Assembly (NCBI GenBank): GCA_963705255.1
Contig: OY970061.1
Location: 1,472,001 to 1,536,000, forward strand
Reading direction: 5' to 3'
DNA from: an uncultured Methanoregulaceae archaeon
GTDB taxonomy: Archaea > Halobacteriota > Methanomicrobia > Methanomicrobiales > Methanospirillaceae
Length of the DNA stretch: 64,000 bases
The position numbers were made by a program, and so were the translations under genes. Of the stretch, positions 1 to 64,000 are shown piece by piece (the first letter of the stretch is position 1; each line of letters opens with the position of its first letter). Below the pieces are notes generated by a model. The model saw nothing but the letters and a program-made list of their open reading frames with translations. It was not told the DNA's origin and made no database searches.

Positions 1-763
1 GAACGGCAGCGGTCTGCGTCACCGTTGCCCCCGCAGGGTGGGCAGTCCGGTAGCCTTTCACGATATCGCGGAACTGGCTGCACAACGTCGCCAGCTGCTG
101 GTTTGCGGCCTGAACTGCTTTCCCGTCCTGGCTGTCGAACGCGGCCTTCAGTGCCGTGCCTTCCTGCTGGATCTGGTTTTCGACCGCCTGTGCCTGCGCA
201 ACATCGACACCTTTTGCCGTCAGTTTCGCGAGCACGCTGTTCCGTTCCTGGTCGTTGTGGGCGAACTCATCCATCCGGGCGGTCCCGCGGTCCGTCCACC
301 ACGTGGTCTTGAGGCTCTGGATCGCAGCCGACTGTGCCATGACCGAGGCGTTGACGCTCTCGCGGAGGGCCTTTCCGGTGCCGTTGTACTCCTTCAGCGA
401 TCCTCTTGCCGTGCTCATGAACTCCTTCCGGTCTGCACCCATCTGCGTATCCGCGGCTTTGATCTGATCAGCGGCGGTCATCGACTGCACCGAGGACTCT
501 GTGCCGGTGAACTGCGATTCAAGAGAAGAGAGCTGGCCTGTCCCGGCACCATTGCTGAGGGTACCGATATAGCTGATCGCCCCGTCCATCTGTGCCTGTC
601 CGATTGCGCCGGCATACGCCACTCCTGCCTGCATCGCGGTGATATGTTCAGGGTTGTCGTTCCATGAAGTCCCGTTCCCGAGAGCGCTCGCGGCCGGCAT
701 GATCGCCGCAACGAGGCAGATCATGCAGAAGCCGCACAGCACTGTTATCCTTGTGTTTTTCAT
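1..763 (-). CDS. Secreted alpha-helical hypothetical protein, runs off the left edge
   Basis: Manual translation from ATG at 763 (GGTGA RBS upstream): MKNTRITVLCGFCMICLVAAIMPAASA signal peptide, then Ala/Gln-rich helical sequence with no stop before base 1. Absent from the ORF track because it is open-ended. Confidence 0.75.
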   Translation of the reverse strand, partial: MKNTRITVLCGFCMICLVAAIMPAASALGNGTSWNDNPEHITAMQAGVAYAGAIGQAQMDGAISYIGTLSNGAGTGQLSSLESQFTGTESSVQSMTAADQIKAADTQMGADRKEFMSTARGSLKEYNGTGKALRESVNASVMAQSAAIQSLKTTWWTDRGTARMDEFAHNDQERNSVLAKLTAKGVDVAQAQAVENQIQQEGTALKAAFDSQDGKAVQAANQQLATLCSQFRDIVKGYRTAHPAGATVTQTAAV

Positions 764-1084
764 TTCTGTCACCTGTCTTCCCGGGTGTTGTTCCCACCCT
801 GATCACCCGTTGCCCGGAGGAGCTTATGTATTCATAAAATGGGAGCAGTGCTCCGTGTAAAAATGCGGGGTGAAACGTTGAACCCGCGGGTTAGACCATA
901 TCTGACTGGTCCTGGCGGACAACGGTGAAGTTACCCGAAATTCTCCGTTACGAACCAAAACACAAAGGCAATACAACGCGCCGGAACCGCACCCGGACAT
1001 AATAACGATAATCCGGCACGGTACAGCCTCCAACGCGCCGTTGATCGGGAAAAATCCAGATCAGTTTCAAAAGAGGAAAATTTT

Positions 1085-2279
1085 TCATCCGACCGGCATC
1101 AGGCCGGGGTGACTGCCGGTGATACTGCGGCCGCCACCCGGGGTGACAATGAATGTATTCTCGGTTCCGACCATCCCGATCCCCTTGATCCCTTTCTTGG
1201 GTTCGAGAGCGATGACCATCCCCTCTTCGAGCGGTGTGTCAAATCCCCTGGCGATCACCGGGTTTTCGGCGATCTCGAGGCCGATCCCGTGCCCGAGGAA
1301 CTGGACTTTCCGGTCCCCGTACCCCATGAAATTTTCGAGGAACGCAGGTTCGAGATCGGCCGTTACCGTCTCGTAGATCTGCGAGGGGACCGCGTCCGGC
1401 CTGAGGAGGGGGATGATGGCATCCTGGATCCCGAGGCACCGCCGGTGGACCGCGATGACTTCGTCCGGCAGCGTCCCGCCAAACACGTACGTCATGGTCT
1501 TGTCGGTGTGGTAGCCGTGATACCCGCAGCCGATGTCGCAGAAGATGAGGTCCCCCTTCCTGAGCTTCCGCTCCCGGCTGCCGAGCAGCGGGACGGCAGG
1601 CGACATCCCGGCATTGCCGCCGGGGCTGTCGAGGTAGGTCGGGTAGATGGAACTCTCGCCAAAGCCGATCAGCCCCAGCATGATCTCGGCCCCGGAGATC
1701 CCGAACCTGACGATCCCGTGGTGGCCTTCCCTCACCATGACTGCATAGAGCTCGCCCGAGAACTCGGCCTCGCTCATACCCTCGCGGAGGATACCCGGGG
1801 CGAGGTCCTCGAGGACATGGCGGTGGATGCTGCCCGCCCGCTCCATCAGCTCGCCGTTCGTACGGGCTCTTGACCGAGCGGATGTCTGCCACCACGCCAT
1901 CGACCGTCCCCGCATCGCTGAAGGCGAAATGTTTCCGGAGCCGCTGGTACGTGGCGAGCGATACCTGTTCGGTCTCCAGATACACGGTCCTGGGAATCGC
2001 ACCCGTTGCTTCTGCCGCTGTCCGGTAACTCTGCATCGGGCGGATCTGCGGGAAACGGGATTCGTCCACTGCACGTGCATAACTCCGGCGGACCCAGAGG
2101 ACAGGTTCACGTTCGCGTGGGATGAGCAGTATCCCGTCCTGCATCGTCCCGGTAAAATAGTAGAGGTTGACGTTGCTGGAGATGAGCGCAAGCTCCCAGC
2201 CGGGGTTCACGGTGTCCATCCTTACCCGGAAACGCTTCAGCCGGTCGTTGAGCTCACTAAGCGGGACCTTCGTGTGCAT
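1085..2279 (-). CDS. Xaa-Pro peptidase (M24 family), frameshift near 1860
   Basis: Creatinase-N-like N-terminus (MHTKVP..NLYYFTG..IRSVKSPYE) in one frame; M24 catalytic motifs (DIG, TDKT, GHGIG, EP, GTEN) in ORF 1085..2191. Confidence 0.85.
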
Positions 2280-2414
2280 GCAGTACTGGTGTTGATTTTT
2301 AAAACCAAATAACTGGTGGCAGGAATTGATGGGTCCGGAAGTCCCTGGTTGCTTCCGCCCGGCCATGCTCCATTCCGCAGCTCCCGGTATGAGCCTCCCG
2401 GACAGAATTTCAGC

Positions 2415-4082
2415 TTAATGAGGGGCAAACCGGTACTGTCCCCCCGGCACGCTGATCTCGAACCGGACACCCTTACCGGGCTCTCCGTTCTCATCAATCT
2501 TCATACCATAGATTTCAAGGATATCGTGGACAAAGAAGAGGTCAAACCCGGTCATCTTGCCAAAACTCCTGGTGAACAGGTCATGTTTTTGGTCTTCCGG
2601 AATCCCGACTCCGTCGTCCTGGTAGACCAGGGTGCATCCGGATGCAGATTCACGGGCGGTGATCCGGATTTCTGTAACCTTTTTCCCGTGCTTCACCGAG
2701 TTGTCGATAAGGTGCCAGAACACTTTTTCGATGACCGGATCTGCGTATATCTCCAGGTTCTCCGCTTCGTTCGTGATCCGGACAGATCCTGCCAGACCCG
2801 TGCTGCGGATGGTGTCCAGGAGACTCCCGAGACGGTGCCAGCGGGGGGACTGCTGGCCGATCTCCTGGTATTCCTTGGTATACAGGATCTGCTGCTGGAT
2901 CACCTTGAGGATCTCTTCCTCGCGTATGCGGAATTCCTCAGCGGTATGGTCGGTAATGTGCTCCCTGCTCAGCTCGACATATCCCTGCAGTCCGGAAATC
3001 TTGTTGTAGATATCATGCCACGCAACCGTATTCATCAGGTTCAGTTTCTGGTTCGCGATCTGCAGGGCCTGCTCCTGCTTCTTGCGCTCGGTGATGTCCT
3101 CGGAAAAGATGACGATTCCGCCGATCGTGTTGTCGGCTGTGAACCACGGGCGCACCTCCCAGCTGAGCCACTGGACCGTTCCGTCTGCCCGCACGAACCG
3201 ATCCTCATCGGCGTGAACAACTTCGCCCGCAAGGCCGCGGCTGTGTACGGCCTTCCAGTAGTCCGGGATCTCGGGAAGGATCTCATAGTAAGATCGGCCA
3301 AGGATCTCCCGGTCTTCGAGATGATAGTCCGCTATCCATCTGCGGCTGGCCGCAATGTAGTGCATATCGCGGTCGAACATGGCGAGGGCGGCGGGCGCGT
3401 GCAGGATGAAGAGCCGGAGTTTCTCCTCGCTCTCCCGGAGCGTCTCCTCGGCCCGTTTGCTTTCGGTGATATCCCGGACGATAGTCCCCAGACCAGCCGG
3501 CTGTCCTGTATCGTCCCGGAGAAGGAACGCGCGTAATGCCACGGGGAAGATCGTACCGTCCTTTCTCCGGTATTCTTTCTCGTAGACATCAGAATAGCCG
3601 AGCAGCAGGACCTGTTCTTTCAGGATCTTCTCCTCGGACTCATGCCATTTCTCCGGGGTGATATCGCGGTAGGTGAACCCCCGGAGCTCTTCATCGGAAT
3701 AGCCCAGCATCTCCCGGAACGCAGGATTGTATTCTTTTATCCGGCCTGCCATGTCTACACTTGCGAATGCATCCCTCATGCTCTCGTAGAGCTTCCGGTA
3801 CCGGGTCTCGTACTGGAACAGCAGCTGCTGTTGTTTTTCTGATGCACCCGTGAAGTAATGGATGAGACCGTAGAGCAATAGTGTCGTGACGATGATGAAC
3901 CCGAACCCCTTGAGCTCCGAGTAGAGCAGGAACGCGTCCGATCCGCCGGTTATTGCAAACGCGAGGTTATCGGAAAAAAAGATCCAGGCAAGACCGATCA
4001 CAAGGTAGACCAGTGCCACCTTCAGGGCACCTGATTGCAGGAAGGCCCGGAACCGGTCCCGTGCTGAGGGTGCCATGAACAC
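2415..4082 (-). CDS. Membrane-anchored PAS-domain sensor histidine kinase
   Basis: Two N-terminal TM helices, two PAS/PAC domains, H-box (WHDIYN), HATPase motifs (DNSVKHG, DDGVGI, GVRFEI). Confidence 0.9.
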   Translation of the reverse strand: MFMAPSARDRFRAFLQSGALKVALVYLVIGLAWIFFSDNLAFAITGGSDAFLLYSELKGFGFIIVTTLLLYGLIHYFTGASEKQQQLLFQYETRYRKLYESMRDAFASVDMAGRIKEYNPAFREMLGYSDEELRGFTYRDITPEKWHESEEKILKEQVLLLGYSDVYEKEYRRKDGTIFPVALRAFLLRDDTGQPAGLGTIVRDITESKRAEETLRESEEKLRLFILHAPAALAMFDRDMHYIAASRRWIADYHLEDREILGRSYYEILPEIPDYWKAVHSRGLAGEVVHADEDRFVRADGTVQWLSWEVRPWFTADNTIGGIVIFSEDITERKKQEQALQIANQKLNLMNTVAWHDIYNKISGLQGYVELSREHITDHTAEEFRIREEEILKVIQQQILYTKEYQEIGQQSPRWHRLGSLLDTIRSTGLAGSVRITNEAENLEIYADPVIEKVFWHLIDNSVKHGKKVTEIRITARESASGCTLVYQDDGVGIPEDQKHDLFTRSFGKMTGFDLFFVHDILEIYGMKIDENGEPGKGVRFEISVPGGQYRFAPH

Positions 4083-4524
4083 ACTCTCACGAAGCGAACC
4101 GCAATAAACGTTTGCCTGCCGGAAGATTTTCAGGTGCGCTCCGGTGAAAAAGGTGAATCGTTAAAAGATCCCCGCAATCCCGCATTATCGGTGAACTGGT
4201 GGACCGGCACCTCAACCGGGCGGAGATCCCGTCCGGGTCGACTGCATATCTTCCCGATCGTATCAGCAGGCACCACCGGGGACGCGGGTACCGGCCGGTC
4301 ATCCGTGCTGCTGCCTGCACCATCCCTGCATCCTGCCGGTCATCCGGGATTCGTGTATCTGGTCCGGGTTAGGGGGGTCGGATGGGGTCGGGCACCAAAA
4401 AAATGAAGCCACACGCGATCTCGAATCTCATTTTTGACTTCCCCTTTGAGCGTTATCTGCAGATGTTCAATTATCGCGATCTCAAGGAGGGTTGTGGGAG
4501 GGTGGAGGATCAGCGTGGTACGAT

Positions 4525-4666
4525 ATTACCCCATCCGACCCCCCAGAACTCTTTGTATTTCTGGGCAGATTTTTTGTATATTTTTGTGTGATTTTATGAC
4601 GTAAAGTTTTGAGTGAGTGGTGGCTTGGGCAGGCTGGATTGGGAGGGGGGGGTCGGATGGGGTAAT
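4525..4666. repeat. Perfect 20-bp inverted repeat (ATTACCCCATCCGACCCCCC) around a 102-bp spacer
   Basis: 4525-4544 is the exact reverse complement of 4647-4666. Further copies at 7818-7837 (full) and 4372-4388 (17 bp). Confidence 0.85.
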
Positions 4667-4929
4667 GTTGGTGGCACGACGGGATTTCTCCGGAGATGTG
4701 CCGTACGCCAAACGAAGGCACCCGGAGGAAATACTCCCCCCGGAATTTTTGCCTGATTGGTAACCAAGAGCCAGAGAACAGAACAGGCGCCACAACCTGC
4801 CAGCTACGGCCATGAAGTTCTCCGTTCTCTCCGGAAATACCCGGGTGCAGGTACATCACGTAAGTTTTATCTGATCGGGAATTCTTTCTTAATTTTTCTG
4901 GTTGATGGTGACAGGGACGGGATCTTTCG

Positions 4930-6405
4930 ATGTTTGAACGGTTTGATCTGGCAAAAAAAACTGAAGACAAGGTGTTTCAGAAGGATATCGAACCAATGCA
5001 AAGGCAGCTGGGAATTTTTCAGAGGGATCTCCGGGATAAAAAAATACCGGTGATAATTGTCGTTGAAGGCTGGAATGCCTCCGGCATCACGATGGTGATG
5101 AACGAACTCATCCAGTTCCTGGATCCCCGTGGCTTCTCCCTGCACTCGATCGGTTCACCCTCCGACGCAGAGAGGACCCGGCCATTATTATGGCGGTTCT
5201 GGGAAAAAATCCCTGCGAAGGGACGCATCGCCCTCTTTGCCCGGAGCTGGTACAGCCGCTCACTTGCAGAGATAATTTCAGGGATCGAGTGGAAACGGGG
5301 AGTCAGACATTCCTTGTCGCAGATCAACCAGTTCGAACGCCAGCTGGCTGATGACGGAACCATCATTATTAAATTTTTTCTCCACATCAGCAAGGAAGAG
5401 CAGAAGAAACGCCTGGATGAACGTGAACAAAACCCATTGACGTCGTGGATGATCACCAAAGGCGACTGGGATTTTCATAACCAGTATGACAGTTATCTTC
5501 CTGTTATTGAGGACTATATTGAAGGGACCGACCGTCCTTACGCCCCGTGGATGATAATTGAGGCCACTGACAGGAATTACACGATCCTCAAGGCCTTTTC
5601 AGCAGTGATAAAGACACTGGAAAAAAACCTGGCAGCATCAGATAAAAATGCCTTAGAAAAGAATGGGAATTCCGAGGTTAACAGACCAAAGAAAGTCGAG
5701 GTCAAACGGAAATCCTTTCCCGCAGTTGCCCTGACCCGGCCTGAATACGAACAAAATTTGATCATGTACCAGCAGCAGGTCCGGGAGATCCAGTACCGGT
5801 TGTACAAAAGGAAGATCCCGCTTATTATTGTCTATGAAGGATGGGACGCAGCAGGTAAAGGAGGCAACATCATGCGCCTTGTCCGGCACATGAACCCGCG
5901 GGGGTATGATGTCATTCCCATATCCCGGCCAAATGATACGGAAAACGAGTATCACTATCTCCGGAGGTTTGTCCGGAAGTTCCCGGGAGAGGGACAGATA
6001 ACGATCTTCGATCGGAGCTGGTACGGGCGTGTTCTTGTCGAACGGATCGAAGGCTTCTGTTCCGGGACCGAATGGAAACGGGCATACAACGAGATCAATG
6101 AGATGGAAGAGACGTACGTGGAAGACGGCGGGGGGCTGATAAAATTCTGGCTCGAAATCGATAAAAATGAGCAGATCCGGCGGTTCAGGCAGCGGGAAAA
6201 GGATCCGTTCAAACAGTGGAAGATCACCGATGAGGACTGGAGGAACCATGAGAAATGGAATCTCTATGATGAGGCAGTCGATGAAATGCTCGCCCGTACA
6301 AACACTCCCGTCGCTCCCTGGACCGTTGTTGAATCCGGTAATAAATGGTATGCACGGCTGAAAACCCTGCAGACCGTCATTTCCTATGGTGAACAGTTCC
6401 TGTGA
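4930..6405 (+). CDS. pap: Polyphosphate:AMP phosphotransferase (two-domain PPK2)
   Basis: Two PPK2 domains: EGWNASG..RSWY and EGWDAAGKGG..FDRSWYGRVLVER..WKIT.ED. Confidence 0.9.
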   Translation: MFERFDLAKKTEDKVFQKDIEPMQRQLGIFQRDLRDKKIPVIIVVEGWNASGITMVMNELIQFLDPRGFSLHSIGSPSDAERTRPLLWRFWEKIPAKGRIALFARSWYSRSLAEIISGIEWKRGVRHSLSQINQFERQLADDGTIIIKFFLHISKEEQKKRLDEREQNPLTSWMITKGDWDFHNQYDSYLPVIEDYIEGTDRPYAPWMIIEATDRNYTILKAFSAVIKTLEKNLAASDKNALEKNGNSEVNRPKKVEVKRKSFPAVALTRPEYEQNLIMYQQQVREIQYRLYKRKIPLIIVYEGWDAAGKGGNIMRLVRHMNPRGYDVIPISRPNDTENEYHYLRRFVRKFPGEGQITIFDRSWYGRVLVERIEGFCSGTEWKRAYNEINEMEETYVEDGGGLIKFWLEIDKNEQIRRFRQREKDPFKQWKITDEDWRNHEKWNLYDEAVDEMLARTNTPVAPWTVVESGNKWYARLKTLQTVISYGEQFL

Positions 6406-6574
6406 CCGTTCAGGGAACGATCGCGCAGGTGTGTCATACCAAACGTGATGGCTCCCCGCCTGCCTGGGAAGTGCCCTTCATTTCCGGGCAGGTTCCCGGT
6501 AAAGGGGCACGGAACATCGAGGTTGCAGTTTGAAACATCAGCCCTGAATCAGTTTCTCATTCATAATTGTCATG

Positions 6575-6610
6575 AATCGACAACCAAATCGACAACCAAA
6601 TCGACAACCA
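6575..6610. repeat. 3 x 12-bp tandem repeat AATCGACAACCA
   Basis: Directly visible perfect tandem repeat between pap and the Fic gene. Confidence 0.9.
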
Positions 6611-6673
6611 TGGAGAGAATCCGGTGGGCTTTTTAAGGGCAGTTCCATCCCAGAATTTTGAGAGATTAACAGG

Positions 6674-7726
6674 TTATACCATCACATACCGTGTGGCACG
6701 CCCCCTTCTTTCAGTTTTTATAAGATTCCGCGCTCTCATCCCGGCAAGTTCCTTGCCCGCGGCCTGACGGGAAATGCCATACAGCCGCATCAGATCCCCG
6801 CTCTTCACCGATCCATTGGCGTGGATGTACTCAATGATCTTCATCTGCCGCTCGGACAGCGCCACCTGTCCGCCGGACACCTTCCGGTGCTCATCTGACG
6901 AGAGCAGCAGCACCCGCTCTTTCACCCGGTGCAGCGAGATCTCCACGCCCTCCGTGAAGTATTCCAGCCATACCGTGCAATCCGGATAGGTCGGGTTCAC
7001 CGCTTTGAGCACTGCATAGTAGGCAGGCCGGTCGCTGTCGTAAAAATCATCCAGCGTGAAGAACCGTTTGATATCGAACTCCCGCATCGCAAGGATGAGC
7101 GTGGCAAGCGCCCGGGCCGTCCGCCCGTTGCCGTCTACGAACGGGTGAATCCGTACGAGTTCGTAATGCGCAATCCCGGCAACGAGGACCGGGTGCATCT
7201 GGTGCGCCTCATCGGAATTCAGCCAGGTGGCGAGAGCGGCCATCAGAAGGGGAACCTCTTTTACGGGTGGTGGTGAATACACCACTTCTTTTGTTTGACG
7301 GTTCCCGACCACGACCCGGACCTTCCGGAACGCCCCCTCCTGTGCCGGGTCATCGAGGGTTCCCTGCGTTATGTCGCGGTGGAGCTCGAGGATATGTCCT
7401 TCCAGGATCTGCCCGCCGTTCTGGTAGGTATCGATATGTTCCAGCACCCGCAGGTAATTGAGCACCTCGGCTTTTGCCCGCCGGGCCGCCATCACGTCCC
7501 GGCCTTCCGCCAGCCGGCTCACCTCTTCGAGCGAAAGCGGGTTCCCCTCAATCGCGGTGGAGGCGTGTGCAGCCCGGATGAGCTGCTCCCGGCGGATAGA
7601 AACCTCCCATTTCGGTACGAGATGTGCATGGAGGATGACTTCCCGGGCTGCAGCAATTGCCGCAAGCCGTTTCACCATTTCATGGCTGTAGGTGAATGCC
7701 GGTGAAAATGTGCGGGAATCTTTCAT
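6674..7726 (-). CDS. Fic family protein with C-terminal winged HTH
   Basis: Fic motif HPFVDGNGRTAR, class II inhibitory-like STAIEGN motif, C-terminal HTH (LSERQMKIIEYI..GISRQAA). Confidence 0.93.
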   Translation of the reverse strand: MKDSRTFSPAFTYSHEMVKRLAAIAAAREVILHAHLVPKWEVSIRREQLIRAAHASTAIEGNPLSLEEVSRLAEGRDVMAARRAKAEVLNYLRVLEHIDTYQNGGQILEGHILELHRDITQGTLDDPAQEGAFRKVRVVVGNRQTKEVVYSPPPVKEVPLLMAALATWLNSDEAHQMHPVLVAGIAHYELVRIHPFVDGNGRTARALATLILAMREFDIKRFFTLDDFYDSDRPAYYAVLKAVNPTYPDCTVWLEYFTEGVEISLHRVKERVLLLSSDEHRKVSGGQVALSERQMKIIEYIHANGSVKSGDLMRLYGISRQAAGKELAGMRARNLIKTERRGRATRYVMV

Positions 7727-7885
7727 GTCATATCCCTTATGTTCTCTTTTGCACTCCGGCCTTCATGGTTATTGCGGTTCGGATCACGATCAGGAACCCT
7801 AGCCGGAAAAGACTATGGGGGGGTCGGATGGGGTAATTTTGTTTTCAGGTGGTCCCTCCGGACCTTTCCCGGGACATTTCCGGCC

Positions 7886-8188
7886 CGATCTGAGTTGGGC
7901 CGGAATTTTTTTTGACGCGATCTGACATGAGCCAAAAATATTTTTGGGCCGATCTGAGTTGAGGCAAATTTATTTTTGGCGCGACCGGCGCGTGTCTGAC
8001 AGCGGGTGTTCAGATGTGAAACTTATTTTTGGGGAGGGGGTCCCAAATATTTTTCTGGCTCGTACTGAGTTGAGGCAAAACATTCCCCGGCGCGATCCGA
8101 GTTGGGCCGGAATTTTTTTTGGCGGGATCGGACATGAGGCAAAAATAATTTTGGAGAAGACTGAGTTGAGCCGGAATAATTTTTGGGA
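7886..8188. repeat. Imperfect 32-bp tandem repeat array (7 clear units)
   Basis: Units start at 7886, 7918, 7950, 8061, 8093, 8125, 8157; approximate consensus CGATCTGAGTTGAGSCRRAAWWWTTTTTGGCG. Confidence 0.85.
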
Positions 8189-8913
8189 GGTCGCGGGCGA
8201 TAGGTTTCTGGTTTGCCCATATTGGGTGGTTTGATTTAAGGGTACCCGTTATGATCGTACTATCAGGGAGTTCTTGCACTACCCGGATCACCGCCGGAGA
8301 CCTCCTCCTGCCTCTCCAGTACCACCCTTCGGAGGACCTCATCTATAAGTCCCCGATCCGGGTCCTGTACGAGCCCGGATTACCTCTCCGGGAGGGTAGT
8401 TTCCGGAATTAGATGCGAAAAAGTGCGAATTCCGGCACATTTTTTCCGGGAACACGTTTTCCACAGGATTTACGGCAAATGGAGCATTTTCCTTTGAACT
8501 ATAAAACGCTATTGTACGCTTTTGGGAGGCGAAACTCAAGGCCGATCGGCCTTCGGGTTCCGCACCCGTTTTTCGGCCCGCAAAATGGGGATACGTGAGG
8601 CTTTTTGCGGGGTGTTTTTTGGCGGTTTTCCGGGCATTGTCCCGGAATATGTTTTTGGTGGAGATCGTGCGTCCAAATGCCCCCAAATACCGTCTCCATA
8701 TTATCGACGTGAAACCAGGCAAATTTCCGGGAAATACTTCCTCGTTTTCGTGAATTACTGTCTCTGTTATGAGAAATCGGGGAAAACGGGGGCTGGAATG
8801 GGGCCGGATTAAAGGCATTCTGACTAGGCTAAAAATGGAGTGGGTTCACCCCCCTCGCAGATGGGGGCCGCCGGACTGCCAATATGAGAATGGACTTCCT
8901 TCATTACCCGAGT

Positions 8914-9042
8914 CGGTCCTGATTATGCCGGAATTTTTTTGGCGCAATCCGCGGTACGAGACAAAAAATTTCCGGCGCGATTAGAGATGATACAAGAATA
9001 TTTTTGGAGAGTACTGAGTTGAGCTAGGAAAATTATTGGGGA
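8914..9042. repeat. Second, more degenerate block of the 32-bp repeat (about 4 units)
   Basis: Units start near 8914, 8945, 8978, 9010; they share GCCGGAATTTTTTTGGCG and TACTGAGTTGAG with the first array. Confidence 0.7.
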
Positions 9043-9219
9043 GGTTGCTAGCTGAGGACTTCAGCTGTGTATTGAGCAAATTTGAGTTTTTTATTGGGTG
9101 GAGAGTAGTTAACGGGTCTATGAAGCGATTTCACGGCATGTGATCTTTTCGGAAGGAAATGATCATCCAGAATTCGATCCTTCTAATGAATTTTGTTTGC
9201 GATAGTTTCAATTGATCGG

Positions 9220-11523
9220 TTATTTCGTGTTTTGAACTTTAAGGAATTCTGATAGGCAAATTTTTTCAGATTCTTTTAATTCGGGTGTGTTTAGAACAGT
9301 CTCAATTCTCTTTCGGAATTCGTCTTCAGATTTAATAGGTTCTAATGAATAGGGGGTAATTGGAGAAAGATATTTGTTTTCGCGTGATGAACGAATAATT
9401 TCAATAATTATTCTATTATCCATCCACATTTTCTCTATTATTTCAATCAAATTTGGATCGTTTTGATTCAAATTATTCCAAACAAAGATTATTATACTCA
9501 AATACGGCGATGAAAAATTTTTTAGATCCGTTAAAAAAGAATTTCGAACATTTCGTAAGAAAATTTCTTCAATTCCTTTCAATTCCGTCAAATCAAGAAA
9601 AATGTTTTTCGGAAGAACATCTAGTGGAGTAGGATTACGTTCATATTCTTCCATTTCTAATAGTGTAAGTTCCGTAAAAAAATCAGGCAACAGTAGTCCG
9701 GTATCTAACTGAGCATCTTTCCACTGCCAACCTTCTTCTTTATTTTGTTGCCGGATTACAAAAATTGATATTGCTTCTAAGGGAAATGAAGTTCCTTGTA
9801 AAAACGCATTTTTAAGTAATTCCGGTCTTTTTTCTTTGGGGAATAGAGATAATGCTCTAAAGAGTATTGTTATGATATAATCAAAAATATTTTTTCTGAT
9901 ATTAGGTTGGGAGAATGATAGATTTTTATTACTTAAAACTTCATTTTTTATTTTGAAGATTCCAGATATGAGGTTTTCGAGAGATGTTTGTGGTGTTTCA
10001 GTATCAATTAATGGAAGAACATTCTCAAAGAATAGAAGGGCTTTAGATCCTGCTTGGCTGGATCTTTCACTTAATCGTGTTATAAATTCTGCAAATTTAT
10101 CAGGGTTATCGATACTGTTTAAAATGTTACTTAGTTCTGTATTTGAGAAAAGATCTGGCTCAGTCTGGAGTTTAAAATATTTGAGAAACGTATCGTAATT
10201 ATAACTAATGTTTAATATTTTTGGAGTTCGAACGGTATATATATTAGATTTTGTAAAAAAATGCTGGATATATGGAGAAATTTCTGGAAAAAGAGATGCT
10301 ATAATTATCGCAACTGCTTTCCGATCTTCTTGAATTATATTCGAATTTATCCAATCCGCATGTATTTTTGTTAAAAATTCAGAACTTTGATCTCTATTAA
10401 ACCATAAACTCTCTACAGAGGCGTCTAGGATGAAAAATCTATGATTGTCCTTTATATGGTTATATAATTCGGGGTAATTTTGTCTAAGAATTAAAATACC
10501 AATAAAATCAATAATATTAACTTCATTTTTTACAGAGGGATAAAGAATTAATAATGCATTATTGAGTCGTATTACATTCCGAGGAGTCCTAAGAAAATGG
10601 CGCAATCCATTATGATAAATATCAGTCCATCGTGTGGATTCAATTAAATTATCCTCAAATTTTTCATCAAAAATAATTTTTTCGGTGTAATCTTTTAATA
10701 GATTTTCTCCGATCATTGGTAAGGGAATGGTAAATTGGACAATTTTTTCAAGATATTTTAGACCAGCTCTTGAGTTATTCTGGCTTGAATTATTGAATTC
10801 ACATTTGAGAGCATCGATGACAATTTCATCGTCATAAGCAAGTAAATAAATTATATTTGGAAAATCTGCGATTGCTTTAATTGCTCTGAATAATTCCCTA
10901 ATTTCGTCAGATGTGAGACGATCGATATCATCGATAACGATAACAATTTTTTCATTCAATTCTTTCAATTCTTCAATTATTTCAGGTTTGATTTCAAAAA
11001 TGGATTTTACTGCATTTTCTATCTTTGATTCAATTATTTTATTAATTCCAGTAAATGCCCATCCTGATATTTGTCCTTCCAATGTCGGCACTTTTTTTAA
11101 GTGCGATCCATATGTAAAAAAATGATTTAATACTTTCAATGTTTTCGCAGAAAATTTTGATGCACAAATATTTGTCTGAGCTTTAAGTTGCGTGAAAAAT
11201 TGAGAGACAATATCCTGATGACCGGAAAAAAGCCAAGGATCAAAATTAAAAACAATTGTCTCTTGATCATTCAAAGGGGCGACCAAGTCTTGGCGATAGT
11301 TAGTAAGATATTCTTTTGTATAAAAAAGAAAAGACGATTTTCCGCTTCCCCATTTTCCGTTTATGGCGATTACATAGCCCGATTGGGGATCTAAACGAAT
11401 TATATTGGATGCAAGTTCTTTGGCAACTGGTTTATATCCAAAGTAATCTATTCTAAAATCATGAACTGATGATTCATTTACACAATATTGAGAGAAATGC
11501 GAATTATCATTTTTTTCATCCAT
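9220..11523 (-). CDS. KAP family P-loop NTPase
   Basis: D.FG..P, Walker A GKWGSGKS, FNFDPW, Walker B IVIDDIDRL, YLEKIVQ, TPRNVIRL.N; strongly AT-rich relative to its flanks. Confidence 0.9.
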   Translation of the reverse strand: MDEKNDNSHFSQYCVNESSVHDFRIDYFGYKPVAKELASNIIRLDPQSGYVIAINGKWGSGKSSFLFYTKEYLTNYRQDLVAPLNDQETIVFNFDPWLFSGHQDIVSQFFTQLKAQTNICASKFSAKTLKVLNHFFTYGSHLKKVPTLEGQISGWAFTGINKIIESKIENAVKSIFEIKPEIIEELKELNEKIVIVIDDIDRLTSDEIRELFRAIKAIADFPNIIYLLAYDDEIVIDALKCEFNNSSQNNSRAGLKYLEKIVQFTIPLPMIGENLLKDYTEKIIFDEKFEDNLIESTRWTDIYHNGLRHFLRTPRNVIRLNNALLILYPSVKNEVNIIDFIGILILRQNYPELYNHIKDNHRFFILDASVESLWFNRDQSSEFLTKIHADWINSNIIQEDRKAVAIIIASLFPEISPYIQHFFTKSNIYTVRTPKILNISYNYDTFLKYFKLQTEPDLFSNTELSNILNSIDNPDKFAEFITRLSERSSQAGSKALLFFENVLPLIDTETPQTSLENLISGIFKIKNEVLSNKNLSFSQPNIRKNIFDYIITILFRALSLFPKEKRPELLKNAFLQGTSFPLEAISIFVIRQQNKEEGWQWKDAQLDTGLLLPDFFTELTLLEMEEYERNPTPLDVLPKNIFLDLTELKGIEEIFLRNVRNSFLTDLKNFSSPYLSIIIFVWNNLNQNDPNLIEIIEKMWMDNRIIIEIIRSSRENKYLSPITPYSLEPIKSEDEFRKRIETVLNTPELKESEKICLSEFLKVQNTK

Positions 11524-11536
11524 GTTCGTGCCTTTT

Positions 11537-12353
11537 CTAATATTTCAATTCGTCTATCATCAGATTTTTCGGGAATTTTTTTCTCTCTGCCCAGAAGTTA
11601 TACAATAAATAGAGAGGAAATGCAGGAACAAAAAGCAAAATTAAAGAACTCATGTCTCCTCTTGCAATCCCGGTTGTAATAGTTACAATTATTGCATAGA
11701 TTAGTGCTAAAATAAATAAAGCGATAATTAATAGAAACATAATCGCTCCCAGACCCCGCAAACAAAGCCAATATTGGATTTTTAATTTTGATGGGCTCTT
11801 CTTTTCGAGCTGCTCTTTTTATGATACCCCAATCGGAAATACCTTTAGGTAATCCCTTAATCGTGCCCTTCATTTTAGGAATGATTTCTTCGCCAGTGTG
11901 GTAAATCTCGAATACTGCACCATCATTTGGATCTAAATAATCGAAAGAAAAAATGACCTCATTTGGATTTATTGGATTAATATAAGCATTAGATATATTT
12001 TCGGATCGCGTTGCTTTTAATGTCGTTACTCGCATAACCCGTGCATCTTTACCATATTCGGCTCGTAAAGGATTGGTATCAATAATATTTTTTCCATCAA
12101 AAGTTGTATATCCTGAATTCCAAATAATAATAAGATTTTTTACTAATCTTTCAACAGGCGTATTTCCAAAATAAATTTTAACATCGTCAGGAATTACTCG
12201 CTCATCTTTTCCAATAATTTTGAAAGCTTTGGTTTGATATACAAGTCGTGGACCTACCCTTGATTGCCGGTAAAGATACACGCCGACGCTTATACCTATA
12301 ATTCCAATCAAGGAGCCGATCCAATTTTGATTAAGAATTTCAAATATTCCCAT
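11537..12353 (-). CDS. Hypothetical membrane protein (low GC), probable frameshift near 11760
   Basis: N-terminal TM plus soluble domain (ORF 11598..12353); a two-TM C-terminus is encoded in the adjacent frame (11537..11761), ending 13 bp before the KAP start. Confidence 0.65.
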
Positions 12354-12564
12354 TGTCGCCTATCATTTTAAAATTAAATTGATTTAATATTTCATTTACT
12401 TTTTCATTCATGTAATCGCACCGATCGTATCTGGTCTATTGCCAGATATACCATTTTTAACCCTTCTCGCGGATCCGGGAGATCACCTTTATCTCCCTTC
12501 CCGTCAAATTTAACAGACCCAAGCTAGGTGCCCTTCATAGAAGGGACGGCATGGTGCAAAGACT

Positions 12565-13041
12565 ATGGCAGAAGTGGTCGAGGTTTTAGTACCCGGCGGA
12601 AAGGCTACAGCAGGTCCACCCCTTGGACCGTCGCTCGGACCACTCGGTATCAACGTGAAGGCAGTAGTCGATGAGATCAACAAGAAGACCGCCTCATTCA
12701 ACGGAATGCAGGTCCCGGTCAGGATCGAAGTCGACGCCAAGAAGGCGTTCACGGTCACGGTGGGTATCCCCCCGACGACAGCCCTCATCAAGAAAGAGGC
12801 TGGTATCGAGAAAGGTTCCGCAGAGCCCAACGTCAAAGTGGCAGGCAACCTGCCATTCGAGGCCGCTGTCAGGATTGCCAACATGAAACTCGAAGGCATG
12901 CTCTCCTACGAGCTGAAGACTGCCGTAAAGGAAGTCGTCGGCACGTGCGTCAGCATGGGAGTTACCATTGACGGCAAGAAGGCAAAAGATGTCTTCGCCC
13001 TCATCAATGAAGGCAAGTACGACAGCGTACTCGTGAAATAA
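12565..13041 (+). CDS. rpl11: 50S ribosomal protein L11
   Basis: GGKATAGPPLGPSLGPLG; KEVVGTCVSMG. Confidence 0.98.
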   Translation: MAEVVEVLVPGGKATAGPPLGPSLGPLGINVKAVVDEINKKTASFNGMQVPVRIEVDAKKAFTVTVGIPPTTALIKKEAGIEKGSAEPNVKVAGNLPFEAAVRIANMKLEGMLSYELKTAVKEVVGTCVSMGVTIDGKKAKDVFALINEGKYDSVLVK

Positions 13042-13052
13042 GAGTGAGAAAA

Positions 13053-13092
13053 CCATAGGAGATCGGGTATAGGTCCGGTCGCAGAACTATGG
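13053..13092 (+). promoter_or_regulatory. Putative L1-binding autoregulatory mRNA hairpin
   Basis: Stem CCATAG/CTATGG and inner stem (G)ATCGGG/TCCGGT(C), separated by purine-rich asymmetric loops; the 3' arm overlaps the GGAGG SD of rpl1. Confidence 0.6.
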
Positions 13093-13101
13093 AGGAACCT
13101 G

Positions 13102-13746
13102 ATGGTTGATAGGACCAGAATTTTGGAAGCCGTAAAAACGGCGATTGAGAAGGCGCCTAAGCGTAAGTTCTCTGAGAGCATCGATATTACCATCAATCTC
13201 AAGAATATCGACATGGCGCAGCCGAAGAATCGTATCGACGAGACGATAATGCTCCCCCACGGTACCGGCGAGAAGATCGGTATCTGTGTCATCGGGAAAG
13301 GCGATATCGTCACGCAGGCAAAGGATGCCAAAGTCGACCTGATCATCGGCCCTGAAGAAGTTGAGCGGCTCGGCGGTGCACCCCGCGAAGCACGGAAAGT
13401 TGCCAGTCAGTACCGGTACTTCCTTGCAGAGACGGCGGTCATGCCCGGTGTCGGTCGGTACTCAGGTCCGCGGCTCGGTCCGCGGGGCAGGATGCCGATG
13501 CCGATCTCCGGAGGGCAGGATATCCGCCCGATCGTCGAGCGCCTGCGCAACTCGGTGAAGATCCGTACCAAGGACAAGACGGTCTTCTCCACCAAGGTCG
13601 GAACAACGGCGATGAAGCCGGAGCAGGTAGCCGAGAACATCGAGACGATCGTCAAGAGGATCGAGTCTGTCCTTGAACAGGGTCACCTGAACGTCCGATC
13701 CGTCTTTGTCAAGACCACGATGGGTCCCGCAGTGAGGCTGGAATAA
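13102..13746 (+). CDS. rpl1: 50S ribosomal protein L1
   Basis: RKFSESIDITINLK, LGPRGRMP, VKTTMGP. Confidence 0.98.
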   Translation: MVDRTRILEAVKTAIEKAPKRKFSESIDITINLKNIDMAQPKNRIDETIMLPHGTGEKIGICVIGKGDIVTQAKDAKVDLIIGPEEVERLGGAPREARKVASQYRYFLAETAVMPGVGRYSGPRLGPRGRMPMPISGGQDIRPIVERLRNSVKIRTKDKTVFSTKVGTTAMKPEQVAENIETIVKRIESVLEQGHLNVRSVFVKTTMGPAVRLE

Positions 13747-14594
13747 TGGCGTTATACACCCACCACCTTCCCGCGTGGAAGAAGGACGAGGTCGCTGACA
13801 TCAAGAAGAACGCGAAGCAGTACAAGCTGATCGGGCTTGTCGACATGTACGGCATCCCGGCGCAGCAGGTGCAGCAGATCCGCAGGAACCTGCGGGGCAA
13901 GGCTGTCATCAAGGTGACGAGGAACACCCTGATCAAACACGCGTTCGAGGAGATCGGAGGGGACGTCAAGAACCTCTCGAAGTTCATCTCCGGTCACTCT
14001 GCGATCATCTTCACCAACGACAACCCGTTCAAGCTCTACAAGCAGCTGGAAAAGACCAAGACCAAGATGGCGGCAAAGCCCGGAGAGAAAGCGCCGGAGG
14101 ACATCGTCGTCCCGGGCGGTCCGACCAGTTTCAAGCCGGGCCCGATCGTCGGTGAGCTCCAGCAGGCCGGCATCCCCGCGGCTATTGAGAGCGGCAAGGT
14201 CAAGATCAAAGAGACCAGGACGGTCGTCAAGAAAGGCGGTGTCATCTCGGCAAAACTTGCCGCGGTGCTCGTCAAGCTCGACATCAAGCCCATGGACGTG
14301 GGGCTTGCCCTCCAGGCAGCCTTCCACGACGGCAGCATTTACGAGCCGTCCGTGCTCGCAGTCGATGAGACCGTCATCCTCGGACAGATCCAGCTCGCAG
14401 CCAGGCAGGCTATGAGCCTCTCGGTTGAAGCAGCGATCCCGACGAAGGACTCGATAGATGCGATCCTGATCAAGGCGGTCAGGGATGCACGCGGTCTTGC
14501 TATCGAGGCGAGCGTTTACGAGAAAGACGTTGTCGATGCGATTATCGGTAAAGCGTACAGAGAAGGCCAGGTCCTCAAGACCCTGGTAAAATAA
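13746..14594 (+). CDS. rpl10: 50S ribosomal protein L10 (P0)
   Basis: [22 protein letters not shown]; operon position. Confidence 0.97.
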
Positions 14595-14620
14595 ATTTTG
14601 ATAGAGTTGAGGTGAATCAC

Positions 14621-14938
14621 ATGGAGTATATCTATGCAGCACTTCTCCTGCACAAGGCAGGCAAGAAGGTAGACGAGAACGGCGTCAAGGCAGTCCTGAC
14701 CGCCGCAGGTGTAGCAGCAGACGAGTCACGGATCAAGGCACTCATTGCCGCCCTCGATGGCGTCAACATCGAGGAAGCCATCAGCAAGGCAGCCGCAGCA
14801 CCGGTCGCCGTTGCAGCTGTAGCGGCACCCGCAGCAGCAGGCCATGCAGCAGCACCCGCCAAGGAAGAGCACAAGGAAGAGCACAAGAAGGAAGATGAAG
14901 AGAGCGGCATGGCAGGGCTCGGTGCCCTGTTCGGCTAA
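14621..14938 (+). CDS. rpl12: 50S ribosomal protein P1/L12
   Basis: [11 protein letters not shown], Ala hinge, acidic tail ending GLGALFG; GAGGTGA RBS. Confidence 0.98.
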
Positions 14939-14946
14939 ATCCGAGA

Positions 14947-15240
14947 GGTTCATCAGAGCCTCGAGGATGAGAAGATTTCCGCAGGAAATCTTCGAAATCT
15001 TTTTCCCTTCCCAGAAGGTTCAGTCTGAATCTGATATCTGAGAAAATTTCGTCAGAATTCTTTGAAATCCGAGTGGTTCATCAGAACCGCGAGGAAGAGA
15101 AGATTTGCACAGCAAATCTTCGAATTTCGGCCGATTCATCAGAACCCGAGAGACGGGAAGAACCCGTCAGAGTTCTTTGACTGAGAACAGGTTGCGAAGT
15201 GACCTGTGAGTGGAGAAGAATTCATGAGAATTCTTCGACT
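14947..15240. repeat. Array of five ~60-bp imperfect palindrome-bearing units
   Basis: Each unit ends in a GAAGAWTT..AAWTCTTC-type dyad (e.g. GAAGATTTCC-GCA-GGAAATCTTC); three units begin TTCATCAGA. Confidence 0.8.
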
Positions 15241-15616
15241 TCCACCATATACCCGGATTGTAATTGGTTGAAATTTGTTTTTCGATCTGTTTTAATTCTG
15301 GCATAGTAGTGGATTGAGGCATCTCAATTTGCGGATAATCAAGGACATTTCATTCAACATGTTAAACTGTCTTCGACGGTTCGTAATTAAAATCCAACAA
15401 ACGGACCCGAACCGGTCCCGGTGTCTGGAGGGATTATAACGGCATTAAAAATTTCAAAGAGGTTGTAATATATTGTTTCGCTTTTTTATTTTACTCATAG
15501 TCAACCGGTAAAGATTGCATCATATCTTCTGGAACGATCCAGGGACTCCAAACAGGAGATAGGGATTTTCCCCCCAGAAGAAACTGCATTGAAGACCGGC
15601 AGACTGACGGGAGGTA

Positions 15617-15814
15617 ATGAGAAAAACCATGTCTCATAAGACCACTTTGCTCATCAACCCGGATTCCGGAGAATTGCAGTGTAAGATCTGTGGAACCATA
15701 TTTTATTCTCCGGTAAAGCCGGTTGTCGGCGAAGTATACTACCATACTGAGTTCAGCTGCCCGAACGGGTGCAACGCCGGCCCGGATCTGGATCTCTCGC
15801 ACGAGTGCAGATAG
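15617..15814 (+). CDS. Small Cys-rich (zinc-ribbon-like) protein
   Basis: 65 aa with CKIC..CPNGC; GGAGGT immediately upstream. Confidence 0.55.
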   Translation: MRKTMSHKTTLLINPDSGELQCKICGTIFYSPVKPVVGEVYYHTEFSCPNGCNAGPDLDLSHECR

Positions 15815-15829
15815 CGATGCCCGGAAGGA

Positions 15830-16159
15830 GTGGAAGGCACCGTCACCTGCCGCTTCATGCCGCCCATGGCAGACCTCTTTCGTGGCCCACATACCGGATG
15901 GCGGATAACGTTTCCTTCGGTTGCATTAATCGGGGAATGTCTTACTCCACAATCCATGGCCCGCGCCTGCAGAGCAACCGGGGTCGCCCTGGCGGCGGGG
16001 ACTGAATCGTCCATCCAGCGAGGATTAACTGGGGAAGATCTTCGTCGGAAAATCCTGGATCGCAGAGTCCGCGGGAGCATCACCCGACACCATCTTACCT
16101 CCTTCAGTGAAGTGGACCCGCATGGAACCATCGCCACGCATATATACTCCGGCAGATAA
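15830..16159 (+). CDS. Hypothetical protein
   Basis: GTG-start ORF that fills the gap between co-directional genes; no recognised motif. Confidence 0.35.
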   Translation: MEGTVTCRFMPPMADLFRGPHTGWRITFPSVALIGECLTPQSMARACRATGVALAAGTESSIQRGLTGEDLRRKILDRRVRGSITRHHLTSFSEVDPHGTIATHIYSGR

Positions 16160-16200
16160 CCGCTTGCCCATCGGATAGACTGTTTCAGGAGAAATCAAAA

Positions 16201-17028
16201 ATGGATTCATTCACCCTCATGATTGTTGCAGTAATTTTGATTGTCGTTGTCGTGCTCGCTGCGTTAAGCATCAGGATTGTCAAACAATGGGAACGGATCG
16301 TGGTATTATTTCTCGGAAAATTCATCGGGATACGGGGGCCCGGATTGATCGTCCTTATCCCGTTCCTCAATACCGTCCCGTACATCATCGACCTCCGGGT
16401 GATCACGACCTCGTTCAACGCTGAGCAGACCCTCACCAAGGATACCGTGCCGGTGAATGTGGACGCGGTGCTCTTCTGGCAGGTTTACGATGTGGAAAAA
16501 GCAGCGCTCCAGGTGAAAGAATACCGCGAATCGGTGCTCCTCGCGGCCCAGACCGCCCTCAGGGATGTCATTGGGAAGACCGTACTCGCGGACATGCTCG
16601 CCGGGAGGGAGGCAATCGACCACGAACTCCAGAAAACAATCCAGAACAGGATCCAGGGGTGGGGGATCAACGTCTTGTCCGTGGAAATACGCGACGTCGT
16701 TATCCCGATCCAGCTGCAGAACGCGATGTCGATGCAGGCCCAGGCAGAGCGCGAACGCCAGGCACGGGTCATCCTCGGGGACTCAGAACGGCAGATTGCC
16801 AAGAGCTTTGAGGATGCTGCAAGAACATACGCGGATAACCCGACCGCCCTCCACCTCCGGGGCATGAACATGCTGTACGAAGGACTGAAGACCAATAATT
16901 CCGTCCTGATACTCGTCCCGTCATCCGTCCTCGATACGATGGGGCTGGGCGACACGACGGGGATGATAGCACTCTCCCAGACCCTGAAGAAGGCTAAAGG
17001 TGATGCCATGGAGAAAACGCCGGAATAA
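16201..17028 (+). CDS. SPFH/stomatin (slipin) family protein
   Basis: N-terminal TM, GPGL, LTKDTVPVNVDAV, AQTALRDVIG, QAERERQA. Confidence 0.93.
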   Translation: MDSFTLMIVAVILIVVVVLAALSIRIVKQWERIVVLFLGKFIGIRGPGLIVLIPFLNTVPYIIDLRVITTSFNAEQTLTKDTVPVNVDAVLFWQVYDVEKAALQVKEYRESVLLAAQTALRDVIGKTVLADMLAGREAIDHELQKTIQNRIQGWGINVLSVEIRDVVIPIQLQNAMSMQAQAERERQARVILGDSERQIAKSFEDAARTYADNPTALHLRGMNMLYEGLKTNNSVLILVPSSVLDTMGLGDTTGMIALSQTLKKAKGDAMEKTPE

Positions 17029-17314
17029 TCCGGCACCGTATAATGAGACACCAGAGATCGGGGGAGGACAAAGGTATCAGGAAAAATAGTCGTATCAGAC
17101 TTTGGTGCGGCTGACAGCTGCTTTGCCGGGCCGGACGGTGAAATAGAATGGATGTGAAGATCATCCGGAACTCCCCGGTATTAAAATTCAGGATACGCGA
17201 GACAGGAGAAAACGTTTTTAGAAAAATTAACTACCCTGTCGTTGCCCAATTCATAATCCTAGAAAGCACCGGTTCCTGTATGGGCGGAAAACGATTTTTT
17301 GGACCGGGAGGGAA

Positions 17315-18314
17315 TCAGACCGGCACGCCGACGTAGATGTTGTGCTTTGTTGCCACGATCTTCACCCGGACCTGCCCGGACTCCTTCGGGCAGTTGAAGA
17401 CGGAGACGACCCGGTCGCGGGCGACGCCCAGCATCTCGCCATGGATCCAGCCCGGCGCCCGGACCTCGACGGTCACCTTCTCTCCTTTTTTAAAAGCCAG
17501 CGGGACGAACGGTCGCCTGACCGTGCCGAAGTCTTTTTCCGCGTCGAGCCTGAGCCGCAGGCCGGACTCCTTCTCCCAGGTCTTCAGGCTCCGGTTGAAG
17601 AACTGCCACCCAGCTCTGGGCCTTCACCCCCTTCGGTGTCCGGCCGTACTTGTAGCGCTCGAACTTCTGGATCCCGAGCGGGGGGAAGCGTTTGCCAGCC
17701 CCGATCTCCTGCGCATACCGGATCAGTTTTGGGATCTCGGCATCATTGATCCCGGGGATGTAGACCGGGGCGATCAGGAGGTCGATCTCACTCCGGGCGA
17801 CCGCTTCTGCCGCCATTTTGAGTTTTTCGGTATCGAACCAGTCAACGCCCGCCAGTGTCTTCGCCATCTCAGGGTCAAGCGCATGGATCGAAAGGTTGAT
17901 CCGGTCGAGCCCCGCCGACTCAAGTGCCGCGATCTTCGCATCGTCCAGGAGCGTCCCGTTGGTCTGGAGCGAGATGACGCTCACGCAGTCGATCTGCCGG
18001 AGGGCCGCGACGAGTTCCGGGAGCTTGTGGTACATCAGCGGCTCGCCCGGAGAATCGATGTGGCACTCGACGCCGGCCCCCTTGAACCAGGCGATCTCCT
18101 CCACTGCTTCGAGCAGGTACTCTATCTCGACTTCGTAACTGGTCGCCCGGGTCCGCGTGGCCGGCCCTGCGTCCACGGAGCAGAACGGACAGTTCAGGTT
18201 GCAGCCGCAGCTCGGGCGCACCTGCAGGAGGCTCGTGCCGCGGTCAATGATGCCGAAGTAGAGCGAACCGACGAGAGGGATCCCGGACTCCCGGGTAATC
18301 CTGACGTGGCTCAT
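17315..18314 (-). CDS. Radical SAM protein with TRAM-like C-terminus, frameshift near 17610
   Basis: FGIIDRGT, CNLNCPFC, GEP, QTNG; the C-terminus continues in a shifted frame to ..KIVATKHNIYVGVPV*. Confidence 0.85.
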
Positions 18315-18340
18315 GCAAAAGGGCCGGGTCCTCTCCCCGG

Positions 18341-18763
18341 TCAGCCCCGGTCCGTGCGGAGCCGGTACCCGATCCACTCCCCGCGGCTGAGCTCCGGCTT
18401 CGGGTTCTCCAGGCGTTCAAAAACAAACTCGAAGGCGTCCTGGTCCACGACGCTCCTCCCGCTCTTTGTGCAGTACCGCACAAACGCCCCGTACATCTCC
18501 CCGAGTGGCACGCGGGCCCCGGGGTCGGGAACGAGGGCGTCCTCGTGGAACTTCCAGATGCCCTCGAACTCGATATCTTCGTCCATCAGCTGGCGGGTGA
18601 CCTGTTCGTCGACAGCTTCGATTGCGTCCTGCTCCCGGGAGACTGGTTCGAGGTCGCGGTAATAGTCCCGGACAAGGGTGAGGCCCTGCCGGAGGTCGTT
18701 GAGGCCCTGTTCGAGCTCCTTTATCTTCTTTTCCTGGTTGGTGATCTGGTCGGACGGCTCCAT
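18341..18763 (-). CDS. Hypothetical protein (coiled coil plus possible winged helix)
   Basis: 140-aa ORF with GGAG RBS and host-like codon usage. Confidence 0.7.
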   Translation of the reverse strand: MEPSDQITNQEKKIKELEQGLNDLRQGLTLVRDYYRDLEPVSREQDAIEAVDEQVTRQLMDEDIEFEGIWKFHEDALVPDPGARVPLGEMYGAFVRYCTKSGRSVVDQDAFEFVFERLENPKPELSRGEWIGYRLRTDRG

Positions 18764-18974
18764 TGCTCCTGATTCATGATTTTGTTTTTTGGATGATAAA
18801 GGAGTCGAATGAACGTCCGTTCATTAATTCCGGATATGATTCCTTGGTTACCGTGATTGGCCTATGTGTAGTTGCCTCAGGTATCGTTAGCGGCATTGAA
18901 TACCTCACAATAATTAATTTGTATTTTTATGGGGGCTGATGCCCCCATACCCCCGGTCACGATGGACGCCGCCG

Positions 18975-19133
18975 CCCCCGGCGGGGCGCCCCCGCGGCGG
19001 ATCAAGAACTATAAAAGTCCAACCTCCCTGCCCCGCCGTACTTGAAGAACCTGATGGTTCTTCTCGACTTCGTGGTTCTGATGAACCACTCAGTCCCCGG
19101 AGAGGCCCTGATGCGGGGAAGCCTCCCAAATAA
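18975..19133. repeat. Dispersed structured intergenic element, copy 1
   Basis: Reverse complement matches 50446-50620 in three blocks; contains a unit of the 14947-15240 family. Confidence 0.8.
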
Positions 19134-19158
19134 AGGGTTGTAATTGGAGACTTTCCCG

Positions 19159-21394
19159 TCAATCCCTCTTCTTCAGGAGCGTTCCGGTGTACACACACTG
19201 GCCGAAGGAGACGCACCCGTCCCCGAGCGGGTAACCGGCGTTGATGAGGCAGTCAAAGCCCTGCGCCGCGATCTCATGCCGGATCGTCTCGCGGATCGCG
19301 TGGTTGTACGCGACTCCGCCGCTCAGCGCGATGGTCTTCATGCCGTCCCGCCCGGCAGCCCGGACGGCCATCCGGGCGATCCCACGGGCGAGGTTGAACT
19401 GGAACGAAGCGGCAGTGGAGCGGACCGCCCGCAGGTCCCCCGCCGGTGCTGCCTGCACCTTCTCCAGCGCGGTCTGCAGGAGTGACCGGCTCGAGAGTAC
19501 CTCGCACCCGTCACTCGTGGAGAATGCGAGTTCCCACGGTTCGGCAACCCCGAGGGCGGCGGCCGATTCCAGTTTCATCGCGGGTTCGCCGTCATAGGTG
19601 CGCTCCCGGCAGATACCGAGGAGTGCGGCGCATGCGTCAAGCACCCTGCCGGTGCTTGTCGTCATCGCAACATTGAACCCCGTATCGACCTGCTTTTTCA
19701 GCACGCCCAGCTCGATATCCGGCCAGCCGCGGCGGGAGAGGAGCCCGAGCACCTCCTCGTCCGGGAGGATGCCGTAGAGCATCCGCTCCGGGAACCGTGT
19801 CGCAAGGTCGCCGCCCGGCATTCCCACCGCTTCGAGGTGGGCGACCCGCCGCAGGTCCGGCACCTGCCCTGAGAAGATCTCGCTGCCCCAGACCGTGCCG
19901 TCGTCCCCGTAGCCGACCCCGTCGATCGCGATGCCGGTGCAGGGCCCCGTGGTCGCGGCGGCGATGTGGGCGCGGTGGTGCTGCACCGGTACCAGTTCAA
20001 GGCCGTGTTCCGAAGCGATCTCGCGGGCAAACCGGGTGGAGAGGAACTGCGGGTGGAGGTCGTGGGCGATGACATCGAACCGTGCGCCAAGAACCCGCTG
20101 GAGGTTCCGCACGGTCTCCTGCAGGTACTCGAGGGTTGCGGGGTTCCGGACATTGCCCACATGCGGCGAGGTGACGGCAAACCCGTTCCGGTAGATCGTG
20201 GCGTTCGCGTTCAGCTCGGGGCCCACCCCGAGGATGCAGTGCTTCCCGAGATCGATCGCGGTCCGTTTCGGGGCGATCCCGCGCGAGAGGCGGATTATGT
20301 ACCCGTCCCGGACCACCGAGTCGTCACAGCGGTTGACGATCGTCCGGTTGTGGGTCAGGAAATAGTCTGCGTCCCGGTTCAGCTTCGCCATCGCGTGGCC
20401 GATGTCGGTTATCATCGGGTAGCCGGGCATGTTGGCGCTGGTCATGATCAGGAGCGGGTGGGCGAGGTGGCGGAAGAGGAGGTGGTGGAGCCCGGTATAG
20501 GGGAGCATGGCCCCGATGGTATGGAGGTTGCTGATCGTGGCATGCGCCGTCGGGTCGCGCTTCTCAAGGACGACGATAGGGTGGACCTGGCTCCCGAGCA
20601 GCTGCCGCTCCTCCTGCGAAACGCAGGCAAGCGTATCGATATGGTCCGGGCGGACCATGATGGCAAACGGCTGTTCGATCCTGCCGAGCCGGTGCTTGAG
20701 CTTACCGGCCGATTCCTCGATGCAGGCCAGGTGGAACCCGCCAACGCCCCGCACCGCGAGGATGTGCCCCGAGTCGAGCAGGGCGGCGACCTTCGCCACG
20801 GGGTCGGGGCAGTCCGCCCGCTGCCCGAGCCGGTCGAGGAGCTCCAGTCCCGGGCCGCAGGTGCTGCAGGCAATGGTCTGCGCGTGATGCCGCCGGCAGC
20901 CGGGGTCGCCGGTACTCCTTCCCGCAGGCCGGGCAGACCGGGAACGCCGCCATGGACGTCCGCTCCCGGTCGTAGGGGATCTCATGGATGATGCTGTACC
21001 GGGGCCCGCAGTTCACGCAGGACGTTGCCCAGTAGTGTTCATATCTCCCACCCGAATCGAAGATATCGGCAATGCACTCGTCGCAGATCGCGATGTCGGG
21101 CGGGATCATGCCGCTGAACGAGCCGGTCCCGCTCTTCAGGATCTGGAAGCCGTCCGGGATCTCCCGGTCGGTGTCCTCAACCTCAACGGAATCGATCCGG
21201 GAGAGCGGGGGGCCGCGGGAGACTGCGGCAAGAAAATCTTCAAAACGGTCGCCTTTCGCGTAAATCTCAACTTCACTGCCGAGGTTCTTGACCGTCCCGG
21301 AGATGCAAAACGCCTGCGCCTGTGCAAAAACAAACGGGCGGAAGCCGACACCCTGAACGATCCCGCGAACGGTAATTCTGCCCTTTTGCTGCAT
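19159..21394 (-). CDS. hypF: Carbamoyltransferase HypF, frameshift near 20910
   Basis: Acylphosphatase GIVQGVGFRPF, CxxC zinc fingers, CGPRY, GGFHLAC, MTSAN, HDLHP, QHHRAH, DGVGYG, GDGCVSFGQ. Confidence 0.95.
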
Positions 21395-21451
21395 GATGCT
21401 ATCGCAAAATTTTATTGATTCGCGGCACGATATAAGTATAGGGTTTTCACT

Positions 21452-21964
21452 GTGCCGGGCCATATCCGAATCGTAAACGATCCCGTAGAGCTAGTTCCGC
21501 TCCTGATGACGTTCAACGACCCCACGTTCAAGAAGGTCTACGAACTCCTGAACAAATCGTGGCTGACCGAAGACGAGATCAGGGCCCAGGTCAATGATGA
21601 CTGCGTAGCCCTGTGCCTCCAGATCCTGAAGAAGGGAAATCTTGTCGAGGAGCAGTGGCGGATGCCAAAGCCCGGCGCCAAGCCGGAAAAAGAGTTCCGG
21701 GCGACCTACAATAAATTCCGCGCGAACTTCCAGTGCAACCTCGCGGACCTCTCCGATATCCTGTACATCTCGCTCTCCAACGACGAGAACCTCCGCGATG
21801 TCGTGGAGCAGATCGAGGGGGAACTGGGCAAGGGCAACAGCTCCATCAACGACCTCTCCCGGAAATTCGGCGTCAGCTCCGTCTTTATCAAGGGACTTGC
21901 CAAACGGATCACCCACATGGACGTGAAGGGACAGGGACTGGTACTGCTTGACACCGGGCGCTAA
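21452..21964 (+). CDS. ArsR-like winged-helix regulator (conserved in methanogens)
   Basis: wHTH signature, EEQWRMPKPG.KPEKEF; second HTH at the C-terminus. Confidence 0.75.
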   Translation: MPGHIRIVNDPVELVPLLMTFNDPTFKKVYELLNKSWLTEDEIRAQVNDDCVALCLQILKKGNLVEEQWRMPKPGAKPEKEFRATYNKFRANFQCNLADLSDILYISLSNDENLRDVVEQIEGELGKGNSSINDLSRKFGVSSVFIKGLAKRITHMDVKGQGLVLLDTGR

Positions 21965-22757
21965 GGACCCCCTCTATTCTATTTTGCGCAGCAAGCGCGA
22001 GGTCTCGCGCATGCAGATCCTCGTGGAGATCGCCGAGCACCAGCCCGCGGTCCGCCAGCAGGAGATCGCCGAGAAACTTGGCGTGACCCCGCAGGCGATC
22101 TCGGAGTACATCCGCGAGCTCGTGGAGGAGGGGATGGTCTCGGCCAGCGGCAGGGGCAATTACGAGGTGACCAGGTCGGGCATCGAGTGGGTGCTCGCCA
22201 ACGCCGAGTCCCTCGAGTCGTATGCCCGGCACATACGGCGCGACATCATCCAGCAGGTCTCGGTCTGGACCGCAATTGCGGCCGAGGACCTGAAGGCTGG
22301 CGACGAGGTCGGCGTGTACATGAAGGCCGGGTTCCTCTACGCCGGGAAGGAGCCCCTTGCGGCCACGGGCAGCGTGGTGGCGGATGCGAAGACGGGCGAG
22401 GACGTGGGAGTAGCCCGCCTGAACGGGATCATCGACCATCACGAGGGGGTCGTCCACGTCTGCAAGGTCCCGCGGATCCAGCACGGCGGCTCCCGGAAGG
22501 TACAGCGGGACAAGCTGCTGGAGGTCACCGGATCGGCAGGCATGGTTGCCGCTGTCGGGCTCGAAGCCTGCATCGCCCTGAGATCCGCGGGCAGGAAGCC
22601 CGACATGTTCTTCGGCGCCCGCGAAGGCGTCATCGAGGCGGCGTTCCACGGGATCGACTGCGCGATCGTGATCGTGGACGAGGAATTCACCGATTTTCTC
22701 AAGAGGCTGGAGAGCGTGGAACTCGCCTACGTGATCCATGACCTGATCTCCCCATGA
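21948..22757 (+). CDS. Winged-helix transcriptional regulator (COG1497-like)
   Basis: RQQEIAEKLGVTPQAISEYIRELVEEG. Confidence 0.85.
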   Translation: MTPGAKDPLYSILRSKREVSRMQILVEIAEHQPAVRQQEIAEKLGVTPQAISEYIRELVEEGMVSASGRGNYEVTRSGIEWVLANAESLESYARHIRRDIIQQVSVWTAIAAEDLKAGDEVGVYMKAGFLYAGKEPLAATGSVVADAKTGEDVGVARLNGIIDHHEGVVHVCKVPRIQHGGSRKVQRDKLLEVTGSAGMVAAVGLEACIALRSAGRKPDMFFGAREGVIEAAFHGIDCAIVIVDEEFTDFLKRLESVELAYVIHDLISP

Positions 22758-24823
22758 AGATCCTGGTTCAGCCCCAGAAAGGGGGCAACTACAAACTCCT
22801 TTTTGTCGATGGCAGGAATACGCGGGGGGCCGGGTATGTCGACCTGATGGAGACCCCGAGGGGCCCCCGCCCGACCAAGTACCGCGTGAAGTGGGGCGGA
22901 AAGAAAGAGTACAAGCACACTCCTTCAAAGGACCTAGTTGCAAACTTCCGCGAATCCGACGTGCGGATGGTTAGGAGCGACCCGAAGTTCGAGCTGTTCC
23001 TCCACGACTTCCAGGTCAGGGCCGGGGCAGTCAGCGCCTGTCGCATGTGCCTGCTCGATGAGAAATACACGCCCCTCGACGACAACAACACGGTGGTGTT
23101 CGGCAAGGGGGAGCAGATCTGCCTCGACTGCGGGCGCCGGGAACTGCGCCGGGAGGTCTCCCACCTCGGCAGGCTGGGGCGGGACGGCATCAGCCACCTC
23201 GAGAGCCTGCTCGTCCAGTTCCGCAACCTCGACCGGGTGCTCGCTACCCTCCAGCCAGAGAAACTGACCATGGAGGCGGCGCTCTTCGACCGTCTCGAAC
23301 CCCACCCGGTGATGACGACCTCCCCGGTCGAGGAGCTCCCTCTCCCCCGCGAGTTCGTCGAAGCAGCCGGGGTTAAGCAGCTGATGCCTGCCCAGCAGCT
23401 CGCCGTTGAGGCGGGGCTGCTGTTCGGGAAGGATCTCCTGGTTGTTGCGGCCACGGCGAGCGGCAAGACCTTCATCGGTGAGATGGCAGGGATCAAGAAC
23501 TATCTCGAAGGGCGCGGGCGGACGCTCTTCCTGGTCCCGCTCGTGGCGCTGGCGAACCAGAAGTACGAGCGGTTCACCGAACGGTACGGGAAATTTGCAC
23601 GGACCGGGCTTTTGACCGGGACGAGCCGGCTCAACCTCCCCGAGACCCGCAAGGTAGGGGACCGGAACCCGCAGGCGCCCATCATCGTCGGCACCTACGA
23701 GGGGGTGGACAACATGATCCGGCGGGGGCAGAAGATGAAGAACATAGCGACCGTGGTGATCGACGAGGTCCAGATGCTCGAGGACAACGACCGGGGGCAC
23801 CGGCTCGACGGCATGATCGCCCGGCTCAAGTACCTTGCCCCGCAGGCCCAGTTCCTGTACCTCTCTGCCACCATCGGGTCGCCGAAGGTTCTTGCGAAAA
23901 AACTGGACTGCACGCTCGTCCAGTACGCGGACCGGCCTGTCGGGCTGGAGCGCTACCTCCTCTTTGTCGAGCGCAAGCAGAAGATCCCGACCATCAAGCA
24001 GATGACGACCGAAGAGTACAAGCGGACGTCGTCCAAGGGCTACCGGGGCCAGACCATCATCTTCACCAACGCCCGGGCCCGCTGCCACACCATCGCAGAG
24101 GCGCTCGGGATACGGGCGGCGGCGTACCATGCCGGGCTCACCTCGCAGGAGCGCCGGGACGTGGAGACCCGCTTTTCGCAGGGCAAGCTCATGGCGGTGG
24201 TGACGACCGCGGCGCTCGGTGCAGGCGTCGACTTCCCGGCCTCGCAGGTGATCTTCGATGCGCTTGCCATGGGCAGGGACTGGCTCACGGTGCAGGAATT
24301 CAACCAGATGGGCGGAAGGGCCGGGAGGCCGGACTTCCACGACCTCGGCCGTGTGGTGATCCTCGCCGAACCCGGCGGCAGTTATTCCCGCGAAAACCCT
24401 TTCACGGAAGAAGAGGTCGCCATCCGCCTCCTCAAGGGGGAGATGGAGGAAGTGGCACCCGAGCACGACATTGAGAAGAGCTCCGAGGAGTATGTGGCCA
24501 ACGCCGTTGCCTGCGATGGGGAGGAAGCCGATCTCAACCGGATCAACGGCCTGATGGTCGGGAGCATGGAACCGGTGCTGCCGGAACTGGTTGCCCACCG
24601 GCTTGTGGAGAAACGCGGCACAAAACTGGTGATGACCCCGCTCGCACGGGTCATGGCGGAGCATTTCATCGGGATGGAGCGGCTGCTCGAGGTCATCCGG
24701 CTCACCGGAACGATGGAGGATCCCGTTGACATAATCGCAGAACTGGAGAGCGAAGACCTGCAGCGGGAGACAAAACCCTCAGCCGGGAAAATGGAGTCCC
24801 GCCGCCACGGCCGCAAGCGGTAA
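22754..24823 (+). CDS. Archaeal SF2 DEAD/DEAH-box helicase
   Basis: ATASGKT, DEVQ, SAT, YHAGL, QMGGRAGRP. Confidence 0.93.
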   Translation: MKILVQPQKGGNYKLLFVDGRNTRGAGYVDLMETPRGPRPTKYRVKWGGKKEYKHTPSKDLVANFRESDVRMVRSDPKFELFLHDFQVRAGAVSACRMCLLDEKYTPLDDNNTVVFGKGEQICLDCGRRELRREVSHLGRLGRDGISHLESLLVQFRNLDRVLATLQPEKLTMEAALFDRLEPHPVMTTSPVEELPLPREFVEAAGVKQLMPAQQLAVEAGLLFGKDLLVVAATASGKTFIGEMAGIKNYLEGRGRTLFLVPLVALANQKYERFTERYGKFARTGLLTGTSRLNLPETRKVGDRNPQAPIIVGTYEGVDNMIRRGQKMKNIATVVIDEVQMLEDNDRGHRLDGMIARLKYLAPQAQFLYLSATIGSPKVLAKKLDCTLVQYADRPVGLERYLLFVERKQKIPTIKQMTTEEYKRTSSKGYRGQTIIFTNARARCHTIAEALGIRAAAYHAGLTSQERRDVETRFSQGKLMAVVTTAALGAGVDFPASQVIFDALAMGRDWLTVQEFNQMGGRAGRPDFHDLGRVVILAEPGGSYSRENPFTEEEVAIRLLKGEMEEVAPEHDIEKSSEEYVANAVACDGEEADLNRINGLMVGSMEPVLPELVAHRLVEKRGTKLVMTPLARVMAEHFIGMERLLEVIRLTGTMEDPVDIIAELESEDLQRETKPSAGKMESRRHGRKR

Positions 24824-24936
24824 CCCGCTGCCGGGAAAACCCTGGAATCCACTGATAATAACCTGTTTTTGTCATTCAGTCAATTTAAAATGATTTTTGA
24901 GGAATCGGAAAATTTATAAAATCGAACAAACTACTA

Positions 24937-25149
24937 ATGAACATGAACGGTAGGGACGACCAGGATCTCCAGATAAAGAAGGATCTCCAGTACCTTACCC
25001 GGGCCCTGACAGCAGACAACCTCGACATCGGGGTGATGTTCTCGCCGGAACGGGGGATCCGGGCCTGCATTCCCCCGTTTGAATCGTTCGCCCTTGGCGG
25101 CCTGTTCGTGCGGGAGCGCCTGCGCCGTGTCAGGCCGCCGGCGGAATGA
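24937..25149 (+). CDS. Small hypothetical protein
   Basis: 70-aa ORF with GC-rich coding-like composition following an AT-rich TATA-like region. Confidence 0.45.
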   Translation: MNMNGRDDQDLQIKKDLQYLTRALTADNLDIGVMFSPERGIRACIPPFESFALGGLFVRERLRRVRPPAE

Positions 25150-25206
25150 GCGGACCGGATCTTTTAAAAAGAATTTTAAAGGTTATCACGTTCCCGGAGG
25201 ATCCGC

Positions 25207-25330
25207 AGTCGAAGAATTCTGATCAATTCTTCTCCACTCACAGCTCGCTTCGCAACCTGTTCTTAGTCAATGAATTCTGATCAATTCTTCTCCGGTTAAT
25301 CCTCGCTAACGAGATGATTAATTCTTCGCC
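25207..25330. repeat. Inverted copy of the palindromic repeat family
   Basis: 25207-25280 is the reverse complement of 15167-15240 at 67/74 positions by manual alignment. Confidence 0.85.
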
Positions 25331-25569
25331 TCTCGGGCATCCCAAAATTGCGATAGAACGGATTCGGTGTACAAACTCTGAATTCACCCTGCCTCACATC
25401 AATGATTCACTTTTTTGAAAATTATTCTGGTTGTCCGATTATCCATTTTTTCTTTCGAATATTTTGAAAAAGGTGGTGGTCAAAATGACACTATGCCCAT
25501 AACAATATTCCGGCTCTTCATAAAAATAAGAGAGAGATGATTGCCAGGATCCGATCCCATTGGCGGTGA

Positions 25570-25642
25570 TTACCCCCTCGCCCGGACGTGCCCGAGCCGA
25601 TGGACCGCGGTGATGCGCCCGAAGAGGACGAACATCCAGCCG
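25570..25642 (-). pseudogene. Degenerate duplicate of the 3' end of the CDP-alcohol phosphatidyltransferase gene
   Basis: Translates GWMFVLFG---RITAVHRLGHVRARG*, versus GWMLILFGLLGHITAFQRFAYVWAKVE* at 29863-29947. Confidence 0.8.
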
Positions 25643-25862
25643 GGCTACGTGAGCCTGTAGATTCCTGAAGAAAGCAGGCATAAAACCGTGCCTTCCGGAG
25701 GCTACCTCGATCGTACTAATAAAACGGGGGATGAATTCCGTCTTTCACCGGCTGTTGTATTCCGTGCGTGGGTAAGAGGGCCCGTTCCCGGCAAAAAAGA
25801 GTCATCGGGTTTGCCAACGGCACGGATTCTGGTGCTTCCATCGCCTTTGCCGTGATGCATAC

Positions 25863-28800
25863 CTAGGATGCCTCCTGGTCCAGAGTCAATGAATTAAACT
25901 GCATTATTTCCGAGATCGGACCCGCCAGATATTTCTGTCCGCTTGATAACGTGACAGTTACCGTATTCGTACGCGGGAACGATGCTTTCACCGTAAACTG
26001 CTGGCCGTTGCCTGGTGGTGTCACCAATGCGGTAAGATACAATTGTTGCACACCATTCACATCAATCTCTATATATCGTCCTTGGGCAAAAGTGGAGCTG
26101 CTCAACAGACCGCTGAAGGTAATGTTATCATATCCGGTGCCATAGGGGGCCGTAAATGTCTTCCAGACACTGGATTGCGTTGTACCACCCTGATTGAGAC
26201 TGACATTCGACCCGTGTTCGCCGTGAGTGCCAACCATGACCGGGCCGTATTCCGAACCGGGGGTACTATTTCCCGTCCAGGTTGCACTATAACCCCAGCC
26301 GGTCCATCCGTCAGAAGACCAGGTCGTGGTGAATGGGGGAGTGATATCGTATACCACCGTGAACGCAGCGTTCATAGACCCGGCCTGCCCGTCGGCGTTC
26401 ATGACATTGACATCCCACGCCCCGACCGATGATGTGGTTGGCGGGGGAAGCGGGAATGTGCAGGTGATCCGGGTGGGCGAGACTACGACTACATTGGTCG
26501 CTGTAATAGTACTCTGTCCCGTCTTTGCAAGCCAGACGGTCGGTGTCGTACCCACCACAAAGTTCGTGCCTGCAACGCTGGTCCCCACCGTGGTCCCGGC
26601 AACGCCACTGGCCGGGGTGATGCCCGTTACGGTCGGGGCACCTACCACCGTAAACGCAGCGTTCATAGACCCGGCCTGCCCGTCGGTATTCATGACATTG
26701 ACATCCCATGCCCCGACCGATGATGTGGTTGGCGGGGGAAGCGGGAATGTGCAGGTGATCCGGGTGGGCGAGACTACGACTACATTGGTCGCTGTAATAG
26801 TGCTCTGTCCCGTTTTTGCCAGCCAGACAGTCGGTGTCGTGCCCACAATAAAGTTCGTGCCCGCAACGCTGGTTCCCACCATGGTCCCGGCTTTCCCGCT
26901 GGCCGGGGTGATGCCGGTCACAGAAAGGGGCGGGTTTGTCACCGTGAACGCGGCGCTTATTGACCCGGACTGCCCGTCGGCGTTTTTCACGACGAGATCC
27001 CACTGCCCGGCCAATGTGGCAGAGGGCGGGGGAAGCGGGAACGTGCAGGTGATCGCCGTCGAGGTTTGTACGGTAATATTGGTCGCCGTAATATTGCTCT
27101 GTCCAGTTTTTGCAAGCCAGACGGTTGTTGGTGAACCCACGACAAAGTTTGTGCCAACAAGGCTGGTTACCGATACCAGAGTCCCGGCTGTCCCGCCGCC
27201 GGAGTGATGCCGGTCACGGTCGGGGCCGGATTTGTCACTGTGAACGCGGCGCTTATTGACCCGGACTGCCCGTCGGCGTTCATGACATAGACATCCCAAG
27301 GCCCGAGGACCGTGGGGTTGGGGAGCGGGAACGTGCAGGTGAGCCGGGTGGGCGAGACTACGACTACATTGGTCGCCGTCATATTATTCGTTCCAGTCTT
27401 TGCCAGCCAGACGATCGGCGGCGGAGTCGCCATAAAGTTCGTGCCCGAAAGGTTGGTGATCGTTACCGTGGTCGCGGCAACGCCACTGGCCGGAGTGAGG
27501 CCGGTCACGGTCAGGGGCGGGTTTGTCACCGTGAACGCGGCGATCTTTGATGCGAACTGCCCGTCAGCGTTTTTCACGATGAGATCCCACTGCCCGGCCG
27601 ATGTGGCAGAGGGCGGGGGAAGCGGGAGAGTGCAGGTGATCTGGGTCGGCGAGACTACGGTCACATTGGTCGCCGTAATATTGTTTGCTCCCGTTTTTGC
27701 CAGCCAGACGGTCGGTACCGTGCCCACAATAAAGTTCGTGCCTGCAACGCTGGTTCCCACCGGGGTCCCGGCAACGCTGCTGGCCGGGGTGATGCCCGTT
27801 ACGGTCGGGGCTGGCATATACGTATATGCTCCCGTCGCGGTTACGGTCTGGCCATCATTGTTGGTAATTACTACATTCTGAGATCCGGCTGTGCCGGCGG
27901 GAGTTGTCGCTGTAATATGAGTGGAGTCAGCAACGACAACATTCGTTGCTGCCACACCGCCAATGGTCACATTTAACGATCCACCTGAAACAAAGTTCGT
28001 ACCGACTATCGTTACCGTGGTACCACCCGCTGCCGGGCCGTTTGCCGGGGTAATGCTCGTGAACGTCGGCGCCGGGGCGGTTGGGTTTTGCATGTGCCCT
28101 GTCCCGGCTGCATATTTCAGGTCCTGGTTCTTCTGGTCATAGTAACTGATCCGGGGGTTCCCCAGCGAGTCCAGTGCAAGGGAAGTATACTCGCCTACCC
28201 GCTTGGAGCTGTCCACCGTTTCGGTCACCCACAGGGAGGTTGTGCTGTTCCACGCGGCAAATTTCAGATTGCCGTTGGTTGCGTCGAAATAACTGATACG
28301 CGGGTTACTGTACACGTCCAGCTCAAGCGATGAATACTCCCCGACATCCCCGGCACTGTCCACGGTCGTGATGACCCACCGGCTACCGTCCCAGGACGCA
28401 TACTTCAGATCCCTGTTCGTCTGGTCGTAGTAGCTGATCCTCGGGTTGCCGATACTGTCGAGGGCCAGGGACGAATACTCCCCAACATTTATGGATTTAT
28501 CTTCGTTCCTGCGGTGATCTCCATCCCAGTTACCCCCTTTTTGTCCTTTCATATAGTTGGAGCCGTCTACGGTCGTGATGACCCACCGGCTACCGTCCCA
28601 GGACGCATACTTCAGATCCCCGTTCGTCTGGTCGTAGTAGCTGATCTTCGGATTGCCGATGCTGTCGAGAGCCAGGGACGAATACTCCCCAACATCCCTG
28701 GCACTGTCCACGGTCGTGATGACCCACCGGCTACCGTCCCAGGATGCATACTTCAGATCCCCGTTCGTCTGGTCGTAGTAGCTGATCCTCGGATTGCCGA

Positions 28801-29407
28801 TGCTGTCGAGGGCCAGGGACGAATACTCCCCAACATTTATGGATTTATCTTCGTTCCTGCGGTGATCCTCATCCCAGTTACCCCCTTTTTGTCCTTTCAT
28901 ATAGTTGGAGCCGTCTACGGTCGTGACAACCCACTGGCTACCGTCCCAGGACGCATACTTCAGGTCACCTTTCCCGGTATCAAGGTAACTTATCCTCGGA
29001 TCGCCGATGCTGTCGAGGGCCAGGGACGAATACTCCCCAACCTTTTCGGTACCGTGAAAATTCCTGACATAATCACTGTCGTTATCTCTGTCACTACCCC
29101 ATTCCAGGAAAAACAATTTGTATTTACTATCACTCTTGGAATAGTCTGCGGTTGTGATGACCCACTGGCTCCCGTTCCAGAAGGCATACTTCAGGTCACC
29201 TTTCGTCTGGTCATAGTAACTGATTGCAGGACTGCCCGCTGCATTCAGGGCAATGGATGAATATTGTCCGACATTGCCGGTACTGGCCACCGTCTGCAGG
29301 GACCATGGCCCGAATTCAGTTGCTGATACCCCCCCGATAAGCAGAAATTCCAATATGACGATGATAACAACAGGACAGTATGCCTTTAGAATACGGCTTG
29401 CGTTCAT
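25863..29407 (-). CDS. Large secreted/cell-surface protein: beta-propeller-like repeats plus tandem IPT/TIG domains, frameshift near 27195
   Basis: Signal peptide; about 7 VGEYSSLALD..P.ISYYD..DLKYA repeats; multiple PTVTGITPASG..GTNF Ig-like repeats continuing in ORF 25863..27299. Confidence 0.85.
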
Positions 29408-29862
29408 TTTTCCTCCCATACGTGCACATTCCGGGTCTGGCGATTCATGTAATTCCGGTTAAAAAAATTCCGGTTAAATACTAACAGGAATTGATACACA
29501 AAATTCACGTTATATCCCAGATGATGGTATCCCATTAATAATGAGTATTTCCTTTTTGACCGACTGGACAATTGCATGGTTTTCCTGATACTCATACTGA
29601 TCTTTTCCTGCAAAAAACCGGGAAGATTGAAAACACCCTGAAAATCCGGCACGTACGTATGCTGGAGCATCCGGCCTGTTCCAGGATCCGGTGCCATTCA
29701 TGATGATCACAGGCCGGAATTACGTTGTGTGCAGCCAGCAGGAAAAACCGCTGAAATACCGGGGAAAAGACAACGGGCGGGTTCTCTCCGGAAAAATGTG
29801 TCTGCATTGTGATAAAACAGACAGTGGCCGTGAAAAAATTTGAATTCGCGCGGGAAAATACA

Positions 29863-30459
29863 TTATTCCACCTTCGCCCAGACATACGCGAACCGCTGGA
29901 AAGCGGTGATGTGCCCTAACAGGCCGAAGAGGATGAGCATCCAGCCGAGGAGCGAGAGGCCGGAGAAACTGAGCGGGACGAGCAGGTCGATGATACCCAC
30001 GGCCATAATCATGACCAGCCGGTCCGCCCTCCCGAGCAGCCCCCCGTAGTACCGCCCGACCCCGACCGCCTGCGCCTGCGTCCCGAGATACGATGCCATC
30101 AGCACCCCGGTCAGGGCGAAAACCCCGATCTGCCAGGGTACGAGCCCGCCGGCAAAGATCCCGGTGATGATGAAGATGTCCGCGTACCGGTCGACGGCAT
30201 GATCGAGGAAGTCCCCCCGTTTGCTCTGGACCTTCATCTCGCGGGCAACGGCGCCGTCCATCGCGTCGCAGAGCGCGTTTGCGGCGACCGCGACGATCGC
30301 CCACAGTTCCATCCTGAAAAAGAAGAAGAGCCCTGCAACAGCCGAGGCAAGAAGGGCTGCGATGGTGAAGAAGTTCGGTGTCAGCCTGCACCGGATTGCT
30401 ATCGAGACCAGGGGGTCGAAATAGACCTTCGCGTGGGAGCGGTACTGGTCAAGGGTCAT
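29863..30459 (-). CDS. CDP-alcohol phosphatidyltransferase (archaetidylinositol-phosphate synthase-like)
   Basis: TPN; DAMDGAVAR..G.FLDHAVDR signature. Confidence 0.92.
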   Translation of the reverse strand: MTLDQYRSHAKVYFDPLVSIAIRCRLTPNFFTIAALLASAVAGLFFFFRMELWAIVAVAANALCDAMDGAVAREMKVQSKRGDFLDHAVDRYADIFIITGIFAGGLVPWQIGVFALTGVLMASYLGTQAQAVGVGRYYGGLLGRADRLVMIMAVGIIDLLVPLSFSGLSLLGWMLILFGLLGHITAFQRFAYVWAKVE

Positions 30460-30968
30460 AGCAGTCCCTCAAGATAGCCCGACCAGTCGATATGGCCAAA
30501 GTCCGGCGGGATCTCCCCGTTCCGGAACTGTTCGATCCGGTCAGCACAGTACGTGGCCGAACGGCCGGTCGTGTCCAGTTCCAGGATCTGCGAAGGGTCA
30601 TACGCTTCAACGGTCTCTACGAGGCAGACATCCAGCGCTTCCGCCTCGGCATTCTCGCGTATCTTCCTTTCCCGGTATTTGCGCCGGGCCAGCCGGGCTC
30701 TCAACTCATCGGGGTGGCAGCGGAGCACGACAATCCGGTCGCAGTGCAGCAGGTGGGCAAAGTGGCCTTCCACGAAACCGTCGACCGGGACAAACTCTTC
30801 TGCCCACCGGTCCGTATCAATCTCCTGGGCGTCGCGCTCTTCATCCTCGCCGACCACATACGGCCCGACCGTATCGGTGAGATGGACCACGGTATACCCG
30901 CGCTTTGCAAGTTCCATGCCCACAAGGGATTTTCCGGTGCCCGGCGTGCCGGTGATGCCGCACATCAT
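30456..30968 (-). CDS. Adenylate kinase, AK6/Fap7-like
   Basis: GITGTPGTGKS, VEGH, VLRC.P.EL, ENAEAE. Confidence 0.9.
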   Translation of the reverse strand: MMCGITGTPGTGKSLVGMELAKRGYTVVHLTDTVGPYVVGEDEERDAQEIDTDRWAEEFVPVDGFVEGHFAHLLHCDRIVVLRCHPDELRARLARRKYRERKIRENAEAEALDVCLVETVEAYDPSQILELDTTGRSATYCADRIEQFRNGEIPPDFGHIDWSGYLEGLL

Positions 30969-32023
30969 AACGAATTGATCACCGTCAAGAACCGTTCGTT
31001 CTCCCAGTCCTCGCCGACACTCACCCGGATATAATGATCGGGCAGTCCGGTGAAACTCCGGCAGGAGCGGATGACAACCCCCTGGCGGGCGAGTTCTTCT
31101 GCCATCCGGTCCCCGGTATGGGGCCTGACATCGACCATGACGAAGTTCGCGTCGGATGGCAGGACCGGGAATTTTACTTCTTCCGTGAACTTCTCCCGCC
31201 ATCTCCTGACCTGAGCGATATACCGCTCTGCGTGGTCCCTGTCCGGAAGTGCGGCGGCCGCGGCAGCAGCAGATACGGAATTTACCGTGAACGGCGTACT
31301 GGCACGCTGGTACCAGGGCGGGAGCCAGCGCGGGGTGAACGCATACCCGATGCGCAGCCCGGCAAGCGAGTGGACTTTGGAAAACGTCCTCCCGAGTACC
31401 AGGTTCTCGTGCTTTTTCATCAGCGGGAGATAATCGCAGTCCGAGAATTCAATATAGGCATTGTCGAGGAAAAGGACCCCTTCGATCCCTTCGAGAATCT
31501 CTGCAACCGTTTCGACAGGGGTTGCGTTCCCGGTCGGGTTGTTCGGAGAGCACACGACGGTAATCTTTGCCGGTCCGGCTGCACGGATCAGTTTTTCCGG
31601 GTCGACCGAGAAGTCCGGTTCGCGGGGCACGGGGATGATACCGGCACCCTGCCCCATGGCGGCGAGGGCGTAGAACGAGAACGTCGGCGTGGCAATGACC
31701 ACCTGCTCCCCGGGCTCCACCAGCGTGCGGATCAGGGTCTCGATGACCCCGTCCATCCCGACGCCGGTGACGAAGTGGTAATCGCCATAGTACGCCCTGA
31801 GCGCGTTCATCAGCACGTTCACGCGCTCGTCCGGGTAGCGGTTGACCTTCAGGAGTGCTTCTTCTGCCGCTACACATGCGGCCGCCGATAGAGGTTCGGG
31901 GTTCTCGTTGCTTGCAAGCCGGGCGATCTGCCCGAGGCGGTACTCCCGCGCAATATCCTCCGCTTTCTTCGCGAAGACGTATCCGCTCTTCTTTTTATAG
32001 CAGGACCTGACCAAGTGCTCCAT
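30965..32023 (-). CDS. hisC: Histidinol-phosphate aminotransferase
   Basis: LASNEN, RYP, SPNNPTG, DNAY, RTFSK..LAGLRIG. Confidence 0.93.
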   Translation of the reverse strand: MEHLVRSCYKKKSGYVFAKKAEDIAREYRLGQIARLASNENPEPLSAAACVAAEEALLKVNRYPDERVNVLMNALRAYYGDYHFVTGVGMDGVIETLIRTLVEPGEQVVIATPTFSFYALAAMGQGAGIIPVPREPDFSVDPEKLIRAAGPAKITVVCSPNNPTGNATPVETVAEILEGIEGVLFLDNAYIEFSDCDYLPLMKKHENLVLGRTFSKVHSLAGLRIGYAFTPRWLPPWYQRASTPFTVNSVSAAAAAAALPDRDHAERYIAQVRRWREKFTEEVKFPVLPSDANFVMVDVRPHTGDRMAEELARQGVVIRSCRSFTGLPDHYIRVSVGEDWENERFLTVINSL

Positions 32024-33145
32024 CAATCACCCTGACCACGCGGTCAATCTCTGAATCGCTGATCGTGAGCGGCGGGACGAGCCGCAGGTTCCCGTCCGCC
32101 GCACAGTTGACCAGCACCCCCTCCTCCCTGCAACGCTTCTGGATATCCGGGCAGGCATCCCCGACGCTGATGCCGATCATCAGTCCCCGGATGCGGGGAT
32201 GATACTTTTTGAGGCCCTGACCGAAACGCTCGCCCTTGCGGCTTACCTCGGGAAGGATCTTCTCGATCACGCCGATGGTGGCAAGTGCTGCCGAGCAGGC
32301 AAGAGGCCCCCCGGCAAAGGTACTCCCGTGCTCGCCTTTCCTGAACTCAATGCCTTCGCGGGCAAGGAGCGCCCCCATCGGAAAACCGCTTGCAATTCCC
32401 TTGGCAAGCGTCACGATATCTGGGGTAATCTTCGTGTGCTGCATGGCAAGCCACTTTCCTGTACGCCCCATCCCGGTCTGCACTTCATCGACGATCATGA
32501 GGGCCCCGGTCGTGTCGCATGCTTCCCGGATGCCCTCGAGAAAACTGTCGGGAGGTATGATAACGCCTGCTTCACCCTGGATCGGTTCCACGATCACGCC
32601 GGCCGTATCCTGGTCGACAACCTTTTTGAGCGCGTCCACGTCCCCGTATTCGACGAACGTCCTGATCAGCCCGAGCGGTTCGAATGGTTCGCGGATCGAC
32701 GGCTTGTGGGTAACTGCGAGAGAACCTACCGTCCTCCCGTGAAACCCGTGGGTGAAGGCGACAAACTTTTTCTTTCCGGTCCTGACCCGGGCCAGTTTGA
32801 GGGCCCCGTCGGTTGCTTCCGCCCCTGAGTTGGAGAAGAAGGCCTTATGCATGCCGGTGATCTCCACCAGTCTCTTTGCCACGTCTCCCTGGTGCGGAAC
32901 ATAATACAGGTTGGAGCAGTGGATCAGCCGGTGTGCCTGGTCGCAGATCGCCTTTACGACTGCCGGGTGGCAGTGCCCGGTGCTACAGACGGCGATACCC
33001 GCCACGCAGTCAAGGTACTCATTCCCGTCTGCATCCCAGACTTTCGTCCCTTCTCCCCGGACGATGGCCATGTCGCGGGAGAAAGCGGGCATATAGTAGC
33101 ATTCATCGAGCTCCTGTACTGGCGTGTTGTATCCATTGTTACCAT
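31995..33145 (-). CDS. argD: Acetylornithine aminotransferase (class III), probable frameshift near 33115
   Basis: NSGAEA, FHGRT, EPIQGEAG, DEVQTGMGRTG, AKG, HGSTF; the N-terminal MVTMDTTRQY lies in a different frame from ELDECYYMPAF. Confidence 0.9.
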
Positions 33146-33184
33146 ATTTTACATCCGGATTTTTCTTTTCCCTTTGTCTGTCAA

Positions 33185-34102
33185 TTATTCATATTCGATC
33201 GTTGCCGGCGGTTTTGCCGTGATGTCATACACCACTCTCGCAACACTTGGGATGTCGGACGTGATCCTCGACCCGATTCTCACCAGCTGGTCGAACGGGA
33301 TCTCCAGCGGGTCCGCGGTCATGCCGTCCCGTGAATTCACCGCACGGATCGCGATGATCCACCCGTGGATCCGGTTGTCCCCCTTGACTCCGGTACCGAG
33401 CCCGAGGAGGGCCGCAAAGCACTGCCACGGGCGGTACTTCTCGACGAGTTCGTCCTCGACGATCCAGTTGGCTTCCCGGATGACTGCAACATTTTCCTCC
33501 GTCACTTCCCCGAGCACCCGTACCGCAAGCCCGGGCCCCGGGAACGGCATCCGGTGCTGGATCTCCTTTGGCAGGCCAAGGGCCCCGGCCACTTCCCGCA
33601 CTTCGTCCTTGTACAGGTCCCGGATCGGCTCAATCACCTTCGTGAACTCCATGTGGAGCGGCATCCCGCCGACATTGTGGTGGCTCTTGATCCCGCCTTC
33701 GCTCTCGATTCGGTCCGGGTAGATGGTCCCCTGCAGCAGGCACGTTGCCCCCTGCTTCCGGGCTTCCCGCTCAAAGACGCGGATGAACCGTTCCCCGATC
33801 GCCTTCCTCTTGGCTTCGGGATCGGTAATTCCCCGGAGGGCTTCAAGGAACTCGTCGCCCGCATCCACGACCTGCAGGTGAATGGCATCGAAGATCGTCC
33901 GGATCCGTTCCGTCTCGCCTTTGCGCATCAGGCCGGTATCGATATAGATCGGGATGAGACGGTCCCCGATTGCCCGGGCCGCAAGCGCCGCACAGACCGA
34001 GCTGTCGACACCGCCGGACAAGGCCATGACGACCCTGTCATCTCCGGCAGCTGCCATGATCTCGTCGATGGATTCCCGGATAAATTTCTCCGTATTGACC
34101 AT
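33185..34102 (-). CDS. guaA: GMP synthase, ATP-pyrophosphatase subunit B
   Basis: [37 protein letters not shown]; no GATase domain. Confidence 0.95.
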
Positions 34103-34112
34103 GGATCCCTCT

Positions 34113-35690
34113 CTATTTCGTCCTCTGGTTCGCCCGGCACGCTTCCACGAAACCGAGGTACGGGGGACGGCTGGGTCGGGCGGGACTTGAACTCGGGGTG
34201 GAACTGGGTGGCAAAGTAGAACGGGTGGCCGGGCAGCTCCATACACTCCATCCGGTTCCGGTTGGTAGCCGAGAAGACAAGCCCGGCCTTCTCAAGCCGG
34301 GCGATGTACTCCGGGTTCACCTCATACCGGTGGCGGTGCCGTTCGGTGATCTGGCGTTCGTTGTATAATTTGAGCGCCAGGGTTTTTTCCCGCATATCGG
34401 CAGTATAGTTGCCAAGCCGCATCGTCCCGCCGAGTTCGTGGAGCCCTTCCTGTTCCGGCAGGAGGGCGATGACGTGAGAACCGTCGCCGAATTCTTCGCT
34501 GGTCGCATCCGCAATACCTGCCTTGTTCCGGGCATATTCGATGGTTGCGAGCTGGAACCCGAGACAGAGCCCGAGGAACGGGACATTGTTCTCGCGGGCA
34601 AACCGGATCGCCTCGATCTTTCCCTCGATGCCCCGCTTGCCGAACCCCCCGGGGATCAGGATGCCGTCATAATCCTTGAGCTGGCACCGCTCGTAGCGTT
34701 CCGCATCCAGCCACGCGATCTTCACTTCCGTGGAAAGCGCCCTCCCGGCATGTTTGAGGGCCTCCTTGATACTGATGTACACGTCCTCGATGCCGTACTT
34801 GCTGACGATCGCAACCGTGACACGGTTGGTGTATCCTTGGTCACCAGCCGGTACCAGTTGGTATCGGCCTCCTTTTTGTCCAGCCCGAGGTGGAGGGTCA
34901 GCACATCGGCAATGCCCTCTTTCTCCATCTCCATGGGGACTGCATAGGTATCCGGGACGGTTGCGGCAGAGATAACCGCACTCTGGGGGAGATCGCAGAA
35001 CGCCGAGATCTTTCTTTTCGTGCCTGCCCCGATAGGGTTCTCGCTTCGGCCGACGATGATGTCAGCATGCAGGCCCAGCTCCCGTAACGCCTTCACTGAA
35101 TGCTGGGTCGGCTTGGTCTTCATGTCCCCCATCGTATCTTCAGGGATAAGGGTGACATGGATCAGGACATAGTCGTGGGCGGGCAATTCGCCCCGCATCT
35201 GGCGGATGGCCTCAAGGAACGGCATGCTCTCTATGTCCCCCACCGTGCCGCCGACCTCGACGAGACAGACGTCCGCCCTGGTCCCGTCCGGGAATTCCTC
35301 TTCTGCAGCCTGCTGGATGCACTTCTTGATCTGGTCGGTGATGTGGGGGATGATCTGCACCGTTTCTCCGAGGAAATCGCCGCGGCGCTCCTGGTCGATG
35401 ACCGTGCGGTACACTTTCCCGGTGGTGATATTATGGGAGGCAGTGAGCTCGATGTCGAGGAACCGTTCATAGTTGCCGAGGTCGAGGTCGACTTCGCTCC
35501 CGTCCTTGAGTACGAACACCTCGCCGTGCTGTGCCGGGTTCATGGTGCCCGCATCGATATTGAGGTACGGATCGATCTTGACTGCCGTGACGCGGTAGCC
35601 CCTGTTCTTCAGGATGCGCCCAACGGACGCTGCAGTGATGCCCTTTCCAAGACCACTCATCACACCGCCGGTAATAATGATGTATTTCAC
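34113..35690 (-). CDS. pyrG: CTP synthase, frameshifts near 34835 and 34165
   Basis: [49 protein letters not shown]. Confidence 0.95.
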
Positions 35691-35874
35691 AGTGAACTCC
35701 CCGATTGCTTTACAATTTGCTCACAATACCTATTAGTGTTATCTTATCGCGGTGAAAAACGATTTTCGGCAAGATTCCGGCAGGATACGTTCCGCAGACC
35801 TTCGCGTTTTTGCATTCCCGGCACGGGTGCTTCTGAAGCAACATTAATTTATGGAAAAACCCAAACCGGTAACC

Positions 35875-36579
35875 ATGAAATTCAGACAGATTGCCGGCAT
35901 TCTGGCAATAGTACTATTTTTCTGTCTTGCATACCCGGTTGCCGCGGCGACAGCTACGGACAACGCGACAGACTTCTACAACAAGGGGGTAACGCTGCTC
36001 TCATCGGGGGATTACGGGCAGGCGATTACCTTTTTCGACCAGGCCCTTGCGTCGAACACGAGCTCGATCAAAGTAACAGGTGGCCTCCTCTATACGTACC
36101 AGGGCAAGTCCTATGCCCAGATCCAGATGGGGATGTACAATGATTCGCTCCTGACCCTTGATCAGGGGCTCGCACTCTATCCCAATGACAGCATGCTCTG
36201 GAACAACAAGGGCTACGCACTCTTCCTGCTCGGCAAAAACCAGGCTGCCCTCACGGCCTATGACCAGGCAATCAGCCTCGATCCGAATGATACGAACGCC
36301 CTGATCAACAGAGGAAATGTCCTCTCCGAAATGGGACGTTCCCAAGAGGCAGTTGATTCGTTTACTGCAGCAAACCAGACCGATCCGGGCAATTCCGCCG
36401 CTATGGCCGGCCTGGTCAAGGCCCAACCGGCTGCTGCCGGCTCAATGCATACAACGGTGATCGTCGTGATCGTTGTCCTGGTTGTCGCTGCAGTCGGAGT
36501 TGTCTGGTACGTGAAGTATTACCAACCCGGGAGAACAACGTCGTCAGAAAAGAAAGAGAAAGGAAAGAAGAAAGAATAA
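35875..36579 (+). CDS. Extracellular TPR protein with signal peptide and C-terminal membrane anchor
   Basis: Signal peptide; YNKG/WNNKG/INRG TPR repeats; C-terminal TM followed by a basic tail. Confidence 0.88.
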   Translation: MKFRQIAGILAIVLFFCLAYPVAAATATDNATDFYNKGVTLLSSGDYGQAITFFDQALASNTSSIKVTGGLLYTYQGKSYAQIQMGMYNDSLLTLDQGLALYPNDSMLWNNKGYALFLLGKNQAALTAYDQAISLDPNDTNALINRGNVLSEMGRSQEAVDSFTAANQTDPGNSAAMAGLVKAQPAAAGSMHTTVIVVIVVLVVAAVGVVWYVKYYQPGRTTSSEKKEKGKKKE

Positions 36580-36606
36580 GTGAAAAAGAATAAATTTTTC
36601 GTATTT

Positions 36607-37029
36607 TTACGGATTTGTTGTAACAGCGAATGCCGCAGATGTCCGGGAGAGCAGGGTCTTTTTATCGTCGTCCGCCCGGACTTCACCTTCGGTGAATGCG
36701 ACACGGCGCCCTTTCCGGATCACCCTCCCTTCGGCAAAAATCACCCCGTCCCGGGCCCCCCTGACAAAACTCGTTGATTCCGAGATGGTTGCAATTCCTT
36801 CCTGTTCCGACAGGAGCGGATAGATGGCCAGTGCCATAGCCTCGTCGGCAATAGCCGCGAGCATCCCCCCCTGCAGCCAGCCGACCCCGTTGTGCATGTC
36901 GGGGCGGACCTGCATTTTCAGCAGGGATTTACCCGGCTCCACGCTCACCACTTCAATCCCCATAAGGCAAAAAAAAGGGTTTGCATATTTCCCGTCTTTT
37001 TTGATCTTGTCCAGATATGACATGGTCAT
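36607..37029 (-). CDS. PaaI family thioesterase (hotdog fold)
   Basis: HNGVGWLQGG..IADEAM; IRKGRRVAF. Confidence 0.88.
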   Translation of the reverse strand: MTMSYLDKIKKDGKYANPFFCLMGIEVVSVEPGKSLLKMQVRPDMHNGVGWLQGGMLAAIADEAMALAIYPLLSEQEGIATISESTSFVRGARDGVIFAEGRVIRKGRRVAFTEGEVRADDDKKTLLSRTSAAFAVTTNP

Positions 37030-37225
37030 TCTAGGAGGTTTCTGGTCTGAGAGGATTAAGATTGTCCCTGTGCCCGGACCAGGCCCGGGAATCTCTCCGA
37101 AAAAGAGGTCGAGCGGTTCCTGCCGGTAAAAAGATACCAACATATTTTATCACACGCAATGATAGTATGATAAAGCACCCGGCATATTCCTGTGTGCATG
37201 TGAACTTCCCCCGGGGGTTTCTTTC

Positions 37226-37993
37226 ATGACCGATAAAGAGACGGTATCAATCTCGACAGATCCTGTATTTTTAAAAGAACTGTCAGAGTACCTGGAAGTC
37301 CTGTCGAACCCGATCCGGTTGAAGATACTCAAAGTCATTGAGAAACAGCCAAAAGAGATCAGCGAGATCGCTTCGAGTATCACCACAAGTTACGCCAACA
37401 CGAAGAAACACATAGACCAGCTCGTCCGGATCGGTCTCGTGAAAAAAGAGGCGGGATTCGGGAGGGAGACGGCAAAGGGTATCCACCCGGTCTGGAAATT
37501 TTCCCTCGTCGATGGCGGACTCGAGATGCTCATCAGGAACCTGGGCGTTTTTTCGAGTGTCAACATCCCCATGGGGTATGGGGATATCCATACGCGTATT
37601 GAACCGGTACGAAAAGCAATTCTCCTGGAATCGGGGCAGAATTTTCCGGCCCTCCATCTGGTGGAGGGTGACCAGGCAGGACGGACATTTCTGATCAGGA
37701 AGGACCGGGTCAGCATCGGGAGGTTCGACCCGGATTTCCCGGGCCATGCCAGGGAGGGGGACATCGTCCTGCCTGAGAATTACGTGGTGGTGACAAGGAT
37801 AACCAAGCCCCACGCGATTATCTCCCGGACGGGCAAGGAATGGTTCATCGAGGACCGTGGGAGCTCAAGCGGGACCTATGTCAACGCTGAGCTGATCGCA
37901 CCGATGTGCAGGACCGGGCTGAAAAACGGGGATGTCATCGATCTCGCGATTGGTGACAGTTCAGCACGGTTCCTCTTCGTCGTAAACGAGTGA
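37226..37993 (+). CDS. ArsR-type HTH plus FHA domain protein
   Basis: LSNPIRLKIL..SEIA..KHIDQL..GLV wHTH; FHA motifs IGR..TR...H..IEDRGSSSGTYVN..L.NGDVI. Confidence 0.88.
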   Translation: MTDKETVSISTDPVFLKELSEYLEVLSNPIRLKILKVIEKQPKEISEIASSITTSYANTKKHIDQLVRIGLVKKEAGFGRETAKGIHPVWKFSLVDGGLEMLIRNLGVFSSVNIPMGYGDIHTRIEPVRKAILLESGQNFPALHLVEGDQAGRTFLIRKDRVSIGRFDPDFPGHAREGDIVLPENYVVVTRITKPHAIISRTGKEWFIEDRGSSSGTYVNAELIAPMCRTGLKNGDVIDLAIGDSSARFLFVVNE

Positions 37994-37999
37994 AGTCTG

Positions 38000-40003
38000 A
38001 TGGCGGACCAGGGAGCTTCCGGAGTTCGGCGGCTGGCAATGGTGAACAGGTATTCCACCCTGGCAGCCGTTTCCATCCTGGTTATCCTTCTGGCAGCATC
38101 GCCGGTCTCTGCCAAAGTTTTCATATATGACGGGAAAAGCAGTGCCGGTTCCATCCAGGACACGATAAACAGTTCAAGTAACGGTGACAGTATCTTTCTT
38201 GCGGGTGGGAAATATTACGAAAACGTGGTGATCGACCGCCCGATCGTCTTCAGTGCGCTGGATACCGGAAACCCGCCCGAAATTATCGCGGGGGGACCGG
38301 GTGCAGGGATCGTTCTTGCAGCTGACGGAATTACCCTGAACGCGGTAAATCTTTCGGGGAATGCCCAGTACGGGCTTCTCGTCCAGTCGAACAACAACCG
38401 GATCAGTGCGATAACTATCGACGGGTTTGATCACGGCATGGGCCTGAGAACAGCATCAAACAACATCATATCAGGCAACACGTTCGTGAACAACAGTATC
38501 GGCGTTGAGGTCGACCGTTTTTCCCATACCAATACGTTCTTTCTGAACCGGTTCGACAATCCCGATGAAGTCGCCAGCCAGTCAAACGATAATGCATGGT
38601 TCTCCGGCCGCCAGGATTACCAGTACCTCGGTCGCGATATTACCGGCCCGATCGGGAATTCATGGGCGGGCTACACAGGTGCCGACAGACTATGGTGATG
38701 GGATCGGGGATACGCCTTACACGATAAACGGCTTCCCTGTCTCGCTCGGGGAAACACCAATCGTCGACCGCGCCCCCCTTGTGAGCGGGCCGGAATCCTA
38801 TACGCTCGTGAGATCCGCAGGCCTGGTAAACATAACAGGAATGGACCAGCTTGTCAAACTGCCGGAAACTTCGGCGGCTGGACAGCCGGGTACCCAGCAA
38901 CTCCCGGGGGTTCCGGTGCAGGCAGAATATGGTAATTTGCCCCAGACCGGGCAGGCGAATACCGCCGGGCCTCCCTCCCCGCTTCTCGTCACGTTGATCC
39001 AGTTCTGGTGGATCATCCCGGTTGCCATCATCCTGTCAGCGGGAGCGGGTATCTGGTTTGAACGGACCCGAAAGAGGGGAGTTCCTGCCGGGAATGCAGC
39101 TATGCGCCGGGCATGTCACCACGGAACGTTACTCTCGTCAAAAAACCCGGTCCCGTCAGGGACGAGAACGCCGGTTCCCCCGAACCCTATTATGCAGTCC
39201 GTCTCCCGCCCCAGCTGGAGAAAAAATATCCCGGGGCAGAATATATGGGCGAGGGCGGGGTCGGCAGGGTATTCCGGGCATGGGATCCGGAAGAGCGGAG
39301 GGAGATCGCGATTAAGGTCCCGATCCGGTTTGACGAGGTGACCGGCACGCAGTTTACCAGGGAACTCCACATCTGGCAGGGGCTCCACCACCCTAACATC
39401 GTCGAGATATACGCAGCAAACGTCTTTCCCATGCCGTACATCGAGATGGAGTATATCGGGTCGTCCCTGGCAACCATGAAATTTCCTCTCGGGATTAACC
39501 GGGCGGCCGCAATCATTTCTTGGGTTGCCGAAGGGTTGCGGTATGCTCACGAACGCGGGATCGTCCACCGTGATATCAAGCCGGAGAATATTCTGATAAC
39601 ACCTGAAGGTATTCCGAAGATCACGGACTGGGGACTTGCAAAGGCCCTCGCGGACACCAGACAGACGGGAGCTATCAGTTTTTCCATGGATTATGCCGCG
39701 CCGGAACAGCTAGCACCGAATATCTATGGGGATTCCGGCCAATGGACAGACATTTACCAGCTCGGGGTCCTTTTCTACGAGATGGTCTATGGCAAGGTAC
39801 CTTTCAGAGGCGATGGCATGGGTGAGGTGACGCAGTCAATCCTTCATGAAGAGCCGGTGTTCCCGGAACTGAACGACAGGAATTCCAGATCCATCCTCGA
39901 CATTATCAAAAAATGCCTACAGAAGAAACCCCAGGAACGGTATACTTCGGTTGCAGAACTTATTTCCGATCTCAACAGCCTGGATCTGTCTCAACAGTCC
40001 TGA
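38000..40003 (+). CDS. Receptor-like Ser/Thr protein kinase (NosD/beta-helix ectodomain, TM, Hanks kinase), frameshifts near 38685 and 39105
   Basis: Signal peptide, SIQDTIN..GD.I, beta-helix repeats, GN.W..GDGIGDTPY, one TM, then GEGGVG, AIK, HRDIKPEN, DWG, APE, DIYQLG. Confidence 0.82.
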
Positions 40004-40521
40004 TCGTTCGTGACAGAAAACCCGGGATTCATCAGGCAATTTCTGATCCCTCCCCCACTTTTTTTTTACAAGTTGGTGGCAGTTACCTGGATATATCCGG
40101 TCAGTTGAAAATAATGAGGTGCCGGTTGAACATGCTCAATGAACTGGCTGATAATCCCGATTCCTGCAATATTCTCTAAAATCTACTTACTGTCCGGTCA
40201 TTTTTTCGAGGACCTGGAAAACCCGCGTGGTTTACGTGAATATTCCGGAAACAGGAAGATGGTCTAACTGTAGAAAGACTCTGTTCACCGGTATCCTGAC
40301 AGGGATGGCATCTTTGCATGTCCAAAAAAATGGATGTTCCCCGGACGGATACGGAGGATACGTCAGGCAGGGTCTGCGGGGCTGCATGTTCTGTGGTTCG
40401 GTTTTTGACAGGGGCCAAAAACCACCAGGGGGAGAAAAATCTCTCACACCCGCCCTCTCGATACAAACGGGTATATCGTTACCGGTTTGGCACTTGCGTT
40501 CTCTCTTTCATTACCCGGGCG

Positions 40522-40902
40522 CTACGAGCCCGATGCGGGTGTCCCGGATGGGGGTGTACCGGATGGGGGTGTACCGTTCATCATTGCACCGCCGGGAGGT
40601 GTACCGGATGGTTTCGTGCCGGATGGCGGTGTACCGGACGGTGCTGTCCCGTTCATCATTGCACCACCGGGAGGTGTACCGGATGGGGCAGACTGGTTAA
40701 CCTGGGGCCCGTTTCCGCTTTTCACTGGCTGGTCGGCAGATTGCGTTGACGTTGAACCTGACTGATCCTGCACTGCCGTGGATGTCGGATTTCCAGAGGA
40801 CTGGGTAGATGAACTTCCGGCGTCCTGCGTGCAACCCGCTGTTACCAGTGCTGTCACAAGGATTGCTGATGCAATCAACATGAGAATGCTGCTCTTTTTC
40901 AT
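40522..40902 (-). CDS. Small lipoprotein-like protein with a GTPPS repeat tail
   Basis: MKK, hydrophobic stretch, TAGC lipobox; 15-bp repeat units and a 75-bp duplication. Confidence 0.75.
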   Translation of the reverse strand: MKKSSILMLIASAILVTALVTAGCTQDAGSSSTQSSGNPTSTAVQDQSGSTSTQSADQPVKSGNGPQVNQSAPSGTPPGGAMMNGTAPSGTPPSGTKPSGTPPGGAMMNGTPPSGTPPSGTPASGS

Positions 40903-42228
40903 GGGATATTTCTCCTGAAATACCGGGGTACATACCATTTTTATGTACTACCGGATAGGTTTTTAACGGCCCGAGACCGGGTCGTTGCCTGGAGAACCGT
41001 ATGCTTTCGCAGCCAGCCGCATGATCCATTCTTATCGAGAGGAGCATGGGATGAGAACTCCAGGCATTCCTGACTTTTTCACTATCATCCTTTGTTGAAT
41101 GATCTCCCTTTGGGGATCATCCTCCATCACAATTCTTTCGGGCAGTATTATATTCAAAGCATGAAAGCAGTGATATAATGGAAAAAAGCCGTCATTCATT
41201 CAACCGGCAGGTGAATATTATCAATAGACTGACATCCAGGCCAAACCGTACCCGCATGAAACCGGTATCATGCAACATTCTGGTTGTATCAGACGCATTG
41301 CCCCGTTTTTACCGTTCGCGAAGAAATGTTTTAAAAAAGAGAGGGTGATGCCAGGGTGGGAGGGGATTGATGTTCCCTGTCCAATCCGGTTGGCGGGCTG
41401 CGCGTTGTGGGTGACGCCACAATCCCATTTCCGGTTGGAGATCCCGGATTTGAGAGCCGGTCTCCCATGCTGCAGGGATGTTTATCATAGAACCTCCGCA
41501 ACGGTGTCCCTGGCTTTCGGGATTCCTGGTAATTCTTGTCTTTGCATTCATCGCGTCCCGCTGATTCCGTACATATCCCCCGGGTCCGGGTGCTGATCTC
41601 CCTGTCCCGGAGGTCCCCACAAAATCATGCTGAGTTCACCTGCGATAAGGACCTGCAATAATCCCTGGCCCATCGCTGGAGACCCCAGTCATGGTAAAGG
41701 TCTTCGGTATCCCTGTAGCATCACGTCCTGGCAAGCACCTCCTTTTTGTAAAACGGTAATCTCATACAGGTATATATTCGAAGTATGAAGTGAGTGATAT
41801 AATGAATTGTGACGAGGAATAATTGAACCAGACAGGTATACATAACCGGACGTGAGGGAATTTCATCCCGGGTGACAGTCAATGGAAAAACATGCATGCT
41901 GACCATAAGACCCGGTGGTGATAAACCTGCAACCGTCTGGCCAGTCTTATTGGCTTCCTTAATTGAGAACGTATTCAGGATGGGAAACTGTCGACAGGAG
42001 TTCCGGGTGAGCATCCCCTGCGCTATTCTCATTCATTCACACGCCTTGTGCCGTCTTCGGATCACCTGTCGCAACAATACCGTTTTTTACCAGGGTTATC
42101 CTCCAGATGACCGCCAGCCGGTTTATACTGTTCCCTGCATCCGATAGCCTGCCAATAAAAATGATCAGCCCCTCTGAACCGCCACTTATCTGACGGAAAG
42201 AGGTACAGGTGTCACGATGCTCTTTCTT

Positions 42229-43439
42229 TTATTCGCTCCTCAGGGCGTCTATCGGGTCCATATTCGATGCCCTCCAGGCAGGGTAGAGCCCTGAAATGAT
42301 ACAGACAACGATACCAATAAGCACACCCGCGGGGATGTAGACGATGCTATCCGGCAGGAAGAAATACTCAGTCGTACCGATCATGTAACTTACCACGGAA
42401 TACCCGATGACAAGACTGCCGATTCCTCCCAGACCGGCACCGATGATGCCAAGAATGAATGCCTCGTACAGGAACATCCGGCGTACTCCCCGGTTTCTGT
42501 CCCGATGGAGAGCAGGATCCCGATCTCCTGCACCCGCTCAATGACCGACATCATCATTACGTTGAAGATGCTCGTGGCAGCGACCAGCAGCGAGATGCCA
42601 CCAATCGCAAGAATGAACGTGGTCATCGTGCTCAGGGTCGATGTGATGCTGGACAACTGGGTACTTGCATCCGAGACCCGCACAACGGGGGTTTTTGCAT
42701 TGGTGTTGAGCTTCGCGGTGATCAGCTCTTCGGTACCTGTTATGTTATCGACGTTTTTCACGATCACATTTACCTGGGGGTACTCATCTTTCCCGCCGTA
42801 CTCTTTTACATACCAATCGTCGGAGACAACGATGGCATTGTCGGTTCTGACACTATCCGCCGCCTGTCCCCGTTCCTTGAGAATCCCGACGATCCTGACC
42901 TCCGAGCGGGATCCTGATGTACTGGATCCTACCTTGATCCTGCTCCCGAGTTTGAGGTTAAAATTGGTGGCGATCGTGGACCCCACAAGAGCATCATTTG
43001 CGCCAACAATGTTTGTCCCGTTCTCAATCGTAAGGAACTCGGTAATATGATCAGGATCAATCCCATATATCATGCCCCTGCCGGGAATAGAACTCAACGT
43101 GAATTCCGTATTTGTCGAATAAACGGGGATTATATTGCTGGCATTTGATCCCGCAGCCTGCTTGATTTTAAGAAGCTGTGTCTTGGTTATAACCGATGAT
43201 GCAGTGGAGGAAGTGGTACTGGATCCCGGCGGACCCATCCTGACAGCATCCGGCGTGATAACAACAGTATCTGCTCCAGCAGAGAGCTGATCTTTTGTCT
43301 CCAGCTGCATGTTGGTCCCGAGCATCCCCATCGTGGAGATGGCGATCACACCAATAACAATACCGATAGACGCCAAGATCGAACGCAGGTAATTCAGCCG
43401 GACACTTCTGACCGAGAGATCGAAGAAAATATCTCTCAT
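42229..43439 (-). CDS. ABC transporter permease (MacB/FtsX-like), frameshift near 42485
   Basis: RSILASIGIVIGV, ER.QEIG, FLYEA, YPAWRA..DPIDALR. Confidence 0.9.
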
Positions 43440-44115
43440 GATTCTGCAATCCTCCCGTCTTCAAGCCGTATCGTGTGGTGAGCATATTCCGCGATCTTTG
43501 GATCATGGGTCACGAGGATCACCGTCTTTCCATCTTTGTGCAGGCCGCAGAGGATATCCATGATCTGGTAACCGGTCCTGCGGTCGAGATTCCCTGTCGG
43601 TTCATCGCAGAGGAGAATTTTCGGCTCATTGACCAGGGCGCGGGCCACGGCCACGCGCTGTTGCTGCCCACCGGAAAGCTGGGTGGGGCGGTGGGCACTC
43701 ATTTCCTTGTCAATCCCTACTGCTTCGAGCAGGGCGGTGGCTTTGCCGGTTGTGTCCCTCTTTTTGTACTTCAGGATGAGCGGGTATTCCACGTTCTCGT
43801 ATGCCGAGAGGAGTGGGATTAAGTAAAATTTCTGGAAGATATACCCGATGGTGTCCCTGCGCATATGCGTTCGTTCGAGGTTCGTCATGCCAGCCACATT
43901 CCTTCCGGCAATATACACTCTCCTGAGGTGGGAACATCGAGGATCCCCAACTGGTTCATCATGGTCGATTTACCGGAACCTGAAGGTCCCATGAGCGCGA
44001 CGAAGTCGTTTTCCATAATATCGAGCGAGACATGATCGAGCGCGGTGAAGTCACCGGCCTCGAGATGGTACACTTTCGACACATCCGCGAGCCGGATAAG
44101 AGGGGTATCGGCCAT
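43436..44115 (-). CDS. ABC transporter ATP-binding protein (LolD/MacB-like), frameshift near 43915
   Basis: [30 protein letters not shown]. Confidence 0.9.
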
Positions 44116-44126
44116 ATCCGATCCTC

Positions 44127-45478
44127 TTATTGTTTCTTCAACTTTGCAGAGAGCCATTTCCGCTTCTTCCACAGTACGAGACCAACGACGAGGATGATAC
44201 CCCCGGGAATTACGGGGTAAAACGAACTGATACCGTTACCTTTGCTGCTGAATAAGCTGGTGGTGCTGCCACCGGGCCGCCCATGTCCCCGCCCGGGCCG
44301 CTCATGCCGGAGGGGCCGCCGGATATACCGGAACTACCTGAGGTCGTGGAACTGGTACCTGTCGCACCGGAACCTGATACTGAATTGAGATTAAGGTTCT
44401 TTATGATGTGGTAGTCATTGCCATCCGAATCTTTCCAGTGGATAACCAGGGGAACTGACGTGAGATCCGTGCTGGTAAACGTCAGCTCAAAACTTCCGGA
44501 ATCATCGGATGCTATACTTCCGATAGCGTATTCGGGGTACGTCCCCGTACCCGTTGCAGGGGACCCCAGCGAGACCACGAGTCCCTTCGCATCGGTGATC
44601 CCGGCGTTGGTAATATCGCCGGTAAGATCGTAATAGGTGCCTTTGGAGACGAGTGCAACGTTATTGACCACGGGTGACGCTGCGGTTTTATCCAGATCGA
44701 GCGTGATGGGAAGAACCACGTCCGATGCCAGAGTCGTATCCCCGTTCTGGTAACTGACGTTGAACGTAACGTTTGTTGCCATACTGGGCGTTATCTCAAA
44801 CGGAATTGTGACAGACCCCTGTGCTGCCAGTAAGCTTACATATTTTTGTGCCGGGCTCGTCGTGAACCCGGAACCCTCTGGGGTGATCAGGATATTTTTT
44901 ATTGCACCGTCCCGCAGATTTATGACGGTCACATTGACGCACCCTGCATTGGACTCGGAAAAATAATCGGGTTTATCCTCAATGATAGTCTTGATCTCCC
45001 GTGAATCCACCTTGACCTTAACAGGATAATGAATAGATCCGCCATCTTTTGTGGAGACCGTAAAGAGACCGTAATACGTTCCGTCAGAGGCATCAACAGT
45101 TACGGGGAACGTGTAGGTCATGGTGGATCCGGCCCCGATATAATTCATTGTTTTCCAGGTATCCTCACCTGTATAGTGAATTTTTTCACTGAGCAGGTCT
45201 TCACCGGAAAGGCCAACTGCAGTATCGCCCGAGTTTGTCAGCGTCACCGTGATCGAACCTTTTTCATACGGGAAAAAAACCTCGGGATCCGTGGTGATAT
45301 TCGTTACCGTGACAACGGATACGCCACTTGTTGAGGTTACCGAACTGGTACTGCTGGCAGAACTGCTGGAACTGGTACTGCTGGTAGTTGAACTGGTACT
45401 GTCGTCTGCTGCCACAAGAGCAGTTGCCAGCATCAGTACCAGCATGATACAACTAAAAATTCCCACTATTTTCTTCAT
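44127..45478 (-). CDS. COG1361 S-layer-domain-like membrane-anchored protein, frameshift near 44270
   Basis: Signal peptide, Ser/Thr linker, Ig-like repeats (G.I.NAG..DAK..IG....DD..SFE); C-terminal TM plus basic tail in a shifted frame. Confidence 0.78.
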
Positions 45479-46083
45479 GATTCTTCCATTTCTTCTTCCT
45501 GACAACCCGCTCTTATCAGAAAAAGCAGATATCCGGCCGGGTTTTTCTACCGAAACGTTACCGGGCAGAACTGCCTTCCTTCAGCTGGACATCGTCTCCG
45601 GGCAGGGCAATGTTACGCAGAAAAATGCCAGTCAGGCCTATTATATTCGCAGTATCGCGACAGTCTAATTATTGTCCAAAATCCCGGATGATTGAACTTT
45701 GAAGTTAACACTATCCTGCCCGGTGTACCAGGTTTTCCGGCTTTGATCTGATCCGGCATCATCCGGTAAGCCTGGATCTCCGATGCGGAAGGACACGATA
45801 ACTGACGGAAGGTTTTTGAAGCGGCCCGGGTTTCCGGTCATCATGAACCATAACATCCGCTTTTTCTCCACCGGTATCTTCCCGTACGAAAACGACAGGA
45901 ATGGTGCCTACCAGATTTTTAGCAAAATACCAAACATCCGTGCATTAACCAGATTAACGCCGGCATTCAGCAATATTTCCCCGCACCGTTATGTTCACCG
46001 GTCAGACCGGCCACCCGCTACAGGGAGAGATTTCAGGCATGGGATTTCCTTATGCTTATATCCAACAACATCCGAGTTTTTGT

Positions 46084-46314
46084 ATGCACGATACGGAAAC
46101 CAGAGACATGCTCGCCGACCTCGTCTGGCTCAATGCGGTTATAGCGACCGAACTCATCCAGATTACCGAGAACAGCTCGGCAATCCTCCGCAAATCCGCT
46201 CCTCCGGCAAGTTGTCTTGCAGAACACCATGCACTTCGCGAGACCGCGCTTGCTATTGCGGAAAAATACCGGCCCGGTACCATGCTTGCCCAACATCTCG
46301 ATAAACACCAGTAA
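46084..46314 (+). CDS. Small hypothetical protein
   Basis: 76-aa helical ORF MHDTETRDMLADLVWLNAVIATELIQITEN. Confidence 0.6.
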   Translation: MHDTETRDMLADLVWLNAVIATELIQITENSSAILRKSAPPASCLAEHHALRETALAIAEKYRPGTMLAQHLDKHQ

Positions 46315-46456
46315 TGTTATTGGGACACTCCGCAAAACGTACTATACCTGCGATGCCGGATCACAGGTTAAGGCGTCAGACGGCATCGGCAACGCTCCTG
46401 ACTTGCCATGAGACTGGAAACATTTCATGACGTTCATCAGGACAGGCTCCCGGATC

Positions 46457-47164
46457 ATGATAACAACACCCCGACCCCGGTACAGCCTTGTTATCCCAGC
46501 CTATAATGAGGAGAACAGGATTACCCTTCTTTTTGATGCGATACCATATTTTGAAGGTGAACTCATCGTTGTCTGCGATGGTACTGATGAGACGGCAGAT
46601 ATCATCGATCGGATTGCCGCTGAACGGAAAGACCTTACAATCCGGTGTCTCCGCTTCGATCACCGCCTGGGTAAAGGCGGGGGCGTAATGGCTGGGCTGA
46701 AAGCCGCACATTCATCCTGTGCAGGCTATTTCGATGCAGACGGCTCGACAACCATCGGGGAGATGATGCGACTGCTTTCCTGCTTAAAAGAAAGCGATTG
46801 TGTCATCGGTTCCCGCTGGGTTCCGGGATCGACCCTCACCGTGAGCCAGAGCTTCATGCGAAGGATCGAGAGCCGTATATTCAACCTGATCATCAGGATC
46901 CTTTTCGGCCTTGACTTTCACGATACGCAATGCGGGGCAAAGGTCTTCAAAAAACCGGTTATCGATGAAATTCTCCCGCTGATGTATTCGACGGGTTTTG
47001 AGTTCGATGTCGAACTCCTCTGGAGGCTGAAAAAGAACGGGGCCCGTATCACGGAAATTCCTATCGAGTGGCAGAATAAAGGAGACTCAAGGGTCCAGAA
47101 ACTTGATATGATCAGGATGCTGTTTGGATTGCTCATGCTCAGATTTCACCGGGTATCTGCATGA
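46457..47164 (+). CDS. GT2 glycosyltransferase (dolichyl-phosphate glycosyltransferase-like)
   Basis: VIPAYNE, DG.D.T, GKG, DAD, GSR, DTQCGAK, FDVELL. Confidence 0.92.
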   Translation: MITTPRPRYSLVIPAYNEENRITLLFDAIPYFEGELIVVCDGTDETADIIDRIAAERKDLTIRCLRFDHRLGKGGGVMAGLKAAHSSCAGYFDADGSTTIGEMMRLLSCLKESDCVIGSRWVPGSTLTVSQSFMRRIESRIFNLIIRILFGLDFHDTQCGAKVFKKPVIDEILPLMYSTGFEFDVELLWRLKKNGARITEIPIEWQNKGDSRVQKLDMIRMLFGLLMLRFHRVSA

Positions 47165-48970
47165 TCCCCTCTTCACGGGAAGAGCAGAAAAAAGAGGCAT
47201 TCCGCCTGTTTGAAGACGGAAGATACCAGGAATCCCTCAGAGCCTGCACTCATATCCTGGAGACCGGCAGGGATCCCGATATCGAAGTGCTTGCCGCAAC
47301 CAACTCCTATTACACCGGGAAGTATGAAGATGCTGAGGTCTCTTTCCGGGACCTTGCCCGGAAGATGCCGGACTCTTCCTACGTTCACAGCTACCTGGCA
47401 AAAGTGCTGGAAGCGAGAGGAGATGAGGGGGCAATTGGCGAGTATGCAACTGCCGTCCGGCTGGACCCGACCAACCAGGATGCCCTGCGAAGTTATGCCG
47501 GGTATCTCCTTACGCATGGGGATTACCGGGGGGCCCTGCCCGTCCTCAGAAGACTGGTCAGGCAGGTAAAACGACCTGAAGACATAAAGAACCTGATGAG
47601 AGCACTCATCGAGATTGATGAGGCTGAAGAAGCTCTGGCAGCTCACGCCATGGGAGGCACGGATATGCCAAAGAGTCACGAGTATGTCGATGCGCTGGCA
47701 AAAACAGGGAACTGCCGTGCTGCCGCTGAGTCTGCATCTGCGATCTATCGTGAGACAAAGGATATTTCCATCCTCCGCAAGTACCTGGCTGCTCTCTCCG
47801 GGTATGATGTGCCGGCATCCCTTGATGCCTATTCCTCGGTTATTGCTGACAACCCTGACAGCGATATCCTCTGCGATTACATCATCCTCCTGAAATCGAA
47901 CGGGGAATATGCCAAAGCCCTGGAAGCCACGCAATCCCTTCTTTCCTGTACACGAAAACCGGAGTACCGTCTGGTCGAATGTGACCTTCTTGCAGCGCAG
48001 GGAAGGGATGAGGACGCTCTTCTGGCCTGTGAAAGGCTTATCCGGGAGGAGCAGGGCACGAGGGATGATCCTGATACCCTCGGCCTTGTTATCAGCAAAT
48101 ATCGGCAGTACCCTGAAAAAAAGTCTTCCGGCAGACGAAGCCGCACGACGGTTCCTCGACCTTGTTGCCCGTGATATCAACGTAGTAAGCCTGCTCGGGA
48201 CAGCATGGTTCTACCAGGAAGAGGGAAATACCAGCGAGGCCCGGGCCTGGTACTATCGGGCGTACAGGACCGATTTTTTAAGCGGCGGACTTGATTACGC
48301 GAAATTTCTGTCAGATAACGGGGAATTGCGCGAGTGCGAAAAAGTGATGCTGTACATCTTGTCCAATGTAAAAAAGGGGACAGACCTTACGCGGGTGGCC
48401 GCAGTCGTTGTTGATAAAAAAGGGCCGATGTCCTGCATGAAACGCCTGATGGAACAGCTGATCAGAAGACTCTGGGAACGGAGGGCCACGCTGAACTCGG
48501 AAGGAATGGAGCTGCTTGCCGTTGTTTTTTTTATCGGTGCAACCAATGCACTTGAAGAGACGGACTATGTACACTGTAAGTATTACTGTCTCTGCGGGAT
48601 GGATGTCATGCCCGCATATGCCCGTGACATCCGTCTCGAAAATTACCTCCAGCTGATCAGGGCCTGCAAGGAACAATCTGTTGCCGATCACCCGATCATG
48701 CACACTCCACAGGAAGATACACGGGAGCTCGCAGAACCACAGGCAGTCTTCGACCAGCTCGGGCTCTCTGACCAGGAGCAGAAGATTATCGGATTTCTCC
48801 GGTCGCACCGTAAGGCGAGCGAGATGGACCTGCGTAAAGTCCTGGGTACCCGGCAGGTCGCCGGGATCGTGAATAAACTGGTTCAAAAAGCTGCATCCCG
48901 GGGATTGTCTCTTGTCGAGAAGAAAGGAGTTGGTGAGGATGGAGAGGTCTATGAATATACCGGAATCTGA
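47161..48970 (+). CDS. TPR-repeat protein with C-terminal winged helix, frameshift near 48112
   Basis: TPR-like helical repeats across two overlapping ORFs; C-terminal LSDQEQKIIGFL..SEMDLRKVLG. Confidence 0.78.
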
Positions 48971-48974
48971 ACGG

Positions 48975-50252
48975 ATGGGCCGGAATCAGCTTGAGAGCAT
49001 CAACATCATCAATGCACTCAGGAGGGGCACGGTACCTGCCGGCGGACTGGAGCGTATCGCGGTAGGGCTCGAAGTCGAAGAGAGCGTGATTGACCAGCAG
49101 CTGGCCTTTGTCGCTGAGGGTGGCGGCGATACAAAATTTATCCGGGGTGAGTATGGCAGCGGCAAGACATTCCTTGTTGCCCAGGCCCTTGAGATTGCAC
49201 GGGACAAAGGTTTTGTTACTACCCATGTCGTCGTCTCGGCTTCAGCACCACTCCACAAGCTCAGGGGCGTTTATCAGCAGATCTGCGCAAACCTGAGGAC
49301 GAATGAAGAAGAGCACGCGATCAAGACCATTGTCGACAACTGGCTTTATGCCATTGAGGAACGGTTGTTGTCCGTCAGCGGAAGCAGCTGCGAGGATGCA
49401 GCTCTTGAGTCCGCTACCGAACGGGAGATTGAAGCAGCGTTCTCAGGTATTTCCGAGACGAATTCGGCCCTGGCAGCAGTCCTGCGTGCATATTATACCG
49501 CAAACAATACGGGTAATTTCCCGCTCGCCCAGTCTGCACTTGGATGGGTCTCAGCCGAACCGAACATCGGCAGGGACCTCAAGCAGAAAGCAGGGATACG
49601 CGGGGATATCGATGATACCCTCGCGTTCATTTTTCTCCGGGGTCTCGTGGAGATCATTCATGGGGCGGGCTACAGCGGGCTCGCGATCGCTATTGACGAA
49701 CTGGAGACAACCCAGGGCCTGCAGAGGAACCAGCGGGAGAAAGGGTATCAGACGCTGGTCCGGATCATCGATGCCCTTGACCGCGGGGATATGCCCCGCT
49801 GTTATTTCCTGTTTACCGGGACTCCGGCACTGTATGACGGTTCGCGGGGTATCAGGTCTATCCCCCCGCTTTACGATCGGATCGGCGTGGTGCAGAGCGA
49901 TGCGTTCAGGAATCCTCGCCAGCCCCAGATTGTTCTTTCGAAATTTAATACCGCCAAACTTGAACTGGTAGCACTCAAGGTAATTGATGTCTACGCCCAG
50001 GCGTATAGCGAACCCGACCGCGAACGGGTCTCTCACCGGTTTATCCGGGCAATGATCAGGAAGATCACCACGCGTTTCGGGGGAAGAGTCGATGTAATTC
50101 CCCGCATTTTCTTAAAAGAGTTTGTCGATATCCTCGACAAATGCGAACTGTACCCTGATTACAACCCTGCGGACGCTTATGACTTCGATGCCGGACATCT
50201 CAAAGGAGAACTGAAAAAGGAAGAGGAGGTCGTGATGGTCGTTCAGTTCTAA
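48975..50252 (+). CDS. BrxD/DUF2791-like P-loop ATPase
   Basis: IINALRRGTVP..GL..IAVG, RGEYGSGKTF, GYSGL.I.IDELE, TGTP, PR.FLK.FVDILD. Confidence 0.85.
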   Translation: MGRNQLESINIINALRRGTVPAGGLERIAVGLEVEESVIDQQLAFVAEGGGDTKFIRGEYGSGKTFLVAQALEIARDKGFVTTHVVVSASAPLHKLRGVYQQICANLRTNEEEHAIKTIVDNWLYAIEERLLSVSGSSCEDAALESATEREIEAAFSGISETNSALAAVLRAYYTANNTGNFPLAQSALGWVSAEPNIGRDLKQKAGIRGDIDDTLAFIFLRGLVEIIHGAGYSGLAIAIDELETTQGLQRNQREKGYQTLVRIIDALDRGDMPRCYFLFTGTPALYDGSRGIRSIPPLYDRIGVVQSDAFRNPRQPQIVLSKFNTAKLELVALKVIDVYAQAYSEPDRERVSHRFIRAMIRKITTRFGGRVDVIPRIFLKEFVDILDKCELYPDYNPADAYDFDAGHLKGELKKEEEVVMVVQF

Positions 50253-50445
50253 CCATGGCATGACTATGCTGTGCGTATCGAAAATTCACCGTACTGGTTT
50301 GAGATGGCAGGCATTCCGTTCATCGCAGTCATGAGCCCGATCGAAAAACTGATCCGGGTCCATTGAATTTTAATTGAAAAAATTAACTCCGGAGGAACAG
50401 ACCTGAACGAATAGAGTTCCCCCCGGAACCTCGAAAATCGTTCAG

Positions 50446-50620
50446 TTATGAGGGCTCCCCGCCTCAGGGCCTCTCCGGGGACAGCCCGCAGGACTGTGGA
50501 GAAGTGAACTTCGACTTCTGAGTAGTTCGTCAGAACCACGAAGTGTGAGAAGGTCGAAAGAACTTCGATCATGGCAGGGCAAGGAGGTTGAACCGCCGCG
50601 GGGCGCCCCGTCGGGGGCAG
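50446..50620. repeat. Dispersed structured intergenic element, copy 2 (inverted relative to copy 1)
   Basis: Block matches to 18975-19133, e.g. TCCCCGGAGAGGCCCTGA.GCGGGGA and ACTTCGTGGTTCTGA.GAAC.ACTCAG on the reverse strand. Confidence 0.8.
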
Positions 50621-50678
50621 GACTGGCGTAAGGGGTGCGGCGGATCAATTTTCCATGAATAGATAATTTTTAAAAAAA

Positions 50679-51923
50679 TCACAATCCCCTTCTCACCCTC
50701 ACCGATTGCGCATGTGCATACAGCCCCTCGGCCTCCGCAATAGTCTCGACAATATCCGCGATAGATTCCAGACCGTCCCGGTCGAGAATCTCGACAGTTG
50801 CGGACTTGCAGAAATGCTGCACATCAAGGCCCGAATACATCTTTGAATATCCTGCTGTTGGTAAAACGTGATTGGTTCCGACTGCATAATCGCCGCAGGC
50901 TACAGCAGAATACTTACCGACAAAAATGGCACCTGCATTCTTTACCCGGGTAACTACCGACAGGGGATCGGCTACCTGGATCGACAGATGCTCGGGAGCC
51001 ACCATATCCGATGCCGCGATTGCTTCCTCCAGATCGGCGACAACGGTATAACCGGAATTTTTCAGCGACTGCTCGATGATCTCTCTTCTCGGTGCAGCCC
51101 CGAGCATCTTGTGCACTTCCCGTCCCACCTTCTCCGGCAGACCGGGATCCGTAGTGATCAGGATGCAGGCAGCATTCGGGTCGTGTTCGGACTGGGCGAG
51201 GATATCGGCAGCAACAATCGAGGGGCTGGCTGTTTCATCGGCTATAATACCGATCTCGCTCGGGCCCGCAGGAAAATCGATCTCAACCTTCTCCCGCAGC
51301 ATCATCTTCGCGAGGGTGACATAGATGTTCCCGGGGCCGACAATTTTCTGGACCGGGCTGATGCTCTCAGTACCCAGGGCCATCGCAGCAATCGCCTGGG
51401 CCCCCCCAGCATTATAAATCTCGGTGACCCCGGCAATGTCGAGAGCGACAAGAGTCAGGGGTTTAATCGGGGGCGGGGAGCAGGCACAGATCTCATGTAC
51501 ACCCGCTACCCGGGCGGGGACGGCACACATGAGGGCAGAAGAGGGATACACTGCCCTGCCACCGGGAACGTAGATCCCCACGCGGTTGAGCGCCGTTGTC
51601 TTGACACCCAGTACAATGCCGGGGTCCATCTCCTCAAGCCAGAGATCACGCGGGCGCTGGCGTTCGTGGAAGCGTTCGATACGGGCCTCGGCCTCGATGA
51701 GACTCTCAACAACCTTTGTATCGACGAGGTCATATGCCGCCTCGCGCTCATCTTCGGAGACCGCAATATCGCCCAGTTCGCAGTATTTTTTCGCGAAGTC
51801 CCGGAGCGCGGCATCGCCCTCGTTCTGTACCCTCCCGATGATCCCGGTAACGGTACTTCGCGCATCCTCGAGGCTGGTCTTCCGTGCCCCAAGCCACGCA
51901 TCGATCTCGACTGCCTTCCACAT
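50679..51923 (-). CDS. hisD: Histidinol dehydrogenase
   Basis: YVPGGRA.YPSS, GGAQAIAA, GPGN.YV, AGPSE, QSEHD, APEHL, GDY..GTNHVLPT. Confidence 0.96.
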   Translation of the reverse strand: MWKAVEIDAWLGARKTSLEDARSTVTGIIGRVQNEGDAALRDFAKKYCELGDIAVSEDEREAAYDLVDTKVVESLIEAEARIERFHERQRPRDLWLEEMDPGIVLGVKTTALNRVGIYVPGGRAVYPSSALMCAVPARVAGVHEICACSPPPIKPLTLVALDIAGVTEIYNAGGAQAIAAMALGTESISPVQKIVGPGNIYVTLAKMMLREKVEIDFPAGPSEIGIIADETASPSIVAADILAQSEHDPNAACILITTDPGLPEKVGREVHKMLGAAPRREIIEQSLKNSGYTVVADLEEAIAASDMVAPEHLSIQVADPLSVVTRVKNAGAIFVGKYSAVACGDYAVGTNHVLPTAGYSKMYSGLDVQHFCKSATVEILDRDGLESIADIVETIAEAEGLYAHAQSVRVRRGL

Positions 51924-52118
51924 AGTTCCAATATTTTCGGCAACATGACACGTTAAGGTTTCGTAGCGTGATCCGATCACGGCATTCATATGAAGATGAA
52001 TGGTCCTCTATCTGCACAAAGACCGGTTTTCCATCATTGTTTTTATCCGTATAAGAGAAAACGGGATGCACCATAAAAGCATATTGCCACATACTGCGCA
52101 TATTGAACCAGTGGTGAT

Positions 52119-53182
52119 ATGGGAAGCCCTTACCTCAGCAGCGATGAGACCATCCTCCTTTCAACGCACAATATTGTTATCAATACTATTCCCGCCGAAG
52201 CGATACTTACCGGCAAACGTCTTATCCTTGTAGACAGCAGTCATCCCCAGTTCCGGCCGCAGGATATCCCCTTTACTGCAATCGAGACGGTTATCATCGG
52301 GGAGAATTCCGGCAACAACCCGGTCCTTTCCCTTACGGTTGTCACAAAGGGTGATACACGGCAGACACTAGGGGTTGTCTTCGCCCAGCCACCCAAGACA
52401 AAACGAACCGGTGAGCGCGATTCATGGGCCGCAAAACTCAAGGAACTCAGCGTGATCTCGCAGGAAGGTCATGGCGCACAACCCATGGATCCGGCACCGC
52501 CCTGGATCCCGGGGTCCCTCTCTGCTGAAGAATCCGGTGAAAAGGGTTCCGGTCAGGATTTCCCGGACAAATACAGAAATCCCCCGCTCGTACCGAAACG
52601 ACCGAGACCTGAAGAACCCTCCAGGAACCGGACGATCATTGCCGCAAGCGCGATCGCTATCCTTGTCATCGCGATTGTCTGCGGGGTGTATTTCTTTGCC
52701 CCGGGACTTATTGCACAGACCGTGATCCCTGTACCACCGACGCCAACGCAGGTCGCCACTTCTACCCCGACACCGTTTCGGTTCGTACGGAACTTCCCCC
52801 CAAGGCAGTAACCCTGCAGCCGGCGCCTACCACCGGAATACCACCGGTTCCAACCCCCGTGCAAAGGGTCGTTCCCCAGACCGGGATCTGGGTACAGATC
52901 AATTACATCGGGAATTTCACCGGTTCCGTTGGGACTGCTGGAGCGATGAGGGTGGTGGCCGGTTCCGGGGACAAGTATTACCAGATTCCGACAGTTGACG
53001 GGGTTGTGGAGGCCACAATCCAGAAGCTGGACAGTTCAGGAAATGTCCTCACGGTAGAGGTCTATAACAATGGAAACCTCATAAAAAGCGGTACGACAAG
53101 AACTCCCGGAGGAGAGATCGACATACATGCTGACCTGAAAACAGCGCAGTCAGTGGCTGCCAGTCAGACAACCGGCACATAA
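52119..53182 (+). CDS. Single-pass membrane protein with PH-like N-terminal domain, frameshift near 52780
   Basis: YL..DE.IL..LT.KRLI PH-like pattern, TM, Pro/Thr linker; C-terminal domain in ORF 52859..53182. Confidence 0.7.
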
Positions 53183-53186
53183 ATTA

Positions 53187-53897
53187 TTATCCTGAACATA
53201 ATTCACATTTGCACGAGGAGAGCTCATCAGGTAAATCGTGCGGTTTGCCTTCCCATTCTTTTTTCCCGGAACTGAGAATACAGGCTCTGTCGCCGATGTC
53301 CCGGCTATCCGAAACCCGGTGCGTAACAACGACGCAGGGGATCTGCATCTCTGCAACAACCGATCGTGTAAGGTTTTTCACGATACAGGTGCTTTCAGTA
53401 TCCAGAGAAGTGAAGGGCTCATCGAGCATCAGCAGCAACGGCTCTATTGCCAGAGCGCGTGCCAGCGCCACCCGCTGTTTCTGCCCGCCGGAAAGGTTCC
53501 CGGCTTTTACCTGGGCATGGTCCTGCAGTTCCATAAGTCCGGTCAGGTGCTCCACGCGTTCTGCAATTTCCTGCCGGGAAAATTTCCGGACCCGGAGGCC
53601 AAAAGCAATATTCTCATGCACGGTCATGTGGGGAAACACGGCACTGTTCTGGAAGACATACCCTATACGACGATCTTCGATCGGCAGATCGATCTGTACT
53701 GCAGGTTTACAGAAGAGAGTTCCGTTGAGACGGATGCAGCCGGAATCCGGGTACAGGAGGCCTGCAATAATGTTGAGGGTCGTTGATTTTCCTGACCCGT
53801 TGGTTCCCATAAGCACAAAAATTTCGCCGGCATTGACCTTCAGGGAGAGATCCAGAGTAAAATCCCGTAGTTTTTTTGTGATGACTGCTTCAAGCAT
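53187..53897 (-). CDS. modC: Molybdate ABC transporter ATP-binding protein
   Basis: GTNGSGKST, RRIGYVFQ, LSGGQKQRV, LDEPF. Confidence 0.88.
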   Translation of the reverse strand: MLEAVITKKLRDFTLDLSLKVNAGEIFVLMGTNGSGKSTTLNIIAGLLYPDSGCIRLNGTLFCKPAVQIDLPIEDRRIGYVFQNSAVFPHMTVHENIAFGLRVRKFSRQEIAERVEHLTGLMELQDHAQVKAGNLSGGQKQRVALARALAIEPLLLMLDEPFTSLDTESTCIVKNLTRSVVAEMQIPCVVVTHRVSDSRDIGDRACILSSGKKEWEGKPHDLPDELSSCKCELCSG

Positions 53898-54711
53898 GCT
53901 GCACCTTTTTTGAAGAGAGGAGCCTGACTGCAATCATGATACCAAAGGATATGATCACCAGCAGGATAGAGATGGTCAGGCCGGAAGAGAGATTGCTTTC
54001 CATACCCACATAGACCGCAAGCGGCATCGTCTGGGTAACACCCGGAAGATTGCCGGCAAACATGATGGTGGCACCAAATTCGCCCAGTGCCCGTCCGAAC
54101 GTCATGACAGCCCCGGATACCAGTCCGCCTGCAGTAAGCGGCAACGTGATGGCCAGGAAGGTCCGCAGGGGGGAAGCTCCAAGCGTTCGTGCAGTCTGTT
54201 CGTAAGCCAGGTCAAACTGCTCAAAGAGCGATTTGGCCTGCCTCAGGTAAAACGGCGATGCGACGAATATCTGGGCCATGATGACGGCCAGCGTGGTGAA
54301 CGCAATGGAGATGCCGACCATACTGAAATACCGTCCGACGAGGCCGACCCTCCCATAGAGGATCAGCAGGGCGACCCCGGCAACTGCGGGCGGGAGAACC
54401 AGCGGGAGGTCGATCAGGGTATCTACAAGTACCTTCCCGGGATACGAACACCGGGTATGGACATAGGCAAAGGGAGTGCCGACCAGGACCACGATCCCGA
54501 GAGAGGTGATCGAGGTGAAGAGGCTCAGCCACAGCGCGCTGGTCACCTGGGGATCCGAAAGCGACGAGAAGAAAAGATCCGGTGTGATGCGAAGGAATAA
54601 CGCTGCTATTGGTAAAGCAAGGTAGAGGGTGACGGAGAGGATCAGGACACCCGCGGCCATGTACGTGACGGTGCGCCGGTATTGTTCCGGAATACTACCT
54701 GCGGGTTTCAT
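53890..54711 (-). CDS. modB: Molybdate ABC transporter permease
   Basis: DLPLVLPPAVAG, ARTLGAS, RALGEFGAT, TQTMPL. Confidence 0.92.
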   Translation of the reverse strand: MKPAGSIPEQYRRTVTYMAAGVLILSVTLYLALPIAALFLRITPDLFFSSLSDPQVTSALWLSLFTSITSLGIVVLVGTPFAYVHTRCSYPGKVLVDTLIDLPLVLPPAVAGVALLILYGRVGLVGRYFSMVGISIAFTTLAVIMAQIFVASPFYLRQAKSLFEQFDLAYEQTARTLGASPLRTFLAITLPLTAGGLVSGAVMTFGRALGEFGATIMFAGNLPGVTQTMPLAVYVGMESNLSSGLTISILLVIISFGIMIAVRLLSSKKVQHA

Positions 54712-54768
54712 GACAGGGAATCGGTTATGTCCAATGTATTGGAAGTCCGGATAAAAAAATCAGGAGGT

Positions 54769-55707
54769 TCAGAGGGGCCGGAACCCATAATCCTTAAGGT
54801 CCTGCTGTCCGAAGGCAGAAAGCATGAAATTCTCGAAATCCGCAGATGCACCCGTGCTGGTGGATCCTTTCAGGACACCAATGGTGTAGGTCTGGAGATA
54901 ATTGTCTTTCTTCGGGATGGTAATTGCAAGGTAGGTGTTCTTGGGCGCTGCCGTATAGGTGGATTCGTACACGAACCCTGCATCCACTTCACCGAGAGAG
55001 ACCTTGGTCGCAACAGCCGGTTCCGAGGTCTCATAGGTGACCACATTTTTGAAGACTGAGCTGTTCCAGTCCGCGTTATAGGTGTCTTTCGCAAGGTTGG
55101 CTAGCACTGCTACGGTGGCAGTACCGGCCGGGACGCTCTTGTCCTCCATCGCGATCTTCACCCCGGGATTTGCCAGGTCGGCCATGGATTGGATATTACC
55201 GGGGTTGCTGGCCGGGAGGATGACGATAACATAGTTTGATGTAAGAGGATGCACCGTACTATTCACGAAATAGCCCTCTCCCTTGAGCGTGTTTGTGTAG
55301 GAGTTGCTGGCGGAGATGAACACATCTGCATAGGCACCGTTCTCGACCTGTGTCTTCAGGGCCTGGGTCCCGTCGAGGTTGAACACGACCGTGTCTCCGG
55401 GATACATCTTTTCGAAATCCGACGCAAGCTTCGGAGAGACACCGCTAAGAGAGGCTGCGGTGTACGCCACCACATTGCCCTGGGACGGGGTAAACGTGGG
55501 TTTGGGCGTGCCCGTGGTCGCAGCAGCCGGTGTTGGCACCGGTGCAGCTGTCGTCACGGCAGGCTGGGGCGTCGGGGCGGGTGTTGCTGGCGGGGTCTGG
55601 GACTGCGGGGCGGTGGAGGTGCAGCCTGCAAGGAATGCCGTTGCCAGCAGGAGTCCGCATACGATACCAATAAGGATAAGACTGTTTTTACTCAATGACC
55701 GTTTCAT
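54769..55707 (-). CDS. modA: Molybdate ABC transporter substrate-binding lipoprotein
   Basis: LAGC lipobox, AASL, QVENGA.ADVFISA, VPAG, GEVDAGFVY.S. Confidence 0.9.
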   Translation of the reverse strand: MKRSLSKNSLILIGIVCGLLLATAFLAGCTSTAPQSQTPPATPAPTPQPAVTTAAPVPTPAAATTGTPKPTFTPSQGNVVAYTAASLSGVSPKLASDFEKMYPGDTVVFNLDGTQALKTQVENGAYADVFISASNSYTNTLKGEGYFVNSTVHPLTSNYVIVILPASNPGNIQSMADLANPGVKIAMEDKSVPAGTATVAVLANLAKDTYNADWNSSVFKNVVTYETSEPAVATKVSLGEVDAGFVYESTYTAAPKNTYLAITIPKKDNYLQTYTIGVLKGSTSTGASADFENFMLSAFGQQDLKDYGFRPL

Positions 55708-55865
55708 AGGTATCATTCCTTTGAACACAACCCTATTGGTCATGGTTACGTAAAATTATTTTCATTTAACTTTTAAAATTGATAACTATAATTAGTTAAT
55801 ATTCCCATTTTTTGATACATAAAATCTTTCAAAGGTCACTCAGGAATATAAAAACAGGGAAGGGA

Positions 55866-56075
55866 TCAATCGACAGCAATCATCACTTCACTGGATTTAA
55901 TAACCGCATACGCTGTGACACCGGGTGCGAGACCCAGCGTCTCGACAGATTTTTTTGTGATGATTGAAGTAATCTCCGATCCATCCGCAAGTTTGAGCGT
56001 GACTTCCGAGTTTACACTCCCTGGTATGATCCGCGTTACTTTGCCTTTCAACATGTTTCTTGCACTTATTTTCAC
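55866..56075 (-). CDS. TOBE/Mop molybdenum-binding protein
   Basis: KISARN.L.G.V..ITSIIT..S...LGL..G..A.IKSSEV; GTG start with GGAG RBS. Confidence 0.92.
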   Translation of the reverse strand: MKISARNMLKGKVTRIIPGSVNSEVTLKLADGSEITSIITKKSVETLGLAPGVTAYAVIKSSEVMIAVD

Positions 56076-56814
56076 AAACGAACATCTCCAGTACTTTCTT
56101 ACACGCCAGTGCGTGATTAGGTTTGGTCATTGTGTTTATTCTTAAAATAAATATCGGTAGTGGAAGTCATACCAGAAATTACCGATACGGTATCGTGTTC
56201 AGATCAAAATAGTTTTTCAGCTCTCCGTGTATCCTGGTTTTGATACCTGATTCGCTAAGGCCAAGTATACCCCGACATTAAGTAATTTAACTTAATTTGT
56301 ATATGAAGTTAAATAAAAAATATTATAAACAGAGATGTCTAACATGATTATTGTCCCTTGGAAACACGCACCAACCGGACACATGCACACACATACTTAA
56401 ATGCACACACATATTTCAGCCAGTATTTTGGTCAGGAAATTCCCCGGTGAACAGGACCGGGGAATTATTTTCTCATCTACCGGATATTCATCATCTGATG
56501 CAATGGTATTCCCCGCGTCAGTACGCTGGCTGGCAATCCGGCAGCATTTTCATAATGAGATCCTGTCTTTATTTTCCATGTCGGATTTTCACCCCATTAA
56601 CAAATTCCCTGCAGATGTCAACTCATCAGGGCCGCATTTTTTCTTTTAATTCACATTAAGCGAGAAATTGATGCAGTTCCTTCAAGTTCACTTTCTTGAT
56701 ATTTTTCGTTTTTTCAATACATCCGAGGGCTCTTGTCAAGAGGAAATGCAGGCCCTTTCACCTATCGTTATTATTATAGAAGGACTGGAAATCGATTTTG
56801 ATCCAACCCGTCCT

Positions 56815-57549
56815 TCATGCAGTAATTGCTTCCTGGGTATCGGAGAACCTGTTTTCCGGGAGTTTTATCCGGACATCCGACTGGCAGACCATGGAAACAA
56901 TACAGATACCGATACCCAGAAAGCCGAAGGCTATCAGATAGTACCCTGACCAGTTCATGGCAAACTGGAATACAAGGAAAAAAAAGAGGATCGAGCCGTG
57001 GTAGATATGAAAACGGAGTATCCGGTTATCCATGACGTCGCAGGGTCGTATCGATCCGAAAATCCTGGTATCATTCATTGGATAGAAAGGGGAGATCCCT
57101 TTTCGGGTACAGAGATCTTCTGCAAGATGGAGGAGCATTCCCAACAATATTCCCCCGAGAGATCCCATGAACAGGGAAACAGGAATATAATTTTTAAAAA
57201 GGGAGACGAGGACATACGCTATTCCTGCCAGTATGGTGAAATACAAGAAAACCCCGGGGATTGAATGGGTCAGCCGCTTGTCTCCCGGTTCAGCGGCAAT
57301 TTTAAAAAATCTGCTGTACAGTGTGCATATGACCGGTATACAGATCAACCTGCCAGCCTGCACAATCCTCCAGGCAATCATGAGGAGAATGCTTTTTTTG
57401 GGCCGTTTCATGTGGATATCCGGAAGAATGATGCCAATACCTGTTCCCGCTGTCACCAGTACTGCCAGAAATGGATCAAAAACCACTATTGCGCTGCCGA
57501 GGATAATGCTGCAGAGCAGTCCAAGTACGACGTGATGGCGAGTGAGCAT
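56815..57549 (-). CDS. YdjM-like membrane-bound metal-dependent hydrolase
   Basis: H..G, LPDI, R.LTHS, HL..D..T.KG..PFYP. Confidence 0.8.
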   Translation of the reverse strand: MLTRHHVVLGLLCSIILGSAIVVFDPFLAVLVTAGTGIGIILPDIHMKRPKKSILLMIAWRIVQAGRLICIPVICTLYSRFFKIAAEPGDKRLTHSIPGVFLYFTILAGIAYVLVSLFKNYIPVSLFMGSLGGILLGMLLHLAEDLCTRKGISPFYPMNDTRIFGSIRPCDVMDNRILRFHIYHGSILFFFLVFQFAMNWSGYYLIAFGFLGIGICIVSMVCQSDVRIKLPENRFSDTQEAITA

Positions 57550-57579
57550 GGACGGAGTTTCCGTGGAATGTCCGGTAGT

Positions 57580-58002
57580 TCAGGCTGTAACTGGCAGTTC
57601 CATCACAAATTTTCTGGCATTCTTCTTCTTTGTGAGCCAGACAAGTTTTCCACCGGCAAATGCAAACGCGGTCATCAGGAGGATCCGTATGTGGGGCGGG
57701 ATGCCGGAGATATCGGTTGCCTGGGGCGTGAGCAGGTGCTTTTTTGTGTGGGATCCATGACCATCGGGCAGCGAATCGAGTGCGCTGATCAACTCTTCTT
57801 TTGGTTCCGGGTCCAAGGATACCGCAATAAATCCAATTTCCGTCCCTGCCCATTTGCTTCGGGAAATCCGGTAAAAACATCCCGGGATCCGGGATCCCTG
57901 TACCCGTTCAATGGTCCATCCATCATATTCGGGTAACATCTGGCGAATATCTCGTTCTGCAAACAGCTCCATCACATCTTTTGGTGAGCCCATAATGATC
58001 AC
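57580..58002 (-). CDS. Hypothetical protein
   Basis: 140-aa ORF co-directional with the hydrolase gene. Confidence 0.6.
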   Translation of the reverse strand: MIIMGSPKDVMELFAERDIRQMLPEYDGWTIERVQGSRIPGCFYRISRSKWAGTEIGFIAVSLDPEPKEELISALDSLPDGHGSHTKKHLLTPQATDISGIPPHIRILLMTAFAFAGGKLVWLTKKKNARKFVMELPVTA

Positions 58003-58419
58003 AATTCTGTAGTATTTCCGATCATATAAGTTTTAGTAATTTTAATTTACTTTTTAAAGAAATTAACTATAAATATTTAATAGGGAAGATTACCTGAACT
58101 CAATTGGAACTGATCTAATCACCATGGCCCGGCCAAGCACGGTTTTACTGAAAATATCGTGCAGGGTGGATATGAGAGGTCTTCGCTTTCATCAGTCTGT
58201 CCCACGATAACGGCAATAAAAGATAGTATTGCTCTTTTTTTACCGGGAAGGGTCATGAGGCAACTATGCTTTTTATAAACATAAAGTGATTAACAAATGA
58301 TCATAGTTAAATACATTTTTTAACAAGTAATATGTTGGCATGATGGATGAAATGCGCTCATATCGTTCCACTATAGCAGAACCATTCATGAAATCGTCAT
58401 GACTGATGGAGGGAACCGG

Positions 58420-59090
58420 ATGATCAGGATTAAGAATCGGAAAATACGAGAACATGAAGATGCAGTTTCCCCGGTTGTCGGTGTGATGCTGATGCTCGTC
58501 GTCACCATTATCATTGCAGCAGTGGTAAGCGGTTTTGCCGGCGGATTGATCGGGGGAAGCAACCAGAAGACCCCCACGCTCGTCATGGACGTGAAGATTA
58601 CGAATACGGGAAATGCTGCCACCAGCAGCTTTCTGCAACTGTTAGCAGTATAAGTGATCCAACCCCTTCGAGTAATCTGTGGCTGACAACTTCCTGGGTG
58701 ACCACAATGAAGGTTCAAGGCGTGTCGACAGGGACCAAAGCATCTACTGTGATGGGAGCAGCATTTGCCAGCGGGGGAAACTCAACGATTAATGGCGCAC
58801 CGTATGGATTCGGTCCCGGGGTTACCGGGTCCACAAATCTGGTTTCGCCCTATCTCCCAAACCAGAACTTTGGCAACTACACATTTACCCAGGGTACCGG
58901 GCTGGTTGCTGAACCCGCTTCATCGTATTCCGGGTATTCTACCAGTGGCGGCATAAACAGTGCAATGCAAACGGTCCTCGGGAGCGGCTGGGAACAATTA
59001 AGTCCGGGAGATATCGTCACGGTTCGTGTCATTTATGTACCTACAGGTAAGGCCATTTTCCAGAAAGATGTGGCAGTTACGGGGGCTTAA
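58420..59090 (+). CDS. Archaeal type IV pilin-like protein A1, frameshift near 58648
   Basis: EDA/VSPVVGVMLML class III signal; C-terminus MQTVLG..W.QL..GDIV..PTGK.IFQKDV. Confidence 0.82.
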
Positions 59091-59092
59091 CG

Positions 59093-59641
59093 ATGAAGAA
59101 GATCAATGAGAATGGAGTTTCACCGGTGGTGGGCGTGATGCTGATGCTGATCGTGGTGATTATCATCGCTGCGGTGGTATCCGCATTTGCCGGTGGTGCA
59201 GTAAGCGGAGTGAATAAAGTCTCGCAGGCAACAATCACCGGGACATTCAGCGTCGGGAATGGCCTTGAGATCGATCATGCAGGTGGCGATAGCCTCGCAA
59301 CTGCTAGTACGATCTTCACCATTTTTGATGGTCCCACGTTCGGGCAGAATCTTGATCAGAAGACCGCCCAGGTCCTGAACAAGACCCTGATCACCGATAT
59401 CAATGGCAATCCTCTGGATAATGGTTATGGATCATCGAGTGTTACCGTATTTTTGCCCGGGACTGCCCTGTTCATCAACGGTACAATGGCGACCTGCCAG
59501 AATCTCCAGCCGTCAGTTTATTTATCAAATCCCAGCTACTGTATCAGCAATTCCACTAATATCGGGAAAACCTTCACACTTGAGGTAAGCGATAACCATG
59601 GAAATCTGATCTCAAAGACGGATGTGACCATTAAACCGTAA
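59093..59641 (+). CDS. Archaeal type IV pilin-like protein B1
   Basis: ENG/VSPVVGVMLML; HAGGD motif. Confidence 0.9.
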   Translation: MKKINENGVSPVVGVMLMLIVVIIIAAVVSAFAGGAVSGVNKVSQATITGTFSVGNGLEIDHAGGDSLATASTIFTIFDGPTFGQNLDQKTAQVLNKTLITDINGNPLDNGYGSSSVTVFLPGTALFINGTMATCQNLQPSVYLSNPSYCISNSTNIGKTFTLEVSDNHGNLISKTDVTIKP

Positions 59642-59692
59642 CCGTGTCAGAACGGATGCACGAAACTCAGTCGAATAAAAGGGAGAGAGTAC

Positions 59693-60727
59693 ATGAAACA
59701 ACAGAATGAAAGGGCCGTATCCCCGGTGGTGGGCGTGATGCTGATGCTGATCGTGGTGATCATCATCGCAGCAGTTGTCTCCGGGTTTGCCGGTGGGCTG
59801 GTTGGTGGTAAAAACCAGAAAGTTCCCCAACTTGTCATGGACGTAAGTATTGCGAACAGCGGTTACTGGTCAACGAGTTATATCAAGGGAGAGGTAACCG
59901 GAGTGGATGCCCCTATCAACACCAGGGATCTGGAAATTGTTACATCCTGGACTAAGAGCCTCAACAACGGGACAATGATAACTGGCGGGGCAACAACGAT
60001 GCCCGGGGTAGTTAATTTCAATGCGATCTATAGTACCCATGGAAGCTACGGGTATGATTTGTGGCGGCTTACCGTCCCGCAGGGTTATGGGGCCGGCGTT
60101 GGACAGAACGCGACGTATCCAGGTAATATCTTCTGGACTCTCGAAGGAGGCACCGGTACTAATGGCGGCGCTACCCTGTATAATCTTGAACATACTGGAA
60201 CCGCTACAAATAATTCATGGTGGGGGAATTACTACCTCCAGGCCGGTACAGAATTCTTATGCCGGCCGTTCGGGGGATCGAATAACGGACAACAGGCGGG
60301 CAATTCGGAGTATACCGTTGGTTATGGCGTAGGCAGCAGCACCACCAGCCCCGCTGTGAGATACCAGTACGTTTACGGGGATGTTGCCAATTCCGGTACT
60401 TGTGCAATAACAATGATCGGGGGTCTGAATGGGGGAGGGGGAGGGGGTCTGGGATATCCGGCCGTGACATGCAGTGGTGCACATTTCTATCCCTACCCCA
60501 CCGGTAATCAACTTCCTGACCCGGAGCCAACAACATACGTCCCCAGCCTTATTCCAGGTAATCCCTGGGATCCAACAACGTACAGCATCGACCAGATGCA
60601 GGGAGTGCTCGGCGTGAACTGGGACCAGCTGCGGGCCGGCGATATTGTTCACATGAAAATAATTCACATACCCACCGGAAAGATCATCTGGCAGAAAGAT
60701 GTTGTCGTGCAGGGAAGTGTATTATGA
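59693..60727 (+). CDS. Archaeal type IV pilin-like protein A2 (long)
   Basis: ERA/VSPVVGVMLML; C-terminus homologous to A1. Confidence 0.9.
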   Translation: MKQQNERAVSPVVGVMLMLIVVIIIAAVVSGFAGGLVGGKNQKVPQLVMDVSIANSGYWSTSYIKGEVTGVDAPINTRDLEIVTSWTKSLNNGTMITGGATTMPGVVNFNAIYSTHGSYGYDLWRLTVPQGYGAGVGQNATYPGNIFWTLEGGTGTNGGATLYNLEHTGTATNNSWWGNYYLQAGTEFLCRPFGGSNNGQQAGNSEYTVGYGVGSSTTSPAVRYQYVYGDVANSGTCAITMIGGLNGGGGGGLGYPAVTCSGAHFYPYPTGNQLPDPEPTTYVPSLIPGNPWDPTTYSIDQMQGVLGVNWDQLRAGDIVHMKIIHIPTGKIIWQKDVVVQGSVL

Positions 60728-61251
60728 GACCGCAGAATGAAAGTGCAGTATCCCCGGTAGTAGGCGTAATGCTGATGCTGATCGTGGTGATCATCATTGC
60801 GGCTATTGTCAGCGGCTTTCCCGGCAGCCTGGTAAGTTCAAACAACAAAGCCCCAGAGGCGAATATCCAGGGAACGTACAGCGCGTCGGCAGGCATACTC
60901 CAGATGTACCATGCCGGTGGCGATGAACTAGCGACCCAGAAAATTTTTGTCGTGGTGCGATTGAAGGATGAAGAGAACGGAGGTTTCTCCGGCACCATGT
61001 CACGAAGCAGTACCAATAAATCCAATATATGTAATTCTGCAGGAACGTGCTGGCTCAATGCCACGACAGGTTTGGTTGATCTGCCCGTATGGACGCCAGG
61101 CCAGACCATGTATTATACAGGAACCTCCGGGACCGGCATGTCCACGGCCACGGGCCTTACTACAGCCAGTATCGGAAATACCTTCACCCTCGAAGTCGAT
61201 ACCATCGATGGAAAACTGATCTCCAAGAGCGATGTAAAGATTGGTCCATAG
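60724..61251 (+). CDS. Archaeal type IV pilin-like protein B2
   Basis: ESA/VSPVVGVMLML; HAGGD motif; C-terminus homologous to B1. Confidence 0.9.
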   Translation: MRPQNESAVSPVVGVMLMLIVVIIIAAIVSGFPGSLVSSNNKAPEANIQGTYSASAGILQMYHAGGDELATQKIFVVVRLKDEENGGFSGTMSRSSTNKSNICNSAGTCWLNATTGLVDLPVWTPGQTMYYTGTSGTGMSTATGLTTASIGNTFTLEVDTIDGKLISKSDVKIGP

Positions 61252-61424
61252 AACGGAGGATAATTTTCACCGGACAGATCTTGCATGAAGGAGGACTATC
61301 TCCTCCTTTAAGGAAGGATCACCAGTTTTTTTTAATCTCTCTCATCTCACCAGAAATGTTGACAGACAAAAAAAACAGACCCCGTTAAAAAAACAGCCTG
61401 CCGGCAGTATATGAATGATATCCC

Positions 61425-62099
61425 ATGACAGAAACATCCGAATCCTTCTGGAAAACCGCGGACGATGCCCGGCAGTACGACGAGTTTGCAAAAACCACGT
61501 TTGCCCGGATCTACCCGATCATCGCCAACCAGATCCTCGACCGGACCGGGATCAGCACGGGCACCTGCCTCGATGTGGGATCCGGGCCGGCGCCACTTGC
61601 GATTGCCATTGCACTCCTCTCGGATCTCCGTGTGACGGCACTCGACAGTTCGCGAGAGATGCACACACTTGCCGTGCAGAATGTCCGGGCCCGGGGTCTT
61701 TCACGACGCGTAATCCCGGTGATAGGGGATGTCCATGCAATTCCTGCTGATGATGGCGCGTTCGACCTCGTAGTGAGCCGGGGGTCCTACCACTTCTGGC
61801 AGGATCTCCCGGCCGCATTCCGGGAGATCCTCCGGGTCATGAAGCCGGGCGGTGCAACCTATATTGGCGGGGGATACGGGACCTCACAGATCAAGGCAGA
61901 AGTCATTGCCGGGCGAAAGGAGCGCGGGATCGTGGACGATCCGGATCATCCGGCACGTACCCGGTTCCGCAAGTTCCGGGCCGGTGAGATCGAAGCCTCG
62001 ATTGAATCTGCCGGGATCAACGATTACCGGATCATCAGCGATGATGCCGGGTTCTGGATGGTCATCAGAAAAAATGGTGGGACGAAGAAACCGGAATAG
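61425..62099 (+). CDS. Class I SAM-dependent methyltransferase
   Basis: LDVGSGP, ALD.S, GDVH.IP, FDLVVSRGS, RVMKPGG. Confidence 0.92.
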   Translation: MTETSESFWKTADDARQYDEFAKTTFARIYPIIANQILDRTGISTGTCLDVGSGPAPLAIAIALLSDLRVTALDSSREMHTLAVQNVRARGLSRRVIPVIGDVHAIPADDGAFDLVVSRGSYHFWQDLPAAFREILRVMKPGGATYIGGGYGTSQIKAEVIAGRKERGIVDDPDHPARTRFRKFRAGEIEASIESAGINDYRIISDDAGFWMVIRKNGGTKKPE

Positions 62100-62670
62100 T
62101 TCTGCTTTCTCTAAAAACCGGTCCTGAAATTCTTCCCTTCAGTCATAATTTTTTTTAAGATTGATCATTCATCCGTGCGCGTGATAAAAAAATCCGCCAA
62201 ATTTTTCTATAACCGTCAGAAGATTCTGCCAGGATCCAAATGGTTGTGAACCGGTTGGGGATCCTTTCGGACAGAGGCAGTTATCCCTCATCTGATCCAT
62301 GAGATCTATCCCCGATCACCCGGGATCCCAAATTGCCTTTTCCTTCTGCCACCCCTGGTGGGTGTACCCGATCCCAGAGCCGATCATCAAATTAAAAGGG
62401 TCCTATTAGCGCAGTTTTGCCTCTACGACGTAAAATTTTGCAAACCGGGGCAGGATCAGACAATTCCAGGGCATTTCAGCTGGTATTTTTGGTGAATTCC
62501 GCAGTTTTTCGGTCTCCCGAAAGAAGGGTGTCTCCGGAAAATCGCTTGAAATATCCTCCGTTTGACAAAAGGAGGCCATTTTATGATAGGGGATTTCAGG
62601 ACAGGAGCAGTACTCCCCGTGAGGCAGTTCTCCGACGGAGGACTCTCGACGGGGGTCCCGGATACGGGTT

Positions 62671-63118
62671 TCAGGGATTGAATGTGTCCCCCGGCTGGTG
62701 AGGGGAGACTGCAACCGGCTGCGTGACGGGGGTCACGGTTCCCGGCTGTGGGACCGGAGATTTTTGAGGGAGCAGGGCACCGTCCCGCCCGAGTTCGGCG
62801 AGTCCGGTGTCGCAGACCCGGAAGAATCTCCAGCAGTACTCCGGTGAACAGATCCAGAGCTCGCGGGAAATTTCCCGGGATGACGGGGAACATCTTCAGG
62901 CCGCTGATCTCCTCATGTGCCTCCCGCTCCAGCCACTGCATGGTGCAACGGAGGTAACGCATGCGTTTGATCCGGACCTGCGCCAGGCACGGAGGGATTG
63001 CAATGGAGAAGTCACCGATCATACCGGGAACGCGCTCGTAATAGTGAACGAGTCCCCGTTTTTTTGCGATCTTGTCTGCTTCTTCCAGTGCCCTGATCGG
63101 GTGCCGGCCGCGGCTCAT
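62671..63118 (-). CDS. Hypothetical protein, frameshift near 62880
   Basis: MSRGRHP..GDF..VRIKR; the shifted frame continues SRELWICSPEYCWRFFRV to a stop at 62671; GGAGG RBS. Confidence 0.6.
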
Positions 63119-63551
63119 GGTGCACCTCCGGAAATTTTTGATATGCCGGGGCGGGATGGTCGCGTTGCGGCGAGGATGTGTTCCTCTGCGATTGGTGGAA
63201 TTCCTGCGGCCGGGCTAGTGCCCGGCATACGATCGTGTGCTGTGAGTTTCAGTTCAGCTGCTTTCGTGGTGAACTGGTTGTTCCTGTCTATGACAAATCC
63301 TCCTACGATTTTCTGCTCCGGGCCGGATCCTGATTTATCACTCTTTTACGGGAAATCGGCCGGGCCGGATACCTCTTCAACTATTATTGATCAAGATATA
63401 TATACATTTTAGTATGAATTGAAAACGGGAAGTGGAACGTTCATCCGGAACCTTGGTGCCATTGTTGAACGGGCAATATGACAGAACGATTAATAAAACT
63501 ACGACCATCAGTTTCACGAAAAAATCAGAACCGTCACGGTTTTCCCCCCAT

Positions 63552-64000
63552 TCACAGGCACCCGACGTTATACTTCCGCTGGTGTTTCCGCAGGGCGGTC
63601 TCCATGTCCGGGGCATTCATCACATCGGCTGCAAACCGGGCCGGGTCGCTGATGGCAACGGACATGACAATGTTGATCCCGTTCTCAAAGAGCACGTCCG
63701 GGATCAGCTGGGCGCTCGACCCGTAGAGTGCACGTATACGGGCATACTTCGCATATCCCACGACCTCTTCGAAGGTACCATTCACGAGCGTAGAACCGGT
63801 GATGATCGTAACATCCGCGTCTTTGAGCACTTCCTGGTTCTCCTCGACCGGGTGGACGGTGATACCGGCAGGTCCGTAGCTGACCGTTTCACCGACAATT
63901 GTTGTCCGGAAGGTTTCCACCGGCCGCTGGTCGGTAACATGCAGTTCCCGGCACCGCCCGGTATAGCTCTTGACTGAGGCCCCCGTATCCCACGATCACC
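63552..64000 (-). CDS. DUF364/Rossmann-like domain protein, 5' end outside the window
   Basis: L.DADV.IITGSTLVNGT....YGSSA.L.P..LF..G pattern. Confidence 0.8.

Follow-up and report, generated by a model that had tools for sequence, protein, structure and literature searches.

The stretch of DNA analysed here (64,000 nt; hereafter the window) belongs to a methanogen of peat soil, a species of the genus Methanoregula, and carries, at 37226..37993 on the plus strand, an ORF for a 255-aa protein combining a winged helix-turn-helix (wHTH) and an FHA domain. The stop codon of this gene ends at 37993 in the ORF list, and the next ATG, located at 38000 in both the list and the sequence, leaves a gap of just 6 nt before a series of three overlapping ORFs on the same strand (38000-38698, 38565-39341 and 39113-40003), with ORFs 1 and 3 in the same frame. 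When the pieces are compared individually with Pfam, ORF 1 matches NosD (2.7e-15) and ORF 3 matches Pkinase (3.7e-46); ORF 2 has no Pfam family and carries a hydrophobic helix. The ORF list, the sequence and Pfam thus agree with the initial annotation, which had placed an ArsR-wHTH/FHA gene 6 bp upstream of three overlapping ORFs.

The three ORFs are best read as fragments of one receptor Ser/Thr kinase gene (38000..40003, plus strand), which comprises 667 codons once two indels are allowed for. The first frame break, at 38689 on the plus strand, is a surplus base in the window, with the switch of frame bracketed by tblastn at 38686-38694, and the second, between 39100 and 39101 of the same strand, is a single missing T, with the tblastn switch falling at 39077-39107. 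All six same-genus loci (6/6) have single ORFs of 652-672 aa that are collinear with all three pieces in tblastn, and the closest named record, L042, has a single ORF of 667 aa. The two single-base edits yield 667 codons without a stop, of which 646 positions (96.7%) are identical to the L042 ORF. Contigs of four sequencing runs (X1-X4) carry the same corrections: the base at 38689 is absent from those of X2, X3 and X4, with X1 lacking cover there, and the extra T behind 39100 is present in all four, the X1 contig piece at this site showing no difference besides the added T. Given the run contigs, the collinear orthologs and the 667-codon frame matching L042, the earlier suggestion that repair of two indels restores one kinase ORF proves correct. 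Since the near-identical X1 does not cover 38689, the case for this break rests on strains of about 97% identity together with L042; X1 is, moreover, not independent, because it may be the assembly's own source sample.

Assembly indels very probably account for both frame breaks, and the three-ORF appearance, judged jointly with the rest of the explanation developed below, is probably an assembly artefact concealing one kinase gene. The contrary scenario, in which both frameshifts are real mutations that have turned the kinase gene into a true pseudogene and left the regulator an orphan in a module now decaying in this strain, appears very unlikely to us. It draws on the presence of both breaks in the window as assembled, on the fact that 38689 is uncovered by any near-identical contig, and on the position of the breaks, neither of which lies within a long homopolymer, but it conflicts with the X1 contig, which is otherwise identical and has the T missing at 39100, as well as with the stop-free frame obtained by only two edits and the closeness of its product to that of L042. 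It also conflicts with the state of the assembly as a whole. A break at 34833 in the single-copy essential gene pyrG, near the pair, is repaired in contigs of all four runs, a gene for an FtsX-like permease and both paralogous pairs are split as well, and the assembly is 89.5% complete although it consists of one contig. Single-base indels are frequent in this assembly, and split genes elsewhere in it should therefore not be taken as pseudogenes.

The restored kinase begins with a hydrophobic segment (residues 12-44, 38033..38131, plus strand; Kyte-Doolittle windows above 1.6) that ends in VSA/KV and is predicted to be a signal peptide or an N-terminal anchor; AF2 models the N-terminus of L042 as a helix at residues 7-32. 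It is followed by a predicted extracellular right-handed beta-helix of the NosD-like type (residues about 40-272, 38117..38816, plus strand), recognized by the Pfam profile NosD (PF05048; 56.8 bits against a cut-off of 23.6, profile positions 83-212 of 212 covered) and by Beta_helix (PF13229; 28.2 bits), and modelled in L042 as a stack of short strands from residue 40 to residue 272, most of them with pLDDT values of 85-97. The match denotes membership of the fold only and not the copper-chaperone function of NosD, and a comparison of the ectodomain with the sequences of solved structures returned nothing at E <= 0.01. A disordered P/Q/G-rich stalk (residues 274-326 in the L042 model) leads to a single transmembrane (TM) helix and a basic stretch, ERTRKRG (38970..39077, plus strand), the hydropathy windows lying at residues 325-353 and the helices of the L042 model at 327-359. 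The cytoplasmic part terminates in a Hanks-type kinase domain (39239..39949, plus strand; PF00069, 158.1 bits against a cut-off of 31.7, profile positions 5-254 of 263), whose closest solved relatives are PknB (4.4e-39) and StkP (2.4e-37). Pfam, hydropathy and the L042 model together thus uphold the architecture proposed initially, i.e. a signal peptide, a NosD-like beta-helix, one TM segment and an intact Hanks kinase.

The kinase is predicted to be active, as the catalytic Lys and the HRD, DWG and APE motifs are conserved. G48/G49, K68, H152-R153-D154 and A195-P197-E198 are invariant in the 27 aligned partner kinases (27/27), as are the DWG positions; the DFG motif reads D-W-G in 63/64 partner kinases, with one gap; its Asp and Gly are kept, and the Trp in place of Phe counts against the explanation developed below. 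A Ser or Thr occupies the position aligned with the activation-loop Thr of PknB in 52/64. The linker between the membrane and the kinase domain, disordered at residues 361-399 of the L042 model, contains the juxtamembrane motif R-N-V-T-L-V (39122..39139, plus strand), the Thr of which is a candidate site of autophosphorylation and FHA docking. This Thr is found in 52/64 partner kinases, with V, I or L at position +1 in 49 and at +2 in 51. Docking of the FHA domain at this residue is uncertain because residue +3 is variable (K, D, F or N). A structure prediction for the complex of the cytoplasmic part of the kinase with the FHA domain scored 0.00 against a mark of 0.32, which we treat as evidence neither for nor against the interaction.

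According to Pfam and an AF2 model (mean pLDDT 78.5), the regulator (37226..37993, plus strand; 255 aa) consists of a disordered N-terminal tail, an ArsR-type wHTH, a helical linker and a C-terminal FHA domain, the FHA blocks being modelled with pLDDT values of 83-94 and residues 1-12 with values below 50. The wHTH (residues 26-74, 37301..37447, plus strand) is of the ArsR/SmtB type, as indicated by matches to HTH_20 (PF12840; 29.3 bits against a cut-off of 27, 8.3e-07) and HTH_5/ArsR (PF01022; 27.4 bits against a cut-off of 22, 3e-06), and the profile of the regulator family matches the solved ArsR-family regulator 2p4w (6.4e-04). The FHA domain (residues 164-240, 37715..37945, plus strand; PF00498, 43.1 bits against a cut-off of 20.7, 5.8e-11) retains the residues expected to bind phosphothreonine (pThr), at positions that we take to be equivalent to those of Rad53 FHA1 on the basis of an HMMER alignment and of the Rad53 residue numbering. 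Among 75 family members, G165 and R166 occur in all 75, T/S193 in 73 and H196 in 74, while S213 and S/T214 of the beta6-beta7 loop are kept in 75 and 71 and a second Asn, N220, in 73. The Asn contacting the ligand backbone (at the position of Rad53 N107) is absent, being replaced by Gly in 67/75 and by Ser in 7/75 members including the one in the window.

In Foldseek searches, the model of the regulator FHA domain matches solved FHA domains with target-normalised TM-scores of 0.74-0.88 and E about 1e-07, the best matches being those of DgcB, GarA, EmbR and ArnA; those at the top come from proteins whose FHA domain binds the protein's own N-terminal tail once this is phosphorylated. The tail of the present regulator carries the motif T6-[VI]-x-[IVL]-S-x-D-P (37241..37264, plus strand), a candidate phospho-acceptor for FHA docking, in which, among the 75 family members, T6 is present in 74, V, I or L at +1 in 73, I, V or L at +3 in 71 and P13 in 71. 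The Thr-x-x-[IVL] pattern resembles the tail of GarA, and by this analogy T6 may be a site of phosphorylation. A Pfam search of the regulator and of each of the three ORFs of the kinase gave no HisKA/HATPase or receiver family at E <= 0.01; judged from its sequence, the module is independent of His-Asp domains.

Upstream of the regulator lies a conserved promoter-proximal element of 43 nt (37135..37177, plus strand; 49-91 nt before the ATG), which combines a T-rich TATA-like core with a downstream block and is a candidate promoter plus operator. It is alignable in all 26 upstream regions of the ortholog group (26/26), and the flanks are not. An imperfect inverted repeat inside it (37146..37174), with arms of 10 nt at 37146-37155 and 37165-37174 that are 90% complementary and 9 nt apart, is a candidate site for the wHTH. 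A weight matrix of the element scores 70.4 here and at most 14.2 elsewhere in the 2.6-Mb genome; the regulon search with this matrix thus found no second site in the genome and, as the element lacks a second copy, no regulon is visible. The element may be just a promoter. A 5'-UTR hairpin considered downstream of it is unsupported, since RNAalifold predicted 0 pairs on the MAFFT alignment; single-sequence folds reached z below -1.5 in 8/24 cases, with the anchor misplaced in several rows. Some orthologs show, by eye, compensatory changes in the hairpin arms. Rfam gave no match at E <= 1 over 36900-40400.

Archaeal transcription is terminated by oligo-T tracts, and a run of nine T residues, read from the sequence at 40059..40067 on the plus strand, 56 nt past the stop codon of the kinase, is a candidate terminator. 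Because of this run, the 6-nt gap and the conserved upstream element, we regard a two-gene operon of regulator and kinase as a likely part of the overall explanation, with which it is graded jointly. The distance between the two genes varies in relatives from -182 to +394 nt, taking the first start codon, and in L042 it is also 6 nt.

The pairing of the two genes is conserved strictly. The initial annotation had named a survey of synteny as a check, and the survey bears the pairing out: in every locus that is informative, its downstream sequence extending for 3 kb or more (65/65), the related HTH-FHA gene is followed immediately, on the same strand, by a kinase gene, and the 11 kinase-less loci are all cut within 698 nt. 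The regulator family is present in 52/67 sampled genomes of Methanomicrobiales and in 1/333 outside the order. Pair copy number ranges from one to four per genome across the order; the present genome has three such pairs, its 3/3 FHA matches adjoining three of its four strongest kinase matches. The identity groups of the regulator and of the kinase coincide. Genomes of the order without the regulator also lack this kinase type in 8/10 cases; the two others each carry four such kinases, indicating that kinases of this type also work with other partners. The ectodomains vary across loci, with PEGA or no such domain in the paralogs.

A PP2C phosphatase gene adjoins the pair on the same strand in eight loci; three PP2C genes occur in the present genome, none adjacent to any of its three pairs. 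Adjacency, the matching identity groups, the co-occurrence and the adjacent PP2C genes support, on sequence grounds, the view that the two proteins are a cognate pair, which again seems probable to us within the joint assessment of the whole. The divergent gene for a PaaI thioesterase, proposed earlier as a candidate target, fared differently and is rejected: besides the window, it adjoins the pair in just 1/80 related loci, namely L042. The common divergent neighbour in other Methanoregula is a PMT_2 glycosyltransferase gene (18/31 loci), and tblastn at 1e-10 detected no homologs of PMT_2 or GtrA in the genome to which the window belongs.

The principle of a Hanks kinase acting with an FHA-domain regulator is already known from PknH-EmbR and PknB-GarA of Mycobacterium and from ST1565-ST0829 and ArnC-ArnA of Sulfolobales, and the present pair is a real, conserved and uncharacterised variant of it. 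As in PknH-EmbR of Mycobacterium tuberculosis, a TM Hanks kinase with an extracellular sensor is matched with a DNA-binding protein bearing a C-terminal FHA domain, and EmbR (chain 2ff4_B) is among the fold matches of the regulator model (7.7e-07). EmbR is phosphorylated by PknH via its FHA domain, according to work cited in PMC2877116. The mycobacterial system differs in its bacterial host, its sensor domain and the make-up of EmbR, in which an OmpR-type wHTH is joined to BTAD in place of the ArsR-type wHTH seen here, and the present genes are adjacent in every informative locus. The N-terminal tail, which is disordered and has an invariant Thr with an aliphatic residue at +3, recalls the PknB-GarA/OdhI systems of Actinobacteria and DgcB of Bdellovibrio, and the best fold matches include the DgcB tail complex, GarA with PknB (6i2p) and OdhI (target-normalised TM-scores 0.81-0.88). 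The targets of GarA and OdhI, however, are enzymes, and DgcB itself acts as a diguanylate cyclase, whereas the output domain here is a wHTH and its tail would be phosphorylated by analogy.

Among archaea, ST1565-ST0829 of Sulfolobus tokodaii and ArnC/ArnD-ArnA/ArnB of S. acidocaldarius likewise combine a Hanks kinase with an FHA transcription regulator, and a review describes archaeal Hanks kinases as phosphorylating FHA-domain regulators of archaellum genes (PMC5007285). The FHA domain of ArnA (5a8i) is a fold match of the regulator model (5.0e-06). ArnA and ST0829, in contrast to the present regulator with its wHTH, carry a zinc finger, and their kinases are encoded away from them rather than adjacently; ArnC and ArnD, whose entry 'No' in a table of the same review we read as meaning without a membrane domain, belong with the other components to Thermoproteota, not to methanogens, and ArnA acts with the vWA protein ArnB. 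The PASTA-type kinases PrkC/StkP of Firmicutes have the same layout as the present kinase, with the sensor outside the cell, a single TM helix, a disordered stretch next to the membrane and a kinase domain of the PknB type, and two papers report that juxtamembrane phosphorylation is functionally important in kinases of this type (10.1101/2025.11.01.686061, PMC12077195). The PASTA repeats of those kinases are nevertheless replaced here by a NosD-like beta-helix, or by PEGA or nothing in the paralogs, and the present kinase has a dedicated adjacent FHA-wHTH partner.

Taken together, the data fit a scenario in which an operon encodes a single receptor kinase and a DNA-binding regulator linked by a phospho-relay, and we consider this explanation as a whole rather more probable than its competitors combined; the pair would then probably transfer a signal from the cell surface to genes. 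The ligand of the beta-helix would come from the surface or the environment and would most likely be a glycan; the glycan idea is drawn from the name of the family and from a PMT_2/GtrA neighbour absent from this genome. The kinase would autophosphorylate in its activation loop and at the conserved juxtamembrane Thr, and the FHA domain of the regulator might dock on pThr of the kinase. The regulator, presumably a dimer-type ArsR wHTH protein, would in turn be phosphorylated by the kinase, the Thr6 tail being the best candidate site, and its pThr tail could be bound, as happens in GarA, OdhI and DgcB, by the FHA domain of the same chain or of the other subunit. Reading of the tail would alter DNA binding at the operon's own promoter element and at other targets, so that the FHA protein may both bind the phosphorylated kinase and control transcription, and a PP2C phosphatase, unlinked in this genome and adjacent to the pair in other genera, would reset the system. 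Across Methanomicrobiales, the system could be roughly a Ser/Thr counterpart of a two-component system with exchangeable sensor domains. The fullest version of this idea, an order-specific modular Ser/Thr system with an exchangeable ectodomain (NosD, PEGA or none), a Thr-tail FHA switch, a PP2C reset and a beta-helix reporting on surface glycans, is put forward only tentatively.

The absence of a second copy of the promoter element and the presence of such kinases in 2/10 regulator-less genomes would also fit a role of the HTH-FHA protein as a local regulator or scaffold, either an autorepressor or an FHA adaptor tuning the activity or localisation of the kinase, rather than as the signal output. 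The main kinase substrates would then lie elsewhere, as they do for PknB and StkP, among proteins of metabolism or of the envelope, and bacterial Hanks kinases are described as pleiotropic in PMC4601284. We find this unlikely, as the 65/65 adjacency and the co-duplication of the pair speak against it, and the conserved wHTH together with the invariant Thr6 tail points to a regulated DNA-binding output. The replacement of the canonical backbone-contacting Asn by Gly or Ser raises another issue, namely whether the FHA domain reads some other phosphoprotein or acts phospho-independently, adjacency then reflecting co-expression only. Phospho-independent FHA interactions do exist, e.g. that of GarA with its enzyme targets, but 73-75 of the 75 members retain the Arg, Ser/Thr and His that contact the phosphate, PP2C genes adjoin the pair in the eight loci mentioned, and all three FHA domains of the genome adjoin kinases, which makes this possibility improbable.

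If the relay from receptor kinase to DNA-binding regulator proves true, methanogens would gain their first defined Ser/Thr pathway leading from the surface to DNA. Hardly any work exists on Ser/Thr signalling in this group: for Ser/Thr/Tyr phosphorylation in methanogens, the accessible text of a 2016 review (PMC5007285) names a single study, and the literature we searched contained no characterised FHA-kinase pair from a methanogen, in keeping with the initial annotation, which knew of no such example. Conservation of the module extends over an order that is the dominant producer of methane in peat and freshwater sediment. With just two proteins, the pair would link the cell surface to DNA in a simple and testable way, and it presents concrete targets for mutation, namely the promoter element of 43 nt and, in the proteins, T6, R166, T193 and the juxtamembrane Thr. 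Relatives of the regulator are already present in public databases under the names 'FHA domain-containing protein' or 'ArsR family regulator'.

The regulator gene of the window (37226-37993, + strand) encodes a 255-aa protein that combines an ArsR-type winged HTH at residues 26-74 (Pfam HTH_20, 8.3e-07; HTH_5, 3e-06) with an FHA domain at residues 164-240 (Pfam, 5.8e-11). As described in the initial annotation, it lies 6 bp before three overlapping ORFs, its stop codon ending at 37993 and the next ATG being at 38000. The first ORF (38000-38698, + strand) matches the Pfam families NosD (2.7e-15) and Beta_helix, the second (38565-39341, + strand) has no Pfam family and holds the sole strongly hydrophobic internal stretch, and the third (39113-40003, + strand), which shares its frame with the first, carries the kinase domain (Pkinase, 3.7e-46).

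These three pieces very probably constitute a single kinase gene. The gene downstream of the regulator ortholog is one ORF of 652-672 aa in all six same-genus loci, and the six kinase proteins cover the three pieces in order in tblastn searches, which place the frame switches at 38686-38694 and 39077-39107. Contigs of four public sequencing runs (X1-X4) were compared with the window over positions 34600-40200; X2, X3 and X4 come from separate studies and differ from the window in about 2-3% of bases. These three have one base fewer at 38689, where X1 has no cover, the evidence at this site coming from close strains only. Behind 39100, an extra T is present in contigs of all four runs, including an X1 piece otherwise identical to the window; since X1 could be the very sample that was assembled, it points to an assembly error rather than to independent biology. 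The two single-base changes yield 667 codons without a stop (38000-40003), and the repaired kinase shares 646 identical positions with its counterpart in L042, the closest named record, where the gene is a single 667-aa ORF. The run contigs and the single-ORF orthologs thus bear out the earlier proposal that one kinase ORF emerges when two indels are repaired, and the broken look of the gene is an artefact.

The window's only copy of pyrG (CTP synthase; 33928-35690, - strand) is split into two frames at 34833, with profile positions 3-283 and 288-519 falling on separate frames, and an extra C behind 34833 in contigs of all four runs restores the frame. This break is an assembly indel and serves as a warning for every split gene of the genome, which is assembled into one contig and yet is only 89.5% complete. 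Both paralogous pairs of this genome are also split. An FtsX-like ABC permease (42229-43439, - strand) is spread over two overlapping ORFs (349 and 82 aa); that of the same-genus relative L036 is one 407-aa ORF, and the split in the window is probably another indel. Further 1-base and 6-base indels relative to the run contigs occur at 35695, 35771, 35946 and 36529-36603. The one at 35771 is common to an X1 contig; the others are found in X2 and X3 only (36603 also in X4) and may represent strain differences.

The pairing of regulator and kinase, proposed initially from this one locus, proved to be conserved across the order. We examined 80 related loci, and in all 65 with at least 3 kb of sequence downstream of the regulator gene a kinase gene follows directly on the same strand. 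Eleven loci show no kinase match, and all of these are cut within 698 nt. One ORF holds the kinase match in 65 of the 69 loci that have one. In the window's genome, all three FHA matches adjoin three of the four strongest kinase matches. Regulator and kinase identities sort into matching groups, indicating that the pair was duplicated as a unit, and the sensor domains vary by paralog group (a NosD beta-helix, PEGA, or a short domain that matches no family). Among ten regulator-less genomes of the order, each at least 96% complete, this kinase type is also absent from eight, and the remaining two have four such kinases each, in other architectures; the regulator therefore needs the kinase, but the kinase does not need the regulator. 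A PP2C phosphatase gene adjoins the pair on the same strand in eight loci of other genera, directly before the regulator in six and after the kinase in two; of the three PP2C genes in the window's genome, none adjoins any of its three pairs. The module is genuine: a strongly conserved pair specific to the order, to which some genera add PP2C as a third member, and it is likely that regulator and kinase form a cognate signalling pair.

The second pair of the genome (contig C1, 1335118-1337945, - strand) comprises an HTH-FHA gene of 261 aa and, behind it, two ORFs, one for a beta-helix and the next for a TM-kinase, which lie in different frames, abut at one base and look like a split receptor kinase of the same kind. 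In the third pair (2371148-2373186, + strand) the HTH-FHA gene is split between 2371702 and 2371704, and the 455-aa kinase has two hydrophobic segments and no beta-helix. PP2C matches also stand beside kinase matches without an FHA gene at 632809-634415 (- strand), where a 327-aa frame contains the genome's strongest Pkinase match, and at 257186-258800 (+ strand), where a 756-aa frame gives a weak kinase-like match.

Among named records, Methanoregula MAGs are closest, and more distant members of the regulator family occur in Methanolinea, Methanoculleus, Methanogenium and Methanomicrobium mobile. In a first draw weighted towards relatives, 35 of 41 genomes (the window's included) encode the family; in an even sample of the phylum, its profile matches 52 of 67 genomes of the order and one of 333 outside it, and none of nine genomes of one family of the order does so. 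Copy number is 1-4 per genome. The lone match outside the order (G399:C186:669-1403) lies near a contig start in a genome of another family (220 contigs, 90% complete) and could reflect either contamination during binning or a transfer. Among control genomes, FHA was detected in Sulfolobus acidocaldarius and not found in Methanocaldococcus, Haloferax or Methanosarcina.

The protein parts of the pair look functional. All 27 aligned partner kinases keep the Lys, HRD and APE without variation, and the DFG position reads DWG in 63 of 64; among solved structures, PknB (4.4e-39) and StkP are the nearest relatives. A Ser/Thr aligns with the second activation-loop Thr of PknB in 52 of 64 partners, and a juxtamembrane Thr in the motif R-N-x-T-[VIL]-[VI], within a disordered linker, is found in 52 of 64, spread over all groups. 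In the AF2 model of the L042 kinase (mean pLDDT 76.8), an N-terminal helix is followed by a beta-helix (40-272), then by a disordered stalk and a TM helix (327-359), and a disordered linker leads on to the kinase domain (404-664). Regulator FHA residues are likewise kept (GR and S213 in 75 of 75 members, [ST]-x-x-H in 73-74, N220 in 73), the position of Rad53 N107 being Gly or Ser instead of Asn. The regulator model (mean pLDDT 78.5; FHA part 83-94) matches FHA domains of DgcB, GarA (including the PknB-GarA complex 6i2p), OdhI, EmbR and ArnA. Its disordered residues 1-12 include T6, kept in 74 of 75 members, with V/I/L at +1 in 73 and I/V/L at +3 in 71; the self-binding phospho-tails of GarA, OdhI and DgcB, the best fold matches of the regulator's FHA, show this pattern. 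A switch acting through the Thr6 tail is a tentative proposal, less likely than not.

The module is a variant of an already known kind of system. Passages of a 2016 review (PMC5007285) describe ST1565-ST0829 and ArnA/B-ArnC/D in Sulfolobales and mention only one study of Ser/Thr/Tyr phosphorylation in methanogens by that date. In keeping with the initial statement that no characterised methanogen example was known, the literature searched yielded no methanogen work on either an ArsR-FHA regulator or an FHA-kinase pair, and public annotation lists the regulator family under generic names only. Mhun_1501, an FHA protein of Methanospirillum hungatei and a candidate family member, is named as differentially abundant in one proteome paper.

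Upstream of the pair lie a TPR-repeat protein gene (35851-36579, + strand; N-terminal signal-like segment, C-terminal hydrophobic segment, Lys/Glu-rich tail) and a PaaI-type thioesterase gene (36607-37143, - strand; 4HBT, 6.5e-12), which adjoin the pair only in the window and L042, i.e. in one of the 80 loci. A divergent PMT_2/YkcB-type glycosyltransferase gene (757 aa) precedes the regulator in 18 of the 31 ortholog-group loci with at least 2.5 kb upstream (also in four with shorter flanks), and in 13 loci it is followed by a GtrA-like gene; tblastn found neither gene in the window's genome. The glycosyltransferase may be the ancestral neighbour, replaced in the window by the thioesterase and TPR genes. 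Together with the carbohydrate-type beta-helix, these neighbours offer only a hint of a link with surface glycosylation, and glycan binding by the kinase sensor is a tentative suggestion. The convergent gene at 40522-40938 (- strand), conserved beside the kinase gene in 31 of 39 ortholog-group loci, encodes a small Pro/Thr-rich lipoprotein-like product, for which no Pfam family was found; it has a signal peptide and a lipobox-like LVTAGC as well as repeats of the GTPPSGT type.

The output of the pair is somewhat more probably transcriptional than otherwise. Upstream of the regulator, a 43-nt block (37135-37177), unique within the genome, is alignable in all 26 upstream regions of the ortholog group, its flanks not being so. 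Within this block lie a TATA-like core rich in T and an imperfect inverted repeat. In a second paralog group, a different conserved block is found about 55-95 nt upstream of the regulator gene; there a T-run leads into an ACAAC..ACACTAC-like stretch, and layout and distance are similar to those of the window's block. We read such blocks as promoters with a possible operator for a putative binder. Just downstream of the window's block (37176-37200), several orthologs could form a short hairpin with species-variable arms, a candidate that RNAalifold and shuffling tests did not support. Most orthologs have a ribosome-binding motif of the GGGTG type ahead of the ATG, and a T9 run lies downstream of the kinase gene.
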